This document shows positions 1 through 64,000 of a stretch of 64,000 nt of DNA, one piece after another. The DNA lies in assembly GCF_963921235.1 (NCBI RefSeq), contig NC_086097.1:130264001-130328000 (forward strand), written 5' to 3'. The notes beneath the pieces were generated by a model. It did no database searches. It worked only from the letters and a program-made list of their open reading frames with translations, and was not told where the DNA came from. Made by a program: the position numbers and the translations under genes. Origin of the DNA: Mobula hypostoma. Lineage: Eukaryota. How positions within the stretch are numbered: position 1 is the first letter of the stretch; each line of letters starts with the position of its first letter.

Positions 1-338
1 TGCAGAGCACTGCTGATGTATCAAATATGCAGATAAACCAAGTACCACCCCATCCTGTGCACTGATTGGCTGCCTGGCCTCTGACAAGGAGGACTGGGCT
101 GCAGACTGGATACCACCGACAGGTTTCATCTCAATCATGGAATAACTCCGGCATAGATGGAGGCCATTAAGCCAATTGACTCTGTACAGCTTCACACCAG
201 AACAATCCAGCCAGTACCATTCCTTCACTTTCCCCAGATTTATGTTTTTTTCCCTTTCAGGGGCAAAGTCAGCTCCATTCTGAATGCTACAATTGAATGT
301 ACCTTCACTCCAGTGCATTTCAGACCTGCTCTGTCTAA

Positions 339-1089
339 AGGCTGACTTATACTTTTGTGTCAAATGTACGCCGTAGGTACGGCATAGCCGCGAACCCTAC
401 GCTGTACTCTACGCCGAACCCCACGCCGTAGCCTAACGTGCACCTCTCCCAAAGTGTAACTACGAGTCGCGGCATCGCAGACCGCAACAACTGTGATTGG
501 TCCGCTTGGTAGCATCGCATTTCCTCCTACACTGCAATAGCTTCCCATTGGGCGACTGAAGGGCAGGGGAGGAACTCTGGCTGCAATGCTTTCCATAAAG
601 CTTTACAGACCTCCAAAATCATGGAGGACCCTGTGCTTGATGCCAGTTTGTAGCTAGCTGCTACAGCTTGTTGACTTCCACTTGAAACTAAAACTCAAAT
701 GGTGATTGCCAGTCTCTGAGTATACTGTGTGTACACTGATGCGAAATAAATGGTTGGAGACGATGAACCAAATCGTCAAATCTACCTGCCGACATCCGAA
801 AATATTTGAAATGCATTTCCTCGTCCATGTCTCTCAGTGGCCGGACAAGCACAGAAAATTCACAGACAGTTTCAGTCACCATTGTTTGAAGTTTGAGTTT
901 CTTCATGTTGAGTTTCAGCACGAAGAAACTCAACACAGTGGCATAGAAACCCCACCGCCAACTAGTACTTTGGCAGTGAATTGCAGAGAGACGCAGACAC
1001 ACCAACGCACAAGTATAAATGCTCACAACGGCGTAGCCCACTTGCGTAAGTTAGAGCGCAAGCTAGTATGCACAAGTATAAATCAGCCT
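339..1089 (-). mobile_element. Non-autonomous PIF/Harbinger DNA transposon with transposase remnant
   Basis: TIRs AGGCTGACTTATACTT (339-354) and AAGTATAAATCAGCCT (1074-1089), flanked by TAA and TAG (TWA-like 3-bp target). Minus-strand peptide [33 protein letters not shown] resembles the Harbinger/HARBI1 transposase N-terminal FxxYFRM motif. Confidence 0.8.
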
Positions 1090-1090
1090 T

Positions 1091-1440
1091 AGGACTGCAA
1101 GAAACTGAAGAGAGTGGTGAATACAGCACCAGTTCATCTTGCAAACCAATCTCTCCTCCATTGACTCTATCAACAGTTTCACTGTTTTGAGAAAGCAGCT
1201 ATCATAACAAGCACCATTTCCACCTCAGTCATTCTCTCCTGTCCCCTCTCCTGTTGAGCAGAAGATACAAAAGCCCAAGAGCATGTTCCACCAGGCTCAA
1301 AGAAAGCATCTATAACACTGTGAGAAGGAAACTTTATTTGCAAAATGATGAACTCTTGGTCTGCTAATCTACCCTGTCATGACCATCATACCTTATTTGT
1401 CTATCTGCACTGCACTTTCTTGGTAACTGCAACTATATCT
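1091..1440 (+). mobile_element. Rex1/Babar-like LINE 3' fragment (degenerate)
   Basis: gactgcaagaaactgaagagagtggtgaatacagc...caaaccaatctctcctccattgactct parallels the C-terminal coding region of the Rex1-like copy at ~9760-9990. Confidence 0.65.
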
Positions 1441-1553
1441 TTTATTTTTTATTTAGAGGTACAGCACGGAACAAGTCTTTCTGCCCAATGAGCCACATTG
1501 CCCAGAAACCCATCTAAATAACTCTAGTCTAATCACAGGATAATTTATAATGA

Positions 1554-1573
1554 TCTCTTTCTCTCTCTCTCTC

Positions 1574-1610
<37 letters not shown>

Positions 1611-1628
1611 ATATATATCCATATATAT
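1554..1628. repeat. (TC)n microsatellite followed by short (TA)n
   Basis: Directly visible dinucleotide runs. Confidence 0.95.
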
Positions 1629-2619
1629 GGATCACATATAATTGGGCCACAAAAAATTCCAATTCCAGTTCTAACAGATCAAAATTGGAGTAGTACAGAT
1701 TTGTCCAGAGGGAAAGTGGAGAGCTTATAGAGATAGGAAACTGAATGGAGGGAGCTGAAAACAAGCCTGAGAGTTGTGAGATATTGTCCCATGGCTGCTG
1801 GCATTCATGCATCATCACATACTGTAAGTAGCCCAATCTCCCTATGTCTCATCGATTCACAAACTGAATACAAACAGATTAAACCAGTGAGTTTCTCAGT
1901 ATTAGTTGTTTTACAACAAAGTCAATCTTTCCAAATAATTATCCATTGACTTCCGCTCATCAATTTTTTCCAGGGATCCTGAATCCTCTTTCCTCAATTT
2001 GCTCTGCACTGGTGTCAATATGCTTTCAGCTGTGTCCAGTCCTAATAAGGAACCATACAGTCAAAGCACATACCCATAAATTATAGTTTTATAATAGCTA
2101 CTTAAATAGTTCCAGGCTAATGAATAGCTCAAATCCTGAATACAACACCTGCCAATTTTTCTTTTTAAAAAAACCTGGTGGTTGTAACTTCTCTGCAAGG
2201 TGTTATTTCTGAAGTTCTGGTGCTAACATACTTTTTCTTTCCTGTGGAGGCATCATTTTTCATTCAGTTTAGTTCCGGGTGAACAATTTGGATCAGAAGA
2301 GAAGTAATGACTTGTTGGAGAAAAGGCCACTCGATACTAAACAGATACTTCCTCTCTTTTTGTTCAGCCCATGCACTGGGGAAATATTTTTTACATGGTT
2401 TTAATTTTATCCAGCAGTCATACTTCCCTTCTGGGAAAGTGAAAGGGGTTAAAAAAGACAGGGCTTTATGAGCTTGAGGAAGTTTGATCGATGACTGTGA
2501 TCCAATCTAGTGCAGGACAGGCAATGAAGACTGGTTCGGGAGAAGGCTAACAGTTTGGAAGTTTATGCTTGTGAGCTTATGCAACTACTAATGAGTTGGC
2601 CAGTAGTTAATGTGTGCCA

Positions 2620-2985
2620 CATAAAAGATGCTAGAGGAACTCAGCGAAGCAGGCTACATTTGTGGAGGGAAATGGACAGTCGTCAACCTTGATCTGGATT
2701 GAAAGCTAGAAGAAAGGTAGCCAGAATAAAGAGCAAGTACTGGTGGATCCAGTGTGGTGGAGTGATAGGCTGACAGAAGGGTCAAGTGACAGAGGCTGTA
2801 AGGTGATAGGTGAAGGCAACAAGGAACTGCAGATGTTGGTATCTGAAAGGTAAGCATGGGAAGAAATAAAGGAGGTGTGGTGGACAGAAAGGGATAGTGG
2901 GGGAGGAGTGTGTGGACGACAGGCAGATGGAGTTGGTGCAGGAGGGGAAGAAACAGGGTAAAGGGAGTGCTGGGGCAGGTGTAAA
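2620..2985 (-). mobile_element. Penelope-like element 3' end/pseudo-LTR fragment (degenerate)
   Basis: gatgctagaggaactcagc...gagggaaatggacagtcg followed by a purine-rich tract; reverse complement resembles 59040-59468. Confidence 0.6.
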
Positions 2986-4585
2986 TAGAACTTAGAACTT
3001 AGCACAGTATAGGCCCTTCCACTCACAATGTTGTATAAATCTTTTAACCTCCTCCAAGATCCATCTAGCTTTTGCTCCCACGTAGTGTTCCATTTTTCCA
3101 TCATTCATGTGTCTATCTAAGAGTGTCTTAAATCTCCCTAATGTATCTGCCCCTGGCAGCACACTCACTGCTCTCTATGCAAAAATCTTAACTCTGGCAT
3201 CCCTCTATACTTTCCTCTAATGACCTTAAAATGATACCTCCTCATATTAGCCACTTCCAACCTAGGGAAAAGCTGCTGGCTTTCAGTTCTATTTATATCT
3301 CTTATTATCTGATACATTCTATCAGGTCACCTCTCATCCTTCATTACGCCAAGGAGAAAAGCCCCAGTGCACTCAACATCTCATAAAACATGCTATTTAA
3401 ACTGGGCAGTATCCTGGCAAATCTCCTGTGCCCCTCTCTAAAACTTCCACATCCTTTCTATAAGCCAACCAGAAATGAGCATAATATTCCAAGTATGGTC
3501 TAACCAGAGTTATAGAACTGTAACATTTTATTGTGAGCTCTTGAACTCAGTCCCCCATCTGCTGAAGGCCAGGTCTCCAGACACCTATTAACTTATGTGG
3601 CAACTTTAAAGGACCCATGCAGCATGTATTTTCTTAGATAAGGGGCCCAAAACTGCTCACAATACTCCATGTGGTCTGAGCAAAGCCTATAAAGCCTCAG
3701 TTTCCTTCAGAATATCACTGGCATGGACCTCCAGGCAGAATACACTTCATCTACTACCATTCTCTGCCTTCTATGGAGAAGCCAATTCTGAATTCATACA
3801 GCCAAGTTTCCCTGGATCCCATGCCTCTTGGCTTTCTGATTGAGCCTACCATGGGAAACTTTGTCAAACGCCTTACTAAAATCCATATACACCACATACA
3901 TTGCTTTACCTTCATCAGTTTGTTTTGACAGTTCTGAAAAGAATTTAATCTGGTTCGTGAGAGACAACTTGCCCCTTACAATGCCATGCTGTCATTCCCT
4001 AATGAGACCATGCTTCTCCAAATGCACGTAAATCTTGCCTCTAATAATTCACTCTAAAAATTTGCCCATCACTGATGTAAGACACACTATCTTACAATTC
4101 CCAAATTTTTACCATTGATTCTCTTTCCTTGCTTCCCGTAGTAATCTGGGGCATATCTTGTCTTGCTCTGAAGATAGATCTATCCTAATGTTTTTCAAAA
4201 ATCCCAGCACATCCTCTTTCTTAAAGTCAACACATTCCAGCATATTAGCATACTCTAATTCATCAAGGTCCATCTCAATGGAGAATACTGAGGCACTCAT
4301 TAATCCCTGATTGGTCTTATCCCCCACTCTAGTTATCCTCCTATTCTTCACATACATGTCAAATGCTTTGGGATTTTCCTTAATCCTACTTACCAGGGAC
4401 TTCTCATATCCCCTTCTAGCTCTCCTGCCCCTTTTTAAGCTCCTCCTGGTTACCTTATAAGATTCCTGCCTGATCCTTACTTCCTAAACTTTAAGTATGT
4501 GGCTTTCTTCCTGTTGACTAGATGTTCCAATTCTCTTGTTCCTTCACCCTGCCATTCTTTCCCTGCCTGAATGGAACAAACCTAC
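2986..4585 (-). mobile_element. Degenerate CR1-type LINE fragments
   Basis: Starts with a tandem tail (tagaacttagaact). Motifs such as gggaaactttgtcaaacgccttactaaaatccatatac (DFSKAFDKVP on minus strand) and KKEDVLGFLKNIRIDLSSEQDKICPRLLREA match CR1 ORF2 seen at 36.4-39.5 kb. Confidence 0.7.
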
Positions 4586-4589
4586 ACAA

Positions 4590-4808
4590 CATGCAGGAGG
4601 AATTGGACAGATCAGGAGAAGAGATAAAAGTGACAGAGGGGGAGCAAATTGCTTGAAGTTAGAGAATTTATTGCACATGTCCTTGGGTTATAGACCACCC
4701 AGACAGAATATGAGGTGTTGTACAGTATATTGCCTGACCTGCTGAGTTCCTTCAGTTTCTTGTGTGCTGCTCCACATTCCAGCATTTGCAGTCTCTTGTG
4801 TCTCCATT
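4590..4808. mobile_element. Penelope-like fragments in inverted arrangement
   Basis: Minus-strand piece similar to 58950-59030 joined to a plus-strand pLTR tail (gcctgacctgctgagttcc...tccagcatttgcagtctcttgt). Confidence 0.55.
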
Positions 4809-5681
4809 TTAATGTGCCTTAACTGACAGCATGACAGTAGAAAAGCATTCAGGCTGAAAAGCTCACTCTTTTCTAAGCCAAAATTCAAAGTATGTGGCCC
4901 ACTAGGAAAGGAAGGAGAAGTTATATGTGGGAGCAGATCATCTAGCAGAAAGTTGTGATGTGTTTATGCTCCAGCTGGAAACTTTCACCCAGTGGAAATG
5001 TTTACCGAATGGCGTTTAGCCACCTTTCTACACTGGGACGAAGTGAAAACAGCTGCCTCTCTCTCCATTTCTGCTCCTCCTACCCCACTCCGTATGAAAG
5101 GAGTCTTCCACTTGCTTTGGGCAGGAGTGTTTGTGATCAATTAGAAACCATTTAGAATTGGCTTTAGGTTGTCCAAATGGCTGTTGACCAACTGGCTTGG
5201 GATATTGATTTGTCTTCTGATCTAATTGCTAAACTTGTGGCATTGGAACAAAATTGCTAGAACAAGGTTCTGTACAGGTATTTTACACCAACCTTCCTTT
5301 GATAATTACTTGTAAGCAGTGATGTTGAAAATCACCCTCTTTTCAGCTCCGTTAAAACAAATTTTGAAATGATTCATTTTTTGTTCATTCATGGGATATG
5401 GGCAACATTAGCTGGAATGTACCTCTAATTACCTTCGATTGGGATATGTTGCTAGACCGTTTCAGGGCGTTTTGGCATTGGTTTATTATTATCATATGTA
5501 CTGTGATACAGTGAAAAACTTTTGTTTGTGTTCCAGCCAGACAGATCCTGTCATATATAAGTGCATCCAGGTAGTAAAAAGAAAACAGAATGCAGAATAT
5601 ACAGTAGTGTCCCAAGTATAGAGAAAGTGTGGTGCAGGAAACAAGTAAGATGTAAAGGCCATGATGAAATACATTGGGGAA

Positions 5682-5945
5682 GCACGGTAGCATAGCAGTT
5701 TGTGTAACGCTATCACAGTCCCAGCGATCTGAGTTCAATTCCTGCATTGTCTGCAAAGAGTTTGCCTGTTCACCCCATGACTGCATGTGTTTCCTCTGGG
5801 TGCTCCAGTTTCCTCCCACATTCCAAAGACATACGGATTAGTAGGTTATTTTCTAACATGGGTGTAATTGGGTGGTATGAGTTCATCGGCTGGGAGGGGC
5901 CTGCTACCGTGCTGCATCTCTAAGTATCTAACTAACAAATAAATA
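5682..5945 (+). mobile_element. tRNA-derived V-SINE/HE1-like SINE
   Basis: A/B-box-like head (cacggtagcatagcagtt...gagttcaattcc) plus the core gtttcctctgggtgctccagtttcctcccacattccaaagacatacgg. Confidence 0.7.
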
Positions 5946-7868
5946 AATAGACTGGGAGATCAAGAGTTCATGTTTAGCACAGGACAGTTCCATTCAAGAG
6001 TCCGATAACACTGGGATGCAAGCTGGACTTGAGTGTGGTGGTACATGTTCTCCATCTTTTGTACCTTCCACTGATGGGAGAAGGGAGAAAGGAGGATATC
6101 TAGTGTGTGAGGCAGTAAGAACCAATATCCTATCGGCCAGGATGGTAGGTAAGGTAGTACTGGGTGGGTTCATTTTCACCATTACAGTAATTCCAAACTT
6201 ATTGAATCACTTGAATATAAGTTCTTCATTAGTGGTGGTAGATTCAAGCTGATATTTGCAATCGATCATCCAGGCCTTTGGAGACTAGTCCAGTAACCTA
6301 ACTATTATACTCCTGCATGTAACTGCATTGTATAAAATCTGAATGGTGAGAACAGCAACACCCTGGTCTCCTTTAGAGGCAGTGGACTTCATCTGTAGGA
6401 ATTTGTAATGATGTTTTGGGTAACAACACTGTGATGGCTTTACCCTGATGCCTTGCTGTGCTTCTGATACCAACTGGCCTTAAGAATAAATCCAGAAAAG
6501 AATAGCAAGAATTCTGTTTGGAGATACATAGATATAATATTGCAGTGTAATCTAACATTACATTGTGCTGTGTAGGGAATCCTTCAGTGTTTTCTAGCTT
6601 AACTCCAAGGTGCCCTTTTGTAACATTGAAACATACATACAGTGTGTAGTAGGATTAAGGTTTTCTTGTTTCTACTCCAGGTACATTGAGATCAGTTCCT
6701 GTGCTCAGACCATTCCCCTGGTTGGGGCAAATAAACTAATAATTGAACTTCAATACTAATGCTGTACAGCTGAGACCCACCATTAAATCTACTGACGCTG
6801 TTTGGGCATGTGGAAAGATGGGAATATTGCTTTCTTCTTCATGAACCTTTCTAGTCACTACAAATATTCCAGACAATTGTGGCTTCCAGCTATCATGGGC
6901 GTTGTATTAAAACTTATTACCAGGATAATTATGGACAAATAGGCTTAGGAACTTAATTAATGCACCAGCCGGTGAGGCTATTAAATGAATTGAGGTACAC
7001 ATCTGTTGGGTTTGCCATTGCAAAGATGATTGGTGCTTTTCCTCTCATTCTTGTACTATTATAGTGGAAAGGTATAGAGCAGAGCAAAAGTTCTTCCTAC
7101 CCAATTCTTCCTACACAAGCAAATTCTTCCTACCCATTAACTACTCATACCCACACACAAAAGCAGCCTGAACTCTGTATGATACTCACAATTGCCTTGA
7201 TCACACACACGCCATGAAGAGAAATTATTATTCACCCTATTATTAAGAAGGTGATGATAGCCAGTGATTAATTGAATGGCTGTGCCAATAGACAAGCACA
7301 AAAACTATGAGTTGATTGGTTCTGTAAGTGTTATACTATGGTTCAATGTTTGTGCCAGAAAATGAACCAATGAAAACGATTCTTGTTCATACATGGAAGG
7401 ACTTGATATCTGCCAGTATGTTGGTATTCCTGCACCAATAAAACCACATTGAGGTGACAAACAATTTTCATTGAGAAATTTCTTGTTGTGTAAATTAAAC
7501 CTGGCAACTACAATAATCTGTTTTTCACTTTTACTCAAGATCAGTGGAAGAGGTTTTTTTTGTTTTGAAACAAAGTTAAAGAAATACAGGAAGCCTTTGT
7601 TAGTCAATGCTCTTATTCTTTTGAAGTTTAATTACAAAGTGAGGAAGTCATTACTTTGAGTTAACTAGTGCTATAGAAATGATTTACAACCAGGGCGTGC
7701 TCTACTTAGATACATCTCCAGGAATGCCTGTTGTTTTCACTCTGAACAAACGAAGCTTCTGCCAATTACAATGCTGAGGTGATGATCTTCCTCAGCTGGA
7801 GTATCATTAATTCACTTTCCCTGATCAGTTTGGAAAGACTCAATATTAGATGCAATATTAGTATAGGG

Positions 7869-7945
7869 CAGGGGTTCCCAACCTGGGTCCACAGCCCTTT
7901 GCTTAATAGTATTGGTCCATGGCATAAAAAAGGTTGGGAGCCCAG
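7869..7945. mobile_element. 77-bp hAT (Charlie-type) MITE
   Basis: TIRs CAGGGGTTCCCAACCT / AGGTTGGGAGCCCAG; 8-bp TSD GTATAGGG (7861-7868) vs GTATAGAG (7946-7953), one mismatch. Confidence 0.8.
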
Positions 7946-7954
7946 GTATAGAGT

Positions 7955-8258
7955 TATACAGCACAAAAACAAGCCATTTGTCTATTGAGTCTACACCAAC
8001 CCATTTACCTATCCATCAAATCCTATATCAATTTTTTTCCCACATCCTAATAAACTTCGCCTGGTTTCTGCCATTGATCTAAATGCTCGGGGTAAGTTAT
8101 AATGACAAATTAACCTCCGTTTTTGGGATGTGAGACGAAAGTTGAGCATCCGGAGGAAATCAAGACGGTCATGTGGAGAGTGTACATAATTCACATAGGC
8201 AGCACCCAAGGTCAGGATTGAACCTACGTCTCTGGTGCCATGAGAGAGCCGCTCTAAA
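7955..8258 (-). mobile_element. V-SINE/HE1-like SINE
   Basis: ttttgggatgtgagacgaaagttgagcatccggaggaaatc...gtcaggattgaacct is the reverse complement of the V-core and B box. Confidence 0.6.
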
Positions 8259-8259
8259 G

Positions 8260-8540
8260 AGAGTGCTGTTCAGTCGGAGATGCTGGTCTTTAGGTGTGAT
8301 TGAGCTTCATCTGTTCTCCTAGTTGAATGTAAGGGGAAAGAAGGACTTATCCCAATTATCCTGGTAAATATTTATCACCCAGTAAACTACATACTGCACA
8401 TTGCATCGCTGTATATGGGAACTTGCTGTGCACAAATTGGCTGCCACATTTTCCTCATCATTGCAATGACTAAACTTCAAATGTGGCTGTAAAGCACTTT
8501 GGGACATCTTGAAAAGGACATAAAAGGTTTTATTATTATG
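8260..8540 (+). mobile_element. Deu-domain SINE (SacSINE1/AmnSINE1-like)
   Basis: tcctggtaaatatttatc...gggaacttgctgtgcacaaattggctgccacattt...ggctgtaaagcactttgggacatcttga. Related pieces at ~18740-18950 (-), ~29180-29330 (+), ~52740-53070 (+) and ~59890-59980 (-). Confidence 0.6.
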
Positions 8541-8579
8541 GGCCTTTCTTCCTTTAAAATTCTAATCCTTCTTTGTAAA

Positions 8580-10234
8580 GAGGGAGCGTCCTGCTCCCTC
8601 CGGATGAACCGGACCTGGTGGCATTGAGATTCATCTTCACCAAGGAGGACGCTAGAAGGGCCTTCCTGAAGATAAATCCGAGGAAGGCGATAGGCCCAGA
8701 TGGCGTCCTGGGACGGGTTCTCCGGGCCTGTGCGAGTGAGCTAGCTGGAGTGTTTGCTGACATCTTCAACTGCTCCTTGCTTCAGTCTAAGATCTCCTCA
8801 TGTTTTAAGAAGGCAACGATAATCCCGGTGCCGAAGAAGAGCAAGGTGGCATGCCTGAATGACTATCGACCTGTGGCTCTGACATCAATTCCTATGAAGT
8901 GCTTCGAGCGATTGGTTATGGCACACATCAACCACAGCCTACCGGTCAAGCTCGATGCTTTGCAATTCACCTACCGGAGCAACAGGTCAACGTCAGATGC
9001 CATCTCTCTGGCCCTACATTCCTCCTTAAAACACATGGAGAATAAAGACGCATATGCAAGGCTCCTTTTCATTGACTACAGCTCTACCTTTAATACCATC
9101 ATTCCAAATAAACTGATTTCTAAACTCCGGAACCCGGGCCTTAGCACTCAGATCTGCAGCTGGATCTTCAACTTCCTCACAGACAGGACCCAGGCTGTAA
9201 AAATAGTGGACAAGCTCTCTTCTACAATCACTCTGAACACCGGTGCCCCACAAGGCTCTGTACTCAGCCCCCTGCTGTACTCACTGTACACCCATGATTG
9301 TGTAGCCAAGTTTCCATCGAACTCAATATATAAGTTTGCTGATAACACCACAGTTGTAGGCCGTATCTCGGGTAATGATGAGTTTGAGTACAGAGAGGAA
9401 ATTAAGAACCTGGTGGCATGGTGCGAAGACAATAACCTATCCCTCAATGTCAGCAAGTCGAAGGAATTGGTTGTTGACTTCAGAAGGAGTAGCAGATCGC
9501 ACGACCCCATTTACATCAGTGGTGCACAAGTGGAACAGGTCAAAAGCTTTAAGTTCCTCGGGGTCAATATCACAAATGACCTGACTTGGTCCAACCAAGC
9601 AGAGTCCACTGCGAAGAAGGCCCACCAGCGCCTTTACTTCCTGAGAAAGCTAAAGAAATTTGGCCTGTCCCCTAAAACCTTCACTAATTTTTATAGATGC
9701 ACTGTAGAAAGCATTCTTCTGGGGTGCATCACAACCTGGTATGGAAGTTGTCCTGTCCAAGACTGGAAGAAGCTGCAGAAGATTGTAAACACAGTCCAGC
9801 ATATCACACAAACCAATCTTCCGTCCTTGGACTCACTTTACACCGCATGCTGATGGAGCAGTGCTGCCAGGATAATCAAGGACATGACCCACCCAGCCAA
9901 CACGCTTTTCATCCCTCTTCCCTCCGGAAGAAGGCTCAGGAGCTTGAAGACTCGTACGGCCAGATTTGGGAACAGCTTCTTTCCAACTGTGATAAGACTG
10001 CTGAACGGATCCTGACCCGGATCTGGGCCGTACCCTCCAAATATCCGGACCTGCCTCTCGGTTTTTTGCACTACCTTACTTTCCCTTTTCTATTTTCTAT
10101 TTATGATTTATAATTTAAATTTTTACTATTTACTATTGATTTGTACTCCATGGAGCGCGAAGCGCAGAATTAGATATCACTATGATGATTGTACGCTCCA
10201 GTATCAATTGTTTGGCAGCAATAAAGTAAAGTAA
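8580..10234 (+). mobile_element. Rex1/Babar-clade LINE, 5'-truncated, relatively young
   Basis: 411-aa uninterrupted RT frame 8618-9853, then a 3' UTR ending caataaagtaaagtaaa (tandem-repeat tail). Confidence 0.9.
8618..9853 (+). pseudogene. Reverse transcriptase remnant of the Rex1/Babar LINE
   Basis: KAIGPDG, LNDYRPVALTS, LFIDYSSTFNTI, GAPQGSVLSPLLY, KFADNTT (catalytic DD changed to DN), FKFLGV. No endonuclease domain or true start. Confidence 0.9.
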
Positions 10235-11029
10235 ATCTCTCTGTGGTCCTGCCCTTTCCTTCTATCTTCTTGCAGACTGTCAAGCTACGAGATTCATTTT
10301 CCATTTCTCAGTTGCTGAGAACTTATGCTCCAGAATATCCTTCCCAACTTCTCTGCCTCCCTATATTTTTCATGCTTCAGGAGGCATCCTAAGCTCACTT
10401 CTTTGACCAAACTTTGGCTAGAACATCCCTGTATGGTTTAGTATCAAACCTTGTTTGATAATGGCGCTTGTGAAGGTCTTTGGAGCATGTTGTTCCGATA
10501 CAAGTGTTGCATACATGCAAGATGCTGCAGATTAAGTCGATCAATTTGTGTAGAAAGTAAGCCAATGTGACTCGTCCCTGATACATTATAGAGAGAGCTG
10601 TTAAGCACATAATGTTAGACCATCTTATCCTCTATAATTTGTGGCAGTAGCCTATAAAGTGCTGTTTATATAGTCTTGTGGTATTTGAGGTTACTCCTAA
10701 ACTTTGTTTTCATGGAACTTTCACCTGCCTGTTAACATCTGATAATCCGATTGTCAACAGGCTGTGTAATTCATGCAACCATCCAGCTGGATGTTGAATA
10801 AAGTGGTGGAAATAATTATTACTGTTGAGGGAACTTGGATTAAGTTGACATTTAATGCTTACATTGGCACAGGGCAATACCCAGTGGGTATTAGTGCTAC
10901 ACTATTTCTGTTCAGGAGCGCCTACCAATTCCAAATTTGAATGAATATTAAAGTTTGCTATCCTTGGACTTAAATACACCAGTAGAAGGATTAGAGGGGG
11001 ATTACAGAGGCCCAGAGTCACACAATTAT

Positions 11030-12290
11030 GCAGCTTCGAAACAGGCCCTTCAGCCCATCTTTTCCATGCCAACTAAGGTTCTAACCTGAGCTAGTCCCAT
11101 TTGTCTGAATTGGCCTTTATCACTCTTAACCTTTTCTATCCATTTTCCTGTCCAAACGTCTTTTAGACTTTGTACCTGTTCCCATCTCTACCCCTTCCTC
11201 TGGCAGCTTATCCCTTCTACACAATAGCCTCTGGGTGAAAAACCTGCTACTCACCTTAAACGTTTGCCCTCTACTTTTAGAGCGAGAAAATCATTGTGAA
11301 CATATTGTGGGGAAAGATTTTCACATGTAGGTTAGCGATGGTCGAGAAATCCTTAGTGATATTGGTCGATATCCTTTTCTCTTTTAAAAACATAGAAGCT
11401 GGGAGTCAACCTGCATAGAAATGGGCTCTTCGGCCCACTGAGTCTGCTCTGACCATCATGTACCCATCTGCGCTAAGCCTGTTATATTGCCTTCACGTTT
11501 CCATCAGATCCCCTCAGATTCTACCATCCACCTGTATACTAGAAACAATCTACAGCAGCCATTTAACCCTCATACTTTGGGATGTGGGAGGTAACTGAAG
11601 CGTCCAGGGTAAAAAAACCATAAAATCGTGAGTTCTAGGAGCATTATTTGACCCATCATGTCTGCTCCGCAATTTCATCATGACTGATCCATTTTTCTCT
11701 CAGCCCCAATCTCCTGCCTTCTCCTAATATCCCTTCATGCCCTCACTAATCAAGAATTTATCCACCACTGAAGAACTCTAAACAGATTTGAACGAGAGTG
11801 GCTGGAGCTCTAAAAGCTGCTTCAGTACACTGTGTGATCTTGAGAAGCTGTGACTTGCAGGACTACAGGCAGAATGCCAAAAAGTGGGATTACATTGGGT
11901 AGAGTCACAGAGACATAGAGTCATACTGCACAGAATCTGTCCCTTCAGCCTAACTCGTTCATGCCAATCAAGATGCCCATCTAACTTAGTCCAGTTTGTC
12001 CGCACTTGGTCCTTATCACTTTAAGGGTTTTCCTATCCATGTCTCTGTCCAATTGATTTTTAGATTGTGTTATTGTACCTGCGCCAATCACTTCCTCTGG
12101 CAGCTTGTTCCAAATACATACCATCCTCAGCATGAAGAAGTTGCCTGTTGGATCCCTTTTAAATCTTTCCCTTCTCACCTTTATACTATATCCTTGCATT
12201 TTTGATTCCCTTTTTCTAGGAAAAAGACTAACTATCCCTGTAATCTTATGCCAATTATAATTTTATAAATCTCTATGTCAACCCTCAGCT
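11030..12290 (-). mobile_element. Cluster of degenerate CR1 3' ends and a V-SINE
   Basis: QGYSIKVRRERFKRDPTGNFFMLRMVCIWNKLPEEVI (11981-12199) is the CR1 ORF2 C-terminus; SINE core ctttgggatgtgggaggtaactgaagc at ~11575. Confidence 0.6.
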
Positions 12291-13120
12291 ATTACACTGA
12301 TGGCTCACAATTAAAGAATCTATCCTATTCACCCTAACTCTGACCCTACATAGATGAGTAGTTTTATTTCTACATGATGTTCTATGATTTGATAAATCCC
12401 AGGAAAAGGAAAGGCTGAAGATAAAGGTAAGTAGAGCAATGTCCCCAAGAATAACAGTGTTTAAACTTCTGATGAAATCAAATGATTTCTAAGAAAGCAG
12501 TTGGCGGTAGCTTTCAGAAAATGAGCACGCAGAGAGGGATATGCATAAAGAACCACTTACTTTGTACTGACTGACTAGAGCCTTGCTAGAGGTTTGTCTC
12601 ATGTGGCTGTGATACCAAAGAGATGGCCACTGGACGCTGACACTGTACGTAACAAAATCCAAATACAATCAGCAGTTTGTAGCTGAAACTTCTAACTGTG
12701 GTCTAACAGAAATCTTGATACAATATATGCTTTAGGGAAGGAAATCAGCTGTACCTACTCAGTCTAGTCTTACTGATCTACAAGTCCAGACCCACAGCAA
12801 AGTGGTTAATTCTGAGCTGTCCTCTGAACAGGCCGAGCCAGCCACAGCATTGGTTCACAAACCACCTTGCAACCTCACTTCAAGGCTCCAACAGTTTATG
12901 AAGGGGATTCACCACCACACTCTCGATGGCAGTTAGAGATGTGTGTTGCCTGTGTGGGTCATGGTATGTGGATGGGTGAAAGTTTGAACAGAAGAGGAGA
13001 GAGAATAAAATGAACAGAAATTGATTTGAAAGGGGTCCGAACCTAAACATCATTGGGTAAGACATTTTTAAAGGAGATGGGGAAATTGAAGGGCCAGATG
13101 CTGTTTACAAACGAGGATTA

Positions 13121-14975
13121 CATAGTCATAGTCATGGTCATACTTTATTGATCCCGGGGGAAATTTATAGAACCATAAATAGTTAAATAGTAATATGTAA
13201 ATTACACCAGTAAATTATGAAATAAGTCCAGGACCAGCCTATCGGCTCAGGGTGTCTGACCCTCCAAGGGAGGAGTTGTAAAGTTTGATGGCCACAGGCA
13301 GGAATGACTTCCTATGATGCTCTGTGCTGCATCTCGGAGGAATGAGTCTCTGGCTGAATGTACTCCTGTGCCCACCCAGTACATTATGCAGTGGATGGGA
13401 GACATTGACCAAGATGGCAACTTAGATAGCATCCTCTTTTCACACACCACCGTCAGAGAGATCCATCCCCACAACATCACTGGCCTTACGGATGAGTTTG
13501 TTGATTCTGTTGGTGTCTGCTACCCTCAGCCAGCTGCCCTAGCACACAACAGCAAACATGATAGCACTGGCCACCACAGACTCGTAGAACATCCTCAGCA
13601 TCATCCGGCAGATGTTAAAGGACCTCAGTCTCCTCAGGAAATAGAGACGGCTCTGACCCTTCTTGTAGACAGCCTCAGTGTTCTTTGACCAGTCCAGTTT
13701 ATTGTCAATTCATATCCCCAGGTATTTGTAATCCTCCACCATGTCCACACTGACCCCCTGGATGGAAACAGGGGTCACCGGTACCTTAGCTCTCCTCAGG
13801 TCTACCACCAGCTCCTTAGTCTTTTTCACATTAAGCTGCAGATAATTCTGCTCACACCATGTGACAAAGTTTCCTAATGTAGCCCTGTACTCAACCTCAT
13901 CTCCCTTGCTGATGCATCCAACTATGGCAGAGTCATCCGAAAACTTCTGAAGATGACAAGACTCTGTGCAGTAGTTGAAGTCCGAGGTGTAAATGGTGAA
14001 GAGAAAGGGAGACAAGCCAGTCCCCTGTGGAGCCCCAGTGTTGCTGATCACTCTGTCGGACACACAGTGTTGCAAGCACACGTACTGTGGTCTGCCAGGT
14101 AATCAAGAATCCATGATACCAGGGAAGCATCCACCTGCATCGCTGTCAGCTTCTCCCCCAGCAGAGCAGGGCGGATGGTGTTGAACGCACTGGAGAAGTC
14201 AAAAAACATGACCCTCACAGTGCTCGCTGGCTTGTCCAGGTGGGCATAGACACGGTTCAGCAGGTAGACAATGGCATCCTCAACTCCTAGTCGGGGCTGG
14301 TAGGCGAACTGGAGGGGATCTAAGTATGGCCTGACCATAGGCTGGAGCAGCTCCAGAACAAGTCTCTCCAGGGTCTTCATGATGTGGGAGGTCAATGCCA
14401 CCGGTCTGTAGTCATTGAGGCCGCTGGGGCGCGGCGTCTTCGGCACAGGGACGAGGCAGGACGTCTTCCATAGTACAGGAACCCTCCGGAGCCTCAGGCT
14501 CATGTTGAATACATGGTGAAGTATTCCACATAGCTGAAGGGCACAGGCTTTGAGCACCCTGATACTGACACCATCCAGTCCTGCAGCCTTGCTTGGGTTG
14601 AGACGTTTCAGCTGTCTTCTCACCTGTTCAGCCGTGAAGCCCACCTTGTTGGTTTCGTGTGGGGGAGGGGTATGGTCATGAGAGCAGGGTGGGGGACTGT
14701 GAGGAGGGGTAGGAGGGGAGAGTGGAATATGTGTTGGTTGGGGGCCGACCACAGATGGCTCATGTGGGGGATGGGCAGGGGTCACAATGTCAAATCTGTT
14801 AAAGAACAGGTTAAGTTCGTTGGCCCTGTCCACACTGCCTTCAGCTCCTCTGTTGCTAGTTTGCCGAAACCCAGTGATGGTCCTCATCCCCTTCTAGACC
14901 TCTCTCATGTTGTTCTGCTGGAGTTTCCACTCAAGCTTCCTCCTGTACCTGTCTTTAGCCTCCCTGATCCTGGCT
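13121..14975 (-). mobile_element. Rex1/Babar-clade LINE (second subfamily), 5'-truncated and frameshifted
   Basis: ORFs 14048-14887 (KAAGLDG, LNDYRPVALTSHIMKTLERL, FFDFSSAFNTI) and 13710-14081 (GAPQGTGLSPFLF, KFSDDSAIVG, YKYLG); (ATGACT)n tail at 13121-13142. Confidence 0.88.
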
Positions 14976-15339
14976 AGATGTGTTCCAATTAGCTCCAATT
15001 AGACATACAAACATACTATCGCAAACATTACACATCTCACATAGCAATATCTGGATGGCGTTTTTAGTGATTTATGTTTGTCTCATGTTATCTTGCAGGC
15101 CGCGAGCTTTAAACAAGACAGGAGCTGGAGACTTCCTGTAAGTGTCTCAAACTCCTCTGCCCACAAGCCAGAGAATGTGGTTAGCATACCAGATGAGCTA
15201 TTTTGCTAACAGAGGAAGAAGCAAATGGTTTTGATAAAAGATCAGCAGTGCTATTTCTTCATCTGTGGTACAAAAGAAATTCTGTGCGCATTGTGCTGCC
15301 TCCTGAAAAGGATTTGTGAGGCCAAGCAGAACGAGAATA

Positions 15340-15455
15340 TAAGAACAAATTATTCGTGGAAGCAACAACACATGCAAAATGCTGGAGGAGCTCAGCAGGT
15401 CATGTTGCATCCATGGAAGGAAATAAGCTGTTGACGTTTTGAGCCAAGATCTCTG
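15340..15455 (-). mobile_element. Penelope-like pseudo-LTR fragment
   Basis: caacacatgcaaaatgctggaggagctcagcaggtc...gttgacgttttgagccaagatct. Confidence 0.6.
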
Positions 15456-16164
15456 TTGGCTATTTAGTTTGCTGCCCATCTTATACCTCAGTTTCACTTT
15501 CCTGTACTAACCCTACATTTGTAAGTATCTATTGAATTTCATTTTAAACATACCTCTGCCTTTCCTAATAACCATGGACTCATACACCTTTCCAGATGAA
15601 GCAGCAATTCAGTTGATCTTCTTCCAATCTAATGTACTGTACTCAGTGCTCCTGATGCCATAGGGCTATACAACTAGGAAACAGAACCTCTGCACAACTC
15701 ATCCACGTCCACCAAGACGCCAAACTGAGCTGGTCCCGTTGGCTGCATTTGGCTCGTATCCCAAAACTTTTTCCAAATCCCTTTACATTGGAGAAACCAA
15801 ATGCAGATTGGGTGATCACGTTAAAAGTAATACCTCCATTCATTCCGCAACAGTACTGCATTCTGAGCCGCAATAGCCCTGTCAAAAATATCAAATATTC
15901 CCTGTCATCTAAATAAAGAAGTCTCTTTCAATCACTAGAGATAGAACAAGAACTGGAGTTTTAAAGGTGGATTCAGCTGAAGGCCTTGATAGTAGAGCTT
16001 TGACCAGTGACCATTCCAGACACTGGAAGTCTGAGAGGAATGTATTTCATTCAGGTCCACTGCCTGAGTAGGAAAAGATGGTGATGGGTCGTGGCAGAGT
16101 AACAGAACTTTGACCAGCAATCAATTGATGTTTGGGATTGATTATCAAGAGCAAATTAAAGGAA

Positions 16165-17100
16165 GGCAGGGATTCGTTAGTTAGGAAAATAGATAGGAGG
16201 TTCTGTGGGTGAGAACAAGATTCCTGGGTGGTATGTGCCCCCTGTGTGCCAGGGCCTGGAACATCTCAGACTGAGTCCTCAGCATTCTTAAGTGAGAGGG
16301 TGAACAGTCAGAGGTCATGGTCCATGAAGGTACCAATGACGTGGGTAGGATGAGTGACGAGGCTCTGCAAAGGGAGTTCAGGAAGTTAAGTGCTAAGTTA
16401 AAGGGCAGGACCTTCAGGGTTGTGATCTCAGGATTGCTACCTGTGCCCAGTGCCAGTGAGGCCAGAACTAGGAAGATTATCAGTTCAATACATGGTTAAG
16501 GAGTTGGTGTAGGAGGGAGGGCATAAGATTTTTGGATCACTGGGCTCTCTTCCAGGGAAGTTGGGTTTGCACCTGAACTGGAGGGGGGCTAATATCCTAG
16601 TGGGAAGGTTTGTTAATGCTGCATGGTGGGGTTTAAACTAGAGTTGCAGGGGGATGGGAACCAGAGTGCCAGAACAGTTAGTGGAGTGGTTGTGGAGGCA
16701 CCTGAGGTTGGCAAGACCTCAGACAAATCAGGAATCAAAAAGTTGAGCATGGTGCGACTAGTGTCATGAGATCTGTATATTTCAATGCAAGAAGTATCAT
16801 GGGAAAGGTGGATGAGCTCAGGGCATGGATCAACACCTGGAATTATAACATTGTAGCCATTAGTAAGACTTGGTTGCTGGAGGGACAGGACTGGCAGCTC
16901 AATATTATGGGATTTTATTCTTTTAGAAATGACAGAATGGGAGGAATTAAAGGAAGAGGGGTGGCATTACGAGTCAGGGAAAATGTCACAGCAGTGCTCC
17001 GTTAGCACAGACTGGAGAACTCGACTAGTGAGGTGTTATGTGTGGAACTGAGAAATGAGAAAGGTATGACCATGTTAAGGGGGCTATATTACGGACCAGT
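16165..17100 (+). mobile_element. CR1 LINE fragment spanning ORF1 (SGNH/GDSL esterase-like) and the ORF2 APE start
   Basis: ORF1 motifs VHEGTNDVG, VVISGLLPVP, GLHLNWRGANILVGRF; ORF2 motifs YFNARSIMGKVDELRAWI, VAISKTWL, GRGVALRVRE. Confidence 0.85.
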
Positions 17101-18550
17101 GATACTTACTCAGTGAGTGGTAGGGCACTGAGGAGTGTGATAGAACAAAGGAATCTGTGAATACAGATACATAATTCCTTGAAAGTGGTGTCACAGGGAG
17201 ACAGATTTGTAAAGAAAGCTTTTGGCATAATGGCCTTCATAAATCAATGTCTTGAGTACAAAAGATCAATGTTATATGTTGAAGAAGGGAGAGAAAATCT
17301 GCAGATTCTGGAAATCCAAGCAACGCACCCAAAATGCTGGAGGAACTCAGCAGCTCAGGCAGCATCTATGGAAAAGAATAAACAGTTGATGTTTCAGGCC
17401 GAGACCTTTCAGCAGGACCTAGATCCAATGCAGGCGGTGGAGAGAGAATCCTGGAGCTGTGGAAGCCACTGGGAGAGGGTCCCCAGGTACCCCCCTCATA
17501 GCGGAAAGCGTGGTGCATATAACACAGCTGGAGAAATAGTGGGAGAAGCGGTCGATTGAATGCAAGGACCTGGGGTCCTCAGGGGGTCTGGCTCCAGAAG
17601 CTTGAAAACTGATCTGGAAGCCATGTGGCACAAGATGGTAGCAAAGACATGTTTCCTGTGGTAGTGGGATCGGGTGGCCATATGTTTAAAGAGTCAGAGG
17701 ACAGCAGAGCTCACAGAAGGGGAGCTGTGAGAGAAAGTTTCACTAAACTCCTGTCGAAGGGAAGATTTGAACTTCTTCAGGGTAGGCATTCCTAGAAGAC
17801 ACTTTGCAGTGTAATAGTAGCAGAAAGACGAGAAAATCTGCAGATGCTGGAAATCCAAGCAACACACACAATATGCCAGAGGAATTCAGCAACCTGTTGA
17901 AGGGTCTTGGCCTGAAATGTCAACTGTTTACTCTTTTCCATCGATGCCGTCTCCAGCATTTTCTGTTACTTTGAAGTTAAATAAGACGTTGGTGAGTCTT
18001 AATTTGGATCATTGTGTGCAGTTTTGGTAACCTATAGGAAAGATGTAAACAAGGCTGAAAGAATGCAGAGAAAATTTACAAGTATGTTGCCGGGTCTGAA
18101 GCACCTGAGGTATAAGGAAAAGTTGAATAGGTTATGACTATATTCTTTAGAACATAGGAGAATGAGAGGAGATTTGCTAGAGGTATACAAAATTATGAGG
18201 GGTATAGATAGGGTAAATGCAAGAAAGCTTTTCCCACTGAAGTTGGGTGGGGCTACAACCAGAGGTCATAGCCACAGGGTGAAAAGTGAAAAGTTTAATG
18301 GGAACATGAGGGGAAACTTCTTCACTTAGAGGTCTAGGAGAGTGTGGAATGAGCTGTCAGCACAAGTGGTGCATGCAAACTCAATTTCAACATTCAAGAG
18401 AAGTTTGGATACATGGATAGTATGGATATGGTAGGCTGAGGTCCTGGTGCAGGTCAATGGGGGTAGGTAGTTTAAATGGTTTCAGCATGGACTAGATGGG
18501 CTGAACTGCCTGCTTCTGTGCTGTACTTCTCTCTGACTCTCTGACTCTGT
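17100..18550 (+). mobile_element. CR1 LINE 3' part interrupted by a Penelope insertion
   Basis: KKAFGIMAFINQCLEYK before 17284 continues after 17976 (cattgtgtgcagttttgg...gggaaacttcttcac...tggaatgagctg); ends in (ctctga)n. Confidence 0.75.
17285..17970 (-). mobile_element. Internally deleted Penelope-like element with 5' inversion
   Basis: Minus-strand order: partial pLTR (17825-17890), likely ORF N-terminal remnant (TCLCYHLVPHGFQISFQAS...TTLSAMR), pLTR with HHR-like motif (17290-17419). Inverted pLTR piece at 17893-17970. Flanked by TTGAAG at 17279-17284 and 17971-17976. Confidence 0.7.
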
Positions 18551-19654
18551 ACCCTATCACCAGGTAGCTCTTCCTCCAGTCCCTCCCTCCCCCTTTTCAT
18601 ACTGACCTGAAACATCAACTATCCATTTCCCTCCACAAATACTGCCTGACCATTGAGTTCCCCACGCATCTTACTTATTGCCTATGAGTTATCATATCTG
18701 TTTCAGAAATATTGCTTATAGATACAATTCAACTGAAATGGTGTGGCTAGCTCATCTTTGAAATAGTGGTGTGGGATCTTTGCCTATGTCAAGCTCAGGT
18801 AGAGAGGACTTCAGTTTAATGGCTCATCCAAAAGAAAGCACCTCCAACTGTGCAACACTCCTTTAAAGTGTCATTATACATCTGTACCAGAGTGGGCTTT
18901 GTTTCTACAACTTGCTAGACCAGAGACAATAATACAGTTCACTGAGGTGCAAGAATTGCAACTGCAAATAACTCAGGCCAAGCATTGCCTAATTGCCATA
19001 TGTTGTGACTCCCTGAAGAAATCTACAGTATATAGTCCATATCTATAGTTCTGTGCATCATTTAGCTACAGTTTATAAAGGAAGTATTATTATTTTGCTT
19101 CCACTTATTCCTAAGTTGGATTTTAATAAACTCCATTTGGTGGTTCGGCTATGAACTGACTTCTGGGAATAAGAAAGTACAATGCTGTCTGCAACACACT
19201 GCTTACACTGAGGAACAAAATTGTAAAAATTGAGTTTAATACTAAATATTGACGCTGGTTGCTTTTTAGAAACACAAGAACATAATAATTAAACTAATTG
19301 GATCCATTAGCCCACTCCTCCATTCAGTAGGCCCCATTTCACCACACAGCCACCATCCTCTAACATTTGGATTGAAGCATTTTGTTTCCTTGAAATTAGC
19401 AAGTGGTTGTGCATTGTCAGCGTTGTGAGGCAAAGATTCTGCAACCACCTCATGAAATACAAGTTCCCTCCATCTCAGTTCTTCATTCTGAGACTGTGGC
19501 TTGTCGAGAAGAAGCAGCCTTTTGACCTTTTGACATTGTTTGGTCCCATCACCTTAGACAACACTGTGAAGTAGTGAGGTGATTAATTACAAGGATGAAC
19601 AAAAGGCCAGAAACAGAGTTTGACTGAGATCTCAAATTATTATTGGGTCAGAGG

Positions 19655-19960
19655 AACGCACACAAAATGCTGGAGGGACTTAGCAGGTCAGGCTGCATCT
19701 ATGGAAATGAATACAGTCGACATTTTGGGCTGAGACCCTTCTTCAGTAATCAGAAGGAAGGGAGAAGATGCCAGAATAAAACGGTGGGGGAAGGAGGGGA
19801 AGGAGGCGAGCTGGAAAGTGGTAGGTGAAGCAAGGTGTGTGGGAAAGGTCAAGGGCTGGCAAAGAAGGATTCTGATAGGAGAGGAGAGTGGACTGTAGGA
19901 GAAAGGGAAGAAGCAGGGGTCCTAGGGGAAGTAATAGGCAGGTGAGAGGAGATTACCGAC
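19655..19960 (-). mobile_element. Penelope-like 3' end with hammerhead-like motif
   Basis: Reverse complement reads ctgaagaagggtctcagcccaaaatgtcgactgtat...gatgcagcctgacctgct, with a pyrimidine-rich tract upstream as at 59040-59330. Confidence 0.7.
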
Positions 19961-20734
19961 ACAGGGAGCAGAGTGATTTGAAAATAAGTTGGAAAACTTT
20001 AAAATTGGGGCATTGTTTAAAGAAGATGCAATGTGGGCTAATGAATGGTGGGGTAGTGGGTGAAGGGAACTTAGTGATGAACTCAAGTAGTACAATGTGG
20101 GATGACTTCAAGTCAATGGTATGTTGATGGACATGGACTAGATATGAGAGTGTTAGAGTTCTCAGATCTCAAGGTGACAAAGGTGAGGATATGGTTTCAG
20201 CAGGAGATGAGCTGAGTATTTTTCCATAAGTGGAAGAGAAATGGTAAACTGACAGTTCATACAATGGATTGGCACTCATCCAGGCTGTTAATTTCCTTGA
20301 TAACCAATCCCTAGAGGAAAAAAACTATAGGTTGGGATAAAACACAAATTATTATTGCTGTAGTCCTGCCAAGTTATTTCAATAACCAGAATTGACCTTA
20401 TCCTAGTTAACATGTGGTATTCACAGCACTGGGGAGTCCAGCGGTCTGCTGGAAGTGGACTTTATCCAAGTTTAACTCCTCAGAGTCACAGACCTCTAAA
20501 GAAATGTTGAAAGTTTATAAGAGGTTGTTGGGTTTGCTTGGCTACAGATCTTCAGATATCTGGATTATGTCTCAGACAGAGAGGCAGTGCCCACTCTAAA
20601 GCAAACTTTCTCACCCATGTCTACAATCTAATGTAGCATGATATTAGACAACAAAATAAAACCACCAAATATTGGGTGGATCAACTGTTTTTCCCAGGAA
20701 CAACTGAATGACCCATAGCATTCAGCAAGTTACA

Positions 20735-21070
20735 TAGAGTCACAGAGAGATACAGCATACAAATAAGTCCTTCAGTCCACCAAGTCTACACCAAATATCA
20801 ATTATCCATTATTCTAATAATCCTACCTTAACCCATTTCATCTTCTCATTATCCATCAACTATTCCCACATTCTATCAGTCATCTACAAACTAAGGATAG
20901 CTTACTGGAGCCATTTAACCTACCATCTGACTATTTTTGGGATGGGGGAGGAATTGAGAGCACCCAGGGAAAGCCTATACTCTCCCATGGAAGCTCCACA
21001 TAGATAGCATCAGAATTTATCATTGAACTTGGGTCATCAGTGCTTTGAGGCATAGTTCTACTCGCTCCAC
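20735..21070 (-). mobile_element. V-SINE/HE1-like SINE
   Basis: tttttgggatgggggaggaattgagagcacccagggaaagcc, reverse complement of the V-core. Confidence 0.55.
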
Positions 21071-22073
21071 AACTCTGTTTGTGAAGACAGTACATTGCTA
21101 ATAATGGGCTTAGAGAATGCCCTTGAAATACAGTCACTGAGTCACACTGCATGGAAAGAGAGCTGTGGCCCAACTCATTCATTTGACCAAGATGAATATC
21201 CAAGCTAGACCTATTTGCCTCTGTTTGGTCCATATTAACTTTTCTTAACCACGTACCTAAATAAAAATGTCTGGCTCCTCAAACAAGTTTGCAGATCATA
21301 AGCAGCTAGCCACATAGTTGACATGGAGAGGAAAAATTTAGACTGCAGGAAGAAATTGATAGTCTTGTCACTTCTTGGAAGGAGTGGGCAGAGACAGTGG
21401 TAGCCTTTCTCCAGTACTTTGAGGTACCTGCTGTAAGGTATCCACATCTCCATTGTATGTAGGAATGTGGAGTCCATTGTTGCCAGCTTGGTGGCTTTGC
21501 CTTCTGACAACTCTTCCTCAAATAGCTAATGGCTATAATGACACAATGAAGGCCAAAGTGAATTTTAATCATTTTCTAGTTTTGCTTGGACGTGGATCCT
21601 GAGATATGGAAAGTGACCTATGATTTCCCTGGAAACTCAATTGACTGCAGATGCTGGAACCAGGAGCAATACACAAAATGCTGAAGGAATTCAATGGGTC
21701 AGACAGAATCTATGGAAGGAAATGGTAATCAACATTTTGGGTCAATACCTTACATCTGGACTGGAAAGAAAATATTAGTCAGCAACAAATTGGAATTAGA
21801 TATCCAAATGGGGACACAACACGAGCTTTTTTTGGAACTCTAAATTGACATCTTGTGAGGTGTGAAACTCGTCCAGTACAAAGTCAGGAGATCAATTCAT
21901 AGACCATGCATCCGTAGTAACATTGTTCATAGAAATTCCTCACAAAAGCTGCTTACACTTTTGCCCAATTCTGTTTTAAATTTAAATACCTTTCTATCTT
22001 TTTAAAAAGGGTTAATTGAATTTGTACTCTTGTTAAGAGCCTGCTCCATTGCCCAATTTCCTCCCTAAAAATG

Positions 22074-23480
22074 TAGAAACATAGAAACATGGAAAATAGG
22101 TGCAGGAGTAGGCCATTCAGACCTTCGAGCCTGCACTGCCATTCAGTATGATCACCCTGTACCAGCCTTCCCTCCAGACCCCCTGATCCCTTTAGCCACA
22201 AGGGCCATATCTAACTCCCTCTTAAATATTGCCAGTGAAGTGGCCTCAACTATTTCCTGTGGCAGAGAATTCCACAGGTTCACCACTCTCTGTGTGAAGA
22301 AGTTTTTCCTAATCTCAGTCCTAAAGGGCTTCCCCTTTATCCTCCAACTGTAACCCCTCATTCTGGACTTCCCCAACATTGGGAACAATCTTCCTGCATC
22401 TAGCCTGTCCAATCCCTTTAGGATTTTATACGTTTCAATAAGATCCCCCCTCAATCTTCTAAATTCCAATGAGTATAAGCCTAGTCGATCCAGTCTTTCA
22501 TCATATGAAAGTCCTGCCATCCCAGGAATCAATCTGGTGAACCTTCTTTGTATTCCCTCTATGGCAAGAATGTCTTTCCTCAGATTAGGGGACAAAACTG
22601 CACACAATACTCCAGCTGTGGTCTCACCAAGGCCTTGTACAACTGCAGTAGTACCTCCCGGCTCCTGTACTCGAATCCTCTCGCTATAAATGCCAGCATA
22701 CCATTCGCCTTTTTCACCGCCTGCTGTACCTGCATGCCCACTTTCAATGACTGGTGTATAATGACACCCAGGTCTCGTTGCACCTCCCCTTTTCCTAATC
22801 GGCCACCATTCAGATAATAATCTGTTTTCCTGTTTTTGCCACCAAAGTGGATAACCTCACATTTATCCACATTAAATTGCATCTGCCATGACTTTGTCCA
22901 CTCACCTAACCTACCCAAGTCACCCTGCATCCTCTTAGCATCCTCCTCACAGCTAATACTGCTGCCCAGCTTTGTGTCACCCGCAAACTTGGAGGTGCTG
23001 CATTTAATTCCTTCATCCAAGTCATTAATATATATTGTAAACAACTGGGATCCCAGCACTGAGCCTTGCGGTACCCCACTAGTCACTGCCTGCCATTCTG
23101 AAAAGGTCCCATTTATTCCCACTCTTTGCTTCCTGTCTGCCAACCAATTCTCTATCCACATCAATACCTTACCCCCGATACTGTGTGCTTTAAGTTTGCA
23201 CACTAATCTCCTGTGTGGGACCTTGTCAAAAGCCTTTTGAAAATCCAAATATACCACATCCACTGGTTCTCCCCTATCCACTCTACTAGTTACCTCCTCA
23301 AAAACTTCTATGAGATTCGTCAGACATGATTTTCCTTTCACAAATCCATGTTGACTTTGGCCGATGATTTCACCGCTTTCCAAACGTGCTGTTATCACAT
23401 CTTTGATAACTGACTCTAGCATTTTCCCCACCACCGATGTTAGGCTTACCGGTCTATAATTCCCTGGTTTCTCTCTCTCT
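22074..23480 (-). mobile_element. Young CR1 LINE, 5'-truncated; near-identical to 36385-37808
   Basis: RT ORFs 22580-23509 and 22152-22607 (NYRPVSLTS, DFQKAFDKVPH, GVPQGSVLG, KFAGDT); (TTTCTATG)n tail; one 1-bp frameshift near 22590. Confidence 0.93.
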
Positions 23481-25559
23481 CTCCTTTTATAATAATTAAA
23501 ACAGTTCAATTTTCTATTTACTTTTTCCAGATCGCTACAATTATACGAACAGTTTCATTCTCATTGGTTCAGTTCTTTGTTAATAATGGTGCTGATGCTC
23601 CTTCGTTTTTTTCCCTTTTGCTAACAGCCACTCCTTTGCTTCATTTCCACTGATATTTCTATTCTTTTTTCATCATTGCTTGATAATTGTTATCAATTTG
23701 GGTGGGCCAGCTCTGTGGTGTATTACAAGGGTGGCTTACGCTCTGCAGAGGAAGTCATCTGATGGGCTTGCTGTCACTGAACCTGCCATCCATTGAGTAT
23801 TTCAGTAACCGACCCTTTTTAGCCCATTTCCTCATTCATTTCCTCTGGGATTGTAGTGTGGCCTCAATATCCCAAATACAATTAATTACTGAAATTTCTT
23901 CATGCCGTGCTTTACAGATGTCCATTTTTAAATTGTTGACAATTTCCAAAATGAATAATTTAACATTTGTCCTTTCCTGATGATTATTCCAAACAAAGCT
24001 CTATTATGTAACATGATAAAAAAAAAATTGAACTTGTTATGTTGCGATTTGTATTCCCTGATGCAAGGTTTTGACCTGAAACGTCAATAATTCCTTTCGT
24101 CCCACAAATGCTGCTCAACCCATTGAGTTCCTACAGCGGATTGTTCATTGCTTGTGTTTTGATTGTTCTCTGAATCTTTTAAATATTGAGTTCAGTTGTT
24201 CACAACAGATTGTATTTCCTACCATCTTGCTTCCTTCCATCATCTGAAATTTTCATTTTTGTTTTGTTCAGGGGATGAGGGTGCTGTTGGTTTGGCAGGT
24301 AATTATTGCCTATGAACTGTGTGACTTGATGATAAAGTCAACCTCGTTACCTTAAGTGTAGAGTCATATAGAGGCCTGACTAGATAAGACGGCAGCTTGT
24401 TCTTCTTAAAGATTTGCAGCAAAATGCTGTTATTTTGTTTTTACTCCATTCTAGTGGTTTCATGGTGATAGCCGATATTTAAATTGGTAAATAGGTAAAT
24501 TATTTTATTATTGTTAAATGCATCAAGGTACAGTGTAAAACGTTGTTTTGCATGATATCCATACGGATCGATTCATTACAATGGTGTATTGAGGTAGTGC
24601 AAGGGAAAAGCAATAACATTACGCAGGATAAAGTGTTACAGTTACAGAGAAAGTACAGTGAGGGAGAAAATAAGGTAGAATATGTGGTCAAGGGACTATC
24701 TTATCAAATAAGAGGACCATTCAATTCTCTTATAACAGTGGGATAGATGCCATTCTAGTGGTATGAGCTTTGAGGCTTTTATATTTTCTGCCCAATGTGA
24801 GGGGGAGAAGACAGAATATTAAATTTTAATTCCGATTTATAAATTTACTAGAATGCAACTGTAACATTTGTCATGGTGGGATTTGAGCACTAGCCCAGTA
24901 ACATAACTCAAGCAATTTAATAATTTAAAGTAAATTACATTAATTATTGAAGCACACAAACTACATGAGTTAAGTTACTGGGTTTAGTGACTTGGAGACA
25001 AGTTCAAGTCCTACCATGGCAAATATAAAATTTGAATTCAAGTAGTTTCATAAATCTGGAACTAAAATCTACCATAAGTGATGACCATGAACTATAGGAA
25101 TTACTTATTTATGGACTTAATATTGTTTCTCATTGGTATATTTTCACTTATAAGATATACCATATTCTCTGGTCCCTATAATAATTTTGAAAATCTACCT
25201 TGTTTTTCCATTTATACACATTCTTTTATAAACTCTGTCATGGATTTGGAACTTGTCCATCCCGAGGACAGCACACTTATTATTCTTGGCCTTCACATTT
25301 ATTTTGATATGAAATCTAACTACGCAGGGATCATTAAAATATCAGGGCACCACCTACTTCCAGGTTACCAGTCATTTCTGGTAGCCTGCTGAGTGTTCAA
25401 TCTAATTGAACATCTGTCCTAGAATCCAACTTCAATAACAAATTCTGTGTAAACAGGAAGCTAATGATTTTACACTTTATAATATGCAATGATCTTCTTT
25501 TTATTCTTTTGCAGCTTCTTTCACTTAACAGATCAGATTTCGATCATAAGAAAATAGAA

Positions 25560-26150
25560 TCTGATTAATATCTATTACCACTGTCTTATAAGATATGAAA
25601 TTTATTGTTTTGCAGTAGCTGTTTAGTGCAAAGATACAAAATATCAAGATAAATAAATAATGCAAAAAAGAAGCAAAAAAGGTAGCATCCATGGGTTCAT
25701 GGACCATTCAGGAATCTGATCTGATGGCGGAGGGGAAGAATGGGTCTTCAGTCTCCTGTATCCCTTCCTTAACGGTAGTAACAGGGAAAGGACATGTCCT
25801 GGATGGTGAGAGTTCTTAGTGATGGGTGCTACCCTCTTGAGGCATCACCTCTTGGAAATGTCCTTAATGATGGAGAGGGCAGTACCCATGATGGAGTTGG
25901 CTGAATCGACAATCCTCTGCAACCTCGAGTGATCTGATGCATTGGAGCCTCCATATCAGGCTATGGTACAACCAGTCAGAATGCTCTCTGCCATATATCT
26001 ATACAAATTTGTAAGAGTCCGACAACAAACCAAATTTTGTCCAACTTCTAATGAAGTAGAGCCACTGGCATGGCTTCATAATTGCATCAATATGCTAGGC
26101 CCAGGGTAAACCCTCCAAGATTTGATACCCAGAAACTTAAAACTGCTTGA
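25560..26150 (-). mobile_element. Rex1/Babar-like LINE 3' fragment (degenerate)
   Basis: Reverse complement parallels 60841-61490 (gtccatt...ggcggaggggaagaa...gtcagaatgctctc...cccagaaacttaaaactgct). Confidence 0.65.
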
Positions 26151-26383
26151 ACTGTGGATATGGATTGATTAATCTGAATGCCATATCATCGAATCACAAA
26201 AATTTAATGCCTTTCGGCCCATCGTATCCATGAAGCATTACTGAGCATCTAATCCCAACATCTCTTTGATCTAATACCATTAGGAAGGAGGTACAGGAGC
26301 ATCAGGTCTGTGACCATCAAACTAGGTAACAGCTTCTTTCCACAGACTGTGGGACTGATGGCAGAGACTAATGAATATCCTGC

Positions 26384-26628
26384 TGTTATGTTTTGTAACT
26401 TCAAAACATTAAATTAATTTAAAGGAGTCACAGGAGTCCGGGAATACGGGTGTAGTTTGAGCTTACTTTAAGCAAGGCATGCACGTATCATGTACTAGTT
26501 TGATGATATATGAAATTACCGTATTTTTACATATACCCCATAATTATTTAAATAAACAAGAATGCTTAGTCAATCAACATATATATACAAGATTACTCAA
26601 CTCTTATTGAAATATCAAATACACAACA
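26384..26628. mobile_element. 245-bp solo LTR
   Basis: TGTT...AACA termini and a perfect 5-bp TSD CCTGC (26379-26383, 26629-26633); inserted in a Rex1-like 3' fragment. Confidence 0.75.
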
Positions 26629-26817
26629 CCTGCCACCATCGAGGTCTCGTCACCAGGGCAGCGAGCTATTTTACTGTTTCCTATACTGTCGGCCTGTGCT
26701 TCACGCTGCATGAACTTTGAATTATATTTAATAATTATAAATAATAATAAGTACTTTATTGATACCAAGTGGGAAATTTTTTTGTTGCAGCTGCAACATT
26801 TAAAAATGCACTTGGTC

Positions 26818-28008
26818 AAAAAACTTCTCAGTTAAAAAATTAGGAATATTTTGAAATACATATAAAAATTTTGGTAAAATCATCACTTTAACTGCACGAA
26901 TTCGGCCAGCTAAGGAAAGTGTAAGTGGATTCCATCTACAAAATAATTGCTTCATAAAATCCATTAAAGGAACCAAATTAGCTCTATAAAGGTCTCTGTA
27001 ATCTTATTGGGAAAATTTATAATTTATTATTACAACAGTACAAATATTCTTCACTTAAGATTAAGCAAGATTGAGAAAGAGAGCCTAACATGACCTTGAT
27101 AACAGAGGATTGGTTGCGAATTTTGAAGTTGGCTAACTCTTCTTCGATTTGTGCCAATCACTCTTTAATTCAATTTAAAATTGTACATCGTTACTATTTG
27201 ACAAAGGAGAGACTGTCTAAAATATTTCCTAATGTTGATAGTCAGTGTGATAGATGTAAAACCGAGACAGCTATATTGACACATATGTTTTGGTCGTGTT
27301 CTGTATTGAAACAGTTTTGGAAATCTATTTTCTCTACAATTTCTAAAGCTTTAAAAATTAATTTACAACCTAATAAATTGACAGTTTTGTTCGGTATAAT
27401 CCCTCAATATATTCATGGTATTTCTATATCAGACCAACATGTAATTGCATTTGTTACATTATTGGCCAGAAGGGCTATTTTATTGAAATGGAAAGATGCC
27501 TCTGCTCCCACGTTGATACAATGGTTCTCTCAGCTGATGCTATGTCTTAGTTTGGAGAAAATCAGAAGTCGAACTTTCGATCCTTGATTTGACTTTGAGA
27601 AAAGGTGGGGTTCTTTTGCCCGCTACTATCATCTGATTTGAGTTAATTAATACGTTTTCCTTTTGATTCTTGGTTAAATGGATTTGAGTTGGCGGATTGA
27701 TGTTTTTCTTTTGTGGAAGCTTGTATGGTATATAGCTTCAGGGTTGTGCTCCCAATGGTTTTTTTTTTGTGTTTTTTTTGTTTTAGTTAGTAGGGGTTCT
27801 TTTTTCCTTCTTTCTTTTTTCCCAAAAAATTATTTTCACACTTTATTTTTTTCTTCTTATTATTGATATATTATTTAGCTTTGTTAATCAGTTATTTGGT
27901 AATTTAATTCCTGTGCACATGTATATATTGATATGTTGACTTGATTAATGTATTTTTTGTTGATCTTCAATAATAATTAATAAAAAAGATTTAAAAATGA
28001 AAAATAAA
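26818..28008 (+). mobile_element. L1/Tx1-clade LINE 3' fragment
   Basis: ORF 27090-27587 with QFKIVHRYYLT, the CCHC knuckle CDRCKTETAILTHMFWSC and ARRAILLKWK; T-rich 3' UTR ending aataaaaaagatttaaaaatgaaaaataaaa. Confidence 0.85.
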
Positions 28009-29384
28009 AACACACTTAGTAGTGTGCAGACTTAACTAATAATAAAGTACATAATAATATAAACAATAATAATTTACCAATGTGCAATAACGTGCAATAA
28101 TAATGTACAATAATAAAACAGAGACTATTGTACTATGATATATGTTCTCCTGTCGAATAGAGATGAACTGTTGTATATACTTATTGCATTTGGTAGGAAA
28201 GATATTCTGTAACGATCCTTGTGACTTATTTGTGATAATATTTTGTTTTATGTGCTGTGTGATATATGTTTTGTTTTGTGGGTGCACCATGGTCTGGAGG
28301 AACATTGTTTTGTTTGGTTGTATATACTGTATGTAAAGTCAGATGACAATAAACTTGAACTTGAACTTGAAAAGTGGATTATCCCTCTTTCCAGCTGTAG
28401 ATTATGGGCCTTTCAGAACTCACCCAGATTCTTTTTAAATCTAGTGCAGACTTCTACATTTATCACCCTTTCATATTGTGAGCCCCAAACACTGACTTCT
28501 TGGTCATCAACATCTTCTTTACTCCTCTTCAATCTTTTCACCAGTTAACTTACATTCATGTCCCTTCTTGTTACTGACCTTACTGCTAAAGGACATAGTT
28601 TCCTTGTTATCATTTCTAGCTTTCCCATAATCTTATATAACCAGACCAAAAATTAAAAGTGGATGAGATACATATGAAAAAAAAAGTCGACCATAGTAAT
28701 TCAAAGAGTGCAGAAGATAACAAATATATGCATAATGGATGCTTGGGTCTTTCCCAAGTATAACCGGCACATTTATTGACCATAATAAAATACCCTTGCT
28801 ATGTAAGTGAATGGCAGAATTGGAGGGTGGGAAGTTGTTGATAAACGTGAAGAAAATAATTTGGGATTAATATAAGATTAGCATAAATGGATTGTTGAGG
28901 GTTGCCCAGAGCTTGTTGGGCTCTCTTTGACTACAATCCCATGAAATAACAGCAGAGAGACCGAGGAGCAAATTAACAGAGTTTAGAATCCTGTTAGCTG
29001 AAGTCCTAACTGGCAGAGGTAGTGAGAAGAACAAAAGGTTATAAATTGAGAGCAGATGTCTGGAGGAGACAGCAGAGAAAGCAAAGATAGATTTAATACA
29101 AAGATGACATTTTTAAAAATGGAGGTGTTCCTTCACTGAGAGGTGATATATTTCAACAAGTACAGCTAACACTACAAAAATAAATCAACAAGTTGTTAAC
29201 ACATTGTTGTTTGTGGGATCTCACTGTGCACAAATTGAGTGCTGATTTTCCTATATCACTACCAAGCCCAGACCTTCATTGGCTGAAAGCACCTTGGGAT
29301 GTCCTGAGGCTGTGAAAAATTTTTATTCCTTACAGAAATGGTAAACATCAATTCTTTCAAGGCTGATAAAAAATAATGTAGAGG

Positions 29385-29492
29385 ATGACAGCAACACACA
29401 CACAAAATGTTGGAGGAATTCAGCAGGCCAGGCAGCATCTATGGAAAAGAGCGAACTTCCAACATTTCGGGCAAAGCCCTTCATCAGAGTAT
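29385..29492 (-). mobile_element. Penelope-like pseudo-LTR fragment with hammerhead-like motif
   Basis: Reverse complement: ctctgatgaagggctttgcccgaaatgttggaag...gatgctgcctggcctgctgaattcctcc. Confidence 0.7.
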
Positions 29493-29716
29493 GACAGTTC
29501 GTCTTTACTAAGCACCCTGTAAAATAGAGAAGACCTTGCTTGCTGAACAATTGAATAATGATTTTCTTGCATTACTATCAAAATTATAGTGGGATACTGA
29601 ACACAATTTACTAGCAAAACCTAATTTATAATTATCATCTGCATATCAACTTCAGAATTGCATTGTAATCATTCTGAAGTAGTTTGTTACTTCTTTGGTT
29701 TACAACATGTAGAGGG

Positions 29717-29943
29717 GCCACAAGCAAGAGAAAATCTGAAGATGCTGGAAATCAAAGTAACATACACAAAATGTTGGAGGTACTCAGTAGGCCAGGCAGC
29801 ATCTATGGAAAAAATTAAACAGTCGAATTTTCAGGCTGACAACCTTCATCAGGTCCTGGTGAAGGGTCTCAGCCTGAAACATTGACTGTTTAATCTTTTC
29901 GATAGATACTGCTGAGTTCCTCCAGCAGTTTGTGTGTATTAAA
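29717..29943. mobile_element. Palindromic Penelope-like insertion (two inverted pLTR arms)
   Basis: Arms are inverted about caggtcctg (~29850-29858); flanked by the 10-bp direct repeat ATGTAGAGGG (29707-29716, 29944-29953). Confidence 0.8.
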
Positions 29944-31237
29944 ATGTAGAGGGTTTTTTTTAACTAAATTATACTGACAGCTAAGCTTAAGGTATTTATG
30001 CTTCAAATAAAAAATATAGTGACTATGGGTTATAAACACAGATGCGGTCAGTATGGGTGTTGAAATTTTAAAATTGGATATGTTCCTACACTGGGAGGTG
30101 CTATATGTTAGCAAGTACAGGGGTTGCTGTAGGATTGTTTGAATCATAGAACATCTCTGCCCTTGGAAGGGGAGGAATGGGCTGTCCCAGATATTAGATC
30201 TCATTTCTGTGACACTAGTGAGATGTAGTGAGCCTACAGAAGAGTGACTGAATATTATGCTACCTGCTGCAAGTGAGGACCAGGGTGGAGGGGTTCTGGA
30301 AAACAATCATAGAGCAAGGAAGGCAGGAAAAGTTGGGATTCAAGAGGCCCAAGTGGACTCAAAGGGAAAAAAACAAAGATGATTGCTTTGTAATTGGGAG
30401 GGTTTAGGAGTATGAGAATTGGCGAGCAGCTTTCTATTCAATTGGTTAAATGTTTAATTCTTACCTTAATGGTCACAGAGCGTCTGAATGCCTAGCTTTA
30501 GCAAAGCCATTTTGTCCTTACTCAGTGTAGCAGTTGGTGCACTGTTGATGAGGAATATGTGGCTGTTTTCCGTATGTTCATTGGTGTGCAGAGATTGGAG
30601 AATAGTTGTGCTTAGAGGTGAGTTATTGCAGGTCTGATCATTTACCTTACACTAGCAGCCCGGTGAAGAGCCGTTGAGGATCTGCAGTCTATTGCATTGT
30701 TCTCTTGGACTTCACATGGCCATGAAGTTCAGTGGTAGATCAGGAGGTCAGGTGCACTGGTGTCTGACCTCTGTCTTGCTTTGGACATAGGTACCTGACT
30801 GCAGTCGGATTGAAGACTGAAGTGCTGAACCACGGGCTTCTTACAAATGGTGGTTCTCCATGGAAGTGCTGACTGAAGACAACTACAGTGCAGCTCAAAG
30901 AATCCAGCAACAGCTGAGGAGGGTCCTGGTAAGTACTGAAGTCATTCATTGGGAATATGCAAATCACCAGACGCAGCAGGAACTCACCTGCTCCTATTGC
31001 ACCAACTTTCCTATTCCATCATACATATCTTGCCTTACATTTTATTATGTTAGATCTGGCTGCTCCCATTAGAAGGACACAAAGGCTTTTGAAAAAGTCT
31101 ACAGAAGAGGTCTATCAAGATTCTGACACAAGATACTGAAGATTCTAAAATCTGAAGCAACATACAAAATGCTGGGGTAACTCAACATGAATTCAGTCTT
31201 GACCTGAAATGTTGACTATCCAATTCACGCACTTGAC

Positions 31238-31780
31238 CTTACCAGGGTGCCGCCTGGATTTCAGAGTCTGAGCTGTAAGGAAAGGTTGGACAAACCTGGG
31301 TTGTTTTCTTTGGATTATCTGAGGCTGAGCAGAGGCATGAGATAGGCTTCTAAAATTGTGTGCAGCATAAACAGGGTAAATAGTTAGTATCTTTCTCCCA
31401 GGGTGGTAGTGTGAAATACTAACGGAAATACCTTTCAGTTCAGGCAGTTAAGTTTAAAGGAGATGTGAGGGAAAGTTTTATTTTTGTTTAACACAGATCA
31501 GTACTTAGAATAGAGTATTGTTCGTTTAGAATGGAGACGAGGAGGAATTTCTTTAGCCAGAGTGTGGTGAATTGTGGAATTAATTGCTCCAGTCAGCTGT
31601 GGAGGCCAAGTTATTGGGTATAATTAAGGTAAATGGTGATAGATTCTCAACTGGTCAGGGCATGAAGGGATATGGGGAGAAGACGGGAGACTGGGGCTGA
31701 GAGGGTAAATGGAACAACTATGATGAAATGGAGGAGCAGACTTGATGGGCCAAATACTATTATGTCTTATGGTCTTAAGG
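31238..31780 (+). mobile_element. Degenerate CR1 3' fragments
   Basis: gaaaggttggacaaacctgggttgttttct...gaggaggaatttctttagccagagtgtggtgaattgtggaat. Confidence 0.65.
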
Positions 31781-33849
31781 TCTAATGATAATTGCAACAA
31801 GCTGTTAGGGGTAGTAATGGAAGCAATCACAATAGCGGCACTGAACCAGAGGGGATAACTTCAATCGCCCCATCACTGAACAACATATCGGCTCACTTTC
31901 AAGGACTCTTCACCTCATGTTGTGTATATTTATTGCTTATTTATGATTATAATTTCTTTTGTTTTCTCTTTCTTTTCGTATTTGCACAGTTTGTTGTTTT
32001 GTTTTTGTACATTGGCTGTCGTCCACCCTGCTGGGTGTGGTCTTGCATTGATTCGATTGTGCTTCTTGTATTTGCTGTGATTGCCTGCATGAAAATGATC
32101 GTAGGGTTGTATATAGTTATCAACACTGCATGTACTTTGATAATAAATTCACTTTGAACATTGATTTCAGAGACTGTAGACAGACACATGAAATGGAGAT
32201 AATGGAGGGAAGCAGATCTAGTGCAGCAGAAGACATAAACGTAGTTTAATTTAGTTTCAGATATGGCACAGATATAATGGGGCAAAGGGACTGCTCCTAA
32301 GCTCGACTATTCCAAGTTCAACGTGGCAGAGTCTGCAGATCCCACATTAGCCTCTAGAACTCTCACCACGAGAGTAAAAACAAATCACCTTTAACCCTTG
32401 GGACTTCCTAAACCAACATAAACTAAATCAACTCACCCTTTAATAACTTGGTTTTTGATTGTCATTCCAGTTTTGTAAGAGAGCCTTATAATTAATCCAC
32501 TGTCAGTTATCTTGAGTTATCAAATTACCTTTAAGATGAAAGCCTGTATAGAATAAAAGGGAAAATGCATTCCTTGTGAAAACAAAACTAAATGTACCAG
32601 TTATCCATGTCAATAATTTTTGGTAAATAATAATAATGCTATTATTATGGGCATGTCTAGTCAAATTTAGATTAGCTTCACCATACATGCGCTCCTTGAG
32701 CTTTGTTTTATCAACCAAACTGGTGACTAAGCAACAGAATACTCCCACCTCTGAATCAGATCAATTGGACATCCTCCAAGCCATCTGACAACTATAAATT
32801 CAAATTTGGCTACTGAACTAAAGCTAAACTGTTTCTAATTAAAAAGAAGGCCACAGTTGTGTTTTAAATGGTAGAGGAAAGGAAAACAGAAATTGGCTTT
32901 TGTTAAAGGAACTTTATCGCTATAAAAAGAAATGAGTCAGTCAAAGCAACTGGGGAATAATCATATTTCTTGAAATTGAAATAATTGGCTTCAACCTGAA
33001 TTAAGTTCTAAGGGGTAAGGAAAAGGTCAGGAAAGCAATAAAATGGGCTCCATAGGAGCTTGGATTGTTAGGAGAGCAATGAATAAACGTTGGGCTTTAT
33101 AGTCAAGTTCATAATTTATGTATGAGGAGAGAATAAATCACAATTAAAGAATATATGTCGTGTGCGATCCACTGGATGTTTAAGGGGTCCAAGTGAAATG
33201 TAGCTCCCAAACATTAGTTATTCCCTCTCGTGCCAAAAATCTTCTGGGAAGTGATGATTCTAGATCCTACGTCCCTGAAGGTGCTTTGTGATGGAAACTT
33301 GAGGAGAAAGGGTCAATGGGAGAGATGTCTTGGAAGGAGAACTAGATGCCAGAACCCATCTTGTTGGCTGAACTGTCTAACATTTGAACAGCAGTGGTCC
33401 ATTTTGAGAATGATTATCGGGAGTCAATCGGTGAAGAGCAGTTCTGGTCACTGGGGTGGCAACAGAGTATGACGCATTGCAAAAATGAGGACATAAGTGT
33501 TTGAAAAAGTGGATTCCAGCAGCAGAGGAATGTCCACTTTGGAGCTGAGATACTGAAGATGACTTTCACTGAATGGAACTAATCTGCAATAAATAAAATG
33601 GTATCACAAATAGTGAAACTTCCTTTTTGTAGTCTGGAAAAGGCTCCCTTGGTTCACTGATACCCTTCAGGAGAATAAATATGCTGCCCTAACCTTGTTT
33701 GGCCTGGGATTCACCCTGAGTTTCACAGCAATGGAATTATTTTTTTACCTCCCTCTTGTGCCCCAGTATACCATTCAATTCAAGGCAGAAAAGAATGCTG
33801 GATTGTGCATTGGAATACAGCGTCTTTAAGTTCTGATTTTTATTTATCT

Positions 33850-34085
33850 TACCTAGAGGTACAGCATGATAACAGATCCCCCTGGCCCGATGAGCCAGCA
33901 CTGCCTAATTACACCTATGTGACCAATTAACCTGCTGACCTGAATGTCTTTGCAATATATGAGGAAACTGGATCATCCGTAAGAAATCCATGCAGAGGAG
34001 AGCATGCAAATTCCCTTTAAACGGCATGGAAGTGACCCTGGATCACTGGCACTGTAGTAGCTTTACACTACCATGCTGCCCACTG
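33850..34085 (-). mobile_element. V-SINE/HE1-like SINE
   Basis: gtctttgcaatatatgaggaaactggatcatccgtaagaaatccatgcag...ctttacactaccatgctgcc; reverse complement of the 5682-5945 type. Confidence 0.6.
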
Positions 34086-35975
34086 ATTCTGAATTTCTTA
34101 TTGTCTTGTTACTTGGGATATCTTTTTCTGGATTTCTGTATAATGTGCTCCTTATTTTCCAATGAGTTATCGACCGAAACCCCAAAGGTTTCAGTTGCTG
34201 GTAGCTCTGAAGGAAAGATACATCCCATGATCTATAGTGTCATTAAATGGACAATTCTCCCTTCCCTCGACGTTCCCTCCCCTGAGGTCAAGTGCCTGAA
34301 TCAGCTTTCTGATAACTCAGCAGTGATTCCTAGCACAACATAATCTGGAAAACATTGCTTTTACTGTATGTGCAAAATAGCTTTAAAATATACTCAGACG
34401 GATTCACGGCAACGTATCCAAAATTCAGGATGAACTCAGAAGGTTATACAGCATCCATGTATCAGAGTCCTGATCCAGAATATTGACTGTTTGTGTCCTT
34501 CCACAAATGATGCCTGACCTGCTGAGTTCCTCTGGCATTTTGTGTGTATTGCTCAAGATTCCCAGCTTCTGCAGAATATCTTGTGTCGCAAATGGATCCA
34601 CTATTGAAAATGCATTTCTGAACCTCTCCCCACCAATCCTATTCTGAATTTAAGGCTGTTTCCCTTACTTGTGACTCCTCAATCAATAGCAAGAGTAAGT
34701 AGGTTGGAGGAGAGAAGGATGAAATCTCCCTTCTGAATTTCATAGGCAACTGTAAAATCCTCTAAACATTCCCAACAAAAACATAAATTACGCAATCCCT
34801 CCTCAATGTTCAACTTCCGGTCCAAGGACTTCTGATCGACGTATTCTGTATAGAATATATTTTGCTTCTTTTATGTCTTACTACATTTGATTATCATCTT
34901 GAATGTGATTCTGGAACTGTTGGAGCCTGTGATTTGTAGATCGTTTGCATATTCCAGTGCTCTACAGTCTCCAAGAGGATTCCAAGAGGCAAAAGCAACA
35001 TTTGTGAGCCTCATGACAAGCAGACTGCGAGGTGGGTCAAGCTGATGTTCAATTCTATTTAGCCGATTAAAACGACGAGGGAAATTGAAACATTGAGGGA
35101 AATGCGTAAGGTGAGTGCGGGCTGCCTGCTTCTTGATCGCTAGTGGAATCGCTCTGCTGCTGGAGAGGGAAACTGCCCAGAGCAGGTTACCCAGGTTTCC
35201 TGTGTTTTGGATACGAACTAGAACTATGGACATTTTTTTGCCCGGTCTTATAGTTTTTATATTCTGTGTCTTTCGCCTGATCTTTCTCGTTTTTTTTTGT
35301 CTGCAGGGGGAGTGGGATTGTTGGGTCAATGGAGTCGTATTTTTGTGCAGGGAGGAGGGATTTGGGGGGAGAGTCTGATGATCATGGTGCTGTTCTTTTC
35401 TTTCTTGATTTCGTGGCTATCTGAAGAAGAAGAATTTCAGAGTTGTATACTTTGGTTAAATGAATCATTGAACTTAAGAACTCAAAAACATTCTGGTGAA
35501 GCTATAACACACACTTTTCAAGAATCTGTTTCCTGAAATAATAGATACTAAATATAATCTATTCATACCAAACTATACAAATGGCTTAGACACAGGAAAA
35601 TTGCACATCTCATCACATAAGATCTGAAGGCATTTTGTTTGTGATGCAGTGCCTGATTTTACATAAATCTGGAGAATGATCATTAATCTCTGGTAACCTC
35701 ACACCAGATGTGTTCATCAAGCCTTGGTAAACAAGGAACATGAATGCGCAGCAAGAGCTGACAATTCTAATCTCAGCTGGATTACTACAAAAGTATTACG
35801 GTACAAACAGTATACTGTACTGCAGAACTCATCTAATTACAGTAACAAACCTTCTAAGCTGACCTAAGGAAATGTGTTAACTTTATGTACAGAGCAACAT
35901 ACATTCTAATTTATTTGATTTTCTGATGTTGCCCTTGTTTACTAACTTATCTTAGCCGAACATAGATTAGGGTTA

Positions 35976-36074
35976 ACATACATCAAAGTTGCTGGTGAAC
36001 GCAGCAGGCCAAGCAGCATCTATAGGAAGAGGCGCAGTCGACGTTTCAGGCCGAGACCCTTCGTCAGGACCTTT
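35976..36074 (-). mobile_element. 99-bp Penelope pseudo-LTR insertion with perfect 14-bp TSD
   Basis: ATAGATTAGGGTTA at 35962-35975 and 36075-36088; the insert matches the pLTR family. Confidence 0.85.
36035..36071 (-). ncRNA. Minimal type-I hammerhead ribozyme motif
   Basis: Minus strand GGUC-CUGACGA-AGG-GUCUCGG-CCU-GAAAC-GUC/GACUG: CUGANGA and GAAA boxes, short stem II, palindromic ACGU stem III, GUC cleavage triplet, stem I GGUC:GACU. Confidence 0.8.
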
Positions 36075-36477
36075 ATAGATTAGGGTTACTTGTATTAGTT
36101 AATTGTCAGACGCATACAAATTTCAGAGATGCATGTAGACACATATCCACAGATTTTCCCCAGGTAATGGCTGCCCAGCTCATGTCGAGCCCCTACATAT
36201 GAGCGAGCCTTTTAGACTCCAGCAGGATGGACTTGCCTGCTGCCACGGTGCTGCAGGCATCTGCTGCCATGTGGGAACTTGGTTTGTGCAAGATTTGAAT
36301 GGATGAGTCTCGATGAAGGGTCTCGGCCCAAAACATTGACCGTTTGCTTTTATTCCATAGGTGCTGCCTGTCCTCCAGCGTTTTAACATAGAAACATAGA
36401 AAATAGGTGCAGGAGTAGGCCATTCAGCCCTTCGAGCCTGCACCACCATTTATTATGATCATGGCTGATCATTCAAC

Positions 36478-39400
36478 TCAGAACCCCGCCCCAGCCTTCC
36501 CTCCATACCCCCTGATCCCCGTAGCCACAAGGGCCATATCTAACTCCCTCTTAAATATAGCCAATGAACTGGCCTCAACTGTTTCCTGTGGCAGAGAATT
36601 CCACAGATTCACCACTCTCTGTGTGAAGAAGTTTTTCCTAATCTTGGTCCTAAAAGGCTTCCCCTTTATCCTCAAACTGTGGCCCCTTGTTCTGGACTTC
36701 CCCAACATCGGGAACAATCTTCCTGCATCTAGCCTGTCCAATCCCTTTAGGATTTTATACGTTTCAATAAGATCCCCCCTCAATCTTCTAAATTCCAACG
36801 AGTACAAGCCCAGTTCATCCAGTCTTTCTTCATATGAAAGTCCTACCATCCCAGGAATCAATCTGGTGAACCTTCTTTGTACTCCCTCTATGGCAAGGAT
36901 GTCTTTCCTCAGATTAGGGGACCAAAACTGCACACAATACTCCAGGTGTGGTCTCACCAAGGCCTTGTACAACTGCAGTAGTACCTCCCTGCTCCTGTAC
37001 TCGAATCCTCTCGCTATAAATGCCAGCATACCATTCGCCTTTTTCACTGCCTGCTGTACCTGCATGCCCACTTTCAATGACTGGTGTATAATGACACCCA
37101 GGTCTCGTTGCACCTCCCCTTTTCCTAATCGGCCACCATTCAGATAATAATCTGTTTTCCTATTTTTGCCACCAAAGTGGATAACTTCACATTTATCTAC
37201 ATTAAATTGCATCTGCCATGAATTTGCCCACTCACCCAACCTATCCAAGTCACTCTGCATCCTCTTAGCATCCTCCTCACAGCTAACACTGCCACCCAGC
37301 TTCGTGTCATCCGCAAACTTGGAGATGCTGCATTTAATTCCCTCATCCAAGTCATTAATATATATTGTAAACAACTGGGGTCCCAGCACTGAGCCTTGCG
37401 GTACCCCACTAGTCACCGCCTGCCATTCTGAAAAGGTCCCGTTTATTCCCACTCTTTGCTTCCTGTCTGCTAACCAATTCTCCATCCACATCAATACCTT
37501 ACCCCCAATACCGTGTGCTTTAAGTTTGCACACTAATCTCCTGTGTGGGACCTTGTCAAAAGCCTTTTGAAAATCCAAATATACCACATCCACTGGTTCT
37601 CCCCTATCCACTCTACTAGTTACATCCTCAAAAAATTCTATGAGATTCGTCAGACATGATTTTCCTTTCACAAATCCATGCTGACTTTGTCCGATGATTT
37701 CACCGCTTTCCAAATGTGCTGTTATCACATCTTTGATAACTGACTCCAGCAGTTTCCCCACCACCGACGTTAGGCTAACCGATCTATAATTCCCCGGTTT
37801 CTCTCTCCCTCCTTTTTTAAAAAGTGGAGTTACATTAGCCACCCTCCAATCCTCAGGAACTAGTCCAGAATCTAACGAGTTTTGAAAAATTATCACTAAT
37901 GCATCCACTATTTCTTGGGCTACTTCCTTAAGCCCTCAAGGATGCAGACCATCTGGCCCTGGGGATTTATCTGCCTTCAATCCCTTCAATTTACCTAACA
38001 CCACTTCCCTACTAACATGTATTTTGCTCAGTTCCTCCATCTCACTGGACCCTCTGTCCCCTACTATTTCTGGAAGATTATTTATGTCCTCCTTAGTGAA
38101 GACAGAACCAAAGTAATTATTCAATTGGTCTGCCATGTCCTTGCTCCCCATAATCAATTCACTTGTTTCTGTCTGTAAGGGACCTACATTTGTCTTTACC
38201 AGTCTTTTCCTTTTTACATATCTATAAAAGCTTTTACAGTCATTTTTTATGTTCCCTGCCAGTTTTCTCTCATAATCTTTTTTCCCTTTCCTAATTAAGC
38301 CCTTTGTCCTCCTCTGCTGAACTTTGAATTTCTCCCAGTCCTCAGGTGAGCCACTTTCTCTGGCTAATTTGTATGCTTCTTCTTTGGAATTGATACTATC
38401 CCTAATTTCTCTTGTCAGCCACGGGTGCACTACCTTCCTTGATTTATTCTTTTGCCAAACTGGGATGAACGATTGTTGTAGTTCATCCATGCAACCTTTA
38501 AATGCTTGCCATTGCATATCCACCGTCAATCCTTTAAGTGTCATTTGCCAGTCTATCTTAGCTAATTCACGTCTCATACCTTCAAAGTTACCCCTCTTTA
38601 AGTTAAGAACCTTTGTTTCTGAATTAACTATGTCACTCTCCATCTTAATGAAGAATTCCACCATATTATGGTCACTCTTACCCAAGGGGCCTCTCACGAC
38701 AAGATCGCTAATTAACCCTTCCTCATTGCTCAAAACCCAGTCCAGAATAGCCTGCTCTCTAGTTGGTTCCTCGACATGTTGGTTCAAAAAACCATCCCGC
38801 ATACATTCCAAGAAATCCTCTTCCTCAGCACCTTTACCAAGTTGGTTCACCCAATCTACATGTAGATTGAAGTCACCCATTATAACTGCTGTTCCTTTAT
38901 TGCACACATTTCTAATTTCCTGTTTAATACCATCTCCGACCTCACTACTACTGTTAGGTGGCCTGTACACAACTCCCACCAGCGTCTTCTGCCCCTTAGT
39001 GTTATGCAGCTCTACCCATATCGATTCCACATCTTCCCGGCTTATGTCCTTCCTTTCTATTGCGTTAATCTCTTCTTTAACCAGCAACGCCACCCCACCT
39101 CCCATTCCTTCATGTCTATCCCTCCTGAATATTGAATATCCCTAAACGTTGAGCTCCCATCCTTGGTCACCCTGGAGCCATGTCTCTGTGATCCCAACTA
39201 TATCATAATCATTAATAACAATCTGCACTTTCAATTCATCTACCTTATTACGAATGCTCCTTGCATTGACACACAAAGCCTTCAGGCGCTCTTTTACAAC
39301 TCTCTTAGCCCTTATACAATTATGTTGAAAAGTGGCCCTTTTTAATGCTTGCCCTAGATTTGTCGGCCTGCCACTTTCACTTTTCTCCTTAGTACTTTTT

Positions 39401-39525
39401 GCTTCTACCCTCACTTTACACCCCTCTGTCTCTCTGCACTGGTTCCCATCCCCTTGTTGTGAACTAACCTCCTCACGCCTAGCCTCTTTAATTTGATTCC
39501 CACCCCCCAACCATTCTAGTTTCAA
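36478..39525 (-). pseudogene. CR1 ORF2 (APE endonuclease + reverse transcriptase) with two in-frame stops
   Basis: ORFs 39142-39525, 37936-39105 and 36478-37908 share one frame. Motifs: NARSI, GITETWL, GVVYRPP, MGDFN, SDH, KSPGPDG, DFQKAFDKVPH, GVPQGSVLGP, KFADDT. Confidence 0.93.
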
Positions 39526-39749
39526 GTCTCCTCAGTAGCCCTCGCTAATCTCCCTGCCAGGATATTGGTCCCCCTAGGATTCAAGTGTAACCCGTCCTTT
39601 TTGTACAGGTCACGCCTGCGCCAAAAGAGGTCCCAATGATCCAAAAACTTGAATCCCTTCCCCCTGCTCCAATCCCTCAGCCACGCATTTATCCTCCACC
39701 TCATCGCATTCCTACTCTCACTGTCGCGTGGCACAGGCAGTAATCCCGA
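39516..39749 (-). pseudogene. CR1 ORF1 C-terminus (SGNH hydrolase-like)
   Basis: SGLLPVPR...INAWLRDW...FLDHWDLFW...KDGLHLNPRGTNILAGRL contains the DxxH block V motif. Confidence 0.85.
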
Positions 39750-39784
39750 GTTTTGCGTGTGCTGTTTGAATGGTTGAGTTAAGT

Positions 39785-40580
39785 GCAAAGCTCAAAGTAA
39801 ACTTATGATCAAAATACATGCATGTCAGTCACTGTGTACAACCCTGAGATTCATTTTCTTGCGGGCATTCACAGTCGATACCAGAAACAGAATAGAAACA
39901 ATGAAGGGCTGCACCCAACAGGATGGACAAACAACTAATGTGCAAAAAACAATAAACTGTGCAAATACAAAAAGAAATAAAGAATATCAATAAATAAATA
40001 AGCAATAAACATCAACAACATGAAACGAAGAGTTCCTGAAAGTGAATCCATAAGCTGAGGGAACATTTCAATGATGGGTTAAGTGAAGTTGTGTGGTTAT
40101 CCTCCCGGTTCAAGTGCCTCATGGCAGATGGTTAATAATGGTTCATGAACCTGGTGATGTAGGTCCTGAGGATCCTGTACCTTTTTCCTGATGTCGGCAG
40201 TGAGAGAGCATGGCCTAGATGGTGGGGGTCCTTGATGATGGATGCTGCTTTCTTGAAACAGTGCTCTGTGTAAATATGCGCAATGGTGGGGAGGGTCTTA
40301 TCCATGGCGAACTGGGCTGTATCCACTACTTGTTGTCAGCTTTTCTGTTCAAGGGCATTGATGTTTCCGAACTAAGCTGTGATGCAACCAGTCAATATAC
40401 ACTCCACCACTCATCTATAGAAGTTTGTCAAAGTTTTAGATGACACGCCGAATCTTCACAACCTTCTAAGAAAGTAGAGGCACTGCTATGCTTTCTCGGT
40501 AATGGCTCTTATTTGCTGGACCCAGGACAGATCCACTGAAATGATAACGTCAGGGAATTTAAAGTTGCTGACCCTCCATA
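39785..40580 (-). mobile_element. Rex1/Babar-like LINE 3' fragment
   Basis: HCFKKAASIIKDPHHLGHALSLPTSGKRYR (40132-40326) plus 3' UTR. Confidence 0.75.
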
Positions 40581-41317
40581 TGAAGACTGCCTTGTGGAAC
40601 TACTGTTTAACTAGCACCCTGGTTTAACTATGCTTTCCACTTTAATGGTCTAGATTTTATTTTAAACATATCATAAGGCAGCTACATTTCCAGTTTGAGA
40701 ACTGTTTGGGTTATAAGCAACTTTTAGGAATGGAACTGTCGTAACTTGAAAAGGAACTGCAATTTGTTTTCTAGGCTAACTGCATATTTTTGAAATATCA
40801 TTCATAGATGGTGGAAATTGCCAATAAGGGCAACCTCACCCCCCGTTTATTGCTCATCTCCAAGAATAATTTCTAGTGTTTCTGAAATTTAAAAAGTGGA
40901 TTGATAGAAATTTTTCTCCTGTCCCTCATCTTCCGGGAGACTCAAGGACAAAAGAAACAGGCTCAAATTCAGAAGCAGTTGATTAAGAAGCATACTAACC
41001 ATCACTTCTGGGTGAAATGGCATCCATCAGGAAATTGGTTCAGGAACTTCAAAGCTGATATATATTCATAGCTGATATCAGTCATTTTCATAATGATGTC
41101 ATAAATCAAAGGCTGTGCTTTTCCTTCAGTTGGGGGATTTAGGGGGAAACACCTACAAGCCTCATTGATAACCCAGTGGAAAATTGCCAGTACATTGTTC
41201 AGGGATCAGAAATGAGGATTTGTGCACAGCAACATTAAGCCAGCATCTCCCAGCCTTAGGATCCAACAGCCAGTATTATGCTGATAAACCAGTGGGGGTA
41301 ACTTCAACAATAGTGGC

Positions 41318-41376
41318 AAATAACAGGAATTCTGCAGATGCTGGAAATTCAAGCAACACACATCAACTTTGATGTG
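41318..41376 (-). mobile_element. 59-bp Penelope 3'-tail insertion with terminal fold-back and perfect 14-bp TSD
   Basis: TCAACAATAGTGGC at 41304-41317 and 41377-41390; the insert ends in the hairpin acacatcaa-ct-ttgatgtgt. Confidence 0.8.
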
Positions 41377-42157
41377 TCAACAATAGTGGCCTTTGATTTG
41401 AAAATCAAATCATGGTGTAATATGAAGCTCTTTGATCAGCCCCCATCTCCATGTCATCTGGACCTGATAAAGCCATTTCAGCAGGGAGAAGAGAACTGAG
41501 CACGGGCTCAAATCCTAGGAATCAGTGCAACAGCAATGCACCAAGTACACGCTCTGTATGCAGGAAATGCACAGGACCTGTTTTAACAGAGAGACCCATG
41601 TGTAGAATGTGTAAACACACCAAAAAAAGAAACAAGTCATTCAGATAGCAAAATAAGAGCAAAAGTCACAGAATCTAAAACACAAACTCACAAAATCATC
41701 AAAAGAGTCCAGGCATATTCAGTTCAGCTTAGCGCTGTGTCGTTCATAATCTGCAGGCTGCACCAATCAAAATTGCACAAAATAGCAACATAAAAGGGAG
41801 TGACCAGAAAGCAGAAACACATTATAACGTGAACTACAGAGTCCAAACCACAAACCATGTTGATTAAACCTTGTCCATGACGCTGGTTTCATCCAAAATA
41901 AAAATGCTGGGAGAGAATTTACACATAAAAGGCAACAGAATTGCTGAACACTTTCTATGAAATTAGTAGCTGGCCATTTAGTTAATCATCATATATCTGT
42001 GCTCGTGGGAATTCTGATAGCTTAGGATATTAAGAGATCTGGGACCAGGGATGGAATTGGGATATATAAAAGATATTGCTGAATGGCAGAGCAGGCACAG
42101 TGGGTTGAGTCAGAACATAAGCTGGAGGCAATCAGCAACTGTGGAGGCAAATAATGT

Positions 42158-42505
42158 CTTTTCTTTTTAAATCTTTTTATTGAGTAAGTATACAAAAAAG
42201 GTAAGCCATATAAACATTAATACAATGTTAAAGTATAATAAAATTCCAAAAGATAACAATACCAAAAAGAAAATACTACAAACAATGTAATTTAAGCATA
42301 AGAAACCAAGATAACATAATAGTATACTAGATTTTATATATATCAATGGAAAAAAAGAAAAAAAAAACCCCAAAAAAAAACCCACCGTGCAACTAACTAA
42401 AAGCAAAGCAAAGCAATGGGCTAACTTGAAACCAAACAGAGTTAAACTTAAAATCACGTCCTCAATCCCGACCTCCATTAAAACAGTGAAAAAAAACAAG
42501 AAGGG
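42158..42505 (-). mobile_element. L1/Tx1-like 3' UTR insertion with perfect 15-bp TSD, inside a Penelope fragment
   Basis: GGAGGCAAATAATGT at 42143-42157 and 42506-42520; the minus-strand end AATAAAAAGATTTAAAAAGAAAAG resembles the L1 end at ~27979-28003. Confidence 0.8.
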
Positions 42506-42611
42506 GGAGGCAAATAATGTAAGTTGAAGTTTCAGGTCAACACCCTACTGCAGGACTAAGGAGGAAGTGGAAAGATAGTTGGTACATAGCAGGATGAGGT
42601 GTTGGAGATGG

Positions 42612-43231
42612 CAGACATCCCACCTCTCCCGGAAGTTCCGGGAGTCTCCCGCATATTAATAGTGGCTCCCTGATGCCCGCAAATTATATACAATATCACG
42701 GAAATCAATTTTTTTGAAAGCGAGCGAGAGAAAGCAAGCAAGCGAGCGAGAGAGCGAGCAAGAGAGAAAGCAAATGAGAGCACGCGAGTGAGAGCTAAAG
42801 CAAGCAAGAGCGCGTGAGCGAGAGAGCGAGAGAGAAAGCAAGCGAGAGCACTTGAGAGCGCGCGAGCAACCACAAGAGAGAGAGACAGCGCGCCATGGCA
42901 GAGTGTTCCAAAAAAAATAAAATGTACGTCACCCCAGACTACACTAAAGTGTACCCCTGCCTAATAGGGGTCAAAATAATGACAGTGTTGCTCGCTGCAC
43001 TGTTTGCAACAGTGACTTTTCTATTGCCCATGGTGGGTTAAGACTGTAAAAGACATGTTGAGTTGAGTTTAACAGGTGTCATTCGTTCATTAGCATAGCT
43101 AACGTTATTTAAACTAGCTGGCTGGCTGGTAAGGAGCTACTCTATTGCAGACATCCCACCTCTCCCGGGAGTGTCCTGCAAATTGATGGTGCTACCTCCC
43201 TGAAATGAGTTTTTGCAGGGTGGGATGTCTG
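42612..43231 (+). mobile_element. Non-autonomous hAT-like DNA transposon with BED zinc-finger remnant and 6-bp TSD
   Basis: TIRs CAGACATCCCACC / GGTGGGATGTCTG; TSD AGATGG (42606-42611, 43232-43237). Frameshifted peptide from ATG 42895: MAECSKK...YPCL...ARCTVCNSDFSIAHGG..DCKRHVE. (GA/GC)-rich simple repeat at 42720-42890. Confidence 0.8.
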
Positions 43232-44449
43232 AGATGGGATAGAGGCTGGTAGGTGAAGGTTGTCTGGTAAGGGTGGGATGATTGGCAGATGGAACCATTT
43301 GGGGAAAAGCATGGGAAAGTCAACCTAATGAGAAGAAAGATAGGTAGATGGGGGGGGTGGGCATGTGGGAGTGGGAATAGGGAGAAAAACATTGGGGTGA
43401 ATCACCCATTGAGATGAAAACTAGTCCCATTGCTTAATTCATAGTTTAGTTTTGCACAGGTGTAAGTTATGTATAATTTATAATAATTTGAGTTTTTGTT
43501 AGCTTACGTTTGTCTTTGTCTTGCAATGTAATATGCCATTGCTGCAGTGAGCTAATTTTGATGGTATTTTATACCCTGTTTATATATGCCTATGACAATA
43601 AACTTTAACTCATTTTAAAGTTGATTATTCCTGGAGTAATTTGTGCTATTGAATTTATACACAGGAAACTAGTTATTACTACTCCCTAATGGAACAGATG
43701 CTACAAACAGCAATTGGTGCTAATGAGTGCAGTCCATCTAATCTATCCTGTTCTCCAATTTATGAGTGGGATCCAACTAAGCTTCAATAGATTTGACAGA
43801 TTTGCAACTGAATATTTATGCTTCAGCAGATGCCATAACACATTTAAGGCCCTTTGTCCGAGAGGAAATGTTCTACACAGGGAACAGCTTTGCACAGCTG
43901 CCTGGGCCTTTGATAAAATAGATTTCCAATGATGGACAATTTGATAGGTGAATACCTCCAGGTTCCTATGGATCTTCTTTCCAATCCACTATTACCTGAC
44001 AACAACTATCCCAGAATAGCCCATGCCGTCTCTACCAGGTATTTCGTTCAATAACAAGATATCTCTAATTGCTTATGACTCATTAGAAACAAAGGAAGCA
44101 ATTGAGAACATTTATTAACAAGACAAGTCATAATTTGAGTTTGACAAGCTTCCTTCACAAGTGGAAAATATAACCTGTCCAATAACTTCCTCTACAACAT
44201 CCTATTTACACAACACTGCATCCAGAGCCCTGTCAATCCAAAAGAAAATTCAGAAGAAGCCTGCTCTCTTACAATGGAATTTTTGGAATTTGGAGCTAAC
44301 AAGAAAGGGATTATAAGTAAAGGAAAGAAACTGAGATTACTGGGTAGTTCTCACACACAGAAAAACCTTGAATTTTTGGAGTTAAATTTGCCAAAATCAG
44401 ATTGTTGAGTTACCACAGGATCTACTAGTATCCACGTTAAGGGTTACTA

Positions 44450-45205
44450 TGGAGAGATGCCCTTTGGCCCAACTTTTCCATGCAGACTAAGGTGTCCACT
44501 TAAAAGTTGTTGCATGTGTTTTCATTTGATTCGTATCCCTCTAAACATTTCCTATGCATGTACCTGTCCAAATTCTTTTAAATTTTGATATTGCACCTGC
44601 CTCAAATACTTCCCCTGGCAACTCAATCCACATACACATTACCCTCTGCCTGAACTTACCTTTCAAGTCTCTTTCAAATCTTTCCCCTCTCACTTTAAAC
44701 CTATGCCCTCTAGTTTCTCCCCCCTCCCTTTCTAAGGGAAAATGACTGTGTACATTCATCCCATGTTCCTCATGATTTTACACACCTCTGTAAGGTTTCC
44801 CTTCAGTCTCCCCAGCTCCAGTGAATGAAGTCCCGGACTGTCCGACCACTCCTACAACTCGGGCTCATGAGCCCCAGCAAAATTATCATGAATCTTCTTT
44901 GCACTCTTTCCAGATTAATGATATCCTTGCCATAGCAGGGTGACCAAAACTATACACAATACTCCGAGTGTGGCCTCACCAAGGTCTTGTACAACTGCAA
45001 CGTAACAACCCAGCTCCTGATGAAGGTCAGTGAGTTAAATGCCTCTTGGTCCACTTTGTCTACCTGTGACATCATTTTCAGCAAAGTACTGTTTGTAGTT
45101 GCACTTCTGGGTCTTTCTATTATACATTCCCAGGGCCCTACTATTCACTGTTCAATTCTATCCTGGTTTGACTTCTTAAAATTCAGCATCTCATACTTAT
45201 TAGAA
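44450..45205 (-). mobile_element. Degenerate CR1 3' fragment
   Basis: TRGHRFKVRGERFERDLKGKFRQRVMCMWIELPGEV (44541-44759). Confidence 0.75.
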
Positions 45206-45288
45206 TAGATAATCCTTGAAGTAAGGGGGTGATCGCCACTGCTGTTGAACAGGGAATTCAGAGGACAATTCCCTCCCACTATTAGTTG

Positions 45289-46614
45289 CACTCAATGGCC
45301 ACTTTATTAGGTACATATGTACCACTGCTTGTTAATGCAAATATCTAATTAGCCAATCATGTGACAGCAACTCAATGCATAAAAGCATGCAGACATGGTG
45401 AAGATGTTCAGTTAAGAAGTACACCATGATTATGTTCTTTTGTGCACTGAATCAGTCTTGACATCTATTAAAATAGGTACTTCAGACTTTCTTCTTGAGG
45501 TTGGACAACATCTGTTGAGGCTGCAGGGTCTAGGCTTGTGTATGCATTTTATATGGGTTCCTGTCCATGATGGGGTTGAAGGAAATGAGGTGCCGGATAT
45601 TCTTGACCAGCAATCACTTCAAATTAAAGATACAAATGTAGCGGTGCCTTTGCATAAGGGGGAGATGAAAATGGTAATCAAAAAAGTCTGTTCAATCACT
45701 GTGGCAGCAAAGTTGGGATAAAGAAAAGAAAAGGCAGCATTTATATAAAATTCAGGATGGTGGGAACTCAACTGGTTGGTGGGTATCAAAGGAAAGAAGA
45801 AGTTATACTTCCACATTTATGTATTGGACATACTAAGATGAATAATTCCCTTTTCAGAATTAAAATGCATGAAACAGGCTTCAGTAGGGAGTGTACTTGT
45901 CAAGAAACAGTTCAGTATGTATTGTTTGAATGCAGTTCCTATGAGGTTCAAAGGAAATGTCGACTTGCTAAATTGAGATCTTAGGGACAGACACAGTTTC
46001 ACAGAAAGTTTTTTAAGATATCACTGCCATCGTAATGTATATAAGTGAGTATCTGAATTTCTGAAAAGCACTAGACTTTTTGATATTAATTGAGTTTTAT
46101 TTTTGGGGAGCTGGAATTTAGTGAGTATACTTCCTGTCTCTTTGCTCCACACTCCAACTCAGAAGGTGGCAGTAATGCACCTTATGTTGGTCTGCCAACC
46201 ACCATTAAGTGTTACAAGAGAAGAAAAGATGTTTAGTTGTTGCTGAATTCAAACATCAGAATAAGGAAAAATATGATCTCAGTGATTTTGACCATGGAAT
46301 GATTGTTGGTGCCAGACAGGGTGGTTTGAGTATTTCAGAAACTGGTGATCTCCTGGGATTTTCACATACTGTCTCTGGAGTAAACGTCTTGTTAATGAGA
46401 AAGGTCAGAGGAGAATGGCCAGAAAGGAAGGAGACAGTAACTCAAATAAACATGTATTACAACAGAGATGTGCAGAAGAGCATCACTGAATGTCTAACAT
46501 GTTGAACCTTGTGGTGGATGGGCTACAGCAGCGGAAGATCACGAACATACAGGAAAACACTCAGTGGCCACTTTATTAGGTATCTCCTGCACCTAATAAA
46601 GAGGCCGCTTAGTG
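45289..46614 (+). mobile_element. Non-autonomous Tc1/mariner element, interrupted by a LINE
   Basis: TIRs CACTCAATGGCCACTTTATTAGGT / ACCTAATAAAGAGGCCGCTTAGTG followed by TA; HTH remnant DLSDFDHGMIVGARQGGLSISETGDLLGFSHTVS (~46270-46380). Confidence 0.85.
45414..46225 (+). mobile_element. I/Nimb-like LINE 3' fragment with RNase H and zinc-knuckle remnants
   Basis: FIWVPVHDGVEGNEVPDIL (RNase H WxPxHxGxxGNExAD), LCIGHT, CTCQETVQYVLFECSSY; AAG-rich tail; 13-bp TSD AAGATGTTCAGTT (45401-45413) / AAGATGTTTAGTT (46226-46238). Confidence 0.8.
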
Positions 46615-49094
46615 TAAGTTCTACATTCACAACTCAGTTATTAAGTGCTAAGTTTATCCTTTAATAGCAAAGCCTCACATTAATGGAAAGGTTGAAAGAA
46701 AGAAAACTCATAATATTCCGGCATGGAGCAATATAAGGTTGTATAACCAGTGTACCTGGTTTACACCTAACACCAAGGAAACATCTGTCAATGACTTTCA
46801 GTGTAAAAGGAAGAAGCATGCATTGATGAATCTTTGGAATTCCCAACTGCCAGTGGATGTTCATCTGTAGCATCTACTCAAGATCAGGGCTGATGGATGT
46901 TTGAATGTAAAGGGATTAAAATTATAGGGGAATGAGGTTTGAAACAATAGCCCGGACTTATTGAATGGTGGAGCAGCCCAAAACCTATTGATTGGCAGAG
47001 CATACTTAAGGGATATATTGGTTATTTCTAATATAATTTCATATTGATATTAATTAAAATGGAATCAACCAAATTTTTAAATTATTAATTTGCTTTGGTT
47101 TACAGTTTCCATCCCTAGAATGCAGTGTCAATATTGCATTTGGAGCAAGAATCTGTTTTTAATCATTAGCTATTGCTGGAAGCAGAACGCTTTTTATAGA
47201 GCATACACTTATTTCACTGCAAGACATAAAAAGCGATTGTATGTCTGTATGGGTGGCAATACCCACTAAAAATGTTTGAACAATAACATTTGCAGGCGTG
47301 ACTAAAGCAGTCACTGGAAAACTATTTGTGATCTTCAACAGTACATTTCCTTTCACCTCCTCTCACTCAAAGCTTTCCTAAACAGAAAATGGATTTCCTG
47401 CTGGAATGTTGATTTTACTCTGAAGTGACTAACCTTGTCCTGTAAATGAGCCATGCACTTACAATTAATTCCTGTATTCTAAACACTCCTGTAATGTATT
47501 GGGTAAAAAAAAAAGTGCCAGGAGAAAAGAAATTAAATGATAATAGATCTAGTTTAAATTAACTGAACTCAAAAATTATTAATTTTAATTATAAATTATA
47601 TGACAAAACCTTCTTCAGAAACTCTAGTGCTTTCATTTCATCATCATTCTTTTTATTGCATTCTAAGTGTTTTATTGCCTCCACAACTAGAGCTGAAACC
47701 TTTTACTGGTTCTTTGAAGAAAATTAAAAGTTAATATTTACCAACTTGTAGATGTTGGTAAATAGTTGTCATTAAATGGTCACATATGTGCAGAGATTTC
47801 AATCCATAATTTAGCAGTACTACGCCATATCAATCTGAGCTTCATAGAATCACATCTGAAAAAATGTACAATGAGGATTATGTGACTTTAATAACTGAAT
47901 TATCTTGCTAAATAATATTATGCATCACTTAAACCAAAATGTTTTATCTTCCCTTTCTCTGGATGCACCATCACAAAAACTGTTGCATTAAAAAGCAGAT
48001 AGTTTCCACCAGCACCTTTAAGTAGCTCACAGGCATCCTAGATTTCCCTTTCTCACTGCATATTAAGGCAGACCTAGATCTTAGCATTTTGTCTACACAG
48101 ACAACTAAATTAACTTTCCTGACAGCCCCAATCCTACAGCATTTTCAGCGTAGAATATTTAAGACATATTTGAAGCAGAAATGTTTGGGGAAGGGATTAA
48201 CAATGAACGTAAAAGTAGAACTCACTTCATATAAAATGAGACAGAGCCAGATAGTTATTTTGTCACAGTTTCTGGGAGCAGACAAAGTCTGAATCTCCAA
48301 GAGATTGTGTTTGCCTATGTGTATAAACCATAAATATCATGAGTGATATCAAAAGAAATTCATAACAAAATAACACAAGGCCTACAAATGGTGAAACAAT
48401 GTTTGTGTCTGCAACAATGTACTACTGAGGAATATTGAGATATATCCAAAGTTAAGATCCCAACAAACCAGCACATCCTTTCCAGTGGTAAATAGGAACT
48501 CTTTGAATGTAATCTGAATGTAGACTGTGGGGAAATTGTAAATAATAGGATGTGTCCTATAACTGCAAAGGTTCAGTTGTATCTGTTCAAAACCAAGAAG
48601 TAGGTCTTAGGCTGCTCTATCAAGGTCTCCTCCTGGGCTGAAAAAAAATGTGTCTGTCTACTCCCAGTGATGTGTGTTTAAAGAGAGCTTTTTATACTGG
48701 TGAAATTGGGATTAGTCTTCAGAAGACAGGTAGGCAATTCCCCTGGAACTTACCTTTTCACTATTGCAGCAACTTATGCACCACAAGCATCTGATCATCC
48801 AAGTGTTGAGGAAGGTGAAGCAAACCTTTTTCAATTAGATCGCTCTAATTGGAATCTTCCTGTTTTACTGCAGATGCCCAGGAATAAGACATGTTGATCA
48901 TAACATTAGATGTGTGTTCTGACAACGCCTGTAGCTAGCGCACAAGTTGGGTCTTGCTCGGTGGCAGATGAATGTTGATGTCTTCAAAGAGTCCAATTTG
49001 CAGCTTCTATGCAAATTCATGTCAAGTGGATTTAGTTATAGATCCAGATTAATCCAAAATAATTTAGTTTTTCTCTATTTTGATCTCAGTCCTT

Positions 49095-49665
49095 CTTAAT
49101 TGGGAGGCCATATCTGGAGTATTGGATACAGTTCTGGTCGCCCCATTATAGGAAGAATGTTGAGCTTTTGCAGAGGGTGCAGAAGAGGTTTACCAGGATG
49201 ATGCCTAGGTTAGAGAGCATGTGTTATCATGAAAGGCTGGACAAACTTGGGTAGTTTTCTCTAGAGCAGCGGAGGCTGAGGGTAGATCTGAAAAAGGTTT
49301 ATAATATTATGAGAGGCGTAGAAAGAGTAGGCAGGGAATATCTGTTTCCCACTATTGAAATGTCTAATACCAGAGCGCATGCATTGAAGGTGAGAGGGGA
49401 TTGGTTCAAAAGGGATGTGAGGGACATGTTTTTTTTACCAAAAAGTGGTGGGTGCCTGGAATGCGCTGCTTGGTATGGTGGCAGAGGCAAATACATTAGG
49501 GGCTTTTAAGAGACGTTTAGATAGGCACGTGGGTGTATGGAAGATGGAGGAATATGGGCATTGAGTGGGTAGGAGAGATTAGTGCTTGGGTGTTTTTGAT
49601 TTGTTTTTTTTAGCTGGTTTGTGAGCTGAGTGGCCTGTTTCTGTGCTGTACTGTTCTATGGTCTA
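49095..49665 (+). mobile_element. Degenerate CR1 3' fragment
   Basis: ctggagtattggatacagttctggtcgccccattataggaag; SNTRAHALKVRGDWFKRDVR. Confidence 0.75.
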
Positions 49666-50269
49666 TTGCAAAACAAGCTTTTTGAAGTGACCTTTGTGAA
49701 CTTAGGACTAAATGAACATGTAGCATGACTCCTCCCCCTTCAAAAAGCATTGAAGTTAATTAACCCAGGACTAAGCAATATATATTTTATGATGGCAATA
49801 ATGTTTTATCTGTATTCATAACACCAATGATGAAGTGTATGTTTGCATTCAAAATCCTTAATAAACAGAAATCCTTATCAGGATCAAATAAAATCGAGTA
49901 TAGCAACTTTAAGTTGTTTGGAGTTTGTGACCAGTGTTTTCAAAATTACAGACAATTTAGAAATAATCGAAAGCAGGTTCATGATGGAAATCATGTTCTG
50001 TTTGCAGTAAGTTTGGGTGTGTGGGACTGATTTTGGTTCATTCATTCACATGTTCAAGGCAAGTAAGATTTTCCACAATTAACACCAAACAACAATTCAC
50101 ATGAGAGTACACCAGAATGCTACAGCTGACCAGGAAACTATTGTTAAATGCTTAGAAATAATAGTTTTTATGACTGCATGGTTGCTATGTTATCAGCCGT
50201 AGCTCAGCTGACAACATTCTTGCCTCTGAGTCAGAAGATTGTGGGCTCAGGTCACCTGCATGCAAAGAA

Positions 50270-50800
50270 GTCATCAACAGGGTGCATCTTTGGAATGTCT
50301 CGTGCATCGGAGGCCCAGTATGTTATCTCATATGGCACAATATTGAAATGGGGTGGTCTCATTGCCCAACCCAATGTTTATTCCTCTGCCAATGGGAGCA
50401 TTGGCAGAGAGTGGCAAGGTGGAGATACATCTCTGCCAAAGGAGGTGTAAGGTGATCCTTCCCTCCACTAGCCTGCAGGTCACCCTTGGTCAAGGTGTAG
50501 CACCTGAATACCCCCTGCCCCCAATCAGGGTCACATGAAGCTGTGGCAGCAGGTGGTGGATGGTCGTATGAGCAGCTGGTGCATATCACATTTCTTGGTT
50601 ATGTGACCTCTGAGGCCACGCAGACAATCTCTGAAGAGTATTGATAATAGCTGGGGTCACCCATCTTGTAAAGACATTGTCCTGAAGAAGGCAATGACAA
50701 TCCACCTCTGTGGAAAAATTTGAAATTTGAACAATCATGGTCACGGGAAGATGATGATCATCTACATCATATGACACGGCACATAAGGAATGAATGAATG
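50270..50800 (+). mobile_element. Non-autonomous RTE-type retroposon
   Basis: gaagaaggcaatgacaatccacctctgtggaaaaatttg...aatcatgg resembles the RTE/Bov-A core; (GAAT)n tail at 50788-50800; no coding capacity. Confidence 0.5.
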
Positions 50801-50919
50801 CTGCCAAAATAGATTGTGTTGCTATTTGTACGTACTTGCTGTGAACAAGAATACAGGGGTTGTTTCCAGCATTGCAACAATGACTATATTTCTAAAGTAC
50901 TTTGCTTTGGATGGAAGAT

Positions 50920-51565
50920 ATGGCGGAATGTACAGAAAAGACCAGGAAAGTGCCCATCCTCAAGATGTGAAAGGAATTTGACCCTCAACAGTTTTTATCA
51001 ATGCGCCATAAAAAAAGAAGCATCCTATCTGGATGTGTTACGGCTAGGAATGTTAACTGTTTTCCCTGAGACTACAAGTTACTGCAGAGGGAATACTGCT
51101 CAGCACATCATGCAAACAGCCTCCCTTGCATGGACTCTATCTATGCTTCTCATTGCCTTGGTGAAGCAATCAACAAAATCAAAGACCACTCCAGCCAAGC
51201 ACATTCTTTCTTCTCCTTCAATCCACTGGGCAGAGGATACAAAAGCTTGAAAGTATGTACCACCAGGCTCAAGGACTGCTTCCTGCCCGCTTTTAAAAGA
51301 CTATTTAATGGTTTAGTAGCACTTATCTAATAAGATAGACTCTTGACCTCACATCCACCTTGTTATGGACTTCAATATTACTGTCTACCTGCACTGCAAT
51401 CTCACTGTGGCAGTAACACTAATTTGCATTCTGTTATTTCTTTACCTCGTGCTACCTCAATGTACTGTTTTATTGAAATGAGCTGTATGGATGACATACA
51501 GAACAACATTTTTCAATGTACCTTGATATTTGTATGTGACAATAATAATCCAATTTCAATTTCAT
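50920..51565 (+). mobile_element. Rex1/Babar-like LINE 3' fragment
   Basis: DSIYASHCLGEAINKIKDHS...GRGYKSLKVCTTRLKDCFLPAFKRLFNG (51130-51330). Confidence 0.7.
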
Positions 51566-54500
51566 TATATCTTTTCCACTGATAGTTTTCTGGAAAAAAA
51601 ACACAGTAAAAGTCATGTTTTAGGAGAGTAAAGATTATGAAATTCATCAGGACATTAACGTAGCACAAAAGATGCAATATGGAAGGACGATGAAGGCCTA
51701 TCCTTTTGTCTTCAATGCAAAAAGTATGATGGAATGCTATAGTGTGCAAAGTGTACTTCAAATTGTATTGGAAGAAATGATCAGAGACTGCTGTGATTAG
51801 ATTCCCTAGTGTGCAGATCAAATAATGTGATAGACAAATCAGAACTTTTGGTGAGTAAAGCTGGATGAGTGGTAGAATGGTTTCACTGCTTCTTCAAAAC
51901 CTTGCCCAATTGAAAATTTCAAATTTTGTATGGTGCTGCAGATGGATTTAGACATGCAGAAATAATGGTCTTAATATCCTAGACCTGAAATTTGAAACAA
52001 CAATAAACAGCTACAAATAATCAACAATTATTTGGTGTTGGCTATGCCATAGCCACAAAATAAATCATATTCAAAGATATATGTATTCCTTATTCTCTGC
52101 TGTGTGAAATATCTTTTTTCAACATTGGATACTTAAAATAGAAACGACCATTTTGGGAAGAACTTCCTTCTTAGTTATTTTCTTGCTCTCCATTTTTGTT
52201 CCACATTTTGATAAAATTAATTGCAGACAACATCCTAAGTACTAGGGGAAATAAATGCAACACTGACTCACCTCTACCATTCAAAATTTCCAAAACTTAC
52301 AGCAAAAACCAAAACAAATAAAAATTATAAGAGAAAAGTCACAATTTACCCTTTTTCTTTCCAACTTAATTTACGTGATTAGAAATCCCACCTGACTATT
52401 GCAACGCTCAGGAATTTTTACCAATCAGACCACCAGCTTAAATGAATGCCAATTTTATAACAGATGTGAGATACAGGGGAAGAAATCATCCTTATTCCTT
52501 TTGCTAAGCATGTGATATAATAGAGGCTTGAACATTTTTTCCAGATTCACAATCTTGGCTTCATTAACTGCAATGGATAAACTGGGGACTTTACCTAGAT
52601 CACAATGTTGCGCTCCTTGCCTAACCTTTTCAAATGCAAGGATGAGCGGTGGCTGGCATTTTTCCTGAAGACTCTGTTGTCTTTGCTGTTATTTTGAGCT
52701 GCGTCTTCCCTTCTGTGACAAAAGGATGTGTGTTCAAATTCCTCTTCAGCGACACAATGTTGTCTGATGCTTCAATTACATATTGGATGGCAGCACTGTT
52801 TGAAGTGCTATCCCATGGATGAAATATTAAACCATGATTACATTAGTGAATAACAAATTTCCTGTTGTCTTATTTCATAGAAGGGAAGGCTGTTCTTTCC
52901 AAAGACTTGGCCAATATTTACCATTCAACTAACTTTATCAAAACAGTTAAAACTGGCAATCGTCATGTAAATGTTTTGGAAAACTGCTTTTCACTTTTCC
53001 CATATTAGAACAGTAACTACACTTCAAAAATATGTCTGTTAAAAAACATCAAGGTTGTGAGGGACCACATAAAGACATATTTTATAGGGTTTGGCAGAAG
53101 ATTTCAGGAATTTGGATCAATGATATTAGAGCAAATGTATATCTATAATAATCAGCCATGGTTTGGAGCAAGCAGTATCCTCACTATCAGGATCATTACT
53201 GATCATAGGTAGGCTGCTGCTGGAGGATTCTGAGGACTGACATAGATTTCACACTCAGCGGCATTAGTGTACTGGTGGTAGAAGGGGTGGATATTGAGCT
53301 CAATGAGAGGGGCACAGATCAAGCTAACTGCTGTGTCTGGGATGGAGTCATGTAAATAAACAAATTACTACAAGTTGAGTCATAGCTTGGCAAGATCAAA
53401 AGAAAACCAAACTGAACACTGGTATATATTTTTATTGAAAAGCAGGGTGGTTGCACTAAACCTGAATCAATCTTTTTCAGAACACAGTTAAACTACTAAA
53501 TGTTCTGAATGTCAGATAAAAAGGCTAGAAGCACCAGAGAAGGTCCAGAAAAGTTTCGTTGTGCAAAACATGACCTTAGTCTTTTTTTCTCTCTCTTCAC
53601 AATCTTGTATAATTTATATTCTGTGTCTTGTCTTTCCCTACCTACCTGTGACGCTGCTGCAAATAAGTATTCCCATCATATTGTTATTGCACTCTTCTTA
53701 AACCCATGGCAATAAAGTCAACTTGACTCGACCTGAAAGATTTCAAAAGTGATCCCGGAAATGTATGAGTATTCACATCAGGAAAGGATGAATGGACAGT
53801 GTCTCATTGCTACAGGAATCAGGATCAGAATTAGAGTCAGGTTTAATATATATAAGTTGAAAAAAAAGAAAGGACATCATAGAGGTCCTTTTACACAATG
53901 AAGGGTTTTGATAGAGTAGATGCAAAGGTAATGATTCCATTTTGGAGGAATCTGAAGAATGCCACTGCAATATAGTTGCCAAAAAATGAAACGACTGGGA
54001 GCCAGAAGAAACTTCGGATACAACAGCAGTGAAAATGCAGAACTCATTTCCTTAGGGACTTGTTGAGATGAACCAACTGTACTGATGTATTTAAAGAAAG
54101 GCTGGATAGGCATGAGGAAGAAGGAAATAGAGATACACTACTAGATTTTAGATGGAAGGCAGCTTGAGCCTGCATGAAATGCTTGAGGCAATTGGTCTGT
54201 TTTTGCATCTTACATCCCATGCAATTCTTTAAACTGAAAGGCAATTCAGCATTCCTTATGAAATATGGTGATGTTGGAAATACCAAAGGATGTACTGCTC
54301 GTATAACAGAAATGGTTGGAGTGGGATCTGTTAGGGTACTAATTGGTAAAGTGTACATATTTGCTACAGCTTGAGGAATAGAAATCAGAAGACAGAGATG
54401 GAGGATTGAAGAACTAATAGGAAAACTAGTTTCAGAGAACTGGCACAGAGACAGGACATCAAATAGCTCCTTCTGTTATAGGTTATTCAATAATTCAGTG

Positions 54501-55360
54501 AAATTTCTGACAAATACAGATTGGATTTCCTCCAAAAAACTTCTAATCAGAAACCTTCACAGAGAAACTTTCCTGCCGAGAACAAACACTTCAGAATATT
54601 GTAGAATGAAATAACGGAAAATAAAAGAAATCCATACCTTTCAACTTGGACACATCACTGCGCACCTAAAGGGCAAACTAAAAACAAAAAAAGTCAGGCA
54701 GCACCTGTGGAGAGAGAATCAGAATTAATGTTACAAGTCAATAATTCAACAATGTTCATCCTGCAATCTTAACTCTGGTTCTCTCTCCATAGATGCTGCT
54801 TGATCTGCTAAGTATTCCCTTAATTTTGGTTCAATTTTGGGTATACAATATCCACCATTTTTGCTTTGCTTTTAAAGAAGTATCATATTTTGCTTCAGCT
54901 CCAGCCAGTACACTTAACCAATTTAGATCTTATAATTCGTCCAAATTAGACGTTTGAGGGATTCAAATTACCTTAGCAGAACAACACATCATTTTACCCC
55001 TCTGGCCTTATAATCACCCTGTTTTGCAGTGCCACATTAGAGCAGCTAATTGTTGTAACACGATTTGGGTTTCTCCAGCAATTTACTGCAATCCAGATGT
55101 TACACAGCAGAACATATCTACAATGTTACGTTGATTTCAGGGACTAGATATACAATGAGGAAAGATCTCATTAAACCAGGGATGGAACTGCAAGTAAATG
55201 AGACTGAGCAAAAAAAAAAACTGTGGGTGCTGGAAGCCTTAAATACAAATATAGAAAAAGCCAGAAACATCCAGAAAATTGGACGTCATCTGTGGAAAGA
55301 AAAAGTTAATGTTTCAGAATACTTGTAACATGGAGAGAAGAATTTAAAATATGAATTAAT

Positions 55361-56059
55361 GGTGGGGAGGAGAAGATGGCAGCACGACGCAATGCGCGCG
55401 GCCATTGCAAAATGATATCGTATTTGTTAAGTAGGTACCGTGCACAATCCTGATTTGATGGAGACAGACATGAGAAGCACAGAGGAACATCTGGAGAAAC
55501 TTCTGAAATGCCTGCTTCACTGCCTATACTACTGTGCGATCGAGAATCTCCGGAGGGGAAGGCCCCAAATCCTCGGCTTTGCCTACCGCCTGTTGTCGGG
55601 GCCAGGGTCGAAGCACTCAGCAGAGATGGTGCTCGGTGCTCAGTGTCGGAGGGCTGATCGGAGGCTCGAAGATTTTGGACGGACTCAAGAGTCGGCTGTG
55701 GTTTGGTGCTTCCAGGGTGCTGCATCGGCAAGTTTGCGGCGCTGGAGGTTCATGGCAGGAAGAGAGTTTCTCTTCCTTCTACCGTCTGCGTGAGATGATG
55801 GGTCTTTTGAGAGACTTTGAGACTTTTTTTTTAAACCGTGCCCATGGTCTGTTCTTTATCAAGTTACGGTATTGCTTTGCACTGTTGTAACTATATGTTA
55901 TAATTATGTGTTTTTTGTCAGTTTTTCAGTCTTGGTTTGTCTTGTGTTTCTGTGATATCACACCGGAGGAACATTGTATCATTTCTTAATGCATGCATTA
56001 CTAAATGACAATAAAAGAGGACTGCGTGTCCTCATAATTTAATCTAATCTAATCTAATC
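55361..56059 (+). mobile_element. CpG-containing non-coding retroposon with (TAATC)n tail, inserted between inverted Penelope pLTR pieces
   Basis: Starts gaggagaagatggc, has a GC-rich body and T-rich 3' region, then AATAAA and taatctaatctaatctaatc. Family not assigned. Confidence 0.6.
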
Positions 56060-57019
56060 CACAGACGCTTCCTGACCTGGTGTATGTTTCTAGCATTTTC
56101 TGCTTTTATTTTGGAACTTAGAGGGTTAATAAGCAATATATTCAAAAAAGAAACTGCAAAGTTGGATTGGGCGAGGCTAGTTGGGGAGCTTAGATTATGG
56201 GGTGTGATCTAAATATCAGAGCCAGGCCTTTTAGAACTGAAGTTAGGACATGTGGTAGAAGTCTGGAATTCTTTTGCAAATAGCAGTTAATAAAAGGCAA
56301 TTTTTCATTTTTATTTTCATAATTTAAAAGTTGAAAGGAATTGGGGAAAGGCAGGTACTTGGCCATCGTCTCACCGAAAGGGGAAGTAGGCTCGAGGACA
56401 TAAGTAGCTGTTGCTGTTCTATGTTCTTTCCACATTGTGGTAGGGATGCAAAGCAACTCTACAAAGACTAAATATAACTGCAACACATTTCACAGGCACT
56501 TTAACCGTGCTTAACTTACAGTGAAATGCAGCATGATTGTTGTATCACTGTGCCTCTATGACAATGATAATGGGGCATTAGTACTTGGTTTATTGTTGTC
56601 AGATGTACCAAGGTACAGAGAAAGGCATTGTTTTGCATGCTATCCAGACAGATCATATCATACATTGAGGCAATACCCAAAAGGAAAACAATAACAGAGT
56701 ACATAATAAAGTGATACAAATGCAGAGGAAGTGCATTGCAGGTAGACAACTAAGGTACAAGGACCTTGATAAGGTGACTGAGAGATCAGGAGTTCATTAT
56801 GTACTGTGTAAAAGGTTCATTCAAGTGTCTTACACCAGCAGGATAGAAGCAGATTTGTGCTCTTAGGCAATTGTGTTTTCTGCCTGAAGGGAGGTGGGGG
56901 TGGTCTTTGATTATGTTGTCTGCAGTAGGAAGTGTAAGGCAGAGTCAATACAGGGGAGGCTGGTTTTCATGAGCGACTGGGCTGCACTCACACTTCTGTT
57001 AAATTTCTTGCAGTGCAAA

Positions 57020-58065
57020 GAAAGGACCTACACCTGCTGCAATTTGACTATTGCCATAGTAGGTCTACAGTGGATGCAATCTCAATGGTTCCCCACGCAG
57101 CCTTGGATCACCTGGACAACAGCAATACCTACATCAGTCTGCTGTGATTGCAGCTCAGCATTCAAAACCATCATACCTTCAGTATGAATCAACAAGCTCC
57201 AAAGCCAGTACCTCTGAACCTCCTTCTGCAACTGAATCCTTGACTTCCTTATCAGAAGACCACATTCAGAGCAGGTAGGAAATAACATTTCCTCACTGAC
57301 AATCAACATCGGCGCATGTCAATGATGTGTTCTTAGCCCATTGCCCTACTATCTCCATATCAATGACTGTGTGGCTAGGCACAGCTCAATTGCCATCTAT
57401 AATTTTGCAAGGGTATAACTGTTGTTGGCAGATGGTGATGAGGTGGTGTACAGGAGTGAGATAGATCTGCTGGTTGACCAGTATCGCAACAAAAACCTTG
57501 CACTCAACGTCAGTAAGACCAAGGAACTGATTGTGGACTTCAGGAAAGGGAAGTCAAGAAACAAACACTAGTCCTCAGGTCCCCAGGAGTGGAAAGGATG
57601 AGTGGTTTCAAGTTCCTGGGTGTTAACATCTCTGAAGATCTATCCTGGATCCAACATATTGATGCAATTACAAAGAAGGCACAACAGCCACTATAATTTA
57701 TTAGGTGCTTGAGGAGTCTTGGTATGTCACCACAGACTCTCACAAATTTCAACAGATATACCATCTAGAGCATTCCATCTGGTGTGGAATAGCCATTGCA
57801 CAGGATCAGAAAAAGCTGCAGAAAATTGCAAATTTGGCCAGTTCCAACATGGGCACTAGCCTCCCAGTATCGAGGACATCTTTAAAAGGTAGTGCCTCAA
57901 AAAGGTGACATCTGTCATTAATCACCCTAATTAGCCAGGACATGTCCTCTTCTCATTGCTACCATCAAGGAGGAGGTAAGGAAGCTTGAAGACACATGCT
58001 CACCATTTCGGGAACAGCTTCTTCCCCACCGCTATCAGATTTCTGAATGGACAATGGAACCATGC
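57020..58065 (+). mobile_element. Rex1/Babar-like LINE fragment (many stops and frameshifts)
   Basis: Same subfamily as 60841-61983 (gactgtgtggctaggcacagctcaa, ttcaagttcctgggtgttaacatctctgaagatct, GNSFFPTAIRFLNG). Confidence 0.8.
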
Positions 58066-58070
58066 ACATT

Positions 58071-59468
58071 ACTTCTCTTGGTCCACTTCTGACATCCTTC
58101 TCCCCTTTCCTGACCTCTCTGTCTCCATACTTGTTGACAAACAGTCTACCAATATATTTTGTAAACCTACCAATTCCCATGGCTATCTTGACTAAATCTG
58201 TTCCCAACATGTCTCCTGTAAAAACGCCATTCCCTTTTCTCCGTTCCTTCATCGCCACCATATCTGTTCCCAGGATGCAGCTTTCTATTCCAAGATATCA
58301 GAGATGTCCCCCTTCCTCAAAGAATGAGGTTCCCCTTGCTCCACTGTTAATGCTGCCCTCACTCGCATCTCCTTCATTTCTCGGACATCCGCGCTCACCC
58401 CATCTTCTGCCACCTTAACAGGGAAAGAGTTCGTCTTGTCTTCACCTACCTCCCATGAGCCTCTGCAACCAGCACACCATTCTCTGCAACTTCTGCCATC
58501 CTCAACGGTAAACTACCACTAAACACATCTTTACCTCCCCCCAACTCTCCACTTTCTGCAGGGATCTCTCCCCTCCATGATTCCTTGTCTATTCGTCCTT
58601 TCCCACTTATCTCCCTTCTGGTTCTTATCCCTGCAATGTCTGAAGTGCTACTCCTGCCCATTCACCTCCTCCCTCAAATCTTTTCAGGGAAAGAAATCCT
58701 TTCAGGTGAGGCAATACTTCACCTGTGAATCTGTTGGGGTTGTCTACTGTATCTGATGCTCCCGATACAGCCTCCTCTACATTGGTTAGACCTAATGTAG
58801 ATCAGGGAATTGCTTTGTTAAGCACCTCTGCTCCATCCACAAAAAGTGATTTTCTTGATGACCAACCATTCAAATTCCTATTTCCATTCCCGTTCCAACA
58901 TGTTAGTCCACGGCCTCTTCTTCTGCCACAATGAAGCCACGCTCAGGGTGGAGGAGCAGCACCGCATATCCATCTAGGTAGTCTCCAATCTGATGGCATG
59001 AACATCGATTTCTCCAAGTTTCTGTAAGTTTTCCCCCTCCACCTTCCCTCTTCTTCAACTCACCACTCTGGCTTCTTACCTCTTCTCCTCACCTCCCTAT
59101 TGCCTCCCCTGCTGCTTCTCCTCCTTCCCTTTCTTCCATGATCCATTCTCTTCTTCTCTCAGATTCCTTCTTCTCCATATTTTTGCCTTTTCCATTGATC
59201 ACCTCCCAGCTTCTTACTTCATCGCCCCCCCCTCCCCTCCCCTACCCACCTGGGTTCCCTTATCACTTTCTAGCTTGTCCTCCTTCCCCTTCCCCCACCT
59301 CCTTATTCTGGCTCTCCTTCTTCCTTTCCAGTCCTAATTAATGAAGGGTCTCGGCCCGAAACATCAGCTGTTTATTCATTTCCATAGATGCTGTCCGACT
59401 TGCAGGAGTTCCTCCAACATTTTGTGTGCATTGCTCTGGATTTCCAGCATCTGCAGAATCCCTTGCAT
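58071..59468 (+). mobile_element. Penelope-like element 3' half: RT C-terminus, GIY-YIG endonuclease, pseudo-LTR
   Basis: LPFPDLSVSI...TNIFCKPTNSHGYLD; FQVRQYFTCESVGVVYCI*CSRYSLLYIG*T (~58700-58793); pyrimidine tract; degenerate HHR at 59329-59370. Confidence 0.85.
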
Positions 59469-60349
59469 TTAAAATTTCATGACACACGCCAGTGATATTA
59501 AATCTGATTCAGTCTTGGGCAGATTAGTTGCATCCCAAGCTGTGATGTATTCAGACAGGATGCTTTCTGTTATGCATTTGTAAAAGCTGGTGAAGGTCAT
59601 GGGGTCTTTCGCCTTCTGAGGAAGCAATAGTGCTAAATTGCTCTTTTGGCCACTGCTTCCTCTTGACTGGACCAGGAGAACCTGGGAACTTGAAATTCTT
59701 AACCATCTCCAACTCAGCGCCATGTGTAGGAGCATGTGCTCAAAAATTCCAGCATAACCTAGGAGTTCAGTGACAGAGAAGAGCGAAGGTACAGTAGCAT
59801 CTGCTGCTCAACATGATCCAAATTCACTTTGTTTTAGAACTTACCTGTGGGGGAATCCCGGCTGCTCCCTCTGGAAATTTGGTGTCATCCAGCAAGATTC
59901 TGCCCAATGAAATGATATGGAGCTCATCAATTTTTTTGGGGTGGTGTTGATTGAGTGGAGAATATAAGCCAGAAAAAAGTAATTGCAATTACCTAAGATT
60001 TCCCCGATAGGCAATATTTAAGAAGTCACTTGAAAGAAACAGGGCAGGTTAACATCTAAATATCATGTGAGAACCTGGACTGCAGACTGCTTGTTAGCAT
60101 ATACATATACGAATTAACAGCCAGGCTAAATTACAGATGTGTCTATGAGTTGCTGATTGCTTTGTGGTTTGTGTAATTGGACTTTGTACTTGTGAGCTCA
60201 CCATACCCTCCTACAGCAGGCATGGTGCTTAATAGGATACTACTATACAAATAACATAAGGCTTGGAGATGTTTAATGAGATGTTTAATGCTTTCCAAAT
60301 ATAGACAGAATTAAAGATATTCTAAATATAACCACAAATGTTTTTCTTT

Positions 60350-60835
60350 TACTTCATTACATCTTAAGGCACAAGTACAATATTGTGTATAGTTCTGATC
60401 ATTACTGTACAGGAAGAATGTGATTGCTCTAGAGAGGGTGCATGGGAGATTTGTGGCTGCCGTGAAACCTGGAGAAAATTGGTTCGGAGGAGAGGCTGGC
60501 CTTGTTTGTTTTGGAGTAAAGGAAACTGAGAGGATGCACAAAATGCATAAGATTATACACAGCTTGGACAAGGTGAACAATAATGAACTATTTCCCCTCA
60601 GCAGAGAAGAAAGATAATGTTAGAAGGGTTGAAGTAGTGTTAAGGAATATTTGTTACCAAGCAGCTGAAGATGTGAAACTCCTGTCTGAAGTAATAGTAG
60701 AGGAAAAAGCCCCAATGGTTAGGGCCTGGATGAGTGCTTATACCTGTGCACCATGGCTGGAAGGTGGGATTGTCTCAATATCTCTTTGACTGAAAAAAAC
60801 ACAAAACAGACTGACTAGCTTTCTCTGTTGTAAAG
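60350..60835 (+). mobile_element. Old CR1 3' fragment
   Basis: tattgtgtatagttctgatc...gtgattgctctagagagggtgcatgggagattt; HKIIHSLDKVNNNELFP. Confidence 0.55.
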
Positions 60836-60840
60836 CTTTC

Positions 60841-61983
60841 AGAATCAGAATCAGAATGTGACGTGAAATTTGTTAACTAAGCAGCAGTTCAATGCAATAC
60901 ATAATCTAGCAGAGAAAAAATAATAAATAACAATAATAATAAATAAACAAGTAAATCAATTACGTATATTGAATAGATTTTTAAAAAGTGCAAAACAGAA
61001 ATACTGTATATCAAGAAAAAAGTGAGGTAGTGTCCAAGCTTCAATGTCCATTTAGGAATCGGATGGCGGAGGGAAGAAGCTGTTCCTGAATCGTTGAGTG
61101 TGTGCCTTCAGGCTTCTGTACCTCCTACCTGATGGTAATAGTGAGAAAAGTGCATGCCCTGGGTGCTGGAGGTCCTTAATGATGGACACTGCTTTTCTGA
61201 GACACTGCTCCCTAAAGATGTCCTGGGTACTTTGTAGGCTAGTACCCAAGATGGAGCTGACTAGATTTACAACCTTCTGCAGCTTCTTTCGGTCCTGTGC
61301 AGTAGCCCCGCACCAGACAGTGACGCAGCCTGTCAGAATGCTCTCCACAGTTTTTGAGTGTATTTGTTGACATACCAAATCTCTTCAAACTCCTAACAAA
61401 GTATACCAGTTATCTTGCCTTCTTTATAACTACATCGATATGTTGGGACCAGGTTAGATCCTCAGAGATCTTGACACCCAGGAACTTGAAGCTGCTCACT
61501 CTCTCCACTTCTGATCCCTCTATGAGGATTGGTACGTGTTCCTTTGTCTTACCCTTCCTGAAGTCCACTATCAGCTCTTCTGTCTTACTGACGTTGAGTG
61601 CCAGGTTGTTGCTGTGGCACCACTCCACTAGTTGGCATATCTCACTCCTATACGCCCTCTCATCACCACCTGAGATTCTACCAGCAATGGTTGTATCGTC
61701 AGCAAATTTATAGATGGTATTTGAGCTATGCCTAGCCACACAGTCTTGAGTATATAGAGAGTAGAGCAGTGGGCTAAGCACACACCCCTGGGGTGCACGA
61801 GTGTTGATCATCAGCGAGGAGGAGATGTTATCACCAATCTGCACAGATTGTGATCTTCTGGTTAGGAAGCTGAGGAACCAATTGCAGAGGGAGGTACAGA
61901 GGCCCAGGTTCTGAAACTTCTCAATCAGGATTGTGGGAATGATGGTATTAAATGCTGAGCTATAGTCGATGAACAGCATCCTG
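60841..61983 (-). mobile_element. Rex1/Babar-clade LINE, 5'-truncated
   Basis: ORF 61410-61979 ([38 protein letters not shown]) and ORF 61052-61378; (ATTCTG)n tail at ~60841-60857. Confidence 0.88.
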
Positions 61984-62764
61984 GCGCTTCTACAATCTGA
62001 AAATTATAAATCTTTCTACTTAGAGTCTGTTGCAGCAGCAGTAGTAAACTTGTCCATAAAATTCACTGGTAAAGGCCTTGGTCACATGCATGTTATCAGT
62101 GGTCAGCTGCAATGCATTTTCACAATTCAATCTTACCAGAAAATTTTTAACAAATTTTGAAAAAGAAACAATATTGTAATAATTCACAATGTTGTTGCTT
62201 CAGTTATGCAAATATAAGTTTTGGAATTCATCAAATCTTCAGATGGTAGTTACAGCGAAAGTAGCAGAGATTTACCAGAGTTTCTAGGAGTCAGGATAAG
62301 CACTATTTGATTAATGAATGCTTACGCACTTCATGCAGTCTCTGGGCTTGGAAAAGATTTCTTTCATGGGTCATTGGCTGGACTGATACATGGAGAATGC
62401 CAACATGAGTGAGCTGATGGATGGTCCAGTAATTATCTAATGTGTTCAGGATATACAGAAGAGATAAATATATAGAGGGTAGAAGAGCAGGACAAATGCA
62501 TTTATAATTTGAAAAAACTGGCCTGCTGAGTTCCTCAGCACCTCATGTGTGTATTGTCTCCACATTCATTGCAGAAGACTAACTAAATCATTAATTTTCA
62601 AATTTGATTTTAAAACTAACCAGTAGACATTTTATTGTGGTATTTAATTGATATGAGTGACATTGGGTGTGTACCCTGGAATTTTGCATAAATAATCACC
62701 CAAGTTGTATACACCATAAAAATAAAAACTTGCATTACATTTTGGAATACCCATTGTCTTAGCT

Positions 62765-63435
62765 AAAATCACAAGGCAGGCACAACAGCGGCTCAACTTT
62801 CTTAGAAGCTTGCCTATGTTCGGCATGTTCACCTAAAACTTTGACAAACTTCTATCAGTGGGCAGTGGAAAGTATCTGAACTGGTTGCATCATGGCTCGG
62901 CGTGGAAACATCAGTGCCCAGGAATGGAAAAGTCAACAGTAAGTGGTGGATACAGCCCAGTCCATCACAGGAAATGCCCTTCCCACCACTGAGCACATTT
63001 GTAATCAGTGCTATCATTAGAAAGCAGCATTCATCATCAGGGAGCCCACCATCCAGGTCATGCTCTCTGCTTGCTACCACCATCGGGTAGGAGGTACAGG
63101 AGCCTTTTAGGTCCCACACTGCCAGGTTATTACCCTACAACCTTCAGGCTCCTGAACCAGTGTGGATTACTTCACTCACCTCAAGTCTGAACTGATTCCA
63201 CAACCAACAGACTCACTTTCAAGCACTCCACAGCTCATGAGTCTACAACTCATGTTCTTTGTATTGTTTATTTTCTATTTGCACATTGGTTGTTTGTTAG
63301 TTTAGGTTTATGTAGTTTTCCATAAATTCTATTGTATTTCTTTGTTTTCCTGTGTATGCCTGCAGAAAATGAATCTCAAGGTAGCATATGTAACATATAC
63401 TGACTTTGACAGTAAACTTACTTTGACCTTGTCTT
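62765..63435 (+). mobile_element. Rex1/Babar-like LINE 3' fragment
   Basis: aaggcaggcacaacagcggctcaactttcttagaagc...HHPGHALCLLPPSGRRYRSL plus 3' UTR. Confidence 0.75.
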
Positions 63436-64000
63436 TGACTGAAAGCCTGAACAGAGTAACTATGGGTGTGGAGGTTAACGAGTTCTCCTCTCTCCAGTTG
63501 TCATGCAACCACTGTTGGGTTTGGAATAGTTTCTAACCAACGACTTCTGGAATCCATTAATTTTTGCACAATTCACTATAGATTCCAGAGTTGAGGATTA
63601 GAATGGAAACTTGGAAAGTGCAGAGCTAAATTAATCTCACAGTCACCATCCATTCCCTAAGGGAGTTGGCTGGGTGGGGTGTGCAGGGTGGAATGAGAGA
63701 GGTGGTAGCAAATATCTTCTACATGTGCTCCCTTATGAAACAATTCAAAGTGAAAGTAAATCTGAGATGTTGAAAAGGTTGTCTTTGCATTGCAGCCTCA
63801 ATCTGAAGCGATGGAATGGAAGTATTTGAAGGTCTAAATTTGAGACGAACTACAAACCTTTATATTTTTGAGAAGGACTCCATGAAGGCTGTAGGAGCTG
63901 GAACCACCGAAACCTTATCTAGACTGGGTAAATTATGAGCCCCCAGATGAAAAGAGCAAGAAGAAAAACTCTGAAGTTCTCTATTGTTGACCCATAGCTT

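Follow-up and report, generated by a model that had tools for sequence, protein, structure and literature searches.

How the reverse transcriptase of a LINE is produced when its first open reading frame (ORF1) ends on a slippery sequence was the question raised by a CR1 copy in the window, i.e. the whole stretch of 64,000 nucleotides of Mobula hypostoma DNA analysed here. CR1 is a very common vertebrate LINE, and in birds, reptiles and cartilaginous fishes no other LINE clade is as abundant. To our knowledge, ORF2 translation is commonly explained by the L1 model for LINEs of all kinds. In the sections of PMC5381506 and PMC5009743 that were available, the mode of LINE ORF2 translation was treated as an open question. 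The first-pass annotation had pointed to a TTTAAAC heptamer at 16632-16638 in exact register before the ORF1 stop, and the codons were indeed found to be GGT TTA AAC TAG. A gag-pol-like fusion had been suggested from the window sequence, and the comparison of lineages presented here supported such a fusion. In esterase-type CR1, a programmed -1 frameshift would very probably yield an ORF1-ORF2 fusion. The basis in the sequence was the register of the heptamer, the conservation of its synonymous sites, the -1 phasing of ORF2, an open linker, the absence of an AUG in several families and a fixed G-run.

The element appeared to be a CR1-clade LINE with a type IV (esterase) ORF1, the clade being taken from the ORF1 type and the named homologues. 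The SGNH esterase domain was found in ORF1 of the intact relative L087 (PF13472, E 8.9e-18), to which the window remnant was aligned; the window ORF1 fragment by itself gave no Pfam match. ORF2 of the same relative was found to contain the APE endonuclease (PF03372 and PF14529); the reverse transcriptase domain was found in homologues (PF00078), and the open frames of L189 and L174 were 918 and 997 aa long, respectively. The 3' end contained a hairpin and short tandem repeats, with no poly(A) and no LTR. Among named ORF1 proteins, the one nearest to a young ray family was from Mobula hypostoma (95%), and named homologues, as well as the named ORF1 proteins ending in Leu-Asn, were found in rays, sharks, coelacanth, frogs, turtles, squamates and a hummingbird. 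The nearest known elements were those of vertebrate CR1 subgroup 7 with ORF1 type IVB (zinc-finger/leucine-zipper and esterase), as given in the available part of PMC4120745; shared with them were an ORF1 with a Cys-rich N-terminus and an SGNH esterase, an APE-RT ORF2, the 3' hairpin and the short tandem tail. The same part of PMC4120745 places the esterase ORF1 in vertebrate subgroups only, in contrast to a distant esterase-CR1 clade (L112, L118, L119, L122 and L130) that was found in very large protein clusters of up to 3544 members. Three CR1 proteins were filed under Pseudomonas aeruginosa (P0020), a Gammaproteobacteria MAG (P0331) and a frog parasite flatworm (P0083), which is probably host contamination of public assemblies.

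On the plus strand of the window, the 3' part of ORF1 with the SGNH/GDSL esterase domain was located at 16169..16641; it was 5'-truncated and frame-broken and ended with W-G-L-N-stop, and an intact family-E ORF1 used as tblastn query was matched at 16171-16638 in four pieces. The heptamer T_TTA_AAC, in X_XXY_YYZ register and kept across the 23 lineages described below, was followed directly by the stop TAG (16639..16641) and then by a conserved run of five G nucleotides at 16649..16653 (+11 to +15 from the heptamer), a candidate stimulator. A variable linker (16642..16777), which belongs to the -1 frame where the element is an intact relative, was followed by the start of the ORF2 APE endonuclease (YFNARS...) at 16778..17098, where the first 110 ORF2 codons were present before an internal deletion. 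The piece at 17964..18540 contained the ORF2 end, the 3' UTR hairpin and the short tandem tail, as found by blastn, tblastn and 3'-end comparison; it is probably part of the same CR1 copy, split by the deletion and by later insertions.

The -1 frame of the window was read from the heptamer as FKLELQGDGNQ... for 45 codons and was closed by TGA at 16767-16769, the APE motif YFNARS being in another frame because of a 1-nt deletion at 16727/16728 that is specific to this copy. Among the alignable family copies, 51/56 were 1 nt longer at this site. The proposal that the -1 frame leads to the APE domain through one decay frameshift thus held for the single deletion that breaks the frame, and an in-frame 3-nt insertion, also specific to the window copy, has to be added to it. 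Two in-frame ATG triplets of the window were rejected as start codons and attributed to decay of the copy. The ATG at 16623 was at a CpG-type site, which in an unbiased sample of 36 copies was found to contain ACGG in 12, ATGG in 8, ACAG in 6 and other nucleotides in 10; at the site of the ATG at 16766, 69 copies were compared, of which 8 were unaligned, and CTG was found in 47/61 and ATG in 0/61 of the aligned copies. The window copy is a dead relic still carrying the signal. The junction 10-mer had 3 matches in the window against 0.33 expected, and those at 43108 and 47549 had no CR1 context by eye; a lone 10-mer in the window is not beyond chance, so the case stands on conservation between lineages. 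On the minus strand, a second CR1 (family B) was found at 39745-36490, 5'-truncated and with ORF2 nearly whole; its heptamer was decayed to T_TGA_AAC, which places a stop inside ORF1, and the -1 phase and an AUG-less linker were kept. The minus strand at 13300-14900 contained pieces of a more distant RT-encoding LINE with about 29% identity to CR1 ORF2.

The ray-genome DNA search gave 9565 candidates, of which 40 were scored and 30 were taken. To avoid selection on the junction, 40 of 150 matches to an upstream ORF1 peptide and 30 of 150 PF13472 matches were used, and more families were obtained with whole-protein queries and 30 longer stretches. Whole ORF1 queries ending in LN were used in four own-genome searches, which gives a small bias to intact ends, and many decayed copies were missed by the regular-expression parsing. 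The sequences flanking the junction separated eleven ray families (A-K), and in each family ORF1 was found to end in xxT TTA AAC followed by TAG or TAA. Of the ray loci, 174 had an esterase anchor after removal of duplicates; the heptamer and the stop were kept in 122 of these, the other 52 being decayed, truncated or interrupted. With the CLPGA motif as seed, 53 loci were obtained from metagenomes, most of them ending short of the junction; 12 loci with a readable junction were taken as lineages, making 23 with the ray families, and L123, L125, L133 and L143 (mutated or truncated) and L129, L145 and L147 (another type) were left out. In a midpoint-rooted tree the 11 ray families formed one clade, seven metagenome lineages clustered together and resembled proteins named from birds and reptiles (labelled bird-type here), and five were placed outside both groups.

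Some elements showed features of their own. In L145 (2931-3200), an esterase LINE with a DGIHP motif, the APE motif was found in the ORF1 frame after TGA CTG, and the same TGA CTG was found in L147 and L129; this type possibly uses stop-codon readthrough in place of frameshifting. In the family B linker (L187:2000-2250), the CAGGGGGATGGGAAC motif was present twice. The later linker and the 3' end of family B matched family F (L207), of which the ORF1 differs, and this looks like an ORF1 swap through recombination just past the junction.

The first-pass annotation had also asked whether the heptamer is conserved at synonymous positions, and these were found to be held across the 23 lineages. 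The first T was conserved in 22/23 lineages against 8.4 expected from their own codon use, followed by the presence of TTA in 23/23 against 3.3 expected and AAC in 22/23 against 7.7 expected; since the lineages are related by descent, these counts are not independent trials, and a strong constraint is still shown. The exception for AAC was the decayed representative of family A, in which the family mode was AAC, and lineage L119 was an exception with G_TTA_AAC. The residue before Leu-Asn was found to vary between nine kinds (G, T, S, A, D, C, Y, H and F), its codons being GGT, ACT, AGT, GCT, GAT, TGT, TCT, TAT, CAT, TTT and TCG. The ORF1 stop was TAG in 17 lineages, TAA in 5 and TGA in 1. As a control, the codons of the conserved DGLHL block varied freely in the 23 lineages, and codon identity at same-residue sites was 988/1833 pairs for nearby positions against 274/306 for the last two codons. 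Within families the heptamer decayed like its flanks and was exact in 42/66 copies of family A; such decay is expected of dead copies and adds nothing to the case.

The -1 phasing of the two frames was borne out in the ray copies. An APE motif could be located in 97 of the ray copies that retained the heptamer and the stop; it was in the -1 frame in 69 of these, in the +1 frame in 14 and in frame 0 in 14. Over the linkers of 19 lineages, 5 stops per 1062 codons were found in the -1 frame against 71 and 122 in the other two; two out-of-phase single copies, one truncated representative and one mis-anchored representative (L070, of which the phase is -1) were left out of this sum. The linker length peaked at 144, 186, 198, 210, 225 and 252 nt, the differences between families being multiples of 3, and a 27-nt in-frame linker deletion was common to 3 copies. 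Upstream of the heptamer, the -1 frame was closed within five codons in 14/22 lineages. Of the features of a canonical -1 frameshift site, the junction presented the heptamer in register at the ORF overlap, a -1 ORF that is open outside the broken window copy, and conservation of synonymous sites.

The ends of ORF1 proteins were examined over a wider range. Of 251 ORF1-like proteins, 167 ended 18-40 residues past a DGLHL-type motif, and the C-terminal tripeptide was compatible with a slip site (X_XXY_YYZ) in 120/167, against 1886/51509 (3.7%) for interior tripeptides and 2-31/167 at other offsets. LN ends were found in 112/167, and the preceding residue has a T-ending codon in 110/112. Seven proteins ended in QGN (P0112, P0120, P0157, P0158, P0163, P0177 and P0218) and two in SKN (P0199 and P0243), which on the protein alone fit G_GGA_AAC and A_AAA_AAC, respectively. 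According to the available part of PMC5009743, U_UUA_AAC, G_GGA_AAC and A_AAA_AAC are three of the four most shifty heptamers in mammalian ribosomes. Other esterase ORF1 proteins were found to end in FFR, FFG and FFN. The 47/167 proteins without a compatible end included long-tailed groups and those of DGLHP type, so that the scheme covers one large branch of the esterase LINEs and does not extend to all of them. No DNA of QGN-type elements was found in the viral contigs or genome contigs searched, and when a QGN protein was used as query against the ray genome, the families obtained were of LN type. At the ORF2 N-terminus, FKL was found in 8/73 and VKL in 1/73 proteins of the collection, and no GKL or KKL was found among these 73, most of which were cut by the gene caller. 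Two single database proteins (P0310 and P0387) ran uninterrupted from ...RYL-KL-VGQGG into the APE and had the look of joined frames; these are probably indel copies and not evidence of function.

The main alternative to the frameshift was termination-reinitiation as proposed for L1, in which the ribosome would restart in the -1 frame at a nearby AUG or near-cognate codon and the heptamer would aid by pausing or persist for another reason. The expectation that there is no conserved in-frame AUG before the APE was upheld, the linker being found to contain none in 21 copies of family B, 9 of family G and 5 of family J that were in phase. In the young family B, the ORF2 frame was closed 2 codons before the heptamer and then open for up to 918 codons; the APE started at codon 82, and in 6/7 long copies no Met preceded codon 215, which falls within the GDFN motif of the APE and is the first Met. 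Such a start codon was present in other lineages: family F contained a UAAUG stop-start in the ORF2 frame in 12/12 in-phase copies, linker codons 38 and 41 encoded Met in 5/5 copies of family E, and the bird-type L102, L103 and L106 contained an ATG 2 nt after the stop, which was absent in L105, L109 and L114. B, G, I, J, L112, L118 and L122 likewise lacked a stop-adjacent AUG; being found in some lineages and missing in others, the AUG is conserved neither in position nor in presence. Reinitiation predicts an open linker as well, and the available sections of the literature describe the L1 ORF2 start as AUG-independent (PMC5009743) or as made by reinitiation (PMC5381506). It does not predict that T, TTA and AAC are fixed, that the phase is always -1 or that QGN and SKN occur as alternative ends, and the codon after the stop, at +6 to +8, was found to vary (TTG, TGG, AGT, ACA, ATG, GTG, TCG, GAC, GCA and GCG), so that reinitiation as the general route is quite unlikely. 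In family F (e.g. L207 and L182) the slippery heptamer and the in-frame UAAUG were found together, and this family could use both routes.

A constraint on the protein, either on the C-terminal Leu-Asn or on F-K-L...G of the overlapping frame, or a non-decoding DNA or RNA signal at TTTAAAC serving recombination, nicking or protein binding, was judged very unlikely as the cause of the conservation. The Leu and Asn ends are invariant, overlapping frames can fix codons and TTTAAA is palindromic; against this, frame 0 by itself cannot fix synonymous sites, a constraint on the -1 frame upstream of the stop means that ribosomes already read that frame there, and a DNA signal needs neither the codon register with the ORF1 stop nor the switch to QGN or SKN. 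The joining of the ORFs, or the making of an ORF2-only mRNA, by splicing or transcriptional slippage was barely credible. The sequence ...ACUAG/G resembles a 3' splice site and TAG was followed by G or A in many lineages, but AG is absent with the TAA and TGA stops of 6/23 representatives and of family J, and the G-run is located 3' of the stop, so that a base inserted in it cannot join the frames. When four contig sets were compared at the junction, 6 joints were found among the matches listed, none of them GT..AG, a result that speaks neither for nor against splicing.

With the programmed frameshift as the preferred reading, the region downstream of the heptamer was searched for a stimulator. 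A G-rich block about 10 nt downstream had been noted, and GGGGGATGGG was found at 16649-16658, with 10 nt between the heptamer and its first base at 16649. The positions +11 to +15 were found to contain conserved G nucleotides in 22, 23, 21, 22 and 20 of the 23 lineages, respectively, and the positions +4 to +10 were variable. GGGG was present at this site in 20/23 lineages against a background of 1.7%, and third-position G exceeded codon use at +11 (22 against 11.2) and +14 (22 against 6.5). The run started at +11 in 80/137 copies and between +9 and +13 in 124/137.

The first-pass annotation had seen no strong pseudoknot, and no conserved downstream fold and no Rfam match was found. The mean fold z-score was +0.22, with 0/23 lineages below -2 in folding without pseudoknots; the window itself gave z -1.01 and no Rfam match, and no stem-loop or pseudoknot was found at the usual spacer of 5-9 nt. 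Local RNA structure was rejected as stimulator on these z-scores and the absent Rfam match, so that a local hairpin or pseudoknot is probably not the stimulator. The spacer between shift site and structure is usually 5-9 nt, and 10 nt for the protein-bound CCCANCUCC of PRRSV (PMC7618472, available part). A conserved short motif about 10 nt downstream, as in the protein-stimulated type of PRRSV and cardiovirus, was present here. An intramolecular G-quadruplex was considered on a by-eye check, in which several lineages were found to have a single G-run; G-quadruplexes stimulate shifting in synthetic constructs only, according to the part of PMC5009743 that was available. The preferred candidate stimulator is the adjacent stop together with the G-run as a putative protein-binding site at the mRNA entry channel, at slightly under an even chance.

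Long-range pairing of the G-run was ranked below the protein-bound reading. No common partner was found in ORF1 or ORF2 among 18 families or loci, and a second search for a long-range partner gave conserved Pro codons only. The pairing of the G-run with an arm of the 3' terminal hairpin was compared with other sites, about 87 in all, in 8 copies from 4 families, and its rank was between 1 and 8; its energy was better than all 40 shuffles in families B and G and failed to be so in E and F. The bird-type junctions paired best with the one bird-type arm, which was from a non-cognate element and sits in a stronger local hairpin. Pairing with this arm is a weak, mixed lead, and as the stimulator it is unlikely.

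In the proposed mechanism, with ORF1 ending on the conserved U_UUA_AAC and stop and ORF2 continuing in the -1 frame, slippage by a minority of ribosomes is likely. The majority would halt at the ORF1 stop and release ORF1p, and the minority would move one base back at U_UUA_AAC and produce an ORF1-linker-endonuclease-reverse transcriptase fusion. During the slip, tRNA-Leu and tRNA-Asn would re-pair from UUA AAC to UUU AAA, followed by CUA as the next codon, and the transframe product in the window family would read ...G-L-N-L-E-L-Q-G.... The ratio of ORF1p to fusion would be fixed as in gag-pol, and the enzyme may be packaged in cis with ORF1p. More tentatively, and with somewhat less than an even chance, CR1 and the distant clade may share a gag-pol-like fusion made by a fold-free -1 frameshift at the stop-adjacent heptamer, stimulated by a protein bound to the G-run or by a pair with the 3' hairpin. 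The heptamer U_UUA_AAC would then be switched to G_GGA_AAC or A_AAA_AAC in distant lineages. The putative binder of the G-run could be a host protein or ORF1p itself, and in the latter case a chromosomal element would regulate its own frameshift through a protein stimulator.

A full-text literature search gave no paper with a frameshift at the CR1 junction, and the original CR1 papers and Repbase reports may mention one. The available portions of PMC4120745, PMC4316615 and PMC11835228 described two ORFs and did not address the mode of ORF2 translation, the word 'frameshift' being absent from those of PMC4120745 and PMC4316615; no frameshift at the CR1 junction was described in those of PMC13405545 and PMC5633606. 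The frameshift at this junction is thus likely new in print. If CR1 frameshifts, its true ORF2 protein would be a fusion with the esterase ORF1, and ORF2 annotations that begin at the first Met would lose catalytic endonuclease residues, as with Met codon 215 of family B. In birds, reptiles and sharks, a large part of the genome would have been copied in a gag-pol-like manner, open to host frameshift inhibitors, and with a G-run that needs no structure a new class of frameshift stimulator would be added.

Among known systems, the Dictyostelium elements TRE5-A and TRE3-A, which are APE-type non-LTR elements of the L1 clade, depend on a -1 frameshift for the translation of ORF2 according to the available part of PMC5911963; they differ from CR1 in clade and host and have no esterase ORF1. 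The available part of PMC5009743 names HeT-A, TART and L1. Mammalian L1 resembles CR1 in its bicistronic LINE mRNA and low ORF2 output; unlike CR1, it contains an intergenic region or a variable overlap and is thought to reinitiate, with no fusion (PMC5009743 and PMC5381506, available parts). Retroviral gag-pol resembles CR1 in having the structural protein upstream and the polymerase in the -1 frame. The coronavirus sites of IBV type contain the same U_UUA_AAC heptamer in the same register (PMC5009743, available part), whereas CR1 differs from viral sites in the stop directly after the heptamer and in that no stem-loop or pseudoknot was found at 5-9 nt. PRRSV nsp2, with nsp1beta/PCBP acting on CCCANCUCC, shares with CR1 a short unstructured conserved motif 10 nt past the shift site (PMC7618472, available part); in CR1, unlike in PRRSV, the motif is a G-run, the heptamer is canonical and the binder is putative. 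The CR1 junction would represent recoding of a known type in a LINE clade for which no description of it was found, and its candidate stimulator is unusual in being free of structure.

Follow-up and report, generated by a model that had tools for sequence, protein, structure and literature searches.

The 99-bp insert at positions 35976-36074, read on the minus strand, very probably arose by target-primed reverse transcription as a short copy of the end module of an endonuclease-positive Penelope-like element (PLE), from uncut RNA, and is most likely inert. It is one of very many short copies of Penelope ends, a pattern that has been in print since 2014, and it is of value as an example that is clean and dated: a close relative has the empty site, and the hammerhead was copied whole and uncut. 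The insert lies in a stretch of 64,000 nucleotides, referred to below as the window. The insertion is made up of the following parts:

35962-35975, no strand: left copy of the target-site duplication (TSD), identical to 36075-36088 and present as a single copy at the empty site of run X5
35976-36074, minus strand: 99-bp insert, a short copy of a Penelope-like end module (pseudo-LTR) that lacks the optional tail; absent in organism B
35976-36035, minus strand: 60 nt of pseudo-LTR sequence that follow helix I, finishing at the short 3' end of the family; loose ends at 35975
36036-36071, minus strand: predicted minimal type I hammerhead motif, from a base-by-base reading that fits the description of minimal hammerheads in PMC4209133
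36071-36074, minus strand: four junction bases that differ from the family majority, as judged from the loose-end consensus
36075-36088, no strand: right copy of the TSD, identical to 35962-35975 and present as a single copy at the empty site of run X5

The two 14-mers that enclose the 99 bp are identical, as the original prediction had it, and cannot be extended beyond 14 bases. Exact 14-mer repeats spaced 60-250 bases apart give six rows in the window, three of which fall in a GA-rich array, compared with three in 50 Markov sequences. Four public runs (of 24 listed) were aligned to positions 35300-36300, namely X1, X5, X9 and X11, which correspond to organisms A, B, C and E, respectively; their contigs are DNA-type or unlabelled, and X1 is possibly from the source sample. 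In X1, contigs cover both the left and the right junction (n=2) with 0 differences, and the joints listed include no empty-site joint, which does not imply homozygosity since contigs drop variants. In X5, a contig joins 35961 to 36075 and skips 113 bases, with 14 letters that fit on either side, as expected of an empty site, and its flanks differ at 16 of 758 bases. Because a relative that is only ~2% divergent (organism B) has a clean empty site, the TSD is real and the insertion is recent, as had been proposed from the letters of the window. On the best reading, the insertion arose in the lineage of organism A after its split from organism B, or is still polymorphic. X9 (organism C) and X11 (organism E) also lack the insert, with 38/636 and 67/750 flank differences, respectively. 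The spanning contigs of X1, the empty site of X5 and the Markov controls for chance leave practically no room for an assembly artefact or a chance repeat. At the very place of the insertion, organisms C and E have 79 letters where the window has 8 (35954-35961); either this spot had already received an earlier insertion, or a deletion took place in the common ancestor of A and B.

The numbers of contigs that align to the 1-kb stretch are 45,353, 24,575, 10,288 and 12,826 for X1, X5, X9 and X11, respectively, with the summed depth peaking on the insert, although part of these contigs falls on another repeat at 35334-35469 and depth does not equal copy number. Those at least 99% alike number 9,515, 2,945, 465 and 533 in the same order. 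These counts suggest that the subfamily of the insert is young in organisms A and B. Pattern scans for further copies with flanks gave 0 in metagenome contigs and 0 in viral contigs.

The hammerhead motif can be divided, on the minus strand, as follows:

36068-36071, minus strand: helix I, 5' arm
36061-36067, minus strand: hammerhead core CUGACGA
36048-36060, minus strand: stem II region, 13 nt
36040-36047, minus strand: GAAA-CG-UC
36036-36039, minus strand: helix I, 3' arm

The conserved core is complete (C3-U4-G5-A6-N7-G8-A9, G12-A13-A14-A15.1 and U16.1-H17); cleavage is predicted after nucleotide 35 of the insert, between 36040 and 36039. The core bases and the cut position given by the original prediction are therefore correct. 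The loop of helix III is absent; the palindromic positions 15.2-16.2 (A-C-G-U) are predicted to self-pair over 4 bp (-3.1 kcal/mol) and would allow a dimer to form. Helix I consists of three Watson-Crick pairs and one G-U pair, because the 5' junction of the insert falls inside it and brings in bases foreign to the family. Stem II comprises four pairs, two of them G-U, and a bulged A, the unpaired base after A9; it can pair without being the favoured fold. The pair 10.1-11.1 is G-U or A-U in the insert, not G-C, and a T at 11.1 is also present in 8/14 older copies. The G10.1-C11.1 pair is highly conserved, not absolute, in the minimal hammerheads of PLEs (PMC4209133). A descriptor of the minimal hammerhead has this motif as its sole match in the window, compared with one match in 200 order-1 Markov sequences of 64 kb. 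The Rfam hammerhead search that had been proposed as a check was negative: nothing in the window attains the gathering score of any Rfam family, and the hammerhead families give no match even at E<=10, a threshold at which one chance RT-19 match lies beside the insert and none on the motif. No match is to be expected, because the motif lacks helix III. A tRNA-derived SINE was considered and rejected, since the insert starts at the hammerhead and no tRNA-like head with Pol III boxes was found in the window (ARAGORN 0, Rfam 0; a weak test for decayed heads).

We compared the insert with related sequences in the window using a profile built from six window copies. The search returned 27 matches at E<0.01 in 22 loci, including the six seeds, and 0 in four control sequences. 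The 3' ends fall at model position 127 or later in 10/27 matches, at 92-114 in 13/27 and earlier in 4/27. The insert belongs to the short class, and other copies of the family continue for ~40-50 nt beyond its 3' end. An optional 3' tail is known in PLEs (PMC8557442, in excerpt), and for an anole element it is reported to correspond to two start sites of reverse transcription (PMC11167929, in excerpt). The original prediction saw in the insert only the ribozyme and a tail of ~60 nt; this layout stands, with 60 nt downstream, but an element composed of the ribozyme alone does not, since the insert is a copy of a Penelope-like end module. Two family members outside the insertion bear directly on its origin:

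41304-41390, minus strand: sister insertion with an exact 14-bp TSD around a 59-bp insert without a hammerhead, identified by its TSD and by profile comparison; it serves as an internal control
58034-59465, plus strand: older relative with a body, namely the end of a decayed Penelope-like ORF, a pyrimidine tract of ~300 nt, and the hammerhead module with its tail

In the older relative, the ORF remnant (58034-59021) contains the C-terminus of a reverse transcriptase (RT), a Cys linker and a GIY-YIG-like domain, all decayed. Its read-through translation matches P0005 with 46% identity (tblastn E=2e-51). The remnant also matches P0004, which itself has a weak GIY-YIG match (E=0.002, below the cut-off); the five stop-free pieces of the remnant and its read-through have no Pfam match of their own. 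A CX2-5CxxC linker before the endonuclease is visible in P0001 and P0005. A Cys linker in this place is given as a feature of Neptune/Nematis elements (PMC8557442), and it points to the ORF-linked relative being of the Neptune/Nematis type, to judge from the protein sequence. The end module at 59332-59465 follows the ORF remnant with only the pyrimidine tract between them, and the insert is colinear with this module. The proposal of a minimal type I hammerhead like those of Penelope elements is borne out. The two copies are ~60% identical (59/99). A full-length parent of the young subfamily of the insert was found among 0/1051 candidates in a search for longer proteins with the ORF remnant read-through, which is weak evidence. 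This missing parent, the modest identity of the ORF-linked copy and the lack of Pfam matches in the remnant count against the insert being a PLE retrocopy. A literature search brought up no paper dealing specifically with this family in sharks or rays, and repeat databases or preprint supplements may list it.

The sister insert at 41304-41390, which is apparently of the same young subfamily as the 99-bp insert, consists of a 10-nt inverted piece and the end of the tail. The same machinery thus produces very small inserts between TSDs, whether or not they carry the ribozyme. A TSD search over the 22 loci recovered two exact 14-mers and one 13-mer with one mismatch, the remainder lying within the null. 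The 13-mer encloses a head-to-head copy pair at 29704-29953, a score reached by 1/150 random places, and the junction palindrome of this pair has its centre within the 5' arm of helix I. Similar inverted pairs are seen at 17830-17962, 31132-31267, 34401-34582 and 54692-54829. Published de novo PLE insertions have a median length of 128 bp through 5' truncation (PMC9977147), and PLEs flanked by TSDs of 8-10 bp, together with their empty sites, are described (PMC3846280).

How could such a short copy be made? We infer from the TSD and the orientation of the insert that the GIY-YIG endonuclease of the element would nick the plus strand after 35975, making the plus-strand 3' end of the left TSD copy the putative primer for reverse transcription. 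The RT would prime on this nicked end and start at the inner of two preferred sites on the pseudo-LTR RNA, and the tail would be left out because of this inner start; the two classes of 3' ends are observed, while the mechanism is taken from PMC11167929. The enzyme next copied the 60 nt and then the whole hammerhead. The template was uncut at GUC, because all of the core that precedes the cut site is present in the insert. Unprocessed RNA is likewise reported as the main insertion substrate of an anole PLE in vitro (PMC11167929, in excerpt). Finally, the RT would stop in the 5' arm of helix I, and the product would be joined to the second nick 14 bp away via four bases foreign to the family; the ends of this step are observed and its chemistry is putative. 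Loose-end consensus sequences at 36070 begin with TG on the plus strand in 4/4 runs, where the insert has four other bases. The bases at 36071-36074 may be untemplated, cap-derived or the product of fold-back. The same 7-nt odd palindrome at helix I opens three copies (36067-36073, 17414-17420 and 29851-29857) and is not the family majority; it is perhaps a 3-bp fold-back or a cap-derived G. The hammerhead itself would be a passenger here, serving the RNA of the parent element as a dimer or with the help of protein.

The TSD of the insert holds one TTAGGG, as the original prediction noted, and the putative primer end amounts to one and a half telomeric repeats, of the G-rich strand and with the right polarity. 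Priming on a telomeric repeat, as in the endonuclease-deficient Athena/Coprina elements, or healing of the site by telomerase would account for such an end. The hexamer is, however, pre-existing host DNA and not element sequence, because the 14-mer stands once at the empty site of organism B. The insert also has no reverse-complement telomeric repeat of its own, and the hexamer is absent from the TSD of the sister copy and from the loose-end consensus at 35975. With 24 hexamers in the window compared with 34.8 expected, some TSDs among many thousand copies will hold one. We therefore regard a telomeric origin of the insertion as extremely improbable.

A further feature of the family is the position of its 5' ends. 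Of 12 copies picked by hand because they extend as far as the beginning of the hammerhead, two continue into the body, two have a weak short match and eight have no upstream element sequence. This is more clustered than random truncation and would also fit a short non-autonomous master, and it counts against the retrocopy reading. Loose ends at 36069-36070 agree poorly (0.35-0.40, compared with 0.55-0.59 at 36035-36036), and most of the listed template jumps depart within a few bases of 36070, with short jumps at 36067-36070; both sets of data are biased, since the reference leaves the family at 36070 and contigs collapse repeats. Head-to-tail joints that lead 34 bases back (36037-36070) and repeat the 35-nt hammerhead core occur in 4/4 runs, with 1-3 contigs each, and these also count against a simple retrocopy. 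Loci with such head-to-tail cores would carry the dimer partner in cis.

In the ORF-linked relative, the tract between the ORF end and the hammerhead (59024-59332, ~300 nt) is 84% pyrimidines and ends with CAG at helix I, where an acceptor-like signal ranks 8/8740 among the AG sites of the window. The candidate donor is weak (rank 734/6739), and a spliced junction was seen in no copy. The tract is a possible pseudo-LTR intron, and the intron of Drosophila Penelope ends at the 5' end of helix I according to PMC4209133 and PMC2377424. A defined RNA end at helix I is accordingly a fair hypothesis as far as the sequence goes; we judge the chances of a real RNA 5' end at this point to be about even, the alternative being enzyme drop-off and fold-back. 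Should the same clustering at helix I be seen across the genome, it would tell where the template RNA truly has its 5' end, would bear on the role of the PLE hammerhead in vivo and would show the origin of retrozymes from PLE ends. A more extended and decidedly tentative idea, which we think possible but doubtful, is that in this lineage the dominant mobile form, in place of a randomly truncated element, is a defined RNA of 100 or 150 nt beginning at helix I of the uncut hammerhead. Its 5' end would be set by processing or by a start site that coincides with the acceptor-like signal, and the RT would run off this end and sometimes jump templates, yielding tandem hammerheads. If true, complete ribozyme units of the dimer type would be spreading through the genome by the many thousands and would offer a snapshot of retrozyme birth from Penelope ends, in which polymorphic or lineage-specific copies would be natural tests.

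The same clustering raises the question of whether the insert belongs to a family of its own, as had also been proposed, i.e. whether it is the monomer of a non-autonomous, retrozyme-like or SINE-like element whose short master RNA starts at the hammerhead and borrows Penelope enzymes. The 5' ends of eight of the 12 copies, the short template jumps and the hammerhead-duplicating joints would all be in line with such a master, and retrozyme monomers derived from PLE ends have been described, one chondrichthyan genome included (bioRxiv 10.64898/2026.07.22.740005, in excerpt). On the other hand, the window contains no tandem array, and the tandem joints occur on 1-3 contigs per run out of tens of thousands. 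The first base of the unit lies 35 nt before the cut, while a self-cleaved monomer would start at the cut or be circularly permuted. Moreover, at 59332 this module is found joined to an ORF, and a ribozyme is missing from the sister insertion. A separate family thus appears improbable to us, and a copy of a PLE end remains the preferred reading of the insert.

Could this copy nevertheless cleave a host transcript of the minus strand, as the original prediction suggested, and so act as a self-cleaving switch? Every base of the core is present, and the very many sister RNAs could conceivably supply a dimer partner in trans. When 100 nt of flanking sequence is included in the folding, the pairing probabilities rise to ~0.1 for helix I and 0.28 for stem II. 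In the insert alone, by contrast, both are at or below 0.008, and the active-like fold (-6.5 kcal/mol) loses to a rival hairpin (-11.8 kcal/mol). For two copies together, a 6-bp duplex across the cut site (-10.3) is favoured over the 4-bp duplex of helix III. The insert folds no better than its shuffles (z -0.07). Because the older majority sequence has helix probabilities of at most 0.07, no better than those of the insert, a disfavoured active fold is a family trait in these models, which leave out tertiary contacts and proteins. Published results point the same way: a schistosome minimal hammerhead showed no cleavage as a monomer and weak cleavage as a dimer (PMC4209133), and the ribozyme of an anole PLE required its protein (PMC11167929). 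As for a host transcript, 300 of the 302 non-repeat ORFs (at least 55 aa) were scanned and contained no host-gene domain, LINE domains being the only matches, and a crude splice scan revealed no convincing exon in the window, although a long intron is conceivable. The insertion is, in addition, too young for evidence of conservation. Cleavage of a host transcript by this copy is consequently very unlikely.

An intact core is found in 1/27 family matches. The original prediction named core boxes conserved no better than the flank as an outcome that would refute it, and on the decayed copies this check goes against the prediction: in 14/26 of the other matches, chosen as covering the motif, 116/145 core cells and 398/479 downstream cells match the majority, and the copies appear to decay neutrally. 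Compared with the majority of 18 older matches, the young insert differs at 3/35 positions in the hammerhead and 15/58 downstream (p=0.057). This is a hint that the core is better kept between subfamilies, and would suggest a constraint on master elements only. As far as the folding models can tell, the ribozyme in this single copy is most likely inert; it looks intact because it is young, and would be expected to decay like its older neighbours.

Several other elements lie close to the copies discussed above. A young CR1-like LINE at 36385-39800 (minus strand), with long open RT, endonuclease and esterase frames, is inserted into the end of an older copy of the Penelope-like family at 36307-36383, and a shorter copy of it, ~93-97% alike, is found at 22078-23495. 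Read-through from this LINE was considered as a source of minus-strand transcripts and rejected, since by eye the element appears 5'-truncated within ORF1 and a promoter is unlikely. Two older LINE copies (57152-58079 and 61020-61985), in inverted orientation and 73-78% alike, flank the Penelope-like remnant. At 1007-1083 two exact copies of a 14-mer, spaced 63 bases apart, enclose 49 bp that have no relation to the Penelope-like family, and this pair may be part of a DNA transposon end.

The insert was also compared with known systems. With the minimal hammerheads of PLEs (PMC4209133), in which helix I has 4-5 bp, it shares a type I core without loop 3, the palindromic 15.2-16.2 positions, a short helix I and, in one register, the extra base after A9. 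Those motifs are mostly single ones from truncated PLEs, with thousands per genome (Cervera and De la Pena 2014, PMC4209133). There are differences, however: the stem II of the insert has 3-4 bp and is not long, its 10.1-11.1 pair is not G-C, and its helix I is clipped by the 5' junction.

The likeness to endonuclease-positive PLEs of the Neptune/Nematis type (PMC8557442, PMC3846280, PMC9977147, PMC11167929) extends to the very short inserts, the variable TSD and the empty site, to the optional tail from two RT start sites, to the inverted pieces in sister copies and, in the ORF-linked relative, to the Cys linker before the endonuclease. The TSD of the insert, on the other hand, is 14 bp long, whereas the rotifer examples have 8-10 bp; furthermore, the 5' ends of the family are clustered at helix I and not spread, and the parent of the subfamily was not recovered. 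The endonuclease-deficient Athena/Coprina elements (PMC8557442) resemble the insert in the hammerhead near the 3' end and in the telomeric hexamer at the putative priming end. In contrast to these, the hexamer of the insert belongs to the host target, the site is interstitial and has a TSD, and the relatives of the insert carry a GIY-YIG-like domain.

Animal retrozymes are defined by tandem units that bear hammerheads (PMC7229834; bioRxiv 10.64898/2026.07.22.740005), and the 2020 definition asks for a canonical type I hammerhead with helix III and loop-loop contacts (PMC7229834). The non-LTR retrozymes of animals share with the insert the non-coding nature, the type I hammerhead, the kinship to PLE pseudo-LTRs and a TSD longer than 4 bp. 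The insert differs from them in being a single unit, in starting upstream of the cut and in carrying a minimal, not a canonical, hammerhead. It was rejected as a retrozyme in the strict sense, as it is a single copy without two consecutive hammerhead units and the window holds no such array. Retrozymes are described as derived from PLE ends (bioRxiv 10.64898/2026.07.22.740005), and the insert is a PLE end of the kind held to give rise to them.
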